Shown piece by piece: positions 1-64,000 of a stretch of DNA of 64,000 bases. This DNA comes from Felis catus (taxonomy: Eukaryota), in NCBI RefSeq assembly GCF_018350175.1, contig NC_058371.1, positions 6,944,001-7,008,000 on the forward strand. Reading direction: 5' to 3'. The notes under the pieces are model-generated. The model had not been told where the DNA came from, ran no database searches, and saw only the letters and a program-made list of their open reading frames with translations. Each line of letters starts with the position of its first letter. Positions within the stretch are counted from its first letter, which is position 1. The translations under genes were made by a program, and so were the position numbers.

Positions 1-905
1 CAAGCCTTCCACTCGGATTTCTTGTCTCCCTGCCTCTCCCGGAATCTGCATTGGTCCCTTCACGCCCCTGCGGGGTGTCCTGAATGCCTGATCCAGTACA
101 ACATGTCCAGAGCCAACCTGGTCCTGTCCATGTCCCTCCTGCTCTCTCTTGTCCTGTGCGAGCTGCCTCAGTTAACCATTCTTTTCTGTCCCATGCCCTT
201 CCTTCTTCTCCGTCACCAAACCTGAGAACCCCACGTCATCGGGGACCCATTTCTTTCCCCTTCCTAGCCATTATCTCCACCTTGGTCACTGAATGGCTGT
301 TCTGGACGTCCACAGTTGCCATCAATCCTTACCTGGTATTCCTGCCTCTGGTCTCATGCATTTCTAATCCACCCCCAAGTCTTTCATTAGAAGGAACATT
401 CTAAAATTGAAACTATGATGGCGTCACTCCTCTGGAGGTACCTGATAACCCCCTCTTGTTTAGCAGCTGAGATCTGGAGCATCATATTTATTTTCTTTGA
501 CAACTTCTCACCATTTTCCTGCACGCTCCTCATTTGAGACTTGTAATCAATCCGTCTCTTTCATAGTGATGCTGAACTTCTCACCATTTGCTTAGCAAAC
601 CATTCTTTCACATCTTCATGCCTCTCTGCAAACTGTACCCCTTGCCTGGGAATCTCTGCCTCTCTCTTTTGCTTAACAAACTCCTACTCATCCTCCAAAA
701 CCCTGCTCGAATTTCCCCAGGAATCCTTTCTTAAATCTCTTATATTTATCTGCTCCACATATTGCCTTGGATATATTCACATGATAAAATGTGTGGCATT
801 TTATTTTTTAAATTTATTTGGCTGTGTTTCTCCTCACATATTCATGTTTCCAATTTGTTACATTTCTCAGTGCCCAGGAACAAAACAGGTACTCAAAAAT
901 ATTTT
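1..905 (+). mobile_element. L2 3' region, highly decayed
   Basis: C/T-rich L2-like sequence ending cagtgcc..caggtactcaaaaatatt. Confidence 0.5.
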
Positions 906-910
906 TCTCT

Positions 911-1141
911 TTTTTAAAAAAATTTTTTAATGTTTAATTTTGAAAAAGAGAGAGAGAGAGAGTGATCATGAGCAAGGGAGGGGCAGAGAGAGAGGGAGAC
1001 CCACAATCTGAAGCAGGCTCCAGGCTCCAAGCTGTCAGTGCAGAGCCCGATGTGGGATTTGAACTCATGGAACCATGAGATCATGACCTGAGCCAAAATT
1101 GAGAGTCGGACGCTTAACCAACTGAGCCACCCAGGTGCCCC
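911..1141 (-). mobile_element. Can-SINE
   Basis: tRNA-derived head, (GA)n and poly(T). Confidence 0.9.
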
Positions 1142-1150
1142 TTCTCTCTC

Positions 1151-1337
1151 TTTTTAAAATGTTTATTTATTTATTTTTTGAGAGGGGTAATGGGTAGAGA
1201 GAGGGAGAGAGAATCCCAAGCAGTCTCTGCATTTCAGGACTGAGCCCGATGCAGGGCTGGAATCATGAACCATGATATCATGACCTGAGCCAAAATTAAG
1301 AGTCAGATGCTTAACTAACTGAGCCACACAGGCGCTC
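1151..1337 (-). mobile_element. Can-SINE
   Basis: Second of three tandem copies. Confidence 0.88.
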
Positions 1338-1348
1338 GTCAAAAAATA

Positions 1349-1576
1349 TTTTTATTTTTATTTTATTTTTAATTTATTTTTAATGTTTATTTTTGAGAGA
1401 GACAGAGTGAGAGCAGGGGAGGGACAGACAGGGAGACACAGAACCTGAAGCAGGCTCCAGGCTCCAGGCTCTGAGCCATCAGCCCAGAGCCTGACGCGGG
1501 GCTCGAACTCACGGACCGCGAGATCGTGACCTGGCTGAAGTCGGATGCTTAACCGACTGCGCCACCCAGGCGCCCC
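1349..1576 (-). mobile_element. Can-SINE (young felid type)
   Basis: CpG-rich head ...ccgactgcgccacccaggcgcccc. Confidence 0.9.
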
Positions 1577-1632
1577 AAAAAAATTTTTTTTTAAACAAGA
1601 GAAGGAATGACTTGAATGCTTTCTTGTGAAAG

Positions 1633-1638
1633 TTTATT
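1633..1638 (-). terminator. Candidate poly(A) signal of SPAG11 isoform C
   Basis: AATAAA on the minus strand about 250 nt after the stop. Confidence 0.5.
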
Positions 1639-1887
1639 ACATCCACATCTACCAGCAAAAACTGTTGATTTTTGAGGATTTTGTCCACGTCAGGCTAAGT
1701 CACTTTCTCTAAGGGCAGGCGTAGTGGGTTTTCATCTCTCTTTTAGTTGGAATAACATGTCGAAACTCTCCAGCTCAGATGACAACACCTCAGCTAGTCC
1801 TTTCTCCAAAAACCCCTGTGTCTGCGTTAGGGACAGGACCCAGAGAGCCGGCGAGGGGACCAAATTCTGGCTTCTGTGTCAGCAAGT

Positions 1888-2021
1888 TCAGTTGTGATGT
1901 AAACAGCAGGTGTATTTCTTTTTAAAGCAGTAACCCACTTGTGTTTCCATATAATTACAGTATTCTTGACAGTAGCCTTCACTTTTCTTGCAGTTGACCA
2001 CTTTGAAATCTGGTTCTGGTT
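1888..2021 (-). CDS. SPAG11: SPAG11 isoform C defensin exon (EPEPDFKVVNCKKSEGYCQEYCNYMETQVGYCFKKKYTCCLHHN*)
   Basis: Acceptor tatacag|, six-Cys beta-defensin motif, TGA at 1888-1890. The three exons total 342 nt = 113 aa plus stop. Confidence 0.95.
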
Positions 2022-2699
2022 CTGTATAAAGAGAGATCCGACATTAGCCTCTTAAGACCATCTCAAGACTCGAACAGGGATCATCTGAGTCCAAAGGGAC
2101 ATGGCGGAGGTCACCCATAGGTAGGAAACAGGTTTCTTTTGTATGTGAGCGCTCACAGTTCCCTGTAGTCAGCCTGAGAGTGTACAAATCAGATCCTTGA
2201 TTCTGGCTTGAAAGCCACCTCTACTCTCCCTGAGAAACAAGCTGCCGGGTCAGAGGCAGTTGGAAAGAGACACGGTAAGAGATGTATCACGATACAAATG
2301 TTCCACTTTCAACAATGTAGGATGTTATGCAAGGGGACACGGAAGGGCTCTGCGAGGCTCACTGACGAGTGACACAGCCCTCCCAAGTGCAGACTTCAGT
2401 GGGATGGTCCTGTGAGGAGGGTGGGTTTGGGCTGAGCCATCTCTGTAAGGGAGATGAGAGGTAGCCAAGGGCAGATTTTGAAAGTGAAAATGACTTCTAG
2501 TTCCGCCTCATTCTGGGGAAGCACCTGGAAGACTGTCTTGTGCCTCTGAGATGTGCCAGTTTACTTGAGGAATGTGAACTTGCTCCCTCACTCTACGTTT
2601 CAGGCCCTGCGGTTAGTAAAGATGAATTTTTATCTTAAATTATATATTATGAAGACGATTGGTAGAAAAGGCAAGGGGCAAGTGTTAGGAAGAAAAAGT

Positions 2700-2922
2700 G
2701 GGGCGCCTGGGTGCCTCAGTCGGATAAGCACCTGGCTCTGGTTTTCGGCTCAGGTCGTGATCTCACGGTTTGTGAGTTTGAGCCCTGCATCGGGCTCTGC
2801 ACTGACAGCGTGGAGCCTGCTTGGGATTCTCTCTCTCCCTCTCTCTCTCTGCCCCTTCCCCCGCTCACACTCGTGAATTTGAGTCCTGGGTCAGGCTCTG
2901 TGCTGACAGTTTGGAGCCTGGA
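2700..2922 (+). mobile_element. Can-SINE plus part of a second copy running into a gap
   Basis: ggggcgcctgggtg head; the SINE body restarts near 2872. Confidence 0.85.
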
Positions 2923-3103
2923 NNNNNNNNNNNNNNNNNNNNNNNNNNNNNNNNNNNNNNNNNNNNNNNNNNNNNNNNNNNNNNNNNNNNNNNNNNNNNN
3001 NNNNNNNNNNNNNNNNNNNNNNNNNNNNNNNNNNNNNNNNNNNNNNNNNNNNNNNNNNNNNNNNNNNNNNNNNNNNNNNNNNNNNNNNNNNNNNNNNNNN
3101 NNN
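2923..3103. other. Assembly gap (SPAG11 intron 2)
   Basis: Run of N. Confidence 1.
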
Positions 3104-5203
3104 GCAAGACCCCCAGCCCTTGCCCTCTGGAGAAGGAGGGGCCTCTCCATGTGCCAGTCACCCTAGGATTTAAGGCTTGTGTCGCTGCATTTTGGTTACC
3201 TCCTCTGTGCAGAGTGGTCTGCCTCCCGACCCCCTAGTACCTTGAATCCCAGCTGAAAATCCCATTTTTGTACTTGGTTAAACATGCCGTTATATACGGA
3301 AATTTAATAACTTTTGAGAGAGAAAGGGGGTAATCTTAGAAAGAGAGAAAGACAAAAATAGAACAGATGGGGGGCCCTACAGATGTTTATTCACTCGGTA
3401 AATTAACTCACTTGCTCATTCCTTCAAGGCTGAATGATGTAGGACATTTTAGTGTGCCATAACAGGGTCAGGGGAGGGGGACATTTTCTGAATCAGCCGG
3501 GAAACAAACATGTAACCACATATTTAAATTCAGTATAATCCATCCACAGTCGAGTCTGCACAGAGTGATTTGGGAACATAGAGAACAGCCAAATAAGGTC
3601 ACAGAGATTATCAGATTTAAATGGATGTTAAATGTAGTGTCGAAATGGGGTCTTGAACTAAAGCTAGATGTGCTCCACAGGGTTGTGCAAGGACACGAAA
3701 GAGCAGAGCATTTTCTAGGAGTCACCGCATGGCTTGGGGACCACAGCAGTGTAATGGTGGAAAATGTGGGTTAACCCAGCGTAGTGCCAGACCAGCACAG
3801 ACTTGTACAGCTGGGTGAGCATTTTAGGGTGTATTCTCTTAGTTGTTTATTTTTCAGGTGTACTTTTGAGACACTGCATTTCTAGACACAGATCGAGGTA
3901 TAATGTTAATACAGGAAGTAACGAGAGTCCTTCCCCAATTCAGAGGAGAAGCCATTAGGGAGAGAATTTTGTTCATAAAGAGTATTTCTCCAGTAGACTC
4001 AAATGCAATAGGAAGTAGAAAAAACAGTAGGAAAGTAAAAATGCTTCAGAAAATTGTATTGCAAAAATACTTATTATGGAGGAAATTCTCTGTCTTCATT
4101 GCTTCTTCTCTGAATTGGGGAATGAGATGGCAGTGGTCAGTGATGCCCGGTCACAAGGTTGCACTCTGTGTGTGGCACTGGGATGGAGCAGATGCACATC
4201 AGGGCCAGTCTGAACATAGGGAGGCTGCACACTAAGGACGGAAATCACAGGTGGGGAAGGCAAGTAAAAATTCAAGAGTGATGCACACGGAGAAACGTAG
4301 GCAGGAAGCGAGTGCAGGGTATCGGGGAGAAAGAAACAGGTATGTCTTAAAGGGAGTGGACTGAGACCTCTTCCTGGACAACAGCCCTGGAAGTCTTGCT
4401 TATATTCTTGAAGTTTCCACTCTTGACTGCCATTTGCCAGCCGCACGATCTTAGACACGTTATCTTGGACAAATGTGGACCAATCTCCCCAACGCCCTCA
4501 TGAGTCAAATGGGAATGACCCTGTGTCATAGATCTACAGTTAGGATAAGTGACACACACCTCATGTTGTTTATATTGTTGTGCAAGCACCATTTTGTCTT
4601 TTCACCTTCTCTTGGGAGGAGAACCTGGGAGTGAGTCCCCTGGGAGCCCAGAGCCCTCTCCAAAGGTATTGAAGAGAGGAGAGAACGATGCAGGGAATAA
4701 TGTCGCAGGATCTGAATTCCTGGCTTCTGTCTGCCAACACCCTCATGTGTTCCCTGCTCTTGCCCACTGAGTGTCCAGCCTCTTGTTCCCTGACTCAGGG
4801 TCAGGAAAGAGTTTGGGACTAAGGAAGCATCTTAGAAATGACGGTCTTCTCTAGGTCCTTCCAGATTGCTTTCAGGCCCCTCGTGGGGGTTGAGGACCGA
4901 CCAGAAAGGCGGCTGAGGGCTCTTTGGCTTTGTCATGGCTGTGTTCCTCAGACCAGTGCCCCATCCTCCGCACACCCCACCCTGGGGCATTCCCTGTGAG
5001 CTCACAGGTCACCCCGCCCTCTTCACAGGTATTCAGCAAATGCCTAGATTGAAGGAACTCAAGGCCAAGGGAGAGGGCACGAGGGTGTCTTACTCAATGT
5101 CATATCCTCCGGGTCTCAGGTTTGGGTGAAGCTCTCCCCTACCCCCACAGGCACAGACCCCTTCCCATCTCTTCATTCACTGAAAATTTCTGGAGTCACC
5201 TAC

Positions 5204-5353
5204 CCTCATAAGGGGGAGTACGCGGTAAGATGTGGCGTTTCTCTTGGTGGTGTAGCAAATGAGACCCGTTTGTTCCTTGTCCAGGAGACTCTTCCCTGGG
5301 TTCTCTGGGACCCTCAGTGCCTTGAAGGTCCTCATTTCTGGCTCCAGATAGTC
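5204..5353 (-). CDS. SPAG11: SPAG11 exon 2 (propeptide GLSGARNEDLQGTEGPREPREESPGQGTNGSHLLHHQEKRHILPRTPPYE)
   Basis: Bounded by aaacag| and G|gtaggt, 150 nt, phase 1-1. PGQGTNG..KR..PRTPPY is characteristic of SPAG11. Confidence 0.95.
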
Positions 5354-5391
5354 CTGTTTCCGAGTAAATATGCAGCATTTTTAGAACTCTC

Positions 5392-5617
5392 TTTTTTTTT
5401 TTTAATTTTTTTTTTAACGTTTATTTATTTTTGGGACAGAGAGAGACAGAGCATGAACGGGGGAGGGGCAGAGAGAGAGGGAGACACAGAATCGGAAACA
5501 GGCTCCAGGCTCTGAGCCATCAGCCCAGAGCCTGACGCGGGGCTCGAACTCACGGACCGCAAGATCGTGACCTGGCTGAAGTCGGATGCTTAACCGACTG
5601 CGCCACCCAGGCGCCCC
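5392..5617 (-). mobile_element. Can-SINE (young felid type)
   Basis: Full length, TSD agaactctc. Confidence 0.93.
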
Positions 5618-5669
5618 AGAACTCTCTCTCTTTTGAGAGGACCCATGAGGATGAGGTCCTTTACTCTAG

Positions 5670-6033
5670 GGGGTGGGTAAAATGGAGGGTCGGGGGAGAC
5701 TGGGAGTCCCTGCTGCTCAATGGGTACAGAGTTTCAGTCCTGTAACATGGCCGCAGTCCAGAGATCTGCTGTGAAGCACCGTGCCTACAGGTAGCAATAT
5801 GGTATTGTGCACTTCAAAGTTTGTTCAGAGGATAGATCTTTTAAGTGTTCTCATCACAAAAAAACACCACCATAAAGGGACAGAAGAAAACTTTGGGAGG
5901 GGTTGCGGGTGGCTCTTACCTTGGCTATAGTGATGGTACTAGGAGTGTTTGCAAATGTCCAAACTCATCAAACTGTTCACGTTAACTATGTGTGGGCTTT
6001 GGTATAATAAGTGTACCTCAGTAAAGCTGTAAA
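5670..6033 (+). mobile_element. L1M 3' UTR end
   Basis: aatgggtacagagtttcagt..tacctcagtaaagctg. Confidence 0.7.
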
Positions 6034-6082
6034 GAAAGAGAGTGAGCAAATAGAGAATGGCATGGAATGGGTTGGAAGCAGG

Positions 6083-6086
<4 letters not shown>

Positions 6087-6132
<46 letters not shown>
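6087..6132. repeat. (GT)n microsatellite in SPAG11 intron 1
   Basis: Seen directly. Confidence 0.95.
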
Positions 6133-6134
<2 letters not shown>

Positions 6135-6191
6135 GGGGGAGGGAGAGAGGGAGAGAGAGAGTCTGAGAGATAGACTGAAAGAGAGAAGGAG

Positions 6192-6336
6192 NNNNNNNNN
6201 NNNNNNNNNNNNNNNNNNNNNNNNNNNNNNNNNNNNNNNNNNNNNNNNNNNNNNNNNNNNNNNNNNNNNNNNNNNNNNNNNNNNNNNNNNNNNNNNNNNN
6301 NNNNNNNNNNNNNNNNNNNNNNNNNNNNNNNNNNNN
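6192..6336. other. Assembly gap (SPAG11 intron 1)
   Basis: Run of N. Confidence 1.
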
Positions 6337-6710
6337 AAGAGGGCTGGCAGTGGAGGCCACCTGTAAGCCAATGAGCGTCCCCAATGAGTGTGCCCCAATA
6401 TAGTTGTTGAGTGAGACTCCCTAACAGTTAGGATCATTCATGATGCAGGCTGCCTTCTCTGTAAGGAGCAGGTGAATATTAAAAGGCTGAGGAAGTGTGG
6501 TCAGGGTCAGGACCCTGTCTGCTGGGGAGCCAGGGCCATCAGCACATTCAAGGGGTCACTGACAAACCCATCAAGAGACTGCTGCCCGAGAACCCCACCA
6601 GGAAATGCACCTGTGGGCTTAGTGTCTCATGCCCCACCTGGACGCCCCACCTGGAGATGACCATTGCAGAGAGACTCAGTCCCCAGGATGAGGTCACATT
6701 TCCCATTTAC

Positions 6711-6768
6711 CTAAAAACAGCAGAGCCACAAGGAGGAAGCTGGGGAATACAGAGAGGGATGGCTTCAT
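6711..6768 (-). CDS. SPAG11: SPAG11 exon 1 (signal peptide MKPSLSVFPSFLLVALLFL-G)
   Basis: ATG at 6768, 19 codons plus 1 nt, donor G|gtaaat. LLVALLF matches the SPAG11/EP2 leader. TATAAA lies 55 nt upstream. Confidence 0.92.
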
Positions 6769-6822
6769 GTCACCAAGGGGACAGCTGTCTGAGGAGGTCC
6801 CGGGGCTGGCAGCAGGGCTCCC

Positions 6823-6850
6823 TTTATAGCCCTGAGTTGCAGGGCGGGGG
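6823..6850 (-). promoter_or_regulatory. SPAG11 promoter: TATA box and adjacent GC box
   Basis: tttata at 6823-6828 (TATAAA on minus) and gggcggggg at 6842-6850. Confidence 0.7.
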
Positions 6851-7511
6851 CCTGTAGGTGGGAAGAGCTGAAATCCGGAACGGTGTCTCTGGCACCGAGG
6901 ACAGTCGGTGTGTTATTTTCCCACGGGCAGCGGAACAAACATGGGAGCCATTTTCCTCAGGAAGTGAAAAGTATGCCTGAATGCCCTGGGTGGGTTTGGT
7001 GACTAAGAGAGGACGGAACAAAGAGAAGAGGAGCAGAAGGAGGAAAGAGAGAGAACAAACGTCATTAACACAAAAAACCAACTTCCTCAAGTGTCTATTA
7101 AAGCGCCGGTGTGCACCGAAATGGTGACATAAATATGGCTGTCGTCCGGCTTCTACCCTGGCTTCTGAGTGTATTTATTTCAGTGTAAAAAAATCAGGCA
7201 GGAAAACGTCAGGCATTTCAGGGATGGCCTGATTTTTCACAACTGTCATTTCCTGAAGTTGTGTGGGTCGTTCCAAAGTCATTCCAGATTTCATTTCTGT
7301 TCTTTTCTCCCCGCATTCCTTGGCTTCCTCTACTTCTCCTTCATCTCTGTGTCCTCCCCATTTTGATTTTAATTCATCTGACTCTTCATTTTTCCCTCCT
7401 CTTTTCATTCTTGACTTTTCCTCAGAAATTATTGATGCCATTGGGTCCAATTCAATTCTGCTTTTAAAAAAAATCTGTGATTGAGTCTGAGTTTTCTCGT
7501 CTTGTAATAAC

Positions 7512-7710
7512 TTTTTTAAGTTTATTTATTTTGAGAGAGACAGAGCAAGTAGGGGAGGGGCAGAGAGAGGGAGAGAGAGAGAAGCCCAAGCAAGCTCTGC
7601 ACTGTTAGCACAGAGCCCGATGCAGGGCTTGAACTCACAAACCGTGAGATCATGACCTGAGCTTAAACCAAGAGTTGGACGCTTAACCAACTGAGCCACC
7701 CAGGCGCCCC
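7512..7710 (-). mobile_element. Can-SINE
   Basis: Full length. Confidence 0.9.
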
Positions 7711-7714
7711 ATTC

Positions 7715-7945
7715 TTTTTTTTTTATTAAAAATTTTTTTTAAAATGTTTTTATTTATTTTTGAGACAGAGAGAGAGAGCATGAGCAGGGGAGGGGCAGAG
7801 AGAGAGGGAGACACAGAATCCTAAGCAGGCTCCAGGCTCTGAGCTGTCAGCACAGAGCCCGACGTGCGGCTCAAACTTATGGACTGTGAGATCATGACCT
7901 GAGCTGACGTCGGACACTTAACCGACTGAGCCACCCAGGCATCCC
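7715..7945 (-). mobile_element. Can-SINE inserted at the head of the previous copy
   Basis: TSD ccagg(c/t)gccccattct. Confidence 0.9.
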
Positions 7946-8452
7946 AGGTGCCCCATTCTTGTTTATTTGAGTGGGGCTCTTGACATTCACAGGCTAGGTC
8001 ATTATTTCCCTAGGGGTTTGCAATATAGTGATATTCTCTTGATGTTATCATTCTTTGTTATCATTCATTTATTAGCTGGGCTAACATTTGGAAGAAAAAG
8101 GGAAGTCAAATGTTTTAGGGCTCCCCTTTCCTTACCAGATTTCAGGACAGTGGGTCTGGGGGGGGGGGGCAGATCAGCTCTGTGCCGTGTCTGCAGGATG
8201 TGACCCTCCACAGACATCCATGTGGGCCAGTCCCTTGTCGTCACATAATATTTCTTTAGTCTTGCTCCCTGGAGGTCTATGCCTTGAATTAGAGTGTTTG
8301 CTAAATGAATTGCACTTAATATTGATTTCTTTCCTGTTTTAATTAATAAAAGACATTACTAACTGCTGAGCAAAACTGATCAGAAGAGAAAACTCATGCT
8401 AGCAAGCTCAGCTGATGCAGTTCAGGCCAAAAATATAAAAGAAGTTCACTTA

Positions 8453-8685
8453 GGGGGCACCTGGGTGGCTAGTCGGTTAAGTGTCCGACTTTGGCTCAGG
8501 TCATGATCTCAGGGTTTGTGAGTTTGAGCCCGGCATCAGGCTCTGTGCTGACAGCTCAGAGCCTGGAGCCTGCTTCAGATTCTGTGACTCCTTCTCTCTC
8601 TGTCCCTCCCCTGCTCGTGCAGTCTCTCTCTCTCTCTCTCAAAAATAAATAAACATTAAAAAAAAAAAAACTAAAAAAAATAAAT
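8453..8685 (+). mobile_element. Can-SINE
   Basis: TSD aaaagaagttcactta. Confidence 0.92.
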
Positions 8686-8854
8686 AAAAGAAGTTCACTT
8701 AGGCTTGTGGCTGATTAGCTGTACTTTTTGGTTTGGCTGTTGAAACACTCACTTAACCCACTTTGCTTTCTCCCTTATCCCAACTATGCAAGGCCATTTT
8801 GAGGCTCCCCCACATGCTCTCCACTGAGTGAAGGCACTTAGCAAATTCTTGTGA

Positions 8855-9094
8855 CAGTAAAACCTTGGTTTGCGAGCATAATTTGTTCCACAAACAGGCT
8901 TGTCATCCAAAGCACTTGCATATCAAAGCGAATTTCAAGGACCATTGGCTCAGCTGTGATCATGTGACATTGGGCGTCATGTACTACTCGTATTGCAAGA
9001 CCTCACTCGTTTATCAAGTTAAAATTTATTAGAAATATTTGCTCATCTTGTGGAACACTCAGGAACAAGTTACTCGCAATCCAAGGTTTTAGCG
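8855..9094. mobile_element. Tigger/pogo-type MITE
   Basis: 22-nt TIRs cagtaaaaccttggtttgcgag / ctcgcaatccaaggttttagcg; right flank TA, left flank GA. Confidence 0.75.
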
Positions 9095-9198
9095 TAATTG
9101 GATTAGCTGCAGCCACTGGGAACGGTCCAGCCGTGAGGGGACTCAGGAAGTGAAGGCTCAGAGTTTCGGCTGCTGCAAGGACCCGGCGCCACCGGGTT

Positions 9199-9359
9199 TC
9201 AGTACGTCAGAGGAATGGGTCGGTTGGCATTCCGCGTTTTCAGACAGCAGGGGTAGATGTTGGGGCAAGTTCCGATGAAGAATTCCCCTGTTTTACAGCG
9301 CCTCCGGCAGCGGGCGGTCCCATAGCCGCATATCTTGTCTGTGTCAAATTCATTTCTCA
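9199..9359 (-). CDS. DEFB104: DEFB104 exon 2, mature peptide ((V)[52 protein letters not shown]); own exon 1 not found
   Basis: Phase-1 acceptor ttatttag|TG. Spacing C-X6-C-X3-C-X9-C-X5-[12 protein letters not shown] is the DEFB104 signature. It lies between DEFB106 and SPAG11 as in human. Confidence 0.92.
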
Positions 9360-10789
9360 CTAAATAACAGAATAAATCAGTGCGATTATCATGCCTGAAG
9401 ACCAGGAGGCGGGACTTTGGCAGTGGTTTCTGGGGGATAGTGACTGAACTGACTTGAGAGAATACCCTGGAACCCTGGTGGAACAGATTTCCCAAGCCAC
9501 CTCCTCCCTCTGCTCTCCTCGCTGATGGACCCCACCATCTGATTCTCTTCCAGATGAGAAGAGAATTTTAAACATTAAAATTAAACATTAATTGGCTCTT
9601 GTCACATCTCTTCTCAAAATCCCTACAATAAAATCCCTGCTATCACTTTTTGGTTGAATCCAAGCAAGCCCTTTACCATGAGCTTCGAGCAGCGCTGGCC
9701 TCCATTCAGGGCCCAACGCTCTTCTCCCTGGAATACTCCCCCCTCCTCCCACGAATGACCTCCTGGAATCTCCATGTCACAACGTTGGGGGATCTCTCCC
9801 TGTTTTTCCCATGTGCCCAAGCGCCCTGGAAGTTTTTTATTCCTTCACGACATCTTTCCCAAGTTGTAATTACATGATGTTTTCAGTGACTTGGTCTTCC
9901 TGATTGAATTCTAAGTTCCCCAGGTGGGAGACGATGTTCATGTTCCATTCACAAATTACGGGCTCGCCCAGTGCCCAACATGTGCTTAAAAACCAACCAC
10001 CTGTTGAGTGAACGTTGGGACAGAGAGGACGAGCATAAAGCAGAAGCGACATGAGCAGGGGAGAGCAGAACAGACAGAGGAGAGGAGATACCTACCGGGC
10101 TCACTGGGCTGAACCCTGGGACTTTGATTGCAGCTGCTACATGTGAAAAACCTGAAAGTCTCCACTCCCATCCTTAAGGTAAGAAAAACTCTGAACAAAC
10201 TGAAAATCGATGATTTTTCTTGGACCCATCAGAGAACTTAGGTCACAGGGTAAACCACCGCTCCCAAATTTGGAGAGAGTCACAGTGGAGATGGGCTAAC
10301 CTGGGGCAGAAGCCTCTGGAGCCTTAAAAGGGTAGGAACACTGTGGTCATGTTGACAAATTTCCAGAGGATGAGTGAGGGCAAGCCTGAACCAAACAACT
10401 GAGGGCCACAGGGGAAGGGATCCCACTGCTTCCTGGGTTTTAACTCCAGGACGCCCATGAGGTAATCACGGTGAAAAGCCAAGAAGTAATCCCCGGTGGC
10501 CCTGGCAAGGAAAAGGGGAAGTAATTATGTGAAATGTGTCCAGAGAGTTTTCTACAACAAGAGCTGACTCTCCCAGGAAAATGATTTTACTAAAGCTTTA
10601 TCTGGAGGAAGGACACGCCCCCTACACCAGCCCACCCAGCTTCCTCGCTCAAATGAATGGGACACCCTAGGACGTATTTGTGAAGGTCACATTGCAGGGA
10701 CACCAGCCAGGAACAGACTGGTGTTTCCTTCAGTATGGTGGAGTCCTGATCATGAATATTTATTATATACTCATGGATATCTATTTTAT

Positions 10790-11093
10790 ACCAACACTAC
10801 TTAATTTCTTTTTCCCTAAATTAATTCAATTTTTGTGTTCTTTTGGCACACTGTGTCATTGTTTGTTTGAAGTTCTTCCACATGTTCTGGCACTACAAAG
10901 TTGCTCTGGGTTTATCTTGTACGTTCTCTGCTCCAGTCTTAGAAACACCCACTTCTCCAAGGATCCCTGACTCCTTCTGTTGGTGAATGGAATTAAAAAC
11001 CAGTATTTGAGTGCCAGGTGTGCTCATAGTTGCTGGAATGTTCTTGCTTCCAGGACCTCTAAGCTGACAGAGCAAGGACGTACATATTTGTTT

Positions 11094-11146
<53 letters not shown>

Positions 11147-12010
11147 AATAAATATTTGTATATGTAACCATCTGTATGCAAGCCAGGTCTCCACCTGTCA
11201 TCCATCCCCAGGTGGGTCATTCTACCTTTTCCCTGCTTATCTATAAACTCCCTCTCCAAACCTGGCTCCCACATCTGCAAGCCCGGTACTTAATTGTTCA
11301 GTTCTGGCTATAAGTGCATAGCAAGATCTGAATTGCTAAGCTTGTGTTACCTAACAAATACATCATCGGCTAGAGTGCCATGCTCTTGTGCATTGTACTA
11401 GATTATAGACTTCTTTTGTAACTGAGAAGTTACCCAGGCCAGCATTCCCTTCCCCCTGGCCTGCAGGAAAGTTGTTTTATACATTTATGATACAATTAGA
11501 TAGTTCTGCATTTCACCCTGGGGTAGCCCTGACTTCCAATTAACTCTGTTAATTTGCACAGTGAACTTTAGTTCACCCTTTGGGCTGCATGGTTCTCAGG
11601 GTTTAACAAAGGCAGAGAATCATGCAGAAGTTTGATATTCTGCCCTAGCACATTCCCTGTGTTTTACCCCTGGCCAACCCCCTGGCAACCGGGGCAAAAG
11701 ATCACTTCTTTTCACGATCCCTAGTTTTCCCCTTTCCAGAATGCCACATACATGGAATCATGCCGTCTATAACCTTTTTAGACTGGCTTCTTTCACACAG
11801 CAATATGCACTTAAGGTTATTCTGTGTCTTTTGGTGACTTGACAGCTTACCTGTTTTTTATTCCTGAATAATATTCCATTAGTTGGATGAATCACAGTTT
11901 GTTCTCAGCCCACCTACTGAGGGACATCTTGGTTGCTCCTGGTTTGGGGTGATTATAAACAAAGGTGCTATAAACATTCCAGGTAGGAGTTTGTTTGGAC
12001 CTAAGTTTCT
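10790..12010 (-). mobile_element. Old L1M 3' UTR, antisense, containing a (CA)n tract
   Basis: ttttccagaatgccacata..gactggcttctttcac..gctataaacatt. Confidence 0.65.
11098..11145. repeat. (CA)n microsatellite
   Basis: Seen directly. Confidence 0.95.
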
Positions 12011-12016
12011 AATGTT

Positions 12017-13618
12017 TGACAAGGTTGCAACAGTAATCCAATGGAGAAAAGACAGCCTTTTGAACAAATGCTGGAGCAACTGAACACCCACAGCAAAAAC
12101 AGAAATGAGAACAACATTGACCATCTTAACAGCTTTTAGAAAAATTAACTCAAAATGGTTCATGGATTTAAGTGTAACTGTGAAACCATTAAACTTTTAG
12201 AAAAGCACATAGGAGAAAATCATCTAAGACTACACAAAAAGATCTGAGACTTGACTCCCAAAGAAACCATGATCCATAGAAAGAAGCTGGACTTCACAAA
12301 GTTAAAAAAAAATGCTGCTCAAAAGATCTATTAAGAGGTTAAAAATGCAATGTATTTTGGGGGGAAAATATTTGGAAATTGCATATCCAACACATGACCC
12401 ATATCAAGAATATATCAAGGACTCTCAGAGCTCAACAGTGAAAACAAGAAAAAATCCAATTAGAAAATAAGTGTGAGCCATCCATTTCGCTGAAGGTACA
12501 AAGATGGCAAAAACAAAAAACGAAACAAAACAAAAAAAACAAAACCACAGGATAAGGTGTTAAACATCATGAGATTTTAGAGAAAGTCAAACTAAAATGA
12601 CATATAAGCTGTTGATGACAAAAACAAAAAAATCGTGGCAACTTTTTGCAGCAGATGCTAGCTAGGGTGTGGATAAGCTAGGTCACGCTTACATTCCTGG
12701 TGGGAGTGTAAAAACGGTACAGCTACTCTGGGAAACAGTTTGGCATTCTTTTGTAAAAACTAAACCTGCAACCATATGACTTGGCAAGTGCATGTTGGGA
12801 CGCTTGTCTCAGAGTAATGACAAGTTGTGTTTGCTCAAACATCTATAAACGTAAAAGTTTACAACACCTTTACTTGTCATAGTACCAAACTGGAAAGAAC
12901 CCGGCTGTCCTCCAGCAGGTGAAGGGTTCAATGAATCCTGGTACATCCACCCGGTGGACTACGATGCAGGGACAAAAAGGGAAGACCTACTGAGACACGC
13001 ACCAAACATGGAGAGTCTCCAGACCACTACAGTGAGTGAAAAGTCCCCCAGAAGTTACCTACTGTAGGATTCCATTTATTTTATTTTCAAATTCATTTAT
13101 CTTGAGGGACACAGAAAGCGCATGCAAGCAGAGGAGGGGAAGACAGAGAAGGAGAGAGAGAATCCCAAATAGGCTCCTCACTGTCAGTGCAGAGCCTGAA
13201 GCCGGGCTTGAACTCACAAACCGCGAGATCATGACCTGAGCCGAAACTAAGTCGGTCGCTGAACTGATTGAGCCACCCAAGTACTCCTGTAGGATTCCAT
13301 TTATATGACGTTCCTGAAGAACAAGTTGTAGAAGTGAAGAGCAGATAAGTAGTACCCGGAATTAAGGTGGAGGCGGACACAGGAGGGAAGAGGATGTGGC
13401 CCTGAAAGGGCAACATGGCGGGCGTGGGTGGGGGCAGGGATCTCTGTGGTGATGGACTTGTTTTGTATCCGTGTCAGTATCTGGTGTTCGTAGTGTATTG
13501 TCCTCTGGTTGTGCTATTGGGAAAACTGCATTAAACGGTAGAGATGTATCTGTATTGTATTTTACAACTGTGCATGACTTTGTAATTATCTCAAAACAGA
13601 AAAATGTCATAAAAAAAG
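12017..13618 (+). mobile_element. Old L1M ORF2 3' end and 3' UTR
   Basis: FDK...IQWRKDSLLNKCWSN remnant, and 3' end ttttacaactg..gtaattatctcaaaa. Confidence 0.75.
13076..13287 (-). mobile_element. Can-SINE inside L1
   Basis: TSD tgtaggattccattta. Confidence 0.88.
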
Positions 13619-14061
13619 GTTGTTGCTTCAACAGGATTAAGCGCGTTGACCTTGGGGACTCAAGAGGGAAATAAGGCAAGATTTCTGACCCAACAGGGAA
13701 CCAAGGCTGGATCTTAGGCCTGGGGAACATGACCAGGAATCCTTACTTGAACTGGGTAATATGAAAGCTTAGAGTCAGAAAGTGATTTGGCAAATAATAG
13801 AAAGTCATTCGGGGACCTGGATCCAGTAATTGTCTCCAATTAAAGCCATGGAGTCAAGATGATTAACTTATATATGTGTATGACACATGAGAATCCTTAA
13901 TAAGTAAATTTATCTATCTACTTATCCTTAATATGTTCATTTCTCCACTTACCCATTTATCTATCATCTGTCTCAACAGGTGGTTGGGGCTGACTGCCTG
14001 AGGGCAAGTGAGAGGTTTGTTGATGTATAGTCTTTAGCAGTCCCCTTTAAAAAGAAATATC

Positions 14062-14310
14062 GGGGCGCCTGGGTGGCTCAGTCGGTTGGGTGACCGACTT
14101 CAGCTCAGGTCATGATCTCACACTCCGTGAGTTCGAGCCCCGCATCGGGCTCTGTGCTGACAGCTCAGAGCCTGGAGCCTGTTTCAGATTCTGTGTCTCC
14201 CTCTCTCTCTGACCCTCCCCCGTTCATACTCTGTCTCTCTATGTCTCAAAAATAAATAAACGTCGAATAAAAAAAATTTTTTTTAAATAAAAAAATAAAA
14301 AAAATAAATA
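14062..14310 (+). mobile_element. Can-SINE
   Basis: TSD aaaagaaatatc. Confidence 0.92.
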
Positions 14311-14453
14311 AAAAGAAATATCAGATCATTTGGGGAAAGTTCCCTTAGCAAAAAGTTATAGAAAAAGAAGGCAAGTAGGCAGGGACCATCAGGGTTAACT
14401 ACTCACATTTCCTTTCTAAGTGAAGCACTTGACAAACTGATAAAAAATAGTCA

Positions 14454-14465
14454 TTTATTTTTATT
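14454..14465 (-). terminator. DEFB106 poly(A) signals (two tandem AATAAA)
   Basis: tttatttttatt about 90 nt downstream of the stop. Confidence 0.65.
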
Positions 14466-14552
14466 GAGGTGTCTTCTCACTGAAGAGACCAGAGTAAAAA
14501 GAAGACAAAATGAGGTCATTTATGTCACTCTGGAATGCCAGAGCCTTCAGAT

Positions 14553-14704
14553 TCAATCATTTGTGTTCTTCCAACATGGCTGGAGGGTCAGGCAGCATTT
14601 CAGAGACTTCTGGCAGAGAGCAACAAGTTCTTCATTTTTCTGACAAGAATTCACGCACCTCCCTTGAAGCTTGGAGCATTTCTCATCAAAAAACGCGTTC
14701 CTGG
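14553..14704 (-). CDS. DEFB106: DEFB106 exon 2 ((A)RNAFFDEKCSKLQGRCVNSCQKNEELVALCQKSLKCCLTLQPCWKNTND*)
   Basis: Acceptor ccatag|CC. FFDEKC..NEEL.ALCQKSLKCC..QPC matches DEFB106. Not in the supplied ORF track; translated by hand. Confidence 0.95.
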
Positions 14705-16996
14705 CTATGGAAGGCAAGGAGCCACTGGGATTAATTCTCTCACATACATCCAGTTACCAGGTACAGTCTTGTAACTAGTTAGGAAAGATTTCTTTACAAG
14801 CTGCCGTGGTCTCATCCTGCCAGTAGATGAGATGGTAGGGAGATATTTTCTCTCTAATTTTTCTGTCTTTTTATTTTAGGGGATTAACGACCAGGAAGAA
14901 TACGTTTGTCTTGACATTTGGGGTTAGGCTGTGGGGGCTTTGGGAAGCAGAAGCTATTGTTCTTTTATCAGAATCTGTTAGCGGTACGTAATGACCACCT
15001 TGTCCTTGTAAACCCCTCCAGGGCAGGTAACTCCCCAACTCGCTGTCCAAGTGTTACACCCTGAGAATTGAGCAGGTCTGAGGCTGGGGACATGGCCCAC
15101 GATTGGAGTAATAAACAGGGATAAATATATAGAAAGGGAAAAGTTTACTCTTGTGGGTGGAAGGGAAAAGATTGCCTAGAAAGGCTCATCAGATTTCTTT
15201 GCCACATTTCATAAAACGTGTTCAAGGGCCAGTAGGGGCATGTGTTGGGAGTGGTTCCCCAGGACTCCTCTTGTCTATTCTGTGCAGAATATAGTGGCTC
15301 TGGCCTTAGTACTTTATCAGTAGCCGTCCTAAGAGCAGCCCGCTTCAAGTTAAGGAGAGACAGACATCTTACTGGAATCAACATTTTAGATTACCTAATC
15401 CAGGTATATTTAAGGACAGGCATCAGATGTACACAAGTTGAAATTAATGTCGACAAACAAAGGTGACTAATTCACATATATGTAAAACTAAAACCAGGCG
15501 GATTGGTATTAGCATGTGTACTAATCATTTCTAGCATCTGCATATAAGTTCATAAGTATCAAAATCCAGTGTTTCAAAGCTCAGTGAACTTTGGCCCCCA
15601 CTGCAGGGGACAGTACTCTATCCCCCCTCCTAATATTGTAAGGTCATCCCAGGCTGGAGGCACTGGACCTCACTTTTCACAAGGGTCCTTGTATTATATC
15701 CAGTTAACAGTGATGGTCCAGAAAGAGAGAGCCTCTGCAAAGAGAGAGCATCTGTGTCTACAAGGATTCGGATGGATCATCACACACACCCATCTAGAGG
15801 TTAATGTAACTCTGTGTGTGTGTGTGTGTGCGTGTGTGCAAATGCATATTAATAGGTCAGTTCCATTTGCTTATATAGATAATTTTATATTGCCTTATCT
15901 TATATTGTGTTAACTAAATTATATAATAAACCTGACTGATCTGAAAAGGGGGCCTTGGTCAGTTTCCAACGTGTACATCGAGGTCAGTGGAATGAATAGC
16001 TCACCGTAGGTCCTGGATCCCGGTGCACTTGGCACAGAATCGAACCACACAGGCTCACTGCAAAACAGACCAGCAACACATATAGCCGGTGTGAGAATTC
16101 TGAGCCTCCTAAGGAGACATCTATAGCATCTGGCACAATTTGGGCTCGTTGCAGGCTCTGAAAAGCCCTTTCTCTAGCTCTCTGGAAACTGGGATGAGTC
16201 TAGTCTTGGATTTTATTTTGAGGAAGATCTGACTGGAGCCACTAGAGGTTCCTGGGAGCCAGAGAATGTGGCAGGAGTCCTGCTGTGAACTCTCAGGTCC
16301 TGGCTTCATTCTGGCTTATCTGTGTGACTTTGAGAAGCCGCCTAGCCCATCTGAGGCTCAGTTTCTGCATCTGAAAAATATCTATAAAGCACACCTTCCA
16401 AGCCTGAAGTGTTGGTCTGAAATCACTAAATTCGAAATAGGACAGAGTTTCCTTAAAGGTCCTGGCATTGGAGAACCGCATGCATTTTGTGGTGTGAAGT
16501 GTTCGTCACAAGTGCCCAGCTTCATGGTGTTGTGACGAAGGAGCAGCAGTTTGACACGTACGTTGGACCTGCGCCATGGCCGGCGTGAACGCAGTGTCCG
16601 AGCTCCGTCCCTTTCCTCGTCCCTTTTTGCCTTTTTCTGGCTCTCTTTCTTACCTGTCTCATATCTATCACGACTATTTTTTACAAGATCCACAGATGCC
16701 AACCCTAGCTTTTACATTTTTTCCCCAATTTTTTGTTTTTGTTAGTTAGCATGGAGCTGGGGACCAAAGGGCATCTTTCCTGGCATATCTTTGTTTCCTC
16801 AACCCCGTGATACCCCATCTCAGACAATCAGGGAAAATGCAATGGATTCATAGAAGAGACATTAGGGGGGTCACCTCCCATAGTAAATGCTCCCCTGCAG
16901 GGCCACCGGGCTGACCACACCAAGGTGCTCACTGAAGCAGACTCTTTCTCTGGGCCACCACCTCTAGAACCTTCCCTGCAAAGACGTTCATTTTAC

Positions 16997-17045
16997 CTGG
17001 GGCCAGAAGGAAGAGAACAGCAAAGAGAAAGAGGAATGTCCTCAT
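16997..17045 (-). CDS. DEFB106: DEFB106 exon 1 (MRTFLFLFAVLFLLAP-A)
   Basis: ATG at 17045, 16 codons plus 1 nt, donor G|gtaaaa. Nearly identical to the human DEFB106 leader. Confidence 0.95.
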
Positions 17046-17107
17046 GTCTCGAAGGGTCTTGAGAGATCAGCACAGCGTCCATGATAAAAGAGCAGCAAAC
17101 ACCCACA

Positions 17108-17113
17108 TTTATA
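17108..17113 (-). promoter_or_regulatory. DEFB106 TATA box
   Basis: TATAAA on the minus strand 63 nt upstream of the ATG. Confidence 0.65.
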
Positions 17114-18039
17114 CATTTCTCTAGACCAGAGAACATCTTGATCAGCGAGGCATGCCACAAATGAGAACGTTTCCATGCTTTGCCAAGCCGAGCCCACATC
17201 TCAGTGGGTGTCACTCAGCCCGCAGCTCACTGCTTTTCTGACACTGGAAAGTTCCTAAGAAGGACAATGGGGAAGAAGGGAAGACAGAGTAGAGGGTGCC
17301 TTGATGATCAGGGGCAGATATATGCACCAGTAGGAAGAAAGATCTGGAATCTGGCAGTTTGGATTTCTAATCCTGACTATGCTCCTTAATAGCTTTGGTT
17401 CACTCATATGTAAAATCAGAGTAATTACAGAATATCATGATGGAGTCAGTGGGGTCTGAACTCCAGCTCCAATATTTGTGAGCTGTGTACATTCGGCAAG
17501 TGCCTTTACTGAAACATATGTTTTATTGTTTATTTTTTAAAAAGTGCTGATACTTTAAATACTATATACATCATCTTATTTAATCTGCAAACAGCTCCCT
17601 GGATAGTTATGAGCATATGGGATATTTGATATTTGATTAAGACTATAGATACATCAAATATCCATATACTCTGACCACAGGCTGCCACTAATTTGATTAT
17701 CTCTTTTTCCTAATCTGAAGTAAATCAGCTAAGTGGATGGAGAGAAAGGCCTGAATTACCCACTCTAATTCTTCCCTGTTGGGAAATACCCCTCTTTAAT
17801 GTGACATTAGGGAGATGAGCCTCCCTCATCATCATTCTCCCTATTATTATTGCTACTGAAAATTGAAATATCTTAAGATATTATTAAAATAATCACAAAC
17901 TCCCGAAAAGCAACCAAATGCTTGCTGTGTAACTGAAAACATGGTTTGTGAATGTGACCTGGATAAGACTATCAATTTACTTCTTCCTGCCATAGTAATG
18001 TCAATAAATGATTGAACGCACAAGTAACTGTGATAAAAG

Positions 18040-18545
18040 GGACACATTTTTAACAGAAGAATTGCAGATGGTCCCAGTAGACACCTCCCTCCAGGAGGTG
18101 AGGCTTGAGTCCTCCAACTTGAATGAAGGCGATTAATTCCAAAGAATGTGGGGAGGCAAGAGTGTCCCTTTAGCGCGGACAAAGCTGGCACCTTAAATGA
18201 GTGGCCAGGGTTAACATCAGGGGTGGACAGGCATGTCCCCAGCACATTCCCCTGACACGAGGGACAAGGTGAGGAGCCTCAACCCTGTGTTATTCTTCTC
18301 CCAGGCCCCAAACCCCAGTCCGGTTGTGAGAAAACCTCAGACAAACTCAAAATCTGTAGGGTAGTCAGTAGGAATATGACATACCAATGATAATTTCTTG
18401 GTTTTGACAAACGCATCGTGGTCATACTATTAATAATTATTAGCATGAATGTTAACATCAGGGGCAGCTGGGGGAGGGGTATGTGAGAACTCTCCACTGT
18501 GCAGGTTTTCTAAATTATTCTAAATTAAACAATTTGCTTAAAATA
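18040..18545 (+). mobile_element. L1MC-like 3' UTR
   Basis: gttaacatcagggg..tatgtgagaactctc..tattctaaa. Confidence 0.6.
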
Positions 18546-18622
18546 ACTATGCGGGAATGTTCCATGTATCCTTAGCCTCAGTCACCATGAGATTTTTGTG
18601 AGGTGTGTGTATGTATGCGTAC

Positions 18623-18648
18623 GTGTGTGTGTGTGTGTGTGTGTGTGT
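18623..18648. repeat. (GT)n microsatellite
   Basis: Seen directly. Confidence 0.9.
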
Positions 18649-18696
18649 TGATTATATATTCTTATATGAAAAATCCAGTGAAGAATGATAGGTTGA

Positions 18697-18909
18697 GGGT
18701 CACCTGGGTGGCTTGTCGGTTAAGTGTCAGACTTCGGCTCAGGTCATGATCTCATAGTTTGTGGATTCGAGCCCCGCGTTGGGCTCTGTGCTGACAGCTC
18801 AGAGCCTGGAGTCTGCTTTGGATTCTGTGTCTCCCTCTCTCTCTGCCCCTCCCTGCTCACACTCTGTCTCTCTCTTGCTCTGAAAAATAAATAAAACATT
18901 AAAAAAAAA
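18697..18909 (+). mobile_element. Can-SINE
   Basis: TSD aagaatgatagg(t/c)tga. Confidence 0.9.
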
Positions 18910-18972
18910 GAATGATAGGCTGAATATACAAATTTTTTCTATTCCCTTCCAATACTCACTTAAAAAATTTTA

Positions 18973-19117
18973 GGAGAGCCTGAGTGGCTCAGTTGGTTAA
19001 GTGTCAGACTCTTGATTTCTCCTCAGGTCATGATCTCATGGTTTGTGAGATCGAGCCCTGCATCAGGCTCTGGGCTGGCAGCACGGATCCTGCTTGGGAT
19101 TCTTTGTCTTCCTCTCA
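18973..19117 (+). mobile_element. Can-SINE, 3' truncated
   Basis: Head and body present, tail missing. Confidence 0.8.
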
Positions 19118-19126
19118 GCGTATGGT

Positions 19127-19476
19127 GTCTCAGTCTGTTTGAGCTGCTATAACCAAACACCCCAGACTCAGTAGCTTATAAACAACATTTATCACAGTTC
19201 TGGAAGCTGCAATACAAGACCAGGCACCAGCATGGCCGGGTGCTGGTGAGGACCCTCTTCTGGGTTGCAGATGGCTAACTTCTCACTGTGTCCTCCTTTG
19301 GGGGATGGGGACAGGGAGCTCTCAGGGGCCCCTTTTATAAAGGTGTTAATCCCATTCATGAGGGCTCCTTTCTCCTGACCTAATCACATCCCAAAGACTC
19401 ATCTCCAAACATCATCACCGTGAGGATTAGGTTTCAACATGAATGTTGGGGGGACACAGACATTCAGAGCATGGCA
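19127..19476 (-). mobile_element. MLT1 (MaLR) LTR
   Basis: gctgctataac..ttataaacaac..tcacagttctgga and ttaatcccattcatgagggc are MLT1 hallmarks. Confidence 0.75.
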
Positions 19477-20199
19477 TATGTGATTTTGTCTGAGCACTCA
19501 CAAATAGCCAACTAACTCTCCCAAGGGACGTGCAACGTTGTAAGAGCTAAGATGTGTCCTACTCACACCTCACTGTGAGGAGGGCAGATAACTTTGAGTG
19601 GGTGAATTCCAAGGATGTGGTGAGTCCCAGGGTTTGAGGGCTGCTCAGGGAAGAGGTAGAACCATGAGAGGTGTTAATCAGGTGGTACGTGGACAGGGTT
19701 GCATGAGGGGATGGGCCTCCCAGAGAAGGTAGCATGAGGCGCCCACCCCAAAGGGCCATGGAACTCCCAGGGGAGAGGGTGCCAGACAGGGGCTCATGAG
19801 TCTAGATGATACCTCTCACCAGCAAGGTGAGAAGTCTCGGGATCAAAGCCCTAGAAGGCTGTCAGCAATTTGGAGTCTTACAGCTCTGGGATTTGTCTTA
19901 TCTATGTTAGCAGATGTGGGGGGAACTTTTGTGGGGGTGTGCAAAGCAGGTAGGCTCTAAATGGCTAAACAAATGATGATTTGTACCATATTCAAAGCAG
20001 TTGCATATGGAAGGATTTGAGTTTGGAGCAGGAGGCTTTGAGCTACAGAAGTGAGCATGGTAGGGACCGCTCTATAGGGGCATCTCTGGCCTCATGATGG
20101 AGCAAGGAGGCTATGCAATCCCCATGACAAGGACTAGCCCATTAATTTGAAAGTTTCTAGAGTCATCTTGTTTTCCTAAGACTAGAAGTTCACTCCAGG

Positions 20200-20990
20200 T
20201 CAAGATCAGCTACATAACGTGCAAGGGCCCATGTTCAAGAAGTAGGAAAAAGGCGCCATTAAAGGTATCTAGTTCTCTCGATCTGTCATAGTAATGGTTC
20301 TTTGCTATTTAATGTCACAATCTCCTAGGCACAAAGATGCTTGAAGGACACTTGCAGATGCTCACACTGCCTGGGGATCCCCACACTGCCACTGCGCATA
20401 CGTGTGTGGTCCACCATCAGCCACTGCTGGACCGGCATGTCTTGCTCCAGAGAGAGTCAAGCCAGGTGTTTCCCCCATGAGCCTGCCGCTGCCATCCATG
20501 GTGGCCGGGCAACTCTCAAGGATATATCAATATCTGCTACAAGCAATCCGCATTGAATTGGGGGCTGGAGAGAGGTCTGCTCCTGCCAGGTTGCCCACCT
20601 ACACCATGGCACGGTCATGGCACGGGAGGGCTTGATGGCATGCTGGGCCCTAAGACACTGCCATCCCATCTCTAGGTACATCTCCACTCAGTACGAGCTG
20701 GGGGTCGGTGGTGGCAGTGTTTCTGGGAGGGATAGGAAAGGAGGAGGTTGGGTGGGGCCCCCAGGGCCGGGGGCCAGGAACCCCCAAGAAGGTGAGGAGG
20801 GGAAGGAAGGCAGATCATATGGGGACTGAGGCTCTAAGGTCCCAGACTTGCTCCTATTCCGACCAGATTTGATTTACAGAGCACATATTCAAAGATAAAA
20901 TTATTAAGAATTGCAATACAGTGAGTGCTGAGCATTAAACCCCAAGGTAAGAACAGGGGTGTGCAGCTGCCCTCCTCACACTTGGCCTGG
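20200..20990. mobile_element. hAT DNA transposon remnant (MER45-like)
   Basis: Segments cagctacataa..gggccc..tgttcaa and catattcaaagataaaattattaagaatt resemble MER45. Confidence 0.45.
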
Positions 20991-21875
20991 CTCCAGGTTA
21001 TTAAAAATGCCTGGAAGCTGAAGGCTGAGGCTGTTAGGCTCAGCTCTCGTCCTCTAGTACCTACGTATTGCCTTATGTTCACGAAGCTGCCTTGTTTGAA
21101 GGCCACGGAAACAAACGTACAGATATCAGCATGGCTGCACTTCCCAGGCCAGAAAAAGTTCACTGTGAGTTGGTGTAGTTGAAAAAGAATTTACATAAAA
21201 GTTGGACGCAAAGCAGGATAGACAGACACGTGAATGTAAGGCTGGTAATAATAGCCAGACACACTGATAGCCACTTAATACTCATTTCAGTGAGTCCTTT
21301 TAAATATCCTATGAAGTACGTACCTTTATTCCGTCCCCATTGTAAGATGAAGAGACAAGTTCAACAAAGTAAGCCACCTGCCCGAGGTCATACATCTGCT
21401 AACCCGCTCTGTCTGACCTCAGCCTGCCTTGTTCAGTTATCCTATTTTGCATTCCCAAGATGAAGAACAGAGCCTTGCAGAAGCATGGACAACAGGATGG
21501 GACTTATTTGGGGGTGCAGGGATATAAGTAGTAATTTTGATACCTGTGTTCTTGATGAATGAAAAGGATGTGGAAATTCTGCCTTTGGGCTGCTAGTTGA
21601 CATTGTCACAGGCTTGGGGATTCAGAGCTAAGTTGGTAAAATGACTACCACCCCCCCCCCCTTTTCTCCCAGACCACCATAAAATTGAGATTAACCAACC
21701 CCCTTTCTTGTGTGAAGGTAGTACAAATGAAAACCAGGGCAGTAACAGTGCACATTGCTTGGGCTTTTCTTACAGGGCACCAGGCTTCTTTCCAAGCACT
21801 TCCCTATGTTCCAAGCACATCCATAGCCTCATCCCTACAGCTTGACAACAACCCTAAGAGACTGGCAGAGGAGCT

Positions 21876-22070
21876 GTGGGCTTCAAAGAACCAAGTGGAT
21901 AGGCACAGCCATCCCCATCCCCCCAGCAAGCTTCAGCACAAAGCAAGCAGCAGTTAGCATGAACACAAACAGTTCTTGGGTTGGTGCTCAGAAGTTAGGT
22001 GGGCAACCTGAGAAGATCCAGCCTCAAGGTGATGGAACGCAGCTCAGGAATGGACCAGCTCTGGGCATGT
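21876..22070 (+). repeat. About 195-nt direct repeat, copy A
   Basis: Aligns by eye to 24741-24937 with roughly 25 differences. Confidence 0.9.
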
Positions 22071-22355
22071 TGCGTCTGTCAATCACTATGGCTGCTCCTT
22101 AGTCAATGGAAGAGACAATGGAGCTGGGAGAGAGAAGGGGCTAGCAGGCTCCTACATCCTGCATCAGTAGCAACAGTGCGTGGCTCCTGGTTTTCCAGCT
22201 CCTGGCCTCATGTTCCTTCCACTGCCCCAGCCAGAATTCCCAGAATACAGGTCCTCCCATCATGTCAGTCCTTGATCCTAGGAAATGGAGCATGTCAGTG
22301 TGCTTTCTTTATTGATTCACTTCATTGACCAAGTGTATTCCCCATTACTTTCAAA

Positions 22356-22360
22356 TATAA
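22356..22360 (+). promoter_or_regulatory. DEFB105 TATA-like box
   Basis: aaaTATAAg about 65 nt upstream of the ATG at 22422. Confidence 0.55.
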
Positions 22361-22421
22361 GTGAGCCTCCTGTCCTCTCGCAGAGGTCCCAGACCTCTGC
22401 TCTGAAGAGTCTTCCCCAGAA

Positions 22422-22491
22422 ATGACCCTGACCGGGAAGATGTCTTATGTTGTCTTTGCCTTTTTCTTCATTTTCACCCAGTTTCCATCAG
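22422..22491 (+). CDS. DEFB105: DEFB105 exon 1 (MTLTGKMSYVVFAFFFIFTQFPS-G)
   Basis: 23 codons plus 1 nt, donor G|gtaatt. Resembles human MALIRKTFYFLFAMFFILVQLPSG. Confidence 0.92.
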
Positions 22492-22851
22492 GTAATTGCA
22501 AATGGATGGGATTGTGATGGGGGCAGCTCTTAAAGCCTGATGGTTCTTCTGTGGGCCACCGTAAAATCGAGATTAACAGTCAGCTCCCCACTGAGGTCCT
22601 CACGAGAATTTCTTGAATCTACAGTGGCATTTTCTCAGCAAACTACAATTCCCTCTCTCACCTACCCCCAACCTTTTTATTAAACTTCTTACTGGTTACC
22701 CAGAGTGCTAGCCTTCAGAAATAGAATAAAGATACGGCCTCTGTGATCTGCTGACCTTTGACAGCAGATGTGTGGAGCCAGGAATGTTGTTTTGTACAGC
22801 GTTATTTCCTGCACTGACTTTAAAATCCAAAATGTGCTATTTTGAATTTAG

Positions 22852-22893
22852 GGTGCCAGGCAGGACTCGAGTATTCCAAGCCACTTCCAGGAG
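22852..22893 (+). CDS. DEFB105: DEFB105 exon 2 (GCQAGLEYSKPLPG-G)
   Basis: 42 nt, tttag| to G|gtaagt. GCQAGL matches the extra middle exon typical of DEFB105. Confidence 0.93.
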
Positions 22894-22994
22894 GTAAGTT
22901 GAATCCCCTGTGTGTAATTTCTACTTTTAAGACCTCTGACCTGTCAGCTCCCTCTGACTTCTGGAGGCAAGGTGTGATAGAAATAATCAGAAGA

Positions 22995-23223
22995 GGGGCG
23001 CCTGGGTGGCGCAGTCGGTTGAGCGTCCGACTTCAGCCAGGTCACGATCTCGCGGTCTGTGAGTTCGAGCCCCGCGTCAGGCTCTGGGCTGACGGCTCAG
23101 AGCCTGGAGCCTGTTTCCGATTCTGTGTCTCCCTCTCTCTCTGCCCCTCCCCCGTTCATGCTCTGTCTCTCTCTGTCCCAAAAATAAATAAAAGTTGAAA
23201 AAAAAAAAGAAAAAAAAAGAAAG
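22995..23223 (+). mobile_element. Can-SINE (young felid type) in DEFB105 intron 2
   Basis: TSD aatcagaaga. Confidence 0.93.
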
Positions 23224-24740
23224 AATCAGAAGAATAGAGTTGCCTGAAACCCCAGATTTCTGCCTCTTGTAGCCAGCATCATATCTGGGTTTGCTATCTC
23301 ACAGGGAAATCTCTTAGTTACTGAATTGGAATTTCGGCTACAGAGATTTGGACCTGGTAATGACCTATTGTCATCAGCTTGTGGTGCTAATGAAAGCAAG
23401 GTTACAGGATCAGGCTTGTACCGGCCAAGAAGCACTGCTCTGAGAACATGCTCGCCCACGTCTTACAGGCTCTGCCCCTAAACCCAGTAAGAGGTGTCCC
23501 AGCCTATGCTACTGGTCTCAGAAGGATCAAATAAAGGAGTGGTGAAATCTCACCGCCAATACAGAAGAGCTGTGCCCGTTGAAGCACCCCCTGATCTCTT
23601 TGTATACTTATCTTCTGCAGGAAGAATGCGTATTATAAACAGAACCGAAAGAAATATCTCTGGAGAATTGCAAACAGAATTTAAAAGTGTTTAGACAGCA
23701 TTTTGGAGTGAGAAACAATTAAGATTCTACTCATCACTGAGCAGTTCCTGTGCACCAGGCAGTCTATTAACTTTATGTGGATTATGTCATTTAACCTTCA
23801 AAACGTCCCTAGGATGTGGGTGATATTGTAACTGCTGTCTTATACAAGACGATGAAGCTGGGACATGGATGAGACGTTAAATAATTGTCCCCGGGTGACA
23901 GAATGACAAGTGGTAAGCTAGGCTTCCAATTCAGGATGCCAGAGTCACAAAGTCTGGATTCTGTGATTCCCAACCAGGTAGGAAAGCGCCCAGCAATAGC
24001 CTTGAGCAGAGGTGGCATACAAAATCCTCAACAGACAGCAAGGCATTGAACGGTCAGACCACACCCTGCCTGAAAAGAGCAGATGCTGTCATAAATAATC
24101 ACTCCGACCATTGCTTGTAAGCCCTGCATGTAAACACAGCCAGAGCGGGTTAGCAGGAGAATGGGTGTTCTAATTTGGCAGCAAATGGGCATCTAGAGAC
24201 TCTACCCGGCATTCCGAAGCGTAGGTCAGATTAGAAACACAACATAAGTCCATATCCTACCCGGTTCCAGGGCTGAAAACGCTGATTCCTCCCTGCCTCG
24301 GTAATGCAAGGCTCAGGAGGTAAGACAGGCTGGGGCATCATCTGAGTGAAGACGGGTGGAACTCACATAAGCTGGGAAGACAAGGTGGATGGCTGCTCAC
24401 CCAGAAGTTCCCAGGTAAGGAAGAAGATTGGAACTCAGAAGGAGAAAATGATAAAATCAGCAGCTACACATGAACAAGGAGTTGAAGTGTTGTGTGGCGA
24501 GGAAGCAGGGCACTGGTTTTTCAGTGTTCTCAGGAAGCCTTCAGTAGAATGTTAGCTTGTGTCTGCTCTTGCCCCCAATCAAAGCGGGTTGGAATAAAAG
24601 TCATCAGGGGCTTTGTTTCAGAGCCAGTAGGAATTCTTATCACAAGTTGTGATGAGTGCACTACGTCTGGCAGAAGAGACATGTGATGCGGACTTGGGCT
24701 TTACTAGAGCGAAGCCTGAGGAACAGATCTGACTCTAACG

Positions 24741-24937
24741 GTGGACTTCGTAGAACCAACTGGATAGTCACGGCCATCCCCATGCCCCCCGGGCAAGCTT
24801 CAGCACAAAGCAACCAGCAATTAGCATGAGCACAAACAGCTCTTCGGTTGGTTTTCATAAGTTAGGTGGGCAACCTGAGGAGATCCAGCATCAAGGTGAT
24901 ATAACGCAGTCCAAGAATGGACCAACTCTGGGCATGT
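24741..24937 (+). repeat. About 195-nt direct repeat, copy B
   Basis: Aligns by eye to 21876-22070. Confidence 0.9.
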
Positions 24938-25865
24938 CACTGAGCCATGATGTGAGAGGGAAGGAGAGGGAGGAAACATCTTCTTTGATGAGACAGGGAA
25001 CGTAAAATCCTAAATAGCCACTGAGGATGGGGAAATAAACTGTCAAGGAGCCCAGTGAGTGGTTGTCGTAGTGAGACCAACCTGTAAGATTCCATGTAGC
25101 TCTGGGTTACTGACAAGAAGGTAGTTAATAGGAAAGAAAATAAGGGGTTGCAACATAAAGGTTGCCACTGGAGAACCAGACCAGCAAATAAAGGACTCTT
25201 GGCTGGCAAAGGCACTACCTCCCTGGTCCACAAAAGTTATCCTGAAAAATTTTTTTGTGATCATGTAAAACAGCTTTTGCTTAAAGTAACAACAGCAAAA
25301 AACAGCTAATTGACTAAATAGTGTTTGGCAACATGTTCTCACATGAATTACTCCATTTGACCACTAAAAGAATTTACAGTGTAGACAAGTGTTTCTAGAA
25401 TGTTCATTTGACAAATGAGAAAGTTGAGATCAGGCAGTTTGCAGAGGACACACACCATTCCCAGACCCCCCAAAAAAACTGCACCGAACTTCACCTCTAC
25501 CTTCAAGGATCTTTTCAAACCACAAGATAACCCTCTAATCTTTATCCTGTAACCTTTACAGAAGTATCAGGTATGTATTTTTATGCTTCTGTAATATACA
25601 CGACACTTGGCCCCACTGTGCTTACTTGTGACACAGGCCAGGTTATAAACACATGAAGAACAAAGAATGTGCTGACCTCTTGCTTCAAAATTAAGTCTCC
25701 CCATCTCCATCCTGAGAAAAGCAGAGCTCTTTGAAAAATCAGGGCTGGCTCTTAAAAACACTCTTTATGACCATATAAACCCTCCCTTATTTAGGTGGCC
25801 TTTGATGTTCTCCCCACGTCCAGGGAGTCCCTGGACAGGTGTGTCAGTAGATCTTTCTGGCGTAG

Positions 25866-25993
25866 GTGACTTTGCTGCTTGTGAGCCATGCAGGCTCGGC
25901 CGGGGCAAGTGCAGGAAGATGTGTGCTGAGGATGAGAAGCCTGTTGGACATTGCAAGCTGAACTTTTTCTGTTGCCGACGGAAGGTCAGCTGA
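25866..25993 (+). CDS. DEFB105: DEFB105 exon 3 (GDFAACEPCRLGRGKCRKMCAEDEKPVGHCKLNFFCCRRKVS*)
   Basis: Acceptor cgtag|GT. CxxC-start seven-Cys pattern and LGRGKCRK signature. Confidence 0.95.
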
Positions 25994-27355
25994 ACCCAAT
26001 CGGCCCTCCTCCAGTCTTGGAAGCAGGCCTGGACTTTCAAAGGAGGGCAAGAGAAATTGGGTGGCTTTACCCAAGTAACACTGTGAGTGAGTCTCAGAAT
26101 CATTCCGGTTTCTTTCTCCCCTTGTTTTGTTTCTTTGCTTATTTTTTATTGATTTTAAAATCAAGATTCGAAGGTGCCTAAGAGCCTAATCAGATACTAC
26201 CACTACAAATTTGTGGAGTACCTTGTCATTTGTGAGTATTTCCCCCATACTTTCCTCAGAGAACTCAATATAACCTTATGAAGTAGATTTTATTATCTCT
26301 ATTTATATTTGAAGAAATTGAGACCCAGAGAAGCTGTCACTTCCTCAAGGTCATAGCCTGGGAGCCAGAAACGGACATGTATACCCCCATCATGTTCTGT
26401 GTGTCTATCTATGTGTACCAATTTTAACGAAATAGAGAAACAGAAAGGACATCGCATTTGTGTCAGTGGACTTATAATTGTATAGAATACAAGAAATTAT
26501 CCACGTCATTTCTTGGTATATCAATACATTGTCATTCTTTACTTCTAGAACTTATGGTGTATTTTTTAGGCAACTCATACTTACTCAATTAATGTCTGTG
26601 GCACCAACTTCTCACTTCTTTTCTTGCCTATAAATGAAAATGCCAGAGATTGACTTACAATGCGCAGCCTAGACTAAGCATGGATGGTTGACTATATAAC
26701 TTTTTGCCTCATGAAATAAAATTTGTAGCTTCATACAAATAAGGTCAAAATTATTCATCCTTATGAGCAGCTACTCAAATTTGATCACTCAGTTTTTACA
26801 TGTGAGACGAACAGTATTTTGCTTAATGTTTGAGCTACCATTGTATGATTGGTCATTTTGCACAACAGTACATCTTTTGGTCTCTCCTTGGTGGGAGAAT
26901 GGTGGATGGGAGGAAGGGGTTCTCTCCCCCACCTCTCCAGCAGTGGCTGCCTCTCCCAGGTGTCCACACTTCAAAGTGTCTACAGGCAAAGAGCTCCGAC
27001 TGGAGTTGTGCACCATGGCAGGACAGAAAAGTCAGCACTGGAGTGGACTGCACTCACGAGATTAGGGAGGGCAAAGGGGCGTGGCTTCCACAGACCCAGT
27101 GAATGCTACTCAAGGTCACTGGGCTGAAACCATCCTAAAGGGAAAATTCCCAAATAATGTGGCATGCTAGAGCAAGGGAACTGTAGTAAGTGGTTTAAGA
27201 TAGAGACCTGGGAGGTTAGGTTTAAGATAAGTTCATAAAATGGACCAGAAACAATATCAACCATTCAGGACACAATAGAATGCTGTGGGCCACACGGGAG
27301 CCTTGAAAGAACACAGAAATATGCTTTCCAAAAGGAGATTTATCTTGGAACATTG

Positions 27356-27745
27356 CGGTATCCGTTTCTTTCACTGTACAACAAAGCACCACAAAAGTTA
27401 GCAGCTTAAATAGCACACGTTATCTCTCAGGCTTCCATGGGTCCAGAGTCTGGGCACAGGATAGCTAGACTCCCTGCTCAGGGTTTCACAAGACTGACAG
27501 CATGGTGTTGGTCCAGATTTGGATCTAATCCAAGGCAAGAGATCTACTCACACACCCCTGGGGCTGCTGGGAAAATTCTGTCACTTGGGGTCCTAGGCCT
27601 GGGGTGGGTGGCTGTTGTCTTGCAGGCTGTCAGCATCGGGCTGTCCTGAGTGAGCCGAGGCTGCCTTCTTTTTCCTGTCCAATGGCTCTTCCCATAGAAC
27701 AGCAGTTTCTCCTTCAAGGCCAGTGAGAGGCTCTCATCCTTCAAA
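27356..27745 (-). mobile_element. MLT1 (MaLR) LTR fragment
   Basis: accacaaaa.ttagcagcttaaa..tctcag..gagtctgggcac motif. Confidence 0.6.
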
Positions 27746-27864
27746 ACTCCAATTTCTTTCTAATCAGAACAAAAGAAAGGGGGAGAAAACCAAGCTTCAC
27801 AGAATAACGTTTTTGTTCACCATTGGAATCAAATTAGTATTGATCCAAACTAGATTGTTTAAAG

Positions 27865-27877
27865 TTTATTTATGTTT

Positions 27878-27923
<46 letters not shown>

Positions 27924-28057
27924 AGGGTAGGGGAAGAGAGGGAGACACAGAATCCAAGCAGGCTCCAGGCTCTGAGCAGAGAGCCCGATGTGGGACTCCA
28001 ACCCATGAACCCAGAGATCATGACCTGAGCTGAAGTCACTTACCAACTGAACCACCC
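27865..28057 (-). mobile_element. Can-SINE
   Basis: Long (GA)n; flanking repeat aaactagattgtttaaa. Confidence 0.85.
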
Positions 28058-29055
28058 TGGTGGTGGGTGGTTGTAAACAAACTAGATTGTTTAAAATTAA
28101 TTGCAACCCCCAAGTCATTTATAATATTACTCAAACATGGATTGCAAGATAAATGACAGGGAATTCAAATGGTACCTCAGGAAATATCTGTTTAACACAA
28201 AAGTAGTCAGTAATGCAGGAACAGAGGGGGGGAAAGAGGCATAACGTTTAGAAAACAAATAGCAAATGGCAGATGTAAATCTTACCTCATCAATTATGGC
28301 ATTAAATGCAAATGGGCTAAACACTCCAGTTAGAACGTAGCAGAATGGAGTTTGTAAAGAAGATGCAACTCTATGCTGTGTGCCACAGACACAGTTTAGA
28401 TTCAAGGAACTAAAGAGATCAAAATGGATGGAAAAAGATATAGCCAAAGGCAAGAGAACTGTGTACAATGGTAGATGAGTCAAAGCCTCATGAGTCAACA
28501 TGACAATTATAAGTGTATATAAACCTCACAGGAGTCACAAAATACACGAAGTGAGAACTGACACATCGCAGGGAGAAACCGATAATTCAACAAAAATATT
28601 GGAGGACTTTAATATTTAATAAGGAAATAGATCTGAAGACACTGTGAACCACTTGGACATCTATGGCACACTCCACCCAGCAACAGCAAAATACATTCTT
28701 CTCAAGGTCCCATGAGACGTTCTGCAGACGTTCTTCCAAAATATCTGCAGAATAGGCCATATGGTAAGCCAAACATCCAGCCTCAATGATTTCAAAGGAT
28801 CGAAATCATACCAAGTATACTCTCTGACCAAAAAGGAATAACAAGAGAAAAATTGGGAAAGTCACAAAGATGTGGAAATGAACAACATGCTCCTAGATCA
28901 GCAATGGGTCAAAGAAGAAATCGAAAGAGAAATTAGAAAATATTAGGTGAATGAAAATTGAAAACAAAGCAAAACAAGACTTAGGGGATGCAGCTAAAGG
29001 AATGCTTAGAGGAAAATTTATAGTTGTAAATGTCTCCATTTAAAAAGACGGAAGA

Positions 29056-29281
29056 GGGGCGCCTGGGTGGCGCAGTTGGTTAAGCGTCCGACTTCAGCCA
29101 GGTCATGATCTCGCGGTCCGTGAGTTCGAGCCCCGCGTCGGGCTCTGGGCTGATGGCTCGGAGCCTGGAGCCTGTTTCCGATTCTGTGTCTCCCTCTCTC
29201 TCTGCCCCTCCCCCGTTCATGCTCTGTCTCCCTCTGTCCCAAAAATAAATAAACGTTGAAAAAAAAATTTAAAAAAAAAAT
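29056..29281 (+). mobile_element. Can-SINE (young felid type)
   Basis: TSD aaaagacggaaga. Confidence 0.93.
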
Positions 29282-29584
29282 AAAAAGACGGAAGATCCCA
29301 AATCAGTGAACTAATCTTCCAATTTAGGAAGCTAAAACTTCAAGAGCTGACTAGTCCCTCGAAGGGTAACCTGTTCCCTTGGATCTGTTCCAAACATCTT
29401 AATGTCTATAGGATTTGCTCTTTCATTCATTCTATGTACTTGGGCTCCCCTTGTTCTCCATTTTTAAAATTTTTTAAATGAAATTTTAAGTCATAAGTAT
29501 AGACATTTTTCATTGTTTAAAATAAGCATTTGGACACAAATTTCTGTGATTCTTTTGCTGGGTCCCACAAAACTTGACATATTG

Positions 29585-29802
29585 TTTTTTTGGGTTTTTT
29601 TTTTTTTTTTTAGTTTATTTTGACAGAGAAAGTGTGTGAGTGGAGGAAGGGCAGAGAGAGAGGGAGAGAGAGAAAATCCCAAGCAGGCTCCACACTGCCA
29701 GTGCAGAGCCAGATGTGGGTGGGGAACTCACGAACTATGAGATCATGATTTGAGCTGAAATCAAGAGCCAGACACTTAACCAACTGAGCCACCCAGGCGC
29801 TC
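29585..29802 (-). mobile_element. Can-SINE
   Basis: Full length. Confidence 0.88.
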
Positions 29803-29809
29803 AGATATA

Positions 29810-31600
29810 TTGGTATTTCTTTATGTGCAATGTGAAATGTTTTCTAATTTGTTCTTTGATGCATACATAATTTAGAATTATGTTTTTTTTTATTTTCAAA
29901 TATTAGGAAATTTCCTAACTGGGTTATTGTTATAAACTTCCAATTTATTTTTATTAAAAAAAATTTTTTAATGTTTATTTTTGAGAGAGAGAGAGAGAGA
30001 CAGAGTGTGAGCAGGGGAGGGGCAGAGAGAGAGGAAGACAGAATCCAAAGCAGGCTCTAGGCTCCGAGCTGTCAGCACAGAGCTCAGCGCGGGGCTCGAA
30101 CTCACAAACCATGAAATCATCACCTGAGCTGAATCAAGAGTCAGCTGCTTAACCGACTGAACCACCCAGGCACCTCTGATATTTATCATTTCTGATGTTT
30201 TTTATTCTCCTTGAAAATCAAGTTTCCTTCTTGCATTTCCCTTCAGCCTGAAGAACTTCCTTTAGGGAATCTCTGGTAGAGAAAACTTTCAGTTTTCTTC
30301 GCCCTGAAAATATGTTTATTCTATCTTCCCCTTTTAAAGGAGTTCTTCCTGCAGGTGGAATTTGGGGCAGGCAGCTTCTGCTTGTTTTCCTACAGCACAG
30401 CAGGGTGTGCACCCACTCACCTTACTTACCTCTTTCGTTTCTGAGGAGAAGCTGATGGTAATTCAATTGCGGTTTCCCTGAACTCAAAGTGTTACTTTTC
30501 TCTGGATGCTTTCACGATTCTCTCCCTTTTTTTGGATTTCAGAAGTTTGACTGTGTTGTGCCTAAGCATGGTTTTTATGTTCCTTGCAATTCGCTGAGCT
30601 TCCTGGTTTTGTCCTTTTGTTACTTTCACCGCATTTGGGAATTTTCAGCCATTATTTCCTTGAACTACTTTTTACCCCATTACGGTTCTCTCCTCATTCT
30701 GGGACTCCAATGACCTGTCTGCTTTAGCTTTTGATGTTATCCATCAGACCCTTGACGGCCTATATCTCTCAATCTTTTTTTCCTCTCATCTACAGATTGC
30801 ATAGTTTTTATTGATTCAGTGACTCTTGATCCTGTCATATTTTCGGTGCTATCAAATCTATTCAGTTAATTTTGTTCAGATATTGTATTTTTTAGTATCA
30901 AATTTTTTTTTATATTTTCTGTTCTCTAATGAGACTTCCTGAGTTCAAATTGATTGCATGTGTATTTTCTTTACTACTTGGAGTGTGTTAAAATGGATAT
31001 ATTAAGGTCCTTGTCTGATTATTTCAACAAGATTGATGTCCAGGATGCTGTGAATGTTGTGTTGAAAAGAATCTGAAGACTGGTACATCTTCTGAAGAAT
31101 GCTGATGTTTTGATTTGACAGGAAAGCGACTCTATTAAACTCAATTTGCAAATATCACCTCATCTGTAATGGGCAGCAGCTCAAATCTCAGGGGTGTTTG
31201 CGTGTTTGTTTCATTTTATCTTAACAAGGTGAATGCGTGTTTCAGGGGTTAGCAAGAGTTATGGGCAGAGTTCACATATAGAACCTAAGCTCCCTTTTCT
31301 GGGTTTTCATTTCCAGAAGCTGTGGTGCTTCTCCCTTAGCTCTATCTTTGTGTTCTAAGTTTAGAAAGAGGGTGGATATCTTGTTTGTTTTGTTTTAGCC
31401 TCTCCATGCCACACTGCAGTCAGAGAGAACATACTCTGGGCTGTTCCATTTTTCCAACTTTTGACTTTTATCCAAAATATGCTTGTATTTATTTCAACTT
31501 TCATATTCTTCAGGTAGTTTTTTTGTGGGTTTGTTTTATTTCGTTTTGTTTTGTTCCCCCAGAGTTTTACTTATTATCGGTGGGAGGGTCCACCTGTTAG
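29810..31600 (-). mobile_element. Old L1 fragments, antisense
   Basis: ttcagcctgaagaacttcctttag and tttgggaattttcagccattatttc. Confidence 0.6.
29963..30176 (-). mobile_element. Can-SINE
   Basis: Full length. Confidence 0.88.
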
Positions 31601-31845
31601 AAGCTCACTCTGCTTTATTCAAAATGGAATTACTCATTCGAGTTTTAATCTTTCAAGTAACTCCCCTACCTAAAACCCTTCAATAACTTTCCTTTGATTT
31701 TAGGATAAAGTTCAAATTTTTTAGTAACATATAAATACACCTGGTAGTTCTCCAACCCGTATTTGTTGAATGAAAGCTATTCCCATAACATATGAGACAT
31801 GGTCATATTTAATCATAATGCCCTTATCCTTAATAATATCTTACA

Positions 31846-31954
31846 GGGTTGCCTGGGTGGCTTAGTTGGTTAAGTATCTGACTCTTGATCTCAGTTCAGG
31901 TCTTGATTTCTGCCCCATGTTGGGCTCCATGTTGGGTATGAGGCCTACTTAAAA
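31846..31954 (+). mobile_element. Short Can-SINE variant
   Basis: gggttgcctgggtggcttagttggttaag head with a short tail. Confidence 0.7.
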
Positions 31955-32645
31955 TCATCATCATCATCATCTTCAGATGAAAAACTTTGAACATTTGATA
32001 ATATCTACATTAATTAGTTGACTATTCATGAGTTCTTCTAACTAGACAGCTATTAATAAGTCAAAGAACATATATTTTTGAATATCTACTGCTACAAAGC
32101 TCTGTCATAAAGAGTGAATGGAAAGGAAAGGATGGAGGGAGAGTGGTTTTCATCTGTGGAGTTTATAGTCGAATTGGACAGATAAAAAAATTTTCATATA
32201 CTATAATTTTGGAAAAGCAATTATACCAGGCACCCATTAATAACAGCTGGGTCCTCTTATAAGAGAGTAAGTTGTGTGTAAGATCTTAGAGAAGAAGAAA
32301 AGGAATGGGGACTATAGATCTTCTGGAAGGGAAGGTACCCGAGATGGGGCTTGAGGGAAAAAAGAGACGTCTAGGCAGAGACATAGGCTCAAGGGATCCG
32401 GGCTGGAGGACAGGTTGTTTGCCTTACTCTCCTGTAAACCTCATTTAGGTAATACCTGACCCAGAGGCCCACACGCTATTCAGTAGAGCATGAAAAATAG
32501 TTTCTTCCTAATGAACATTACAAACCAAAGTTGACTTCCAGCCCTTTCGGAGCTGTAGAACCTGTTTTGATCAACTTCTCTTGGTAAAAGAGCTGGATTT
32601 TACCAACTGTCCCTCCTTTGTCCTCTCTCCACTGATGTCTGAGCC

Positions 32646-32703
32646 ATGAGAATCTTTTTCTTAATTTTTGCTGCTCTCATTCTCCTTGCTGGCATTTTCC
32701 CAG
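32646..32703 (+). CDS. DEFB107: DEFB107 exon 1 (MRIFFLIFAALILLAGIFP-A)
   Basis: 19 codons plus 1 nt, donor G|gtaaaa. AALILLA matches the DEFB107 leader. Confidence 0.92.
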
Positions 32704-32839
32704 GTAAAAGGAAATCCTAATAGATGTAAGGGTGGCAATCTGTCTTTTAAGAAGAAAGCTGAAGTTTTAGAAATATGTGTGACTCATTCCTGTGTTCTTA
32801 AAATGTCCCGGGACAAACCAGTTATTGGAAATCTTTCAT

Positions 32840-32896
32840 TTTATTTCTTATTTTTATTTTATTTTATTTTATTTTATTTTATTTTATTTTATTTTA

Positions 32897-32932
<36 letters not shown>

Positions 32933-33787
32933 TAGGGGAGAGGGGCAGAGGGAGAGAGAGAGAAACTTTTTTTTTTTCTTTTAAATATAATTTATTGTCA
33001 AGTTAGCTAGCATACAATGTATACAGTGTGCTCTTGGCTTTGGGGGTAGATTCCTGTGATTCATTACATACAACACCCAGTGCTCATCCCAACAAGTGCC
33101 TTCCTCAATGCCCATCATGCATTTTCCCCTTCCCCCCTCCTCCATCCCCCCCATCAACCCTCAGTTTGTTCTCTGTATTTAAGAGTCTCTTATGGTTTGC
33201 CTCCCTCTCTGTTTGAAACTACTTTTTCCCCTTCCCTTACCCCATGGTATTCTGTTAAGTTTCTCAAGTTCCACATATGAGTGGAAACATATGTTATCTG
33301 TGTTTCTCAGACTGACTTATTTCACTTCACGTAATACCCTCCAGTTCCATCCACGTTGCTGCAAATGACAGGATTTCATTCTTTCTCATTGCCAAGTAGT
33401 ATTCCCTTGTATATATAAACCACATCTTCTTTATCCATTTATCAGTTGATGGACATTTGGACTCTCCATGATTTGGCTACTTTTGAAAGTGCTGCTATAA
33501 ACATTGGGGTACATGTGCCCCTGTGCATCAGCACTCCTGTATCCTTTGGATAAATTCCTAGTAATGCTATTGCTGGGTTGTAGCGTAGTTCTATTTTTAA
33601 TTTTTTGAGGAACCTCCACACTGTTTTCCAGAGCGATTGCACCAGTTTGCTTTCCCACCAACAGTGTAAGCAGGCTACATGCTCAGCATGGAGCCTGAGG
33701 CGGGGCTCGATCATATGACCCTGGGATTACGACCTGAGCCGAAATCTAGAGGCAGACGCTTAATTGACTGAATCGTTCAGGCACCCC
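32840..33787 (-). mobile_element. Can-SINE split by the L1 insertion
   Basis: Tail at 32840-32966, head at 33667-33787, TSD tggaaatcttt. Confidence 0.85.
32967..33666 (-). mobile_element. Carnivore L1 3' end inserted inside a Can-SINE (DEFB107 intron)
   Basis: poly(T) followed by L1 3' UTR and ORF2 C-terminus ([27 protein letters not shown]). SINE halves lie on either side. Confidence 0.9.
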
Positions 33788-35263
33788 TGGAAATCTTTTC
33801 TTGAGTTTAGACAAAAAAACAATGGGACCACACAGAGCCAGACTAACTCCAAACAGAGAAGTATCTGGTTAATTCCCCTAAAAGCTCCACCAAGGGGTTT
33901 CAGACTTCTCTTTATGTTTAGATCTTTCCTTCTTCTGTAATATTCAGCAGAGCTTTAGCATATGTCAGAGTGATTGCTCTAAAATGAGAGGAAATTTCAG
34001 AGGCAAAGTCCAAACACATTTGTTAATTTAGAGAAGTATAGCTTTTGTAACCTAAATGAAACTAAACTCAAAAGGTTCTTAGTCTGTTTTTTTATGTCTT
34101 ACTAGTTGGTCCAATTCTCCTAATCTTAGATTATTTAGAATTTCTTTCTAGTTCTCACATACTGATGTGAGAAATTATATCATTTAAACAAGTAGCATCT
34201 TGATTAGTTTGCTTTTCAATCTTTGACACCTTTGAAATAGTTTCTTTTTGCTCAGGTACAGCCAAGACTATCCCTAAAAAATTTTTATATCCATCCTTTC
34301 TCAACTGTCTTTCATTCCTCCTGTTATGAAGTCATTTCTAATGGGGACTCCCTATGTATTGTGAAACACTGTTTTTCATGGTTCCTGGATTTCTACACTT
34401 AACTCTTACACAATCAGGCCTCAGTAAGCCTACCAAACCAATAGATATGAAATATGTTCCTACCACTTAATGAGAAATTGGGCATTATATCAAAAGTAAG
34501 TAAAATGGAGATCAAAAATGTAATAGAGCATGGTCTTCACCCTTAATTTGCTTGAAGTTTATTGTTTTATTATTTCTGTGTTGGTCAAAAGTAGGTTGTC
34601 CAGAATAATAAATAGGCAATTTGATAAATTTCAAATGTGTAAATAGGTGAATGGATGAGACAGGAAGATACACAAATAGCTATAGTACAAAACAGTTCTC
34701 ATAAGTGCCATAAGAGATACAGATGACAAAGAGAAGCTTGGTTTTCTAACTGGAGAATCAGGAGGGGCTTCCTGGGATGTGGTATTTACATTGCACTTTT
34801 GAAAACGGGCATAAAAACATGCCCTCATGTTTCAAAGTCTCACTTAATCAAATCACTTACTTAGCTTCTGCCCCACTCTCTTTCTTCAGAGGTCAGACAA
34901 TGGATCCAAGTAGAGAAACACATGTTAAGCTGTCTTCTCCATCCCCAATCATCAGGCCTCTGACTCATTAGTTAAGGGCTCCCTGTCTTCAGATTCAGCT
35001 CAGACACATTTGAATCCTAACAATAAGCACAGGATGGACTCCAGTTGGGACCACCACCACCACCATCACAACTACACAGAATCTTAGAGCTGGAAGTGAG
35101 TTCAATGGTCAATACAAGAGGTAACAACAGACTATCATGCCAAGACATTGGAGGTTGGATCTCAGTTCCAATCCTTATAAACTGTATGAACTCTTGTGCT
35201 TCAATTTTCTTTCTATAAATGGTAATAATAATAGGATGGTTTTAAAGATTAAGGCATTTTTCA

Positions 35264-35490
35264 AGGCACCTGGGTGGCTCAGTTGGTTGAGCGTCCAACT
35301 CTTGGTCTTGGCTCAGGTAATGATCTCATGGTTCTTAGGTTTAAGTCCTGTGTCAGGCTCTGCACTGACAGTGCAGAGCCTGCTTGGGATTCTCTCCCTC
35401 CCTCTCTCTCAACCCCTCCCTGCTTGCTCTCTGTCCTCCCCCCCCCCCATAAATAAATAAACATTTAAAATATATTTAAAAATATAAAAT
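35264..35490 (+). mobile_element. Can-SINE
   Basis: Full length. Confidence 0.88.
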
Positions 35491-35501
35491 ATTAAGACAT
35501 T

Positions 35502-35950
35502 TGTTATATTCGAGTAGAGGCTAACTTGTTTTAACAAAGAAACTTAAAAAGATAGTAAATGAAAAAGGATAGTTTATTTGTTTCTCATGTAAAAGTCCAA
35601 AAATAGGTAAGTTGACCAGTGTGGGTAGAAGGAAGGTTCTTCTCCATTAAGTCATGTTGAGACCAGAGAGGAAGGTCAACCTTGCATCCTAAACATGGGA
35701 CTGTTTTATCTGGTTCTAAAGATGCTCTAATGGAGAGGGCTGAAAAGCAAGTCAAGAGCATGGTCAAAGACATTGCACAGAACCAGCCATTGGTCCAAAC
35801 TCCTCCATGTGGCCATACAGGGACACAGGGCCAGGAGCTGACTCCTTATGCTAAGTATCCACGTTCCGGCTAAAAACCAGAGGATCCATTACTCATTGTC
35901 TGAAGGGGAAAACTAACTGCTTGAGGAAAGTTTAACAATCCCTCTGTATA
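35502..35950 (-). mobile_element. Old MLT1-like LTR
   Basis: gtttattt..tctcatgtaaaagtcc and cattggtccaaact..catgtggcc motifs. Confidence 0.45.
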
Positions 35951-37014
35951 AACCGCTTAAACAAAGCCAGGCACGCCCTCTGTTCTCTGAGAAAGTTCAC
36001 TGTTGCTATTGCTTTGATGTCACTGTTCTTATCATCATTCCTGTTCTTATGATCTGCCCTGATACATATTCCATGTTAGTTGATTGCCCAGAAGCGTGAT
36101 GAATTTCAGTTGTTCTGTAACTCAGACTATTCCCAGTTCAGCATGGGACTACTGAAAAAATGTCCTCTAACTGTGAACAGAAATCTAAGGCCGTGCAATT
36201 CCTTTCCATTGGTCTGCGTCCTAACTGGGCATGGCGTCAGTGTCTTTTCCGCATGGCAGTATCTCAGTTGTATGGCAGCTAATGTGTAGTCTGTTCCCCC
36301 TCTCCCAATGCTGTACTTTCCAAGAATAAGTTCCTTTTGAGAGCAACTGCCAGTTCCTTCTATCACTTCTCCTGAGAACCCACACCACAAGAAATTTTTT
36401 CATTCATTCCTCTCAAAATATTTTTACTCTCCTCAGCTTACTCTTTGCTCCGAAGGAAAAGCCACGGCCGAGGCCACTCTAAATTTGCCTGCCAGAGTTA
36501 AATCCATTATTCCATTGATGTTTTTTACAGTGTGGACCAGCACCATGTTTCTTTAACTTTGCACCTAAAATTGTCCACAACCGCACGACAGTGCATTTGG
36601 TCTCTCATCGGTCTGCCTACAGTGTAAACGGCACAGTCTTTACCTTTCACTGTATATCGGAGCCTATTGATTTTGGAGACATGAAAAAAGATCATTTATT
36701 GGAAAGGACTGTTTATTGGGATTAGAAAGTGTACTGTCTCCCTCCCAGGAAGAAATACTCTGCTTCTAGATATCCTAGAAATGATTGTGGCAGAGGGAAG
36801 TGAATATCAAGTAAGGACCCTGTGTGTATTGTGCAGCGAGTCTGAACTCCGATGAAGCCGTTCAGGAGGCATCTGTTTTTTCTGACCTCTAGATTTATAC
36901 TTTGTGTCTGCAGGAGATTCGCTAATGGGGAATTGTGGGTGAGGCCCAGGTGATGTCATGTTGCTTTCTGGTCATGGATTCCTGGATAACCGAAGTCTTG
37001 CTTTCTTCACTTAG

Positions 37015-37136
37015 CTAGCAGAGGGATGCACAGAGAGCCACGTTGTCTGAAACCAGACGGTCACCGTGAAGCCGAGTGCCTTTCCTTTGAGGTTAAGATT
37101 GGGGGTTGTAGAACTGAACTGACACCACTCTGTTGA
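37015..37136 (+). pseudogene. DEFB107: DEFB107 exon 2 with a disrupted motif ((A)SRGMHREPRCLKPDGHREAECLSFEVKIGGCRTELTPLC*); probable pseudogene or four-Cys variant
   Basis: Acceptor cacttag|CT. EAECL.FEVKIGGCR.EL.P matches DEFB107. The Cys2 codon is CGT (37065-37067) and the Cys6 codon is TGA (37134-37136). Confidence 0.8.
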
Positions 37137-38015
37137 AGAGAAAGGAAGAACAAGTACAAGCCAAGCCGCAGCTGCAAAAAAAGAGAGGCGAAGATACTCT
37201 GGCTGTGAGCTCCGTGCGGCAAAGCTCTGGGTTTTCTCTCTTGCCCTCTAAAGTTTGCATTCTTTGAATGAAGCCATCAGTCCAGCTTCTGACACTGCAG
37301 GGAAATGCCCGCCCTAGGCCCTGAGCTTCCTGAGGGAAGGCACTGAGTCTTGTTCACCTTTGCACCCCCACTTGCTGGCATAGGGCCCATTCACTATTTT
37401 ATTGACTGATGAAGTCAGTGAGGGAGTGAATGAACAGGTTAAAACAGATAGAATGGAAAGGTGGGACCATGGTTCAGATGGGTTCTGAAGTGACAGTCCT
37501 GGCTTCAGACACATGTGTGACCCTGGCTTTTGCTGTTCAGACTCTGGGACCCGTGCTATAAGAAGAGTCAACCACCTAGTAAATAGACCACCTACTGGAC
37601 ACCAATTATGGCTGCCTTCGCGGCACTGCTGACAAGTACCCCTCCGTCTCCTTCACAGGTAAGAGTTGCTAGAATGTCCTCCACGCTCTGTCCAATCTGG
37701 GACATGAAGTGACCCAAAGAAACTGGCCCGTGTCAAAGTTCAGGTTGGCCAAAGATTCGGTAGCATCTTCCTTCTGGCCACTTGCCGCGAGAATTGATCC
37801 CGTCGTGGCCTATTCAAGTCCCAGGTGCCTAGAGATAATCTAATTCAATGCTCTTATTACAGACGAGGAGGTAAAGGCCCAGGAAGATCCCACAGGTACT
37901 AGCTTAGTTATAGCCATATCTAGACTTTGGCTTTTTGGTCCTGTGTTCTTAGCATGTGTACAAAATGGTGTGCCAGATGAGGACAGAAGCCTATGGCTGA
38001 AACAGCTTTTAAATC

Positions 38016-38243
38016 TTTTTTTTTAAACTTTTTTAAAATGTTTATTCTTGAGAGAGCGAGCGAGCACATGTGCATGCATGAGCAGAGGAGGGTCAGAGAG
38101 AGAGGGAGACACAGAATCTGAAGCAGGCTCTAGGCTCCGAGCTGTCAGCACAGAGCCTGACACGGGGCTCGAACCCACCAACTGTGAGATCATGACCTGA
38201 GCTGAAGTCGGACGCTCAACCCACTGAGCTACCCAGGCGCCCT
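38016..38243 (-). mobile_element. Can-SINE
   Basis: TSD tggctg.aaca.ctttta. Confidence 0.9.
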
Positions 38244-39390
38244 GGCTGGAACACCTTTTAGCAGCTCAGTGAGCAGCAGGTGGAGGAAGCAGCTGAAATC
38301 AGCTGCAGAAAAATTAGACACTTTGCAAAATTCCTTCTGTGACCCTGAGATCTTTGCTTTTGGGGCTGATGGTAATGGTAAACTGAGGTTTGCCTCTGCC
38401 CTGATTTGCCAAAATTTGGAGTCCCCGCTTTCGGGCAGAGAAAGATACAGTTCACAGGCTGTTTTCATCACAGATTTACAGCACACCCTTCCAGAACAGA
38501 AGAAACAAATCCCCTCAGCTCTGCTCTGGAGAGTTTTCTTACCTATTCGATGAAGGCCTGCTTCCTGCAGAGACGCAAATAAGAGAGCAAAATAAAACAC
38601 GATGTCCTGGGACAAGACAATTTGTAAAAAGCTGTAAAATAAGAAATAAAAATGTGTTTTTAAAAAAAGTGTTCTGGTGCTGCTACATACCTTTATGGTT
38701 AATCGGCTGAATTTTTTTATCTGAAAGTTATGTAAGAGACGAGCGGGCAGATAAAGCTGTCTGTTGTAATCAGAGGAACTTGCTCAGGTCCTGGGCTTTT
38801 CCCCAAAATTCTTTCCCACGGTCTCAGATAAAACTAACTGCCTTTCAGAACCTAAATGTACTTAGATCTCTTCCCCCTTTCCTTCCTTTTTTCTCCCTTT
38901 GCTTGCAAAATGAACCGTAGTGTGCATATGGTCTCCCTCTTTGCTTCTCAACTTAACAGAAATGTCCTCTGCCATCTTCATGTCGCTGGGATTTCTCGTA
39001 ATAAGGAGCCAGTGACCTCTCAGACACGTCCTGGCCACTGTCCTCTTAGTAAAGATTCCAGGGCCAACCCCAGTGACCCACGGCCAGCATTCATTCAATC
39101 TGGGTTCTTTCACAAACATTTCACAATGAGGTCTGTCTCCTTCATTTCTGTCTCCTCTGCCCATGAGGACCCAAGCGTTAGGCTATTTTCTTTCTCTTCC
39201 TCCCTGGCTCTCTTTTGTTCCCTCTTTGCTGGGCTTGCACACACCCTGGTTTCACCCACCTTGTTATACGTTCTCTCTAAATAACCCCACATGCTCCCGT
39301 GGTTCAAGGTCTCACCTACTGCCACGGCACCGTCTGCTTACCGGCATTTCCGGGCTCCAAGCCCCTCTTCTGTGTTGCACTCTAGGGCAG

Positions 39391-40084
39391 TGTGTGGACA
39401 CCCTGCACGCTGCATCTGCCAGACCCCGTGGCCAGCTGGCTTCCGGTCAGGGCATTGGCAGTAGACGGGAAATGAAGGCGAAAGGTGAAGACACCTGCTT
39501 CCGTTTCCTGCTCCAGCCACCGGCACCCCAACAGCAGCAGATGGTTGGCTCCAGGCGCCCGCTTCTTTCGGCTTTCTCAGCAGCCCGACAAGGTCTCTCG
39601 AAAGGACCAGCAGCACCCAGCGTCTGTCCCCTTGGTAGTTAAGAGGACCAGTTGAGCCACGACCGGCTTTGCCGTGTACCCTGGCTCTCCACGCCCCTGT
39701 TTGGCTATGTCTCCTTCTCAGAAGTGTGAACCCTGGCTGCAGGTTGCCTCCACCCTGTTTGTCTGAGCCCCAATCACGGGGCCCTCCTTCCTCAAGTCTT
39801 AAGCCACACCCACGTGCTGCTCCCCACTTAAGAGGTCTGAGCACCAGCTCAGATGTAGGTGTCCCCTACTCACACATCCGGTCTCCAGCTGTAGGCTGCT
39901 TACCGCAGGGTTTCCAGCTCCTGCCCCTTATAACCCCTTTCCCTTCTGCTCTTCTGGGCCTGTAGTTGTTAATCTCTGTGCCTTTTCAGCCACCCACCAC
40001 CTGTGTAACCAATTTCCTGCATTAAATTTCCTGTTTTAAATATCCAGTATGATTTCTGTTGTCCCGAATGGGCCTTGTCTGACA
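39391..40084 (+). mobile_element. Old ERVL-type solo LTR (LTR33/LTR41-like)
   Basis: The 3' end gtaaccaatt..attaaa..tttctgtt..tgaca is typical of this group. Explains the GC-rich patch and its spurious ORFs. Confidence 0.55.
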
Positions 40085-40732
40085 AAAATCCTACACTATA
40101 TTTCAAACTCTAACATCTTGCTAAAGTTTTTTAGGGCATTGGTCTTCCCCAACTGGATTTCTGGTAGGCACCCCAAAGGAACTTGTTTTCGTTGCAATTT
40201 ATCACTTTCTTTCCAAAACTGATCTTCATTCACTATTCCAGATCTTGGTAAATATTGTTACCATTTACCCAGACACTCGGGCTAAAAACAGCTTCCTCAG
40301 GAGCACTTAGGTTCCCTCACAAATCACCCAATTTACTCATTACATAAATCTACATAGATTACTCACTAATATGTGCAAATGTGTTGTGACATTTCTTCAC
40401 CCCTGTCTTTTCACTGACATTGTTCTCAGTTACCTAGAATTTGGGGATTGGGTTTTGCACGGGATGAGGAGTAGTTCATGTTTCCTGCTGCATATGTGTG
40501 CATGCATGCAGACACGTGCACACGCATACCCCAGCTGTGTCATTCAACCATAAAACTAAGTGTACGTGTCACACTCGAATTGTGAGAGCATGAAAATATT
40601 GCAGCTAGAAGTGCCTTTGGAGATAATGTAAGTCGATGTTTCCAGAACCACACTGATTCTAGTTACCTAGAATATTTTTGAATATTCAGAAGTCTGTCCT
40701 CACTTTAATGCTTTCATATTGGGAACTCTTAA

Positions 40733-40752
40733 TTTTTTCTTTAATGTTCACT

Positions 40753-40787
<35 letters not shown>

Positions 40788-40938
40788 GGGACAGAGAGGG
40801 AGACACAGAATCCAAAGCAGGCTCTAGGCTCTGAGCTGTCAGCACAGAGCCCAATGCAGGGCTCAAACTCACAAACTGTGAGATCATGACCTGAGCTGAA
40901 GTTGGATGCTTAACTGACTAAGCCACCCAGGTGCCCCC
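40733..40938 (-). mobile_element. Can-SINE
   Basis: TSD tattgggaactctta. Confidence 0.9.
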
Positions 40939-43900
40939 GTATTGGGAACTCTTAAGCTAAGAATTTGAATTTTTAAAATCACTTTTCCAATCAAGTCTGC
41001 TATGTAGTGAAGTTTGGCAACTACAGATCATTGACTAGAGGAGCATCCAAGATTCAAAGATGACCCTTGTCCCACACCTCTAGTTAGAAACCAAGATGGA
41101 GCTTCAAAACTCAAATCCAGAAGCCTTGCCTTCAGGTCCAGTGGTATTTCACTGTGATGCACTTTTTGAAAAGGAGACATTGAGAGGAACTAAACAAAAT
41201 CTTCACCTCCTTGCTCAACTAGGGGAACAGAAGCTCAGACTTTAATGGGAAGATGAATATATGTCTAGCAAAGTAACATACAACATGGCAGTTTCTGTGC
41301 CTCATGGGAGGCCTGAGGGGAGCTCAGGGTAGGATGATTGAGTATGACCTGAGTTAGTGGAGTCTGGAACAAGTTCACAGGCAAAATACCCTGTCATCAC
41401 TATTCAGACCAATTGCTTCATCAATCTAGCCTAAATCACTATGACTGAACTGAAGGACTTTTGTTCCATTCTATTGCCAATGTATTGGTAGCTTATGTTC
41501 CCATTTGACATTTTTTTCCCCATTCAATAATTCCCATTTTCATCATGCTGGGTAACTGAGCATCCAAAATAACAAGGACCCTCTGTCCTCCTCTGAAGGC
41601 CATTCTGCTCTCAAGGGACACCTATGTCCCTAGGTATCCTCATGGAGGTATTGAAATGTCCTCATTATCCAAACTGATCTGTCCTACTGGTCCTAGTGAG
41701 CTGCTGACTGAAATGAAGCCATTTTCCACTGTCTGTATGGACACCTTCACCCATGAGGACTACTGTCATTTTCTTATGCCATTCTCTTCTTTTTCCAACC
41801 AAGTCTCCCCACGGATCAAACAAACTTATGTAAGACCTGATAAGTTTGAGAATCTGAGTGCTTGAGAGAATCCTGCACACAGGACAAAAGCCCCACTACC
41901 TACACGCAGAGCACACCGAGAAGGGGCCCCGTGGGAAAGTGGATATCTGAGAGAACCGTGGTCGTCTCACCTCTGAATAACCTCTTCTGATTGCGTGCAC
42001 CACATCCTAGGTTGTGTAAAGATCGACTTAGAAATGAAGAGCGGTCAAAGGCTTTCCCGGTGTCTAGAACCATCTGTGCCTCATCACTGAACTGAACAGG
42101 GTCTGAGTAACAGAAAATGGGGCATTTTCCTAATCATTTTTTGTCTCCAAGCCTCCTCTGCTTGTGTTCTCCAAGAGTTAGGGATTCTAAGATAATGGCA
42201 TGACAGAGCCATGATAAAGCTCTTGGATGCAGGCAAAGGGGAGTGATAGGGACCTACTTGTAAGGATAACTGAGTCTAAGAAAACTAGCTCCATACTGTT
42301 GATCGTTCAGGCTCAACTCTGTCCCTAGAGCTTTATTCCACACTTGGCTCTCCTTGTTCCCTTTCAACCCTGGTCTCTTTGAACAGAACCTGCACACGGA
42401 GATTCCAGCTGACTCCCAAACAGAGTGTACCCTTCTACATTCAGGGTAGAAACAGGGACTAGAGATCTTAACCATCCTGCCCAGACATGCCTTACTGCAG
42501 CCTGCACCAGCTTTTGGCCAAGGAAATGACCAAAAGCATAAAAGAGAAGAGCCAGTACCTAAAACTCCTGGCCAAGTATATTCAAGGAGAAATAAGCAAC
42601 ATTACTTACACTTGAAGTAGGATATTTATTTGTTTGTTTTGAAGAACAGGAACCTTAGGATTTGCTGAAGGGTAGGGAGTGGACACAGAGGTAACAATAG
42701 TGCCTAATTACTAAGGGCAGTAAATCCAAATGGGGGTGGGGGGAGGGGAGGATAAGGATGAAGAGGGGGCTGGTGCTGGTGATGTTTATTATGTACCGGG
42801 CATTGAGAACATATGGACAAATGAGGTACAGTCTCTGTTCTCAAGGATCCTACCAGATCTTCAATGACACAATTCTGACAAATCACTTCTCTATTTTCTC
42901 CATTTATCATTTCACTCAGCAAAGTCATTGGATTTATAAAGGGCTAAGGCCAACTGTGAACACTGCAGGGAAGTGTTTTCATCAGATGAGACAAAGGAGT
43001 GTGTAAGAAACAGATCCCTTAATAGACAGGGGTGTCCCCAGTGAGATGCCACTCTGAAACCACCAAAATGGCTCATTTTGGACTTCAGGCCTCCAAACCT
43101 GTAAAAAAAGAAATACATTTCTGTTGTTTTCAGACACTAAGTTGATGGTAATTCGTGACAGTGACAATAGGGAACCAACACAACGTGGGAATAGGAGACT
43201 CAGGAGAGCACTCCTGTGGGAATCCCAGGAAGAGAATGAAGGGCCCCCTCAACGTGGCAGTGAGCAACACGCACAGCTGGCAACAACGTTGATTGGGACA
43301 CCTCAGACATCTCTAGGAGACAGCTCTACAAGATGATGAGATTGATAGACATACCTGATCAGAATAAACTTTTAAAGACGAGGTTCAGGCAATGGGCAGA
43401 AAGTTTAGGATTGAATTAGAAAGGAGTACATCTAAAATCAGATACATGAAAAACGAGAAAATAATGAGCCCTGGGGAGAATATAAAGTTGGGCAGGAAAG
43501 GAATTCCGTAGCACTTTCTGAACAGTGTGACGATCATCATAAAGTAAGCACTGACTACTGATGTGCCAGAACTCTGAGGGTGTAAGGACAGGGGCAGGGC
43601 TGTCCTTGTGTACCCTGAGAGTCAGGACTGACTGGCCCTGTGCACGGATCTCAGGTTTCCTCCCCACCTACCTCTATCTTCTCTTTTCATCTACTCCAGG
43701 CTCCTGCTCCATATTCTCACATTGGGCTGGGCCTGGTGTTCCCTCTGAACCTTTTCCTAGAAACCCTCTCCACATAGCAAGCTGGGGCAATTTCCAGGCA
43801 TCCTTGGTCCACTAGAACCACCACAAAGTTTTCTAAGAATATTTGGGAGCCCAGGGATCACTCTTGTCTTCCTGAAAACGATTATGAGTTTCCCACTGCT

Positions 43901-44322
43901 GAAGTATTCTCAGAATTGTCTACTTCAGTAAAGACCCTGCAAAATGACAGTGCTAAAACTCGAGATGCAACCAGGGTTCGAGATGCAACCATGACCTGGT
44001 GGAGTCTCTAATAAAATTTACAAGCCCCCTGCCCCCCCGCCCCCCACCGATTTCCCAAAGGCCCAGATAAGTCTTGTGATGAGCTGGAAGACATAGGGAT
44101 TTTGTTCTTGGATGGCCAGAGTCATCAAAATGTTTTCTAAGTCTACTTGGGGGCCAAGGAACAGCTCTTGCCTTCCTGGAGAGGTTGGAGAAAGAGCTGA
44201 TGCTTGCCTGAGTATCCTTAGAATTTTCTACCTCAACTCAGAGTCAGGGAACCACCACTGGGCAATCTCAGCCAGCCTGAGTCCCTGGAAATGTTTGAAG
44301 CCCCCTCATTGATTTAAGTTTT

Positions 44323-45021
44323 TGAGTGATGGGGGCGTTCATGGGGTCTGGAGCTGACAGCCAAAAAAGAATTCTTGAAGACATCTTTGGTGCAAAAAGG
44401 TGATTTCATTAAACATGGGGACAAGACTCATGGGCAGGAAGAGCCGCATGGGGTTGTGATGGGTAACTCATTATACATCCTCAGGTTGGGAGGGGGTCAG
44501 GGATGGAGTCAGTCTGTAAGGTATTTTGGAAGCAAAGTTTCCAGGGCCTTGAGGGGCTAGCTGGTTCTAGGGAAATGTCACTTACTACCATTTAATAAAA
44601 CCTCACTCATGAGACCCTCCAGATTTCTCTGGGGGGGGGGGGCAATAAGCTTGGAGTCTGATTGCCAGCATATATCTTGGAGCAGTTGAGATAAAGGAAG
44701 TAGACTTACAGGATCTTTGAGATTGGGATGTTAAGCTAAGCTTCTCTTTTGCCCCAGCAAAGTGCCATCATCAAGGCAGCTGAGCTCCTAGAGGGAGGTC
44801 ACTCTGCCAGTTTCAAGGACTTGTCAATGGGCTGTAGGCAGTAAGGGAATTAAATTTTTCATTTGCCTTAGTTTCCCACATTACCATGGCAAACACTCAA
44901 ACCCTTTCCTTTTGTTCTTGGGTAGCTGGGAATGTCCCAGGAATATTACACAGATCCTGCCTGGGATGGGTGGGGGGTGCTAGCTTGTGCTTTGCCCCTC
45001 AGCCTGCCTCATGCTCACTCA
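44323..45021 (-). mobile_element. Solo ERV1-type LTR
   Basis: Terminal inverted repeat TGAGTGA...TCACTCA and near-TSD tttt/ttat. Clearly homologous to, but diverged from, the LTR at 45259-45915. Confidence 0.75.
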
Positions 45022-45989
45022 TTATTTGCTCCAGAAAAAGGCTGGTGCAGCACTGGAAGGCACAGGCTGGTGACTGCCCCCCTACTCCAGAAACTTCAGC
45101 ATTTTCTAGGTCCTCCCCAAAGCAGTGTAAGTCTCCCATGCTGGCCTTTGTCACCCTCTGCTGGTCAGTTGACAGAGGCTCGCATTCCAACAGCCCAGAG
45201 TCTAGATATGCAAATAAAGTTACCTGGACCTCCAGGGGTCTGATGGAAGAGGTGATAGTGATGAGGTTTTGGGGGTGATGGGAGGGTGTTTGTGGGGTTC
45301 AGAGCTGATGGCAATGAAAGAATTCATGAAGAAGGCTTTGGTGCAAAATGTGATTTTATTAAAGCACAGAGACAGGCCCCAAGGGCAGAAAGAGCCGCCC
45401 TGGGTTCATGAAGAGTGGCTCCTTAGGTACTATGAAGTTGGGAAGTTAAAGTCAAAAGGAGGCCTTCAGTGAGACTTTGATGTGCTAACGAGAACTCCTA
45501 GGATAACAGAGGCCTTGCTAGTATCCAGCTAAGGTTGTCTTCTCTCTAGTAAGGCATTAACATCAGGCCAGTAGGGTGTTCCTGGAGAAATGTTCTACTC
45601 TTTATTTGTCTCAAGTATTTGTCAGTGGGCTGTAGGTTATGAGGAAATTTAATTTTACCTGCCATTTCTTTCTTGCCTTTGTTCCCCATATCGCTATGGA
45701 GGGGTGATGTTGTAATTTACCAAGACATTTGTAAACTGGTGGACACTCAGGTCGTGTATGACTGTGATCTCTCTCAGTCAGCCACTTGTTTTCTTTCCTT
45801 CCCTTTGTCCTTGGGCAGCCAGGAGTGCCTGAGGAATGTCACACACATCCCACCTGGGGTAAGGGGGGTTGCTAACTTTTGCTCCGCCCTCAGCTTGCCT
45901 GATGATCCGTCATCATCTCCACCCTGAACAATTTTGACCCTTAAATCTTTAAGATAAGAAGGTCTCATCTTCTGTAGCTTCTTCTTGCT

Positions 45990-47492
45990 GACTAGGGCTG
46001 TAGAGTTGTCCCTACCTACGGGTCAATACTGATCAGCTGGGGAACATATAGGGGTGTTACAAAAAGTGGAGGCAGCTGAATCCCACATGGACAACATACA
46101 TGATCCTTCTTGAGTAGAAAGGATCATCCGTTGGCTTGAAGTTATCGTAGTGATATAGTCTTTGCACCAGGCAGAGAGACATGGGAGAAAACAGCAAAGC
46201 ATAATTAGCATAACTAGAAAGAAGCCCTAATAAAAGTCTTTGGTAGTTGACAAAAGCCTCCACTCAAGAGTTTAACCAATCACTAAAAGAAAGAGAGGGA
46301 TTGTTTAAAGCACCAATTTGAGTATTCATGTCGGTTAGAAATCCAGAAATACTTTCACGGTAATCTGGAATGTATGCACAGCATTGTTTTTATGAGAGCA
46401 CAAATGCCACCTTGTGCAGCAGCCAAAACATCTAATGCCATTCTATTTTGTAGAACTGTTTTGCGCATCTGTGCGACTTCAGTGTTGAGTAAGGAGATGC
46501 TCTTTTGTGAGTCACTGAGTGCCCTTATGATGTATTTGTTAAGGGCTTTCACATGCCAAATTACACTTTTTAACCCCACGGATGGAGCAAAAATGGATGC
46601 CAAACGATCACACCATTGGAAAACAGATCGTCTCTCTGTTTGTTTTACATTTGGGAAGTTAGCTGGGGCAGTGATTGTTTTAATAATGCACCCATGAATC
46701 CAGGCAAATCCTAAGGGGCAGTGACCTACCTATCCCGGAGAAAGCCAGGGCCATAGGTTAGTTTCACATATCCAGTGGGTTCCGTTTGGGGCTAACCATC
46801 TGATTCCAGGTTGCTTTATTCAATCAGTAGCAAGCCAGTCGGTAGCCTGAAGTATGCCCGTTTGGGAGCACGTTTCCATAACTACCCTGGATATTGTATC
46901 ATATGTATGTCCGGGTATCATATATATGATTTCTTTGTTTCCAGCATAAAATTGCCTTTTTGACTTAGCCGACCAATGGTGGGTGTGAACCATAAATATG
47001 CATCCCCAATTTGATACATCCCATCCTCAGTACAGTGATAAGTAGGGTTTTGTAACTTAGACACTCACTGGCAGGTATTAACTTGTGGATTTGTAAAATC
47101 AGTTCTTATCTTAACAGTTTGAGGGTATGAAAAAGTCCAGTTATGTCCTGGTAAATGCCAAGTCTTATTGATCATGGGCCAAGAAGAAACATTTTGATGA
47201 GTGATAGACTTATCCCCAAACATGTTATCTTTATATATTATTTTTGATATATAAGTACCTAGAGGTTGCCAATCAGTACCTTGTAAAGGTGAAACGCACC
47301 AGGATAATTCAGATGTGCTTGACATGGGCGAAACCGCACATCTCCAGCAAGCTGTCTGATTTTATAGTTTGGCATAATGCTGTGTCCATTATAGAAAGGA
47401 ATTGTTAGTATAAATTGGAGGAAGGAGAATGAAAAAGAAAGGTACCACCATCATAAGAGAAGTGTGACACTCACAAGAATGAGAAGGCACAT
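45990..47492 (-). pseudogene. ERV env pseudogene
   Basis: SU CWRC motif, basic cleavage region ERR|SVF, immunosuppressive domain LQNRMALDVLAAAQGG. CX6CC is broken by a frameshift near 46385, and there are several stops. Confidence 0.88.
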
Positions 47493-47520
47493 TTGTCTGC
47501 TCGTTGGTTTTTTGTGAAGG

Positions 47521-47634
47521 GGGTACAGGTCTTATTTTAGATATAGGAACCCACGAAGAGCGCCCCTCTATCTTTACCGCAATGGGAGTATTTAATACGA
47601 CCCGGTAGGGGCCCTTCCATTTTGGAGTTAGTTC
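47521..47634 (-). pseudogene. ERV integrase C-terminal remnant
   Basis: ELTPKWKGPYRVVLNTPIAVKIEGRSSWVPISKIRPVP contains the GPY/F motif. Confidence 0.85.
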
Positions 47635-47886
47635 CCTTCTGTATTAGAATGTCACTCTTTTAAATAAACGAAGTCTTTGGGTTTTTATGGAGTGGGTTTC
47701 TAGGAACTGTCAGTTCAGGTTTAGGGAGGATATGGTTTGCATATTTAGAGATTTATGAATTGACCTAGCCTCAAGTGAATGATTTAATAAAGCACTATAG
47801 TCTTTATCTATTGATAGGTCTACAGTGAGAAAAGTCTTTTTATATACAATTGTTGGGGGAATCCATCCCCTTTCCAGTTGTTTAAA

Positions 47887-48100
47887 TTTTTTTTTCAACG
47901 TTTTTATTTATTTTTGGGACAGAGAGAGACAGAGCATGAACGGGGGAGGGGCAGAGAGAGAGGGAGACACAGAATCGGAAACAGGCTCCAGGCTCCGAGC
48001 CATCAGCCCAGAGCCCGATGCGGGGCTCGAACTCACGGACCGCGAGATCGTGACCTGGCTGAAGTTGGACGCTTAACCGACTGCACCACCCAGGTGCCTC
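47887..48100 (-). mobile_element. Can-SINE (young felid type) inside the ERV
   Basis: TSD tccagttgtttaa. Confidence 0.92.
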
Positions 48101-48444
48101 TCCAGTTGTTTAAGTAATATACCCATGGGGTCCTGTTACTATCCCCACAGAATAACCTGCAAGAAGATTGTCTATACCTATGCTATTTGTGACAATTTTT
48201 CTGAAGTTTACCTCAAGTTGTCTAGCTTAGGCAAACAACATTTAAAGACAATCGGAACTAGAATTTAACATCCATAAAGATGCAATTATTGAGGCAGTCT
48301 TTTTCTACCTAAGAACCCTCATCTCCAGAGATAACCAAATTAAGGCTAATTCGCTTGTTAAACAAGTTCAGTTTAATAAATTTGGCCTAATTATTTACAT
48401 AAGTTCAGCAAGAACAGCGATTGGTCGTATAGATATTTAAAAAA

Positions 48445-48657
48445 ATTTTTTTTCAACGTTTATTTATTTTTGGGACAGAGAGAGACAGAGCATGAATGGG
48501 GGAGGGGCAGAGAGAGAGGGAGACACAGAATCGGAAACAGGCTCCAGGCTCTGAGCCATCAGCCCAGAGCCCGACGCGGGGCTCAAACTCACAGACCGCG
48601 AGATCGTGACCTGGCTGAAGTCAGATGCTTAACCGACTGCGCCACCCAGGCGCCCCC
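48445..48657 (-). mobile_element. Can-SINE (young felid type) inside the ERV
   Basis: TSD gtatagatattt. Confidence 0.92.
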
Positions 48658-50170
48658 GTATAGATATTTTAAAATTTGCTTTGCTGGAACTTTTTATAAG
48701 GAATCTCTAGACTGAACTATTAGAGGTTCTCCAGGACAGAAGCCAAGCCAAGTAGTTGCCATAAGGCATGCCCGCAATGCCTCTTGATTTGGGCGAATTC
48801 CTCTTTTCAAGGTCCCCAAGATATGCTGAGGTTCCTGCACTTGCCAGGAATTGACATTCTTTACTCAGCCGGTAAGGCTGCTGGGAACTCTGTAAGCAAG
48901 CTATCAGGCCAAAATTTCTGAGGGGCTATATGGCTCCATGTTTCCTAAGGTCAGTATCAGTTCTTTAGAGCTGTATAGTCATATCTGAGTCTATGCATGT
49001 AGCTTTCAAACATGACATTCCAGTCAAAGCCTTGGTAAAATAACTAGTATTTCTAATGGTGTCCTGTTACAAGAGGAACAGATTCTTATTGAACTTATGC
49101 AAATAAGTATGATTGCCATGGAAGAAAGAACACTCATTGGGTTTGTGGATTTCAGAGGGTTCAGGTAGAGAGAAAAGTTAGATGCTTTCGTTTGTTGACA
49201 AATGAATACTTTATCCTATTTTTGTATACCATGGGTATCTTAAGAGAAAGTTTCCTTAATCCAGAAAAGCAAACATTAGAGAACTAGCAATACTTCAAAA
49301 CAAGAGCTGCAAAACTAAGACCATCTTCTTCAGTGCGTTTAGTCCCATGTGACTAATTCTTGTTCAGTTTCAACACGACTGTTTACTTCTGGAAATTCTC
49401 ACCCATTTTAGTTTTAGTATTTTAAAGATGTTAAATACCTGTCTTTGTCCTGAAAGGCCTTTTTATAAATCTTGAAGGTGATTTTGTAAGAGCATCAGAA
49501 TAATTATAAATGACAAAATCTCAGAAATGGAGATGGTTAACAATCTGATGAGAGTTCATTATGTTGCAATCGATAAGGAAATTCGGTTATTTCTGTGACA
49601 CATAACACTTCAATAATCAGAATATCAAGTGAAGACCTTGTTACCAAAGCATATTAAAACTTTAGGAATTGCATTTAAATCTGAGCAGTTACAGCATTTG
49701 CCCAAGCAATACCAGTATTTGTTTGACAGTGTTTCCAGAGTAACTTAGCATACCAAAAGAGGCCTAATTGGTCAAAGACTTCATTTACATTGTGAATCCT
49801 GGGAAATTTGTTAAACCTTAGAAAGTTATAAAACACATCCTAAAAAGGATCATAGATCATTACACATCTTAAAACTTTAAATTATGTATTTAACCAAGAT
49901 GGAAAAAAAATCTCAAAAGCAAATATGTAGGGTTATACAGTTGTTAGCAAAACTTAGTTCCTTTACCATTGAGGAATTTTAACTAAGCAATAAAAGACCT
50001 GATAAAAAGGAAACATAAAGCTTTGGTGTTCCTGGCAGACAAAAAAGAAAAAAAAACTTCGTTTCTATTATTCGTACCAAGAGCAGATCAACAGTCCAAG
50101 AAAACTTTGTATTTTGAACAGAGAGAAAAGCAGATCTTATACCAGTGTACTTTTAAAACCCATTCATTGT

Positions 50171-50380
50171 GGGGCGCCTGGGTGGCGCAGTCGGTTAAGC
50201 GTCCAACTTCAGCCAGGTCACCATCTTGCGGTCTGTGAGTTCAAACCCCGCGTCAGGCTCTGGGCTGATGGCTCAGAGCCTGGAGCCTGTTTCCAACTCT
50301 GTTTTTCCCTCTCTCTCTGCCCCTCCCCCGTTCATGCTCTGTCTCTCTCTGTCCCAAAAATAAATAAACGTTGAAAAAAA
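50171..50380 (+). mobile_element. Can-SINE inside the ERV
   Basis: TSD aaaacccattcattg. Confidence 0.92.
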
Positions 50381-51003
50381 AAAAACCCATTCATTGCAAC
50401 CTTTGTCCATCCTGACCACACATAACACTCCTTTCCAAAGATTTTCAGTCATGAACCTTCTACAACTTTCTTTTGCCTTCAGATTTTGTCCCAAGCTATT
50501 TTTCTTCAAACAACCAGTCTGATTTAGGACAAAATTACTTTCTTTTACCTTCAACAAAAATGTACTTCCATTCCTTATATCTTTCTTACACATCTACTTT
50601 TTTACATACAGAGCTGTTTCCCTTATTTCCATCAGTCTTAGCTACATTTAGCAGAATTTTAACTCTTAGACACCTGAGTCTCCAGTGAAAGCATAGTAGT
50701 AACCAATTGTGAACTGTTACTAGAATTCTTTAGATGGCAAATTTATGAATCATTTAAGCACACATGTTTACTAACAGACCCAAATAGTCCTAGTTTCTCA
50801 TCAGTAAGTTAAAAGCACAAACCTACTTTCAGTAATTAATGTTTTAGCTTTCCATTCTGTTTGGAAAAGACCCACATGTCCAATGAATTTAATCCTAATT
50901 TATCAACCAAACAAAACTTTAAAGTTTCAGGTTACCAAAGACTTTGAAAGCTATCTTAACAATTACCCATGAAAAGTTTGAGACAGACAAAATTAACCAT
51001 TAT

Positions 51004-51213
51004 TTTAATCTTTACTTATTTATTTTTGAGACAGAGAGAGATAGAGCATGAGTGGGGGAGGGGCAGAGAGAGAGGGAGACACAGAATCTGAAGCAGGCTC
51101 CAGGCTCTGAGCTGTCAGCACAGAGCCTGACACGGGGCTCAAACCCACGAACCGTGAGATCATGACCTGAGCCGAAGTCGGACGCTTAACTGACTGAGCG
51201 AGCCAGACACTCC
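51004..51213 (-). mobile_element. Can-SINE inside the ERV
   Basis: Flanked by aaccatta. Confidence 0.9.
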
Positions 51214-51632
51214 AACCATTACTTTAAGTCACCTTTTTGCTAAAAAATTGGAACAGAGATAACATGAGCTTATTTGACCTTCAGGAAACCTAGGTAGAAT
51301 AACAGTTTCATATTTAACGCTCATAACTCTAAAGACAGGTTTATCTTAATTAAACCATCAAACTTAAATTAGTTCAAATACAGAATATGTTTCCCTTGGG
51401 TCCACTTAAGACAAATTTTCCCCCATTGTCAATTTTTTTACCTGGAACATTGGTGGGGAAATAGGAAGTAGGCAGTCCAAGGGGGTGCTCTTTGCTCCCT
51501 TACCGTGAGAGTGGGAGGATGAACTGATGGTGCCTGATGGTACCTCAGCCCATTTGCCCTGTTTCCTGCGGAAGAGATCTAACTGCTAGATCCTGCTAAG
51601 GCCATGCAGTGTTACAGAAGATCCGTCCTTTC

Positions 51633-51715
51633 CTAAATTTTGCAGTCAAATTTTTTCCAGTGGGTTAAAAGGCATCCCAAGGGAGAGTCCTTGGGGATCA
51701 AAGAGAAGCTCCCAT
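51633..51715 (-). pseudogene. ERV gag matrix N-terminal remnant
   Basis: ATG GGA, then a frameshift into SLIPKDSPLGCLLTHWKKFD. Confidence 0.75.
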
Positions 51716-52178
51716 GCTCCTCCCATGTTTCCATTACCTCAAAGATCCCCCCCTGAATCCTGAGTGGTGTCCCACACGCAGGATATGACAGAGGTTCCTG
51801 ACATGTCAAAGCGACCCAAGGCATACCTCAAACAAAATCGCTAATATCACCAACCAGCCAACTAAGGGTCTGTGACAGAGGGATGCTAATGTGTCCCCAC
51901 TTCCCCATTGCACCTTGGCTACAAATGGAGGCCAGCATATGGACCAAATTTGCCTTGCTGAGAAGGCCAAGAAACTACTGTTTTTAACCCATGAAAAATA
52001 CTGGAAAAGTTTTACAAGGGGCAATTACCCAACTATGTAATTTAAGTAGCTAGTAGAGGACATTGACCGAACAATAAAGATAGAAATCTATCGTGATTTA
52101 AGTGACAGTCCAGCACATATAGATAGCCTTTACAGCCAACGTCCTAGGAAACTGTCCTCACTTGGGTTTTAATTCCTG

Positions 52179-53331
52179 TCTTCCACACACACAGCAGGAA
52201 GATGCCCATGAGTTTCTGATGTTCGCTCTGGATGCTATGCAGCAAGTGTGTTTGCATGAGGACAAGCCTTCAGAGCCTCAGGCTCAGGACGCCACCCTCA
52301 TCCGGCAAATCTTTGGGGGGTACTGGAGGTCTCAAATCCAGTGTCTCCACTGCCAGGATGTCTCCAGCACTTTGGACCCTTACCTGGACATTAGCCTGGA
52401 TATCGGGGCAGCTCAGAGTGTGAGCCAAGCTTTGCAACACTTGGTGAAGCCCGAACAGTTGGATGGTGAAAATGCCTATCGTTGTAGTACTTGTCTCGAC
52501 AAGGTACCTGCTTCCAAGACGTTGACTTTGCACACTTGCTCCAAGGTCCTGATGCTGGTATTGAAACGATTCTGCCATTTCACGGGCAGCAAACTGGCTA
52601 AGGAAGTGTAATATTCTGAGCGCCTTGACATGCAACGCTACGTGTCTGGGCAGAACGGGGGGTCGCTGACTTACGTGCTCTATGCCGTGCTGGTGCACGC
52701 GGGCTGGAATTGTCACAGCGGACATTACTTCTGTTACATCAAAGCTGGGAACGGCCAGTGGTACAAAATGGATGATGCGAAGGTGACCGCCAGTGATGCG
52801 ACGTCTGCCCTAAGCCAACACGCCTATGTCCTCTTTTACATCCAGAAGAGTGAATTGGAAAGAGACCGTGCGAGTGAGCCAGGTGCTGGGGAATCCACGT
52901 CCCTCCAGGCTGACCACGCAGGCACGGCTGCGGCCCAAGGGGGGCCTGAAACCGACCCCAACATCGAGGTGCCACAATTGGAGGATCACGTGGAAGAGAC
53001 ACCACTGCCAACAATCATGTTAGACCAGTGGAGATTCCTCCAAGAAAGCCACCGTCCCAAGTCTGAATTCAACCTCAGGAAACTAGAATTTGCTCTTCCC
53101 CCCGACGCAGTCCTCATTCACCAGTCCAAATACAGAGATGAGATGGGAAAGGATCACCGTGAACCAAACATCTACCGGCTCAACAGTTCAGCCAGGGACA
53201 TCCCACCTCAGAGGGCAACGGCCATTAACCAAGTCCCTTGTCTCACCGGCAGAGCCAGAGCTACCAAGAGGAAGAACAAGAAGGGACAGAGGTCTCAGGA
53301 AGCAGTGCAGGGATCCCACTACAGGCTTTGA
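52179..53331 (+). pseudogene. USP17L: USP17/DUB-like deubiquitinase pseudogene, 5'-truncated, one in-frame stop
   Basis: [23 protein letters not shown], His box [25 protein letters not shown] and C-terminal [19 protein letters not shown] are present and intronless. TAA at 52609-52611 splits two same-frame ORFs. The Cys box is absent. Confidence 0.92.
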
Positions 53332-54559
53332 GATACATGCCTGCCCACATGCACACTCACCCGCCCTCACTCACTACTCACTCACTCACAGTCCCTTGTA
53401 GGCCACATTTTGTGTGTTGTGGGTGGGTGTGATCGGGGCATGTGGAGGGACCGTGAATCTGGCTGTATTCATGGGGTATGGCGTTCCAGTTGATCTGGAG
53501 AATCCTGAGCTTTAAGGCTGGCTGGCTGTAATGATGTTATTGGAGAGGTGTGGATTATGCTGGGTATTTGGAAGGTTTCTCCCCTCCATCAGCACCGAGG
53601 ATCATTGGGCACTCTCAGAGCCTGAAAGGATCAGAGGAAGTGGCCAATGAGGCATGAAGGTGGAAACAAGGCAGAGCACTGGGAGTCCCTGTGAAAATGC
53701 CTGGGACTCACGGTCCCATCATCCCATTGCCTACTCTCTGTGTATCGGTAAAGTACATGTGCCCAAACATGTGCGTGTGGGGACTCTTGGTGATATCCAA
53801 ACAGGCACCGGCAGGGGAAGGAGTTTGAAACAATCTCAGTGCTTCCACACGGAGCAGTGGCAAATGACCAGGAAACTGGAAGAGCTCTAGCTCTACGTGG
53901 GAGCAGACAGCCTTGTCAGGAATGTCTTGTGTCGGAAGGAGAGGAGCAGAAGGGAACACTAATTCATAACTGTGCAAAGTGTTTCCTTGTATACATAATC
54001 TATTTTGTAAAGTCTCCACATGTTCGTGTGAACATTGGCTAACTGCCTGGAAATGGCCAGGAGCAAACAAATGCTTATGTCTCTGGAGACAGGTGGGTGG
54101 AGCCTTCCTGGCCCCTGTTCATTAGATTAGGTTCCCTTAACAATCCCCCTCCCATGAGGCTGCAGAGCAAATGGGGGAAAGGAACCTTCTTCCACCTCTT
54201 CTTGCTGAGCCACCAAGCAGCTCTACCTTGTTCCGCAGAGTTGACCACCATCCCCCCATCGGACAATCTCCTCCACAAGGGAGGAGGCTCAGGGATTTCT
54301 GCTCAGTTGCATTGCAATCTTGGTCCTCGGTTGTACACCTCAGAAAAACAGTCTCAAGTGGACACCGAGGCGACAATGTGGTATTTCAGGTCAGGGTATG
54401 GATGGATGCTCTCAGTCACACCTGTATTTCTTAGGAGCGAGACTCACTAAATACATTGTTGAATGGGAGTTAGTGCATGATCCTTCAATTCCCCCTAGGG
54501 GAGGGGGGCCCTATAGGAGATCTCTGGTCGTTTGCCAATGGCACTGACAGGGTAAAGCC

Positions 54560-54593
54560 TGTTGTTGCTGTTGTTGTTGTTGTTGTTGTTGTT
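54560..54593. repeat. (GTT)n microsatellite
   Basis: Seen directly. Confidence 0.9.
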
Positions 54594-54754
54594 TCCAGTC
54601 TGCATTAAACATACACACCACACGTAGTGGGAACTAATGTCAGTATTTGAATTTTGTACAGGAAATCATATTGAATTCTGGATGTTCAAATATCATAGCC
54701 GATAGAGGAAAAATACTTTTTCTTAATCTACTTTTAAAATTTATTGGTCTGTTG

Positions 54755-54995
54755 TTTTCATGTTTTATTTAAGCATGAAATAAAATGTTTAAATAAACAG
54801 AGAGAGACACACACACAGAAACAGAAACCGAGTGTGAGCATGGGAGGGGCAGAGAGAGGGAGACACAGAATCCAAAGCAGCTCTAGGCTCTGAGCTGTCA
54901 GCACAGAGCCCAACGTGGAGCTCAACGCCACGAACCATGAGATCCCGACCTGAGCTGAGGTTCGACACTCAACCGACTGAGGCACCCAGTCCCCC
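54755..54995 (-). mobile_element. Can-SINE
   Basis: SINE body and head. Confidence 0.85.
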
Positions 54996-55014
54996 CTCCA
55001 TTTTCCAAATTTAA

Positions 55015-55370
55015 ATCAAATTCAGTTAACATTGAGTGTAGTCTTGGTTTCAGGGGTGGAATTTAGGGCTTCGTCCCTTACATGAAACACCCACTGCCAA
55101 CCCCCACAGGGGCCCTCCATAACACCTGTTGCAAATGGAGCCCACCCACTCCTCCCCTCTAGCAACCCTCACTTTCTTCTCTACACTTAAGGGTTCTCCT
55201 GGGGCACGTGGGTGTCTCAGCCAGTTAGGACTCTGATTCAGTCAGCTCATGATCTCAGGGTTTGAGAGTTCAATCCCCGTGTCCGGTGCTGTGATGACAG
55301 CTCAGAGCCTGGAGCCTGCTCTGGATTCTGTGTCTCCCCTTCTCTCTGCCAATCCCCTGGTCATGCTCTG

Positions 55371-55433
<63 letters not shown>

Positions 55434-55575
55434 TTCAAATACACAAAAAACAATTTTTTTTGAAGAGTCTCCTATGGCTTGCCTCCCTCTGTGATTTTAT
55501 CTTATTTTATTTATTCTTCCCTTGCCCTATGTGCTTCTGTTTTGTTTTTTATTCCACATACAAGTGATTACATGG
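55015..55575 (-). mobile_element. Carnivore L1 3' UTR with a nested SINE
   Basis: ttggtttcaggggt..cacccact..agcaaccctc..ttccacata. Confidence 0.65.
55201..55460 (+). mobile_element. Can-SINE nested in L1, with expanded (CT)n
   Basis: ggggcacgtgggtg head. Confidence 0.85.
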
Positions 55576-55825
55576 CACTTTCTCACTGAAAGAGCTCAAC
55601 AGGGCTAACTGGATGTTAGATCTCAAAAGACATTAACAGGTGAAATATATTTTTCCTGTGGATTTGATTCTAAATTGGGCAGAATCATGGGTAGAATGCA
55701 AAAAGTGTATGTGCATCTGAGCCACGAAGGGAAGCCACAGAAAATAACCATGCTAGGTCATCCTGTAGAAATTTTGGGATCCAACTTTCTCTTCCTGGAT
55801 TAAAATCTGTATATCACACACGCAA

Positions 55826-55826
<1 letters not shown>

Positions 55827-55868
<42 letters not shown>
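55827..55868. repeat. (CA)n microsatellite
   Basis: Seen directly. Confidence 0.95.
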
Positions 55869-55870
<2 letters not shown>

Positions 55871-58800
55871 ATTTGATCTGGATCTCATGATGGCCTCCAT
55901 AAGCATCCAGTCAGCTCCCCAGATGACTATGGCCAGCTCTTCCTGGGTGGTCGTGTGTCACGTGTTCCACCCACACCTGAGGAAGTCCACACCCCTGGCT
56001 TTGTAATCCTTGGGAGAGGTCACAAGAGGGAGTCTTGCACAATGCTCTCTTTCCAGCAGGGGGCGCCGCTGGCCAGCACGGGCATTGCATAGTCTTCCAG
56101 GAGGACCTGGCATTGGGCACTTGCTCAGGCTGGCAGATTGGAGTCTCCATGCCTTGCACTGCAGCCTGAGCATTTCGTGGGGCATAAAGGCGACCATGAA
56201 CATTTACAGAAGGTCTGGTGGGTCTAGGATTCCCTCATTGTGACTCTTAATTTTGGCCATACTGGACCCTGGACTCTGAGCTAAAATAGAGAACCCTGCA
56301 CTGCTCAGGCCACTGGTGATGATATGTTTTCCAGACATTCCTGGAACTTTTATTTCAAAATATAAATCCAGTTAAGTCAAGATGTTAAATTTTTTAAAAT
56401 GTTGACAATTAGCAAAGAAGATTGCATATGGGAAAACCAGTAGGTGGCCTCACGTGGGGTGATGTTGGAGCAATTCTGGCAATAGGAACAGTGTTATTTG
56501 GTCTTGACAAATCCTGCCACCTAAACTGGATTTCTCAAGGAAATTTTAATTCACAGATTTCACCCTACAATTCATAAGGGTATTAATGAGGCTCCAAAGA
56601 AGGCAGTATGACCGTGTTTTCACCTGTTCATGTGAGAGCGCAGGTGTCCTTAAAAGTATGCCTGAAAATGGCGAACACTTCAACTTTCATTAGTTTAAAT
56701 TGAAATCATGTATTTCCTACACAGTAGATCCTGGACATGGCTTTAATCCATAGGTGAAACAAAATATTCTGAAGGAGAAAGCAAAAATGGGTAAAAGAAT
56801 AAGCTATATTCTATGTTCACAATGAAGATAATCTGTCAAAGAGTCCAGGCTACAAAGATGATGAGAAACATGAACCTAAAATATATGTAGAATATACTTA
56901 GAAAACTAAACATTTATGGATGTCACCCACCTGCATCTCAAAGGCATTTGAATTTATACATCATGCACAGAGTATGGCAAATAACAGATACAATTTCAAT
57001 AACAGAAATAGACTCCATAGATAGATAATAGAGACCCGATGAAGACAGGAGAGATACATGATAGACACACAGATAGATGACACATAGACATGACAGGGAA
57101 ACAGGTGGTAGAATGGTTCTTTTGAGACAACTCCCCATCCTGACTACCCACGTGGAAGATTCTGGGCCATTCTGAGATTTGGAGACCAAGACAAGCTGGG
57201 GTGTCATTCAAGTATGAAGGCCAGCTGACTCAAGCCTGGGGAAGAACCCACATGTCAGTACCAAAGCATTCAGACAGGAGCAAAAGTCTAGTCCTCAGAG
57301 ATGAGTCAGCTTCGTGCCCCAGGAAGGCCTGGAATAGACTGGCTGAGGCCACTACATGGAGGAGAGCAATCTGTGACCTCATTCTAATAATGCCAGAGAT
57401 AATACTGTCTAAAACTCCATTGAAAACCCAACAATTTTATAGGAAAAGGTGAAAACTCAATGGAATATATAATCATTGAAAAAACAGGTCCAAGTTTGGT
57501 GCATGTCAATGGATATTTTAAGAAAAGTGAAAGGTGTGCTTCTCCTCTGGGCCCGATAACCACCCCCCCCCCCCCTCAAGAATCTGGTCTGTCCTGAGAG
57601 TGGCTGGTGCCAGGCTGGTACGGTGAAGGGATGGGCTGGTTGTAAGGTGAGACCAACTGGGAGTTGAGAGGATGAGAATTGGGAAGGGTGTGGTGATGGG
57701 TGGGGGAGGGGTAAGAATGCTGCCAGTAAGGGTGGGGCAGTGGTCCCATGCCATTGAGTGAGGCCAGGCTGAGGCCGGGGGAAGCTGTGGGCAGGGCTGG
57801 ATGGCACCAGGCTGGGAGGGGGCCATGCCTTGAGGGCAGTGGACAGAGGCCACAGGAGCAGCCTCCTGGAGAAGATAGGAAAGGCCAAATGAAAAGTGCA
57901 CACGATGTCCAATACATGCCAATCTTCAAGGAGGGAAACCATCCAGACTGCATTGCACTTGGAGGCCCTCCCCCTAGTCCAATGAGAATTCTTGATGCCT
58001 CTCAATGCATCTGTTTGTGATGGATGATATCAGATAACCTATTAATATCATCTAACACAGTTTCCGTGCATGTCATAAAGTCAAAAATCTTTGGCATAGT
58101 AGTTGACCCTCCATGATGCCTTACCGAAGATATTAGGCATTTCATATGTAGAACCCCCAGAGAAGACTTACAACATTGATAATATTATCCACAGTTAAAT
58201 GCGTTGCAAAAGGGGTGTGAGGTTAACAATGTAAAAGAGCAGCCATATGACCTGAATAAAATGAATATTAGAAAAAGAGCCCAATTATTATGGTTTTGTC
58301 AGAAGGAATGAGACAGTAATGGGGCAGTGGGCAGGGCCTGAGTCAGGGGCCGGGGAAAGGGAACAACAGCCTCTGACTCAAGTCACACAGAGTCTGCATG
58401 GATGGAGTTTTGGGTGGGGCTCACCCTGTGACTCCTGTACTTCCCTCCTGGTTTAAGTGACATTGGATGGCCAACAGCTAGTTGCTCTGCCTTCTGGCTG
58501 CACAGATCTGCAGAGAGAGAGAGGGGAGCATTCCCCAAAGAATGCTCTTTAGGGCGAAGGAGCAGGCGTGCGCTCTTCCTAAGGGGGGATTCCTCTCTGC
58601 AGACCTATGGGATTTCCCTGGGTCCTCCTCAGAGTTTGCCCTGAGGGAGAGAAGAAAGATAGCCTGTTCCTAAGGTGATATTTTGACCAGCGCCTGCCCA
58701 GCCTGTCAAATATTGCTGTGTCACAAAATCCTATGGAGGGCAGTAAATCACAAGCCAGGCCTCCAAAAGGCAGCCAATATGTGCATCTCTTGTCATAGGG

Positions 58801-58916
58801 TTCCGGCATATGCATACATGAAGCCTCACCAACGGATCCCATTATGGGCCAAAGACAGACTGAGCCTGCCCAGTGCATATTGGAGGTACGCAGGATCACA
58901 TGGAAGTATTTTTATA

Positions 58917-59128
58917 GTTTATTTATTTTATCTTCAGGGAGACCGGGGGGGGGGGGGGGGGGTGGGGAGAGTGGGGGAGGGGCAGAGCGGGAAGGAGAGA
59001 GAGAGAATCCCAAGCAGGTTCTGCCCTGACAGTGCAGAGCCAGACACCGGGCTTGAATTCATGAGCTCTGAGATCATGACCTGAAATTAGGAGTCAGATG
59101 CTTAACGGGCTGAGCTACCCAGGTGCCC
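58917..59128 (-). mobile_element. Can-SINE with a G run
   Basis: SINE body and head. Confidence 0.85.
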
Positions 59129-59897
59129 AATCACACAAAAATGATTCTAATAAGCATGTATTTATACACTACAGCTGGGTTTGCCTGAGGTTCTGAAAGT
59201 CGAAGCAGACCTAGGTCCTATAAAGCTCCTCTTTCCTGACAGTTAATTAAGCTTTGACAAAGTAAATAATTAAAAATAATCTTCAAAGCTGAGAAAAAAA
59301 CTAATGCACCTTATGTCTTATTTGGAAAATTTTTATTAAATGTGAAAAAAGGAAACATAGCTTCATGATAACATTTAATAACGAAAATGAAGAAAGCGGG
59401 TAATATATTCCCCAGTACAACTGGCACAAAACTACCATCACAGAGTCTACCAAATTAATCTCTGCTTCAAATTTGCAAAGGAAACAGTTGGATCCTTTAT
59501 TCAGAATCCCCAAATTGCACATTTGCAAACCAAATGCATTTAATGTCATAGGTTATATTTACATTGAGGCTTACAACTTATTATTATAATTTCACTAAAT
59601 TTCTTAAATATGTATTTACATAAAATAAACTTTACATCCACGTTGATAAGTATCATGTGAAAAATAACATATATTACCTAAAGAAAAAGTGTGTTCTGCG
59701 TCGGGAGAAGGGATGTATGTATATACACGACACAAGCGTGACATCCAAGTATGACCAGGGCTCCAATTTTGTACATCGAGCCCAACAGGGGAATTGCTGA
59801 TGCACCATATGCCATACCTGAAACCTATTTTCAATTAAATAGTCATCTCCTCAGGGTCACTGAGTTGGAGGTCAAGATTCCAAGGCCATGAGGTGTC

Positions 59898-60839
59898 TCA
59901 CTGCCAATTGCACTCATCTGAGGATGATGAAAGCTGCAGGTGATCAAAGAGGACACTCAATCGGATGCACACACAGCCTCCTTCAGACTGGTGTGTGATG
60001 GGAGGGACCTGACCAGTGGGGGCTGGCGTCTCGGGAGGTGCCAGACAGGGAGCTGCTATGAACCTGGAGTTCCAGCTGCCTTTATCCAGGCGGCTGAAGA
60101 CCATTCCCATGGGCTGGCTGGGTGCCTGTGGACAGGGTGGACACAGGGCCATGGTGCATGCCTGGAGAGTGTCCAATTGAGGTTGGGGGTGGGGAGGCTG
60201 GAGGCTCATGCTTTGCACTAAGGCGGGTGACTTCCTGAGCACGTGGGCTGCCCCCTTGAGACCACATGCCCTTCTCCTTTCTGGACGACACAGACTCTGG
60301 CAAAGCCCCACACGGGGGCATCCTGTGCTCTTGTGGGGTTGATGAAAGGGGGTCCATCGTGGTTTCTTTCGAGGGTTCTGGCACGTGTTGTCGGGGAGCG
60401 GGGCCCATCTCTTGCCTGGTGTCTGGATGTGGGGCTGAGGACTCGGAGCCAAACGGGTTAGAGGAGGATCAGAGCTCACCTCAGGATGCTTGGCTGGTGC
60501 CTGGGCATGGCCAGTGCCCTGCGCCCTAGAGACAGTCTGGAGACCTTCAAGGGAGGCACATCGGGGCCGGTGTTGTCTCAGCTGGACACTGAGGCCTGGA
60601 TCCCAGGCAGAGCGTTGGTGTGCTGGGGCAGGCGGGGCAGGAGGGGCAGGGGTCCCCACTTGCTGGGCATCCTGTCGGCCAGCAGGCGGGAAGGTGCTTG
60701 CCACAGGTCTCCCGAGAGGAGCAGCCGACGGGGACAGCTGTGTCGTGTCAGGTGTCCTGCTAGTAGGCTCAGCCGGGACGTGCGGCTCCAGCACAGACAC
60801 CCTCTTGGTGGTGTACACAGGCATCGGCCTGTGCGGATG
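59898..60839 (-). CDS. FAM90A: FAM90A-like last coding exon (HPHRPMPVYTTKR...MVFSRLDKGSWNSRF...SVLFDHLQLSSSSDECNWQ*)
   Basis: Acceptor ttcccacag|CAT, 942 nt open. PMPV.TTKR, VF.RL..G.W.S and SVL...LQ.SSSS are FAM90A motifs. Confidence 0.88.
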   Translation of the reverse strand, partial: HPHRPMPVYTTKRVSVLEPHVPAEPTSRTPDTTQLSPSAAPLGRPVASTFPPAGRQDAQQVGTPAPPAPPAPAHQRSAWDPGLSVQLRQHRPRCASLEGLQTVSRAQGTGHAQAPAKHPEVSSDPPLTRLAPSPQPHIQTPGKRWAPLPDNTCQNPRKKPRWTPFHQPHKSTGCPRVGLCQSLCRPERRRACGLKGAAHVLRKSPALVQSMSLQPPHPQPQLDTLQACTMALCPPCPQAPSQPMGMVFSRLDKGSWNSRFIAAPCLAPPETPAPTGQVPPITHQSEGGCVCIRLSVLFDHLQLSSSSDECNWQ

Positions 60840-61469
60840 CTGTGGGAACACACAACACACAGACAACGGCCATGAGTCCTTCCTCCCCACCAAGGACACA
60901 TGCACGGCAAGCACAGCAAAGAAACAGACAGAAACGCCAAGACCTCAGTCCATTGCGAACAACTGGGAGAGACAGAGGATGAGGACCTCCAGCTCAATGC
61001 TGATCAGGAAGAAACACTGGGCAGTAGCCCCTTGATGCTTTGATTCCACTGGAGCGACGGACCAGAAAGGTTCTGCATCGTGCCTTTCTCCCGAAGTGGA
61101 CAAGCACGTCCATTCATGCTTCCAGGGAAAGTACAGGCATCCTGCAGGTGGTTTGCGGTGGGGGCTGCTGAGTTCCATGGCTAATTTGGGAGTATGTGTC
61201 ACAAAGAAAGATGCGTGGTCTTCCAGAGAGGCGTCTAGGTGTTGCAAGAGTTTCCTGATATAGTATTCTCACCGCCCTCCCCCACTAGCCACACTGTTAG
61301 CACACATACGAGGGATCCTGCAAAAGCATGGACACCCGGGGGAACTGGGTGAAAAGGACTCCCAGAGAAATCACCTTGGTCAAAGTTGAAACCCCTCTGC
61401 TCCCAGGAGGGCAATGAAGCCCACCCCTGTCCCAGGGAAAGAAGAAGAGCAGGAACAGGGGACACTCAC

Positions 61470-61766
61470 CCTCTCATAGTCACAGGGTTCTGTGGATTCC
61501 CTCCAGGTTCGCTGCTGCCTTCCTGGGCGTCTCCTGGAGAATCTCTGGAACAGCGCCTTCCTCCGCTGACCTTCTCGTCTACACGACAAACCTTGGGAAG
61601 TAGAAGGAGCTGCATTGCCTGTGTTCCACATTCTCCTTGGTTCCAGATTCTCCCTCAGCTTCCTGGAGTCCCAGGCCTGGGGGGCCCGCGGCCCATCCCA
61701 GTGTCTCATGGTGCACCAGCTGCCTGATGCTTTGTGCCCAAAGGCTCTGCAGTTCTTACACTTTAC
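61470..61766 (-). CDS. FAM90A: FAM90A-like middle coding exon with CCHC zinc knuckle (VKCKNCRAFGHKASGSWCTMRHW...ESTEPCDYER)
   Basis: cacacag| to AGG|gtgagt, 297 nt, open, phase 0-0. KCKNC.AFGH......C is the FAM90A knuckle. Confidence 0.88.
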
Positions 61767-61838
61767 CTGTGTGAAGGAAGGTGGAGAGACTCAGTGAATG
61801 AGCAGGAACCAAAATCCAAGTGTAAAGAACATGAGAAG

Positions 61839-62655
61839 TGTGGGGGATAAGCTTAGGAATCCCCTGGGCTTACACCAATGGGTTAACAAGGCATAAAGAA
61901 ATTCAAAGCCATAGAATGCTCACCCAAACACCCGATTTTGGGTAAACCAGATTGGCACCCCTAGAATAGGGAGGTGCAAAGGCACCCAAAATAGAAAGTG
62001 GGTGCAGAGTCCCCAGAATAGAGAGGGAGGGACAAAGGCCCAAATTAGGAACGGGTGCAAAGGCTCCCAATACAAAATTATATGAGGTAAGCAAGATCAG
62101 GCATGCAGGGAAAAAAGGCCCCCCAATTAGTTCTATAGCAGAAAAGCTGCTTTCACAGGAGGAAAAGGCCAAGTTAGGTAAACTAGTGAATTGGACTATG
62201 GATGCTGCGCTGTAGGCCAAGCAGCCTGGAGAGGTGATGGTTAAAAAAAAAAAAAAAAAAAAAAAGTGCCTTGTTAACCCAGAGGCTATTCTCCCTGTCT
62301 GTCTCATCCCCCTAAGCTGGCAAAGATAAACAGGCACAGTGCCTCCTGTCTGCCCTTAACAATTGTCTGCCTATCTGCCCGGGGCCAGGATTTTGTTTAA
62401 TACTGACCCAAACCCCAAACACTGTATATCTTCAAAACCCCCATTTTCCCACACATCCCCTAGTTAATGTTCACAGTATCTTGGTCTCTTTGTGCATGCC
62501 CATCACGTTTGTAAGCCTTCTGATCTTAATAAATAAGGGGCAAGAACCCTGATTTGGGGCTCTTATCTTTGCCCGGAGATTAGCCATCTCTTTCTTTAAT
62601 CCTGTGTCCCCTTTTTCCTGGAAAAAAGAGAACTTTAGACTTAGGCTCTATGACA
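61839..62655 (+). mobile_element. Solo LTR in the FAM90A-like intron, antisense to the gene
   Basis: TG...CA ends, near-TSD gaag/gaaa, AATAAA near 62528, about 27-nt degenerate tandem repeats at 61953-62070. Confidence 0.7.
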
Positions 62656-63049
62656 GAAAAGGACATATTCTGGGAGTGGGAGATGGGTTCTGGACAGGGT
62701 ACATCATATATGACTCGTGAGCTCCAGGATATTTAATGTCTGAACCTCTGTGGGGGGAGGGACCACAGCAGGGATTGGAGATTTCAGACTGAATAGAAAT
62801 GAGCCACATGGAAAGATTTGGACAAACACCAGCCTAGACATGACCTAGTACAAGTAAGTTTGATCCGCAGATCTGAAGGTCCTAATGAGCCTGCTGGGGA
62901 GATTCCAAGGCAGACCATCCTTGGCTAGGAAAGGATAACTGACAGAAGGACACAGAGCTTGTCATGTGCAATCCCCATCTCCAGAATAGTGGCTCTCCCC
63001 TCCCCCCCCTGCCCCTGCTGCTTCACCACACCTCCAAGGATCCACTTAC

Positions 63050-63115
63050 CCTAGGATCTTCCTCCACTGGCCTGGGAGTCCTGCACACCATGGATACCCT
63101 GTGTTGCCTCTTCAT
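63050..63115 (-). CDS. FAM90A: FAM90A-like first coding exon (MKRQHRVSMVCRTPRPVEEDPR); exon acceptor near 63226
   Basis: Ends EEDPR|gtaagt like human FAM90A. In-frame ATG at 63115; the upstream ATG at 63168 is out of frame. Joined CDS is 1305 nt = 434 aa plus stop. Confidence 0.75.
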
Positions 63116-64000
63116 TTTGGGGCATTCAAGGGTCTGTAAAATTCCTGCTTGGTATGACCTCCTACCATCTGCCCCACTCCTTGGAGGGTCAGGTCAGCCC
63201 TCCGCAGATAGGGATTTTTGGATTTCCTGAGTCAAAAGAGAAAGGAGAGTCATATTCACATAGATACTTGACTCTTTCATGTACCCCTTCTCCCAACAAG
63301 CATGAGGGGGCGTCATGACCTCCAGGTCAAATACAGTCTTCACCCTGCATGACCTCTCCTTCCTGCATGTTCTGCACAGTCTCCTGAGGACCCATCCCCA
63401 GCAGGAAAGCCTTAGGAAAGGCAGGGGAGGTGGTCTTGAATGACTCATTGGAGAGACTTTCATGAAGTCTCTCAACTGTACTCTGGTATGAAAACCACAG
63501 GAAATACTGCCCTGACTTACACGAGAAATACTGCCCCAACATACACAAGTATGCTTGACTCTCAAAAAACGGAACTGCCCATTTGACATAAAAGGAAGCC
63601 ATTTTCAAATACAAAATCAATTCCAAAAACCTAGTATCCCTTCTGCTAGATTGGAATCTTCCAAAGTGAATATCTGAACTCTTTTATTTATGGTTTCTTT
63701 CCAGGTCCCCACTCTGAATTTCCTTATAAACCATGGGAAATGAATATCAAAACTCCGGTGAACTCGGAGAGAAATTTTTAGGCTTTCAGACCCGAAAGTG
63801 TCACCCGAAAGCCTGGTGAAATGGAGCAGGATGCTGTCACTGCTCCCGCATGCCCCCACACCAATCAGACTCTGGGGTTCAGTTCCTTTGGAACCTGAAC
63901 CTCATGTCCTCAGGAACATTGAGAGCCATCCCTTTCCTCAGTCTCTGCCCTCAGAATACTCTTCAACACTAAAGAGTCCTTCACTTGGTGAGTAGAGGCA

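Follow-up and report, generated by a model that had tools for sequence, protein, structure and literature searches.

Cat DEFB104 has kept its defensin exon and is probably expressed as an alternative last exon of DEFB106

The cat genome carries an intact DEFB104 exon 2 that is spliced at its own acceptor, and no DEFB104-type leader was found upstream of it in the window analyzed here (64,000 nucleotides of Felis catus contig NC_058371.1; all coordinates are window positions). We consider it probable that a deletion of ~2 kb early in Carnivora removed the DEFB104 promoter and first exon, and that what is left of DEFB104 now acts as a second, alternative last exon for DEFB106. Two defensins would then share one promoter and one signal-peptide exon, those of DEFB106: some transcripts from this promoter would bypass DEFB106 exon 2 together with its poly(A) site and be spliced from 16997 to 9359, and the DEFB104 product is predicted to be secreted in the male tract. 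A shared leader with alternative terminal exons had been proposed in the first-pass annotation. Splicing of exon 2 in RNA and the dog and badger gene models that use a DEFB106 leader now support this proposal, in which the 16997-to-9359 joint itself is one that we infer.

The coding part of DEFB104 exon 2, the distal last exon, occupies positions 9199–9359 of the minus strand behind an AG acceptor at 9361–9360, and an AATAAA at 9025–9030 (minus strand) is its likely poly(A) signal. The exon is intact, as originally described: it encodes an open frame of 53 residues with six Cys, matches the six-Cys beta-defensin domain PF13841 (Pfam) with 31.9 bits (cut-off 22.2), and has kept its CpGs, with an observed/expected ratio of 0.90 versus 0.32 in the adjacent intron. 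It is present in one copy in the cat genome. Its closest protein matches are DEFB104 models (56–98% identity), and it sits between DEFB106 and SPAG11B in an order that agrees with human and cattle coordinates, as befits the orthologue. At one position near signal cleavage, felids have Asn versus Ser in other carnivores; we take this position to be −1 of the human DEFB104 signal cleavage site, and the substitution may impair cleavage.

On the minus strand, from 9360 to the window's end, no exon other than DEFB106 exon 1 is leader-like, ends in phase 1, and has a consensus donor. The coding part of DEFB106 exon 1 (16997–17045, minus strand; 49 nt, or 16 codons plus 1 nt) is a signal-peptide exon and the likely shared leader, ending in a phase-1 donor with GT at 16996–16995. 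A TATAAA box at 17108–17113 (minus strand) would mark the DEFB106 promoter, which is likely shared. The exon is single copy in cat, and the puma and felid DEFB106 models open with the identical 16 residues. The coding part of DEFB106 exon 2, the proximal last exon with six Cys, lies at 14553–14704 and is followed by a tandem AATAAA poly(A) signal at 14454–14465 (AATAAA at 14465 and 14459), both on the minus strand. Joining the last base of DEFB106 exon 1 (16997) to DEFB104 exon 2 (9359) keeps the frame, which agrees with the earlier description of the leader as same-strand, phase 1, and in frame. A signal exon hence precedes two defensin exons on the same strand in compatible phases, and each of the two has a separate acceptor and poly(A) signal, the layout of DEFB110/DEFB119-type genes. 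That a second copy of the DEFB106 leader lies close to DEFB104 exon 2 was rejected for cat, where this leader is single copy; bats may have such a copy, and the leaders in Myotis lucifugus show a difference at 1 of 16 residues.

The interval between the two genes (9360–14400, minus strand) scanned as devoid of a DEFB104-type leader. A PSSM of 25 canonical DEFB104 leaders scored at best −3.5 bits over 9360–14550, which is background: held-out true leaders scored 33.7–59.2 bits and 16 control tiles −10.2 to 8.7. Scores were also at background level with a half-PSSM, and a scan of 9360–14550 for an ATG, a hydrophobic stretch, and a phase-1 donor returned only microsatellite and repeat-derived matches with poor donors. 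Rhino, squirrel, cattle, and bat leaders gave low-complexity matches only in tblastn against the window. Translated upstream extensions from camel, hippo, and degu had no match in 9000–17500, a search of low power, and the rhino protein, which has little power for a 19-residue leader, recovered exon 2 only from the whole cat genome. With no N bases in 9360–14550, the claim that this gap-free interval lacks a DEFB104-like leader stands, and the canonical two-exon DEFB104, with its own promoter and a 19-codon leader exon upstream, is not seen in cat.

Pieces of the interval match caniform gene-model fragments, one from panda (11351–11310) and one from wolverine (13687–13661), and the interval is therefore shared between cat and caniforms. 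The SINEs noted earlier number two, both of carnivore type and flanked by target-site duplications of 14 nt (14048–14322) and 18 nt (13062–13304), with lengths of 261 and 225 nt; other repeats in 9360–14550 are presumably L1 and L2. The GTGAGT donor-like site reported past the DEFB106 poly(A) site was found at 14406–14401 (minus strand), one of three GTRAGT sites in the interval. From 14406 to the exon 2 acceptor there are 4561 nt after subtraction of the two SINEs, and the human intron measures 4553–4556 nt by coordinates; on this argument of length only, the site is possibly what remains of the donor that the ancestral DEFB104 intron used. It was ruled out as a coding-exon end, the open frame upstream having no in-frame ATG. 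Sharing of the DEFB106 leader does not require this donor.

DEFB104 and DEFB106 are separate genes in human and cattle. The stop-to-stop distance is 4868 nt in cat, minus the SINEs, versus 6851–7061 in cattle, a difference close to the combined size of exon 1 and the intergenic gap in cattle. This difference suggests that a deletion of ~2 kb had taken out the first exon of DEFB104 and its promoter before cats and dogs diverged. The DEFB106–SPAG11B distance is 7.6 kb in panda versus 7.8 kb in cat. A canonical DEFB104 leader is present in none of 17 carnivore models (13 species) versus 32 of 62 non-carnivore models; the 17 N-termini are DEFB106-type in two, unrelated in 13, and missing in two. 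Judged from these models, the absence of the leader is neither recent nor cat-specific and looks Carnivora-wide. Dog 'beta-defensin 104' (AAY59711.1 / Q30KU9), whose source is presumably Patil et al. 2005, consists of the dog DEFB106 leader (16/16 residues identical) and DEFB104 exon 2, and the leader of the badger DEFB104 model matches mustelid DEFB106 leaders at 14–15 of 16 residues. Protein database searches returned no fused form in cat or other felid models, and no DEFB104 model for seals, hyena, otters, ferret, or pangolin, though their DEFB106 was returned.

DEFB106-type leaders are joined to DEFB104 in badger, vesper-bat, beaked-whale, mole-rat, and cattle models as well, which bears on a broader reading that we regard as possible though doubtful. 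The splice from the DEFB106 leader to DEFB104 would be an old latent isoform of placentals, making the DEFB104 promoter and exon 1 dispensable; Carnivora and vesper bats would each have lost them in a separate event, with a merger of the two genes as the outcome. In cattle, beaked whale, and mole-rat, the models carry the DEFB106 leader although relatives have retained their own. The joined database models, that of dog included, may be homology-stitched predictions. If this reading is true, carnivore DEFB104 'losses' are annotation errors, and the locus records a traceable gene merger by promoter loss.

Evidence for splicing comes from reads of four runs aligned to 8900–11850, a span that ends short of 16997. 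Exon 2 is spliced at 9359 in one of the four (X7), which we guess to be an RNA run. One X7 contig spans 8942–9359 at a depth of 412 and stops exactly at the acceptor, and RNA-like cover of the intron upstream has a depth of 58–74, so that exon depth is ~7 times intron depth. Depth arithmetic in the bin 9296–9394 gives 500–1000 at the boundary versus 58 unspliced. The share of X7 records running on unlike the stretch is 0, which counts against the model. Cover is flat over exon and intron in X1, X2, and X9, which are DNA-like and uninformative on splicing. The intronic X7 contig begins at 9332, which calls for an extra branch following two shared letters and hence for a partner exon that ends in A/C/G-A-G. 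The major upstream partner of 9359 implied by the contig graph is not within 9362–11086. DEFB106 exon 1 ends in CAG and fits. Exon ends in AG are common, and other A/C/G-A-G donors occur at 12867, 11850, 11225, and 11194.

An unlikely alternative is that exon 2 has as its main splice partner a new, cryptic first exon in the repeat-rich interval, yielding a non-coding or leaderless RNA. One such joint was seen, a minor GT..AG joint at a depth of 18.4 in X7 from an exon end at 9874 (9872–9874, minus strand) to 9359, and consensus-like AG-ending donors lie where reads give no cover (11177–11850, bare in every run and counted as no evidence), joints from upstream of 11850 being outside the view of the alignment. 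However, the candidate donors all lack a hydrophobic in-frame leader, and a non-coding RNA leaves the protein-level constraint among carnivores unexplained. The minor 9874 exon was itself rejected as a new leader: upstream in its frame the nearest stop is 12 codons away, and no ATG lies between.

This constraint was assessed in 12 carnivore species. Among the 21 exon 2 columns conserved across 26 outgroup models, 4 vary in these species, against 14 of the 18 other columns (Fisher p=3.6e-4, counting only species with annotated open frames and treating kin that are not independent), and in all 12 the six Cys are invariant and the frame is open. It is quite improbable, in our estimate, that DEFB104 is a carnivore pseudogene relic whose RNA is leaky DEFB106 read-through with a functionless spliced product. 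Panda DEFB104 has been scored as lost (PMC6098084), the carnivore groups named above returned no model, and cat–dog identity is lower in DEFB104 exon 2 (30/40) than in DEFB106 exon 2 (34/40), but an intact panda exon is present in databases, and both the constraint and the excess of exon over intron depth in X7 speak against a relic. The earlier alternative of a 'very recent pseudogene' finds no support: in place of a lesion in one lineage and neutral decay, all 17 carnivore models lack the canonical leader and the coding exon is constrained. A metagenome scan for outgroup DNA returned 2 loci, each matching by chance in DNA that looks bacterial. Least probable of all is a DEFB104 first exon that is highly diverged or displaced and was missed, or is absent from the assembly: short leaders are hard to detect, as in the rhino search, but the interval is gap-free and at background in both PSSM scans, the three DNA-like runs form one contig over about 9020–11086, the panda DEFB106–SPAG11B distance is equally short, and an exon of this kind appears in none of the carnivore models.

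If the shared-leader model is right, the DEFB104 peptide is still produced in cats, dogs, bears, and mustelids, under DEFB106 control. Gene-loss tallies and current annotations would be wrong (13 of 17 carnivore models have unrelated N-termini), and the locus would offer a datable case in which two genes, once separate, have become a single alternatively spliced one. The gain is moderate because the mechanism is already known in beta-defensins (DEFB110, DEFB119, SPAG11). The pairing of DEFB106 with DEFB104 is already implicit in the dog GenBank entry. No paper stating DEFB104/DEFB106 exon sharing was found in a search judged mostly from listings, with subscription papers outside its scope, and a bat defensin paper mentions neither gene (PMC10562630).

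SPAG11 had been named as the precedent. It holds in that read-through at this neighboring locus makes a single transcription unit of two ancestral beta-defensin genes (PMC1524968), as proposed here; unlike SPAG11, where the A and B promoters are both kept, DEFB104 seems to have no promoter of its own and would depend wholly on that of DEFB106. DEFB110 and DEFB119 are closer: PMC4494069 describes a signal peptide common to alternative last exons, and PMC11521603 gives DEFB110.1/.2 as alternative transcripts. The likeness lies in one signal-peptide exon with the Cys-rich exon picked by alternative 3′ splicing. Those arrangements are listed as conserved and paralogous, whereas here separate genes appear merged by lineage-specific loss of a first exon. 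Dog AAY59711.1 / Q30KU9, from the orthologous gene, has the same DEFB106 leader and DEFB104 body, yet AAY59711.1 is filed as an ordinary gene, unlike our reading of the cat locus. Mouse alpha-defensin chimeric transcripts likewise bring exons from two different defensin genes together in a single mRNA, but are described as rare (<0.3%) by-products of two complete genes (PMC11840258), whereas the chimera proposed here would be the sole coding route for DEFB104.

DEFB104 exon 2 is a genuine defensin exon with no recognisable leader of its own. As the first-pass annotation had proposed, the exon (9359–9199, minus strand) is intact, with an open frame and six cysteines (motif at 9330–9244). It matches PF13841 over the cut-off and is present in a single copy in the 2.43 Gb genome. 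A scoring matrix (PSSM) was trained on 25 canonical leaders, namely DEFB104's own signal-peptide exon, with 16 control tiles as background. Held-out canonical leaders scored 33.7–59.2 bits, against a maximum of −3.5 bits (minus strand) and −7.8 bits (plus strand) in 9360–14550, inside the control-tile range; the proposed lack of a DEFB104-type leader in this interval is thus borne out. Half-length scans of the same interval, whose N count is zero, gave no match with a donor. A Felis catus gene model exactly matches exon 2 plus positions 10079–10032. Upstream, DEFB106 exon 1 (CDS 17045–16997, minus strand; 49 nt, single copy) is a phase-1 exon whose final base fills the opening codon of DEFB104 exon 2, confirming that the two are in frame.

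The DEFB106 six-cysteine motif lies at 14678–14592 (minus strand), within the coding part of its exon 2 at 14553–14704, and two further motifs flank the pair: one at 1992–1903 (minus) and one at 25889–25975 (plus), by gene order presumably SPAG11-like and DEFB105-like. The exons identified in both flanking genes seem intact, with a SPAG11B-like first exon at 6768–6711 and last exon at 1992–1890 (minus), and a DEFB105-like leader at 22422–22490 and body at 25880–25975 (plus). A leader-like phase-1 exon, presumably DEFB107-type, occupies 32646–32703 (plus). Motif and HMM scans found no partnering cysteine exon downstream within the window; it is possibly a second orphan, or its partner lies outside the window or is too diverged.

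We sorted 79 DEFB104-body models from protein searches and cluster look-ups by N-terminus, leaving out two window translations and a three-part Myotis brandtii model. Among carnivores (17 models, 13 species), none has the canonical leader, two (dog, badger) have the DEFB106 leader, 13 an unrelated N-terminus and two none; the first 16 residues of the dog entry AAY59711.1 are identical to dog DEFB106. The 62 non-carnivore models comprise 32 canonical, seven DEFB106-type (five vesper-bat, one beaked-whale, one mole-rat), 19 other and four without N-terminus. According to supplementary material of PMC6098084, a DEFB106-type leader also opens the cattle RefSeq model XP_010824348.1, which spans 10.3 kb, despite cattle having its own DEFB104 leader (protein model P0014); such models may therefore reflect either real cross-splicing or stitching by prediction programs. 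DEFB104 and DEFB106 are separate genes in cattle (PMC11521603). In the Myotis brandtii model (XP_005861802.1, P0136), one predicted frame contains leader, DEFB106 body and DEFB104 body, which suggests that vesper bats, too, have DEFB104 exon 2 placed after DEFB106 without an intervening leader. The true DEFB106 exon 1 is missing from the RefSeq models of cat, leopard cat, clouded leopard and leopard, and the cheetah model runs into the intron (felid models P0115, P0133, P0134, P0135 and P0096); where exon 1 is lacking, the annotation may have placed the leader in a different model.

In panda and wolverine, the model's unrelated N-terminus corresponds to cat positions 11351–11310 and 13687–13661, respectively, so the interval is common to cat and caniforms. 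From DEFB106 stop to DEFB104 stop, the distance is 12.2 kb in human, about 6.9–7.1 kb in cattle and 5.35 kb in cat (4.87 kb without two SINEs), and the cat–cattle difference is roughly what the intergenic gap and exon 1 take up together in cattle. The donor singled out by the first-pass annotation (GT at 14406), one of three GTRAGT sites, lies 4561 nt (SINE-corrected) from the DEFB104 acceptor. As this resembles the DEFB104 intron in human (4553–4556 nt) and cattle (about 4.7 kb), the site may be the old intron start left by a deletion, a reading from lengths, and intron lengths drift.

Four sequencing runs from four studies (24 rows in the run search) were examined for cover over 8900–11850. 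In three, cover is flat over exon and intron and looks DNA-like; these (X1, X2 and X9) are small contig sets (131–522 million letters) with even depth of 15–65 over 9012–11086 and no exon enrichment. Run X7 has a contig at 8942–9359 (depth 412) ending at the acceptor and intron depth of 58–74; a GT..AG joint 9359>9874 reaches a depth of 18.4. The intronic contig of this run starts at 9332 which, assuming 31-letter words, implies an extra branch past two letters common with the genomic acceptor, and hence a further upstream exon, ending in A/C/G-A-G, spliced to exon 2. Unexplained depth in the acceptor bin gives roughly 500–1000 at the acceptor versus 58 unspliced (the calculation also recovers the depth of another bin, 86 versus 87.9). 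The partner is absent from 9362–11086, where such a joint would have shown up. DEFB106 exon 1, ending in CAG, fits and is a candidate for the main partner; AG exon ends are common. Other donors with compatible ends (12867, 11850, 11225 and 11194) carry no hydrophobic in-frame leader. Carry-over of DNA fits less well than continuous transcription across the interval, since X7 contains 0.85 of the words of 9000–17200 in contigs totalling only 119 million letters.

The suggestion that DEFB104 is a very recent pseudogene is not supported, given the constraint across 12 carnivore species (related to one another; annotated open frames only). All six cysteines are invariant in them, and of the columns that 26 outgroup models conserve, 4/21 vary, versus 14/18 of the other columns (p = 3.6e-4; Spearman −0.55). 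Search matches included no DEFB104 models for seals, hyena, otters, ferret or pangolin. Panda DEFB104 is scored absent in PMC6098084, despite an intact panda exon in databases.

The DEFB106 leader probably serves DEFB104 exon 2, through a putative 16997>9359 junction. Transcription would likely start at the DEFB106 promoter (TATAAA, 17113–17108). Splicing to 14704 and cleavage past the tandem AATAAA would yield DEFB106; skipping of DEFB106 exon 2, splicing to 9359 and cleavage after 9025 would yield a DEFB104 product with the DEFB106 signal peptide, predicted to be secreted. Both acceptors have 14/20 pyrimidines. A possible weakness is the second full codon of exon 2 (9354–9352), presumably position −1 of the signal cleavage site, which is Asn in cat, tiger and lion and Ser in nine other carnivores and 25/26 outgroup models. 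The exon's 3' end with its AATAAA (8942–9061) is repeat-like, with many short diverged contigs in all four runs, and a dispersed repeat may have supplied the poly(A) signal.

None of the literature searched describes DEFB104 and DEFB106 as sharing exons. DEFB110 and DEFB119 are listed with a signal peptide common to alternative 3' exons (PMC4494069), SPAG11 is described as two defensin genes fused by read-through (PMC1524968), and chimeric alpha-defensin mRNAs occur rarely (PMC11840258). Leader sharing by DEFB104 and DEFB106 is likely a further case of this already known mechanism.
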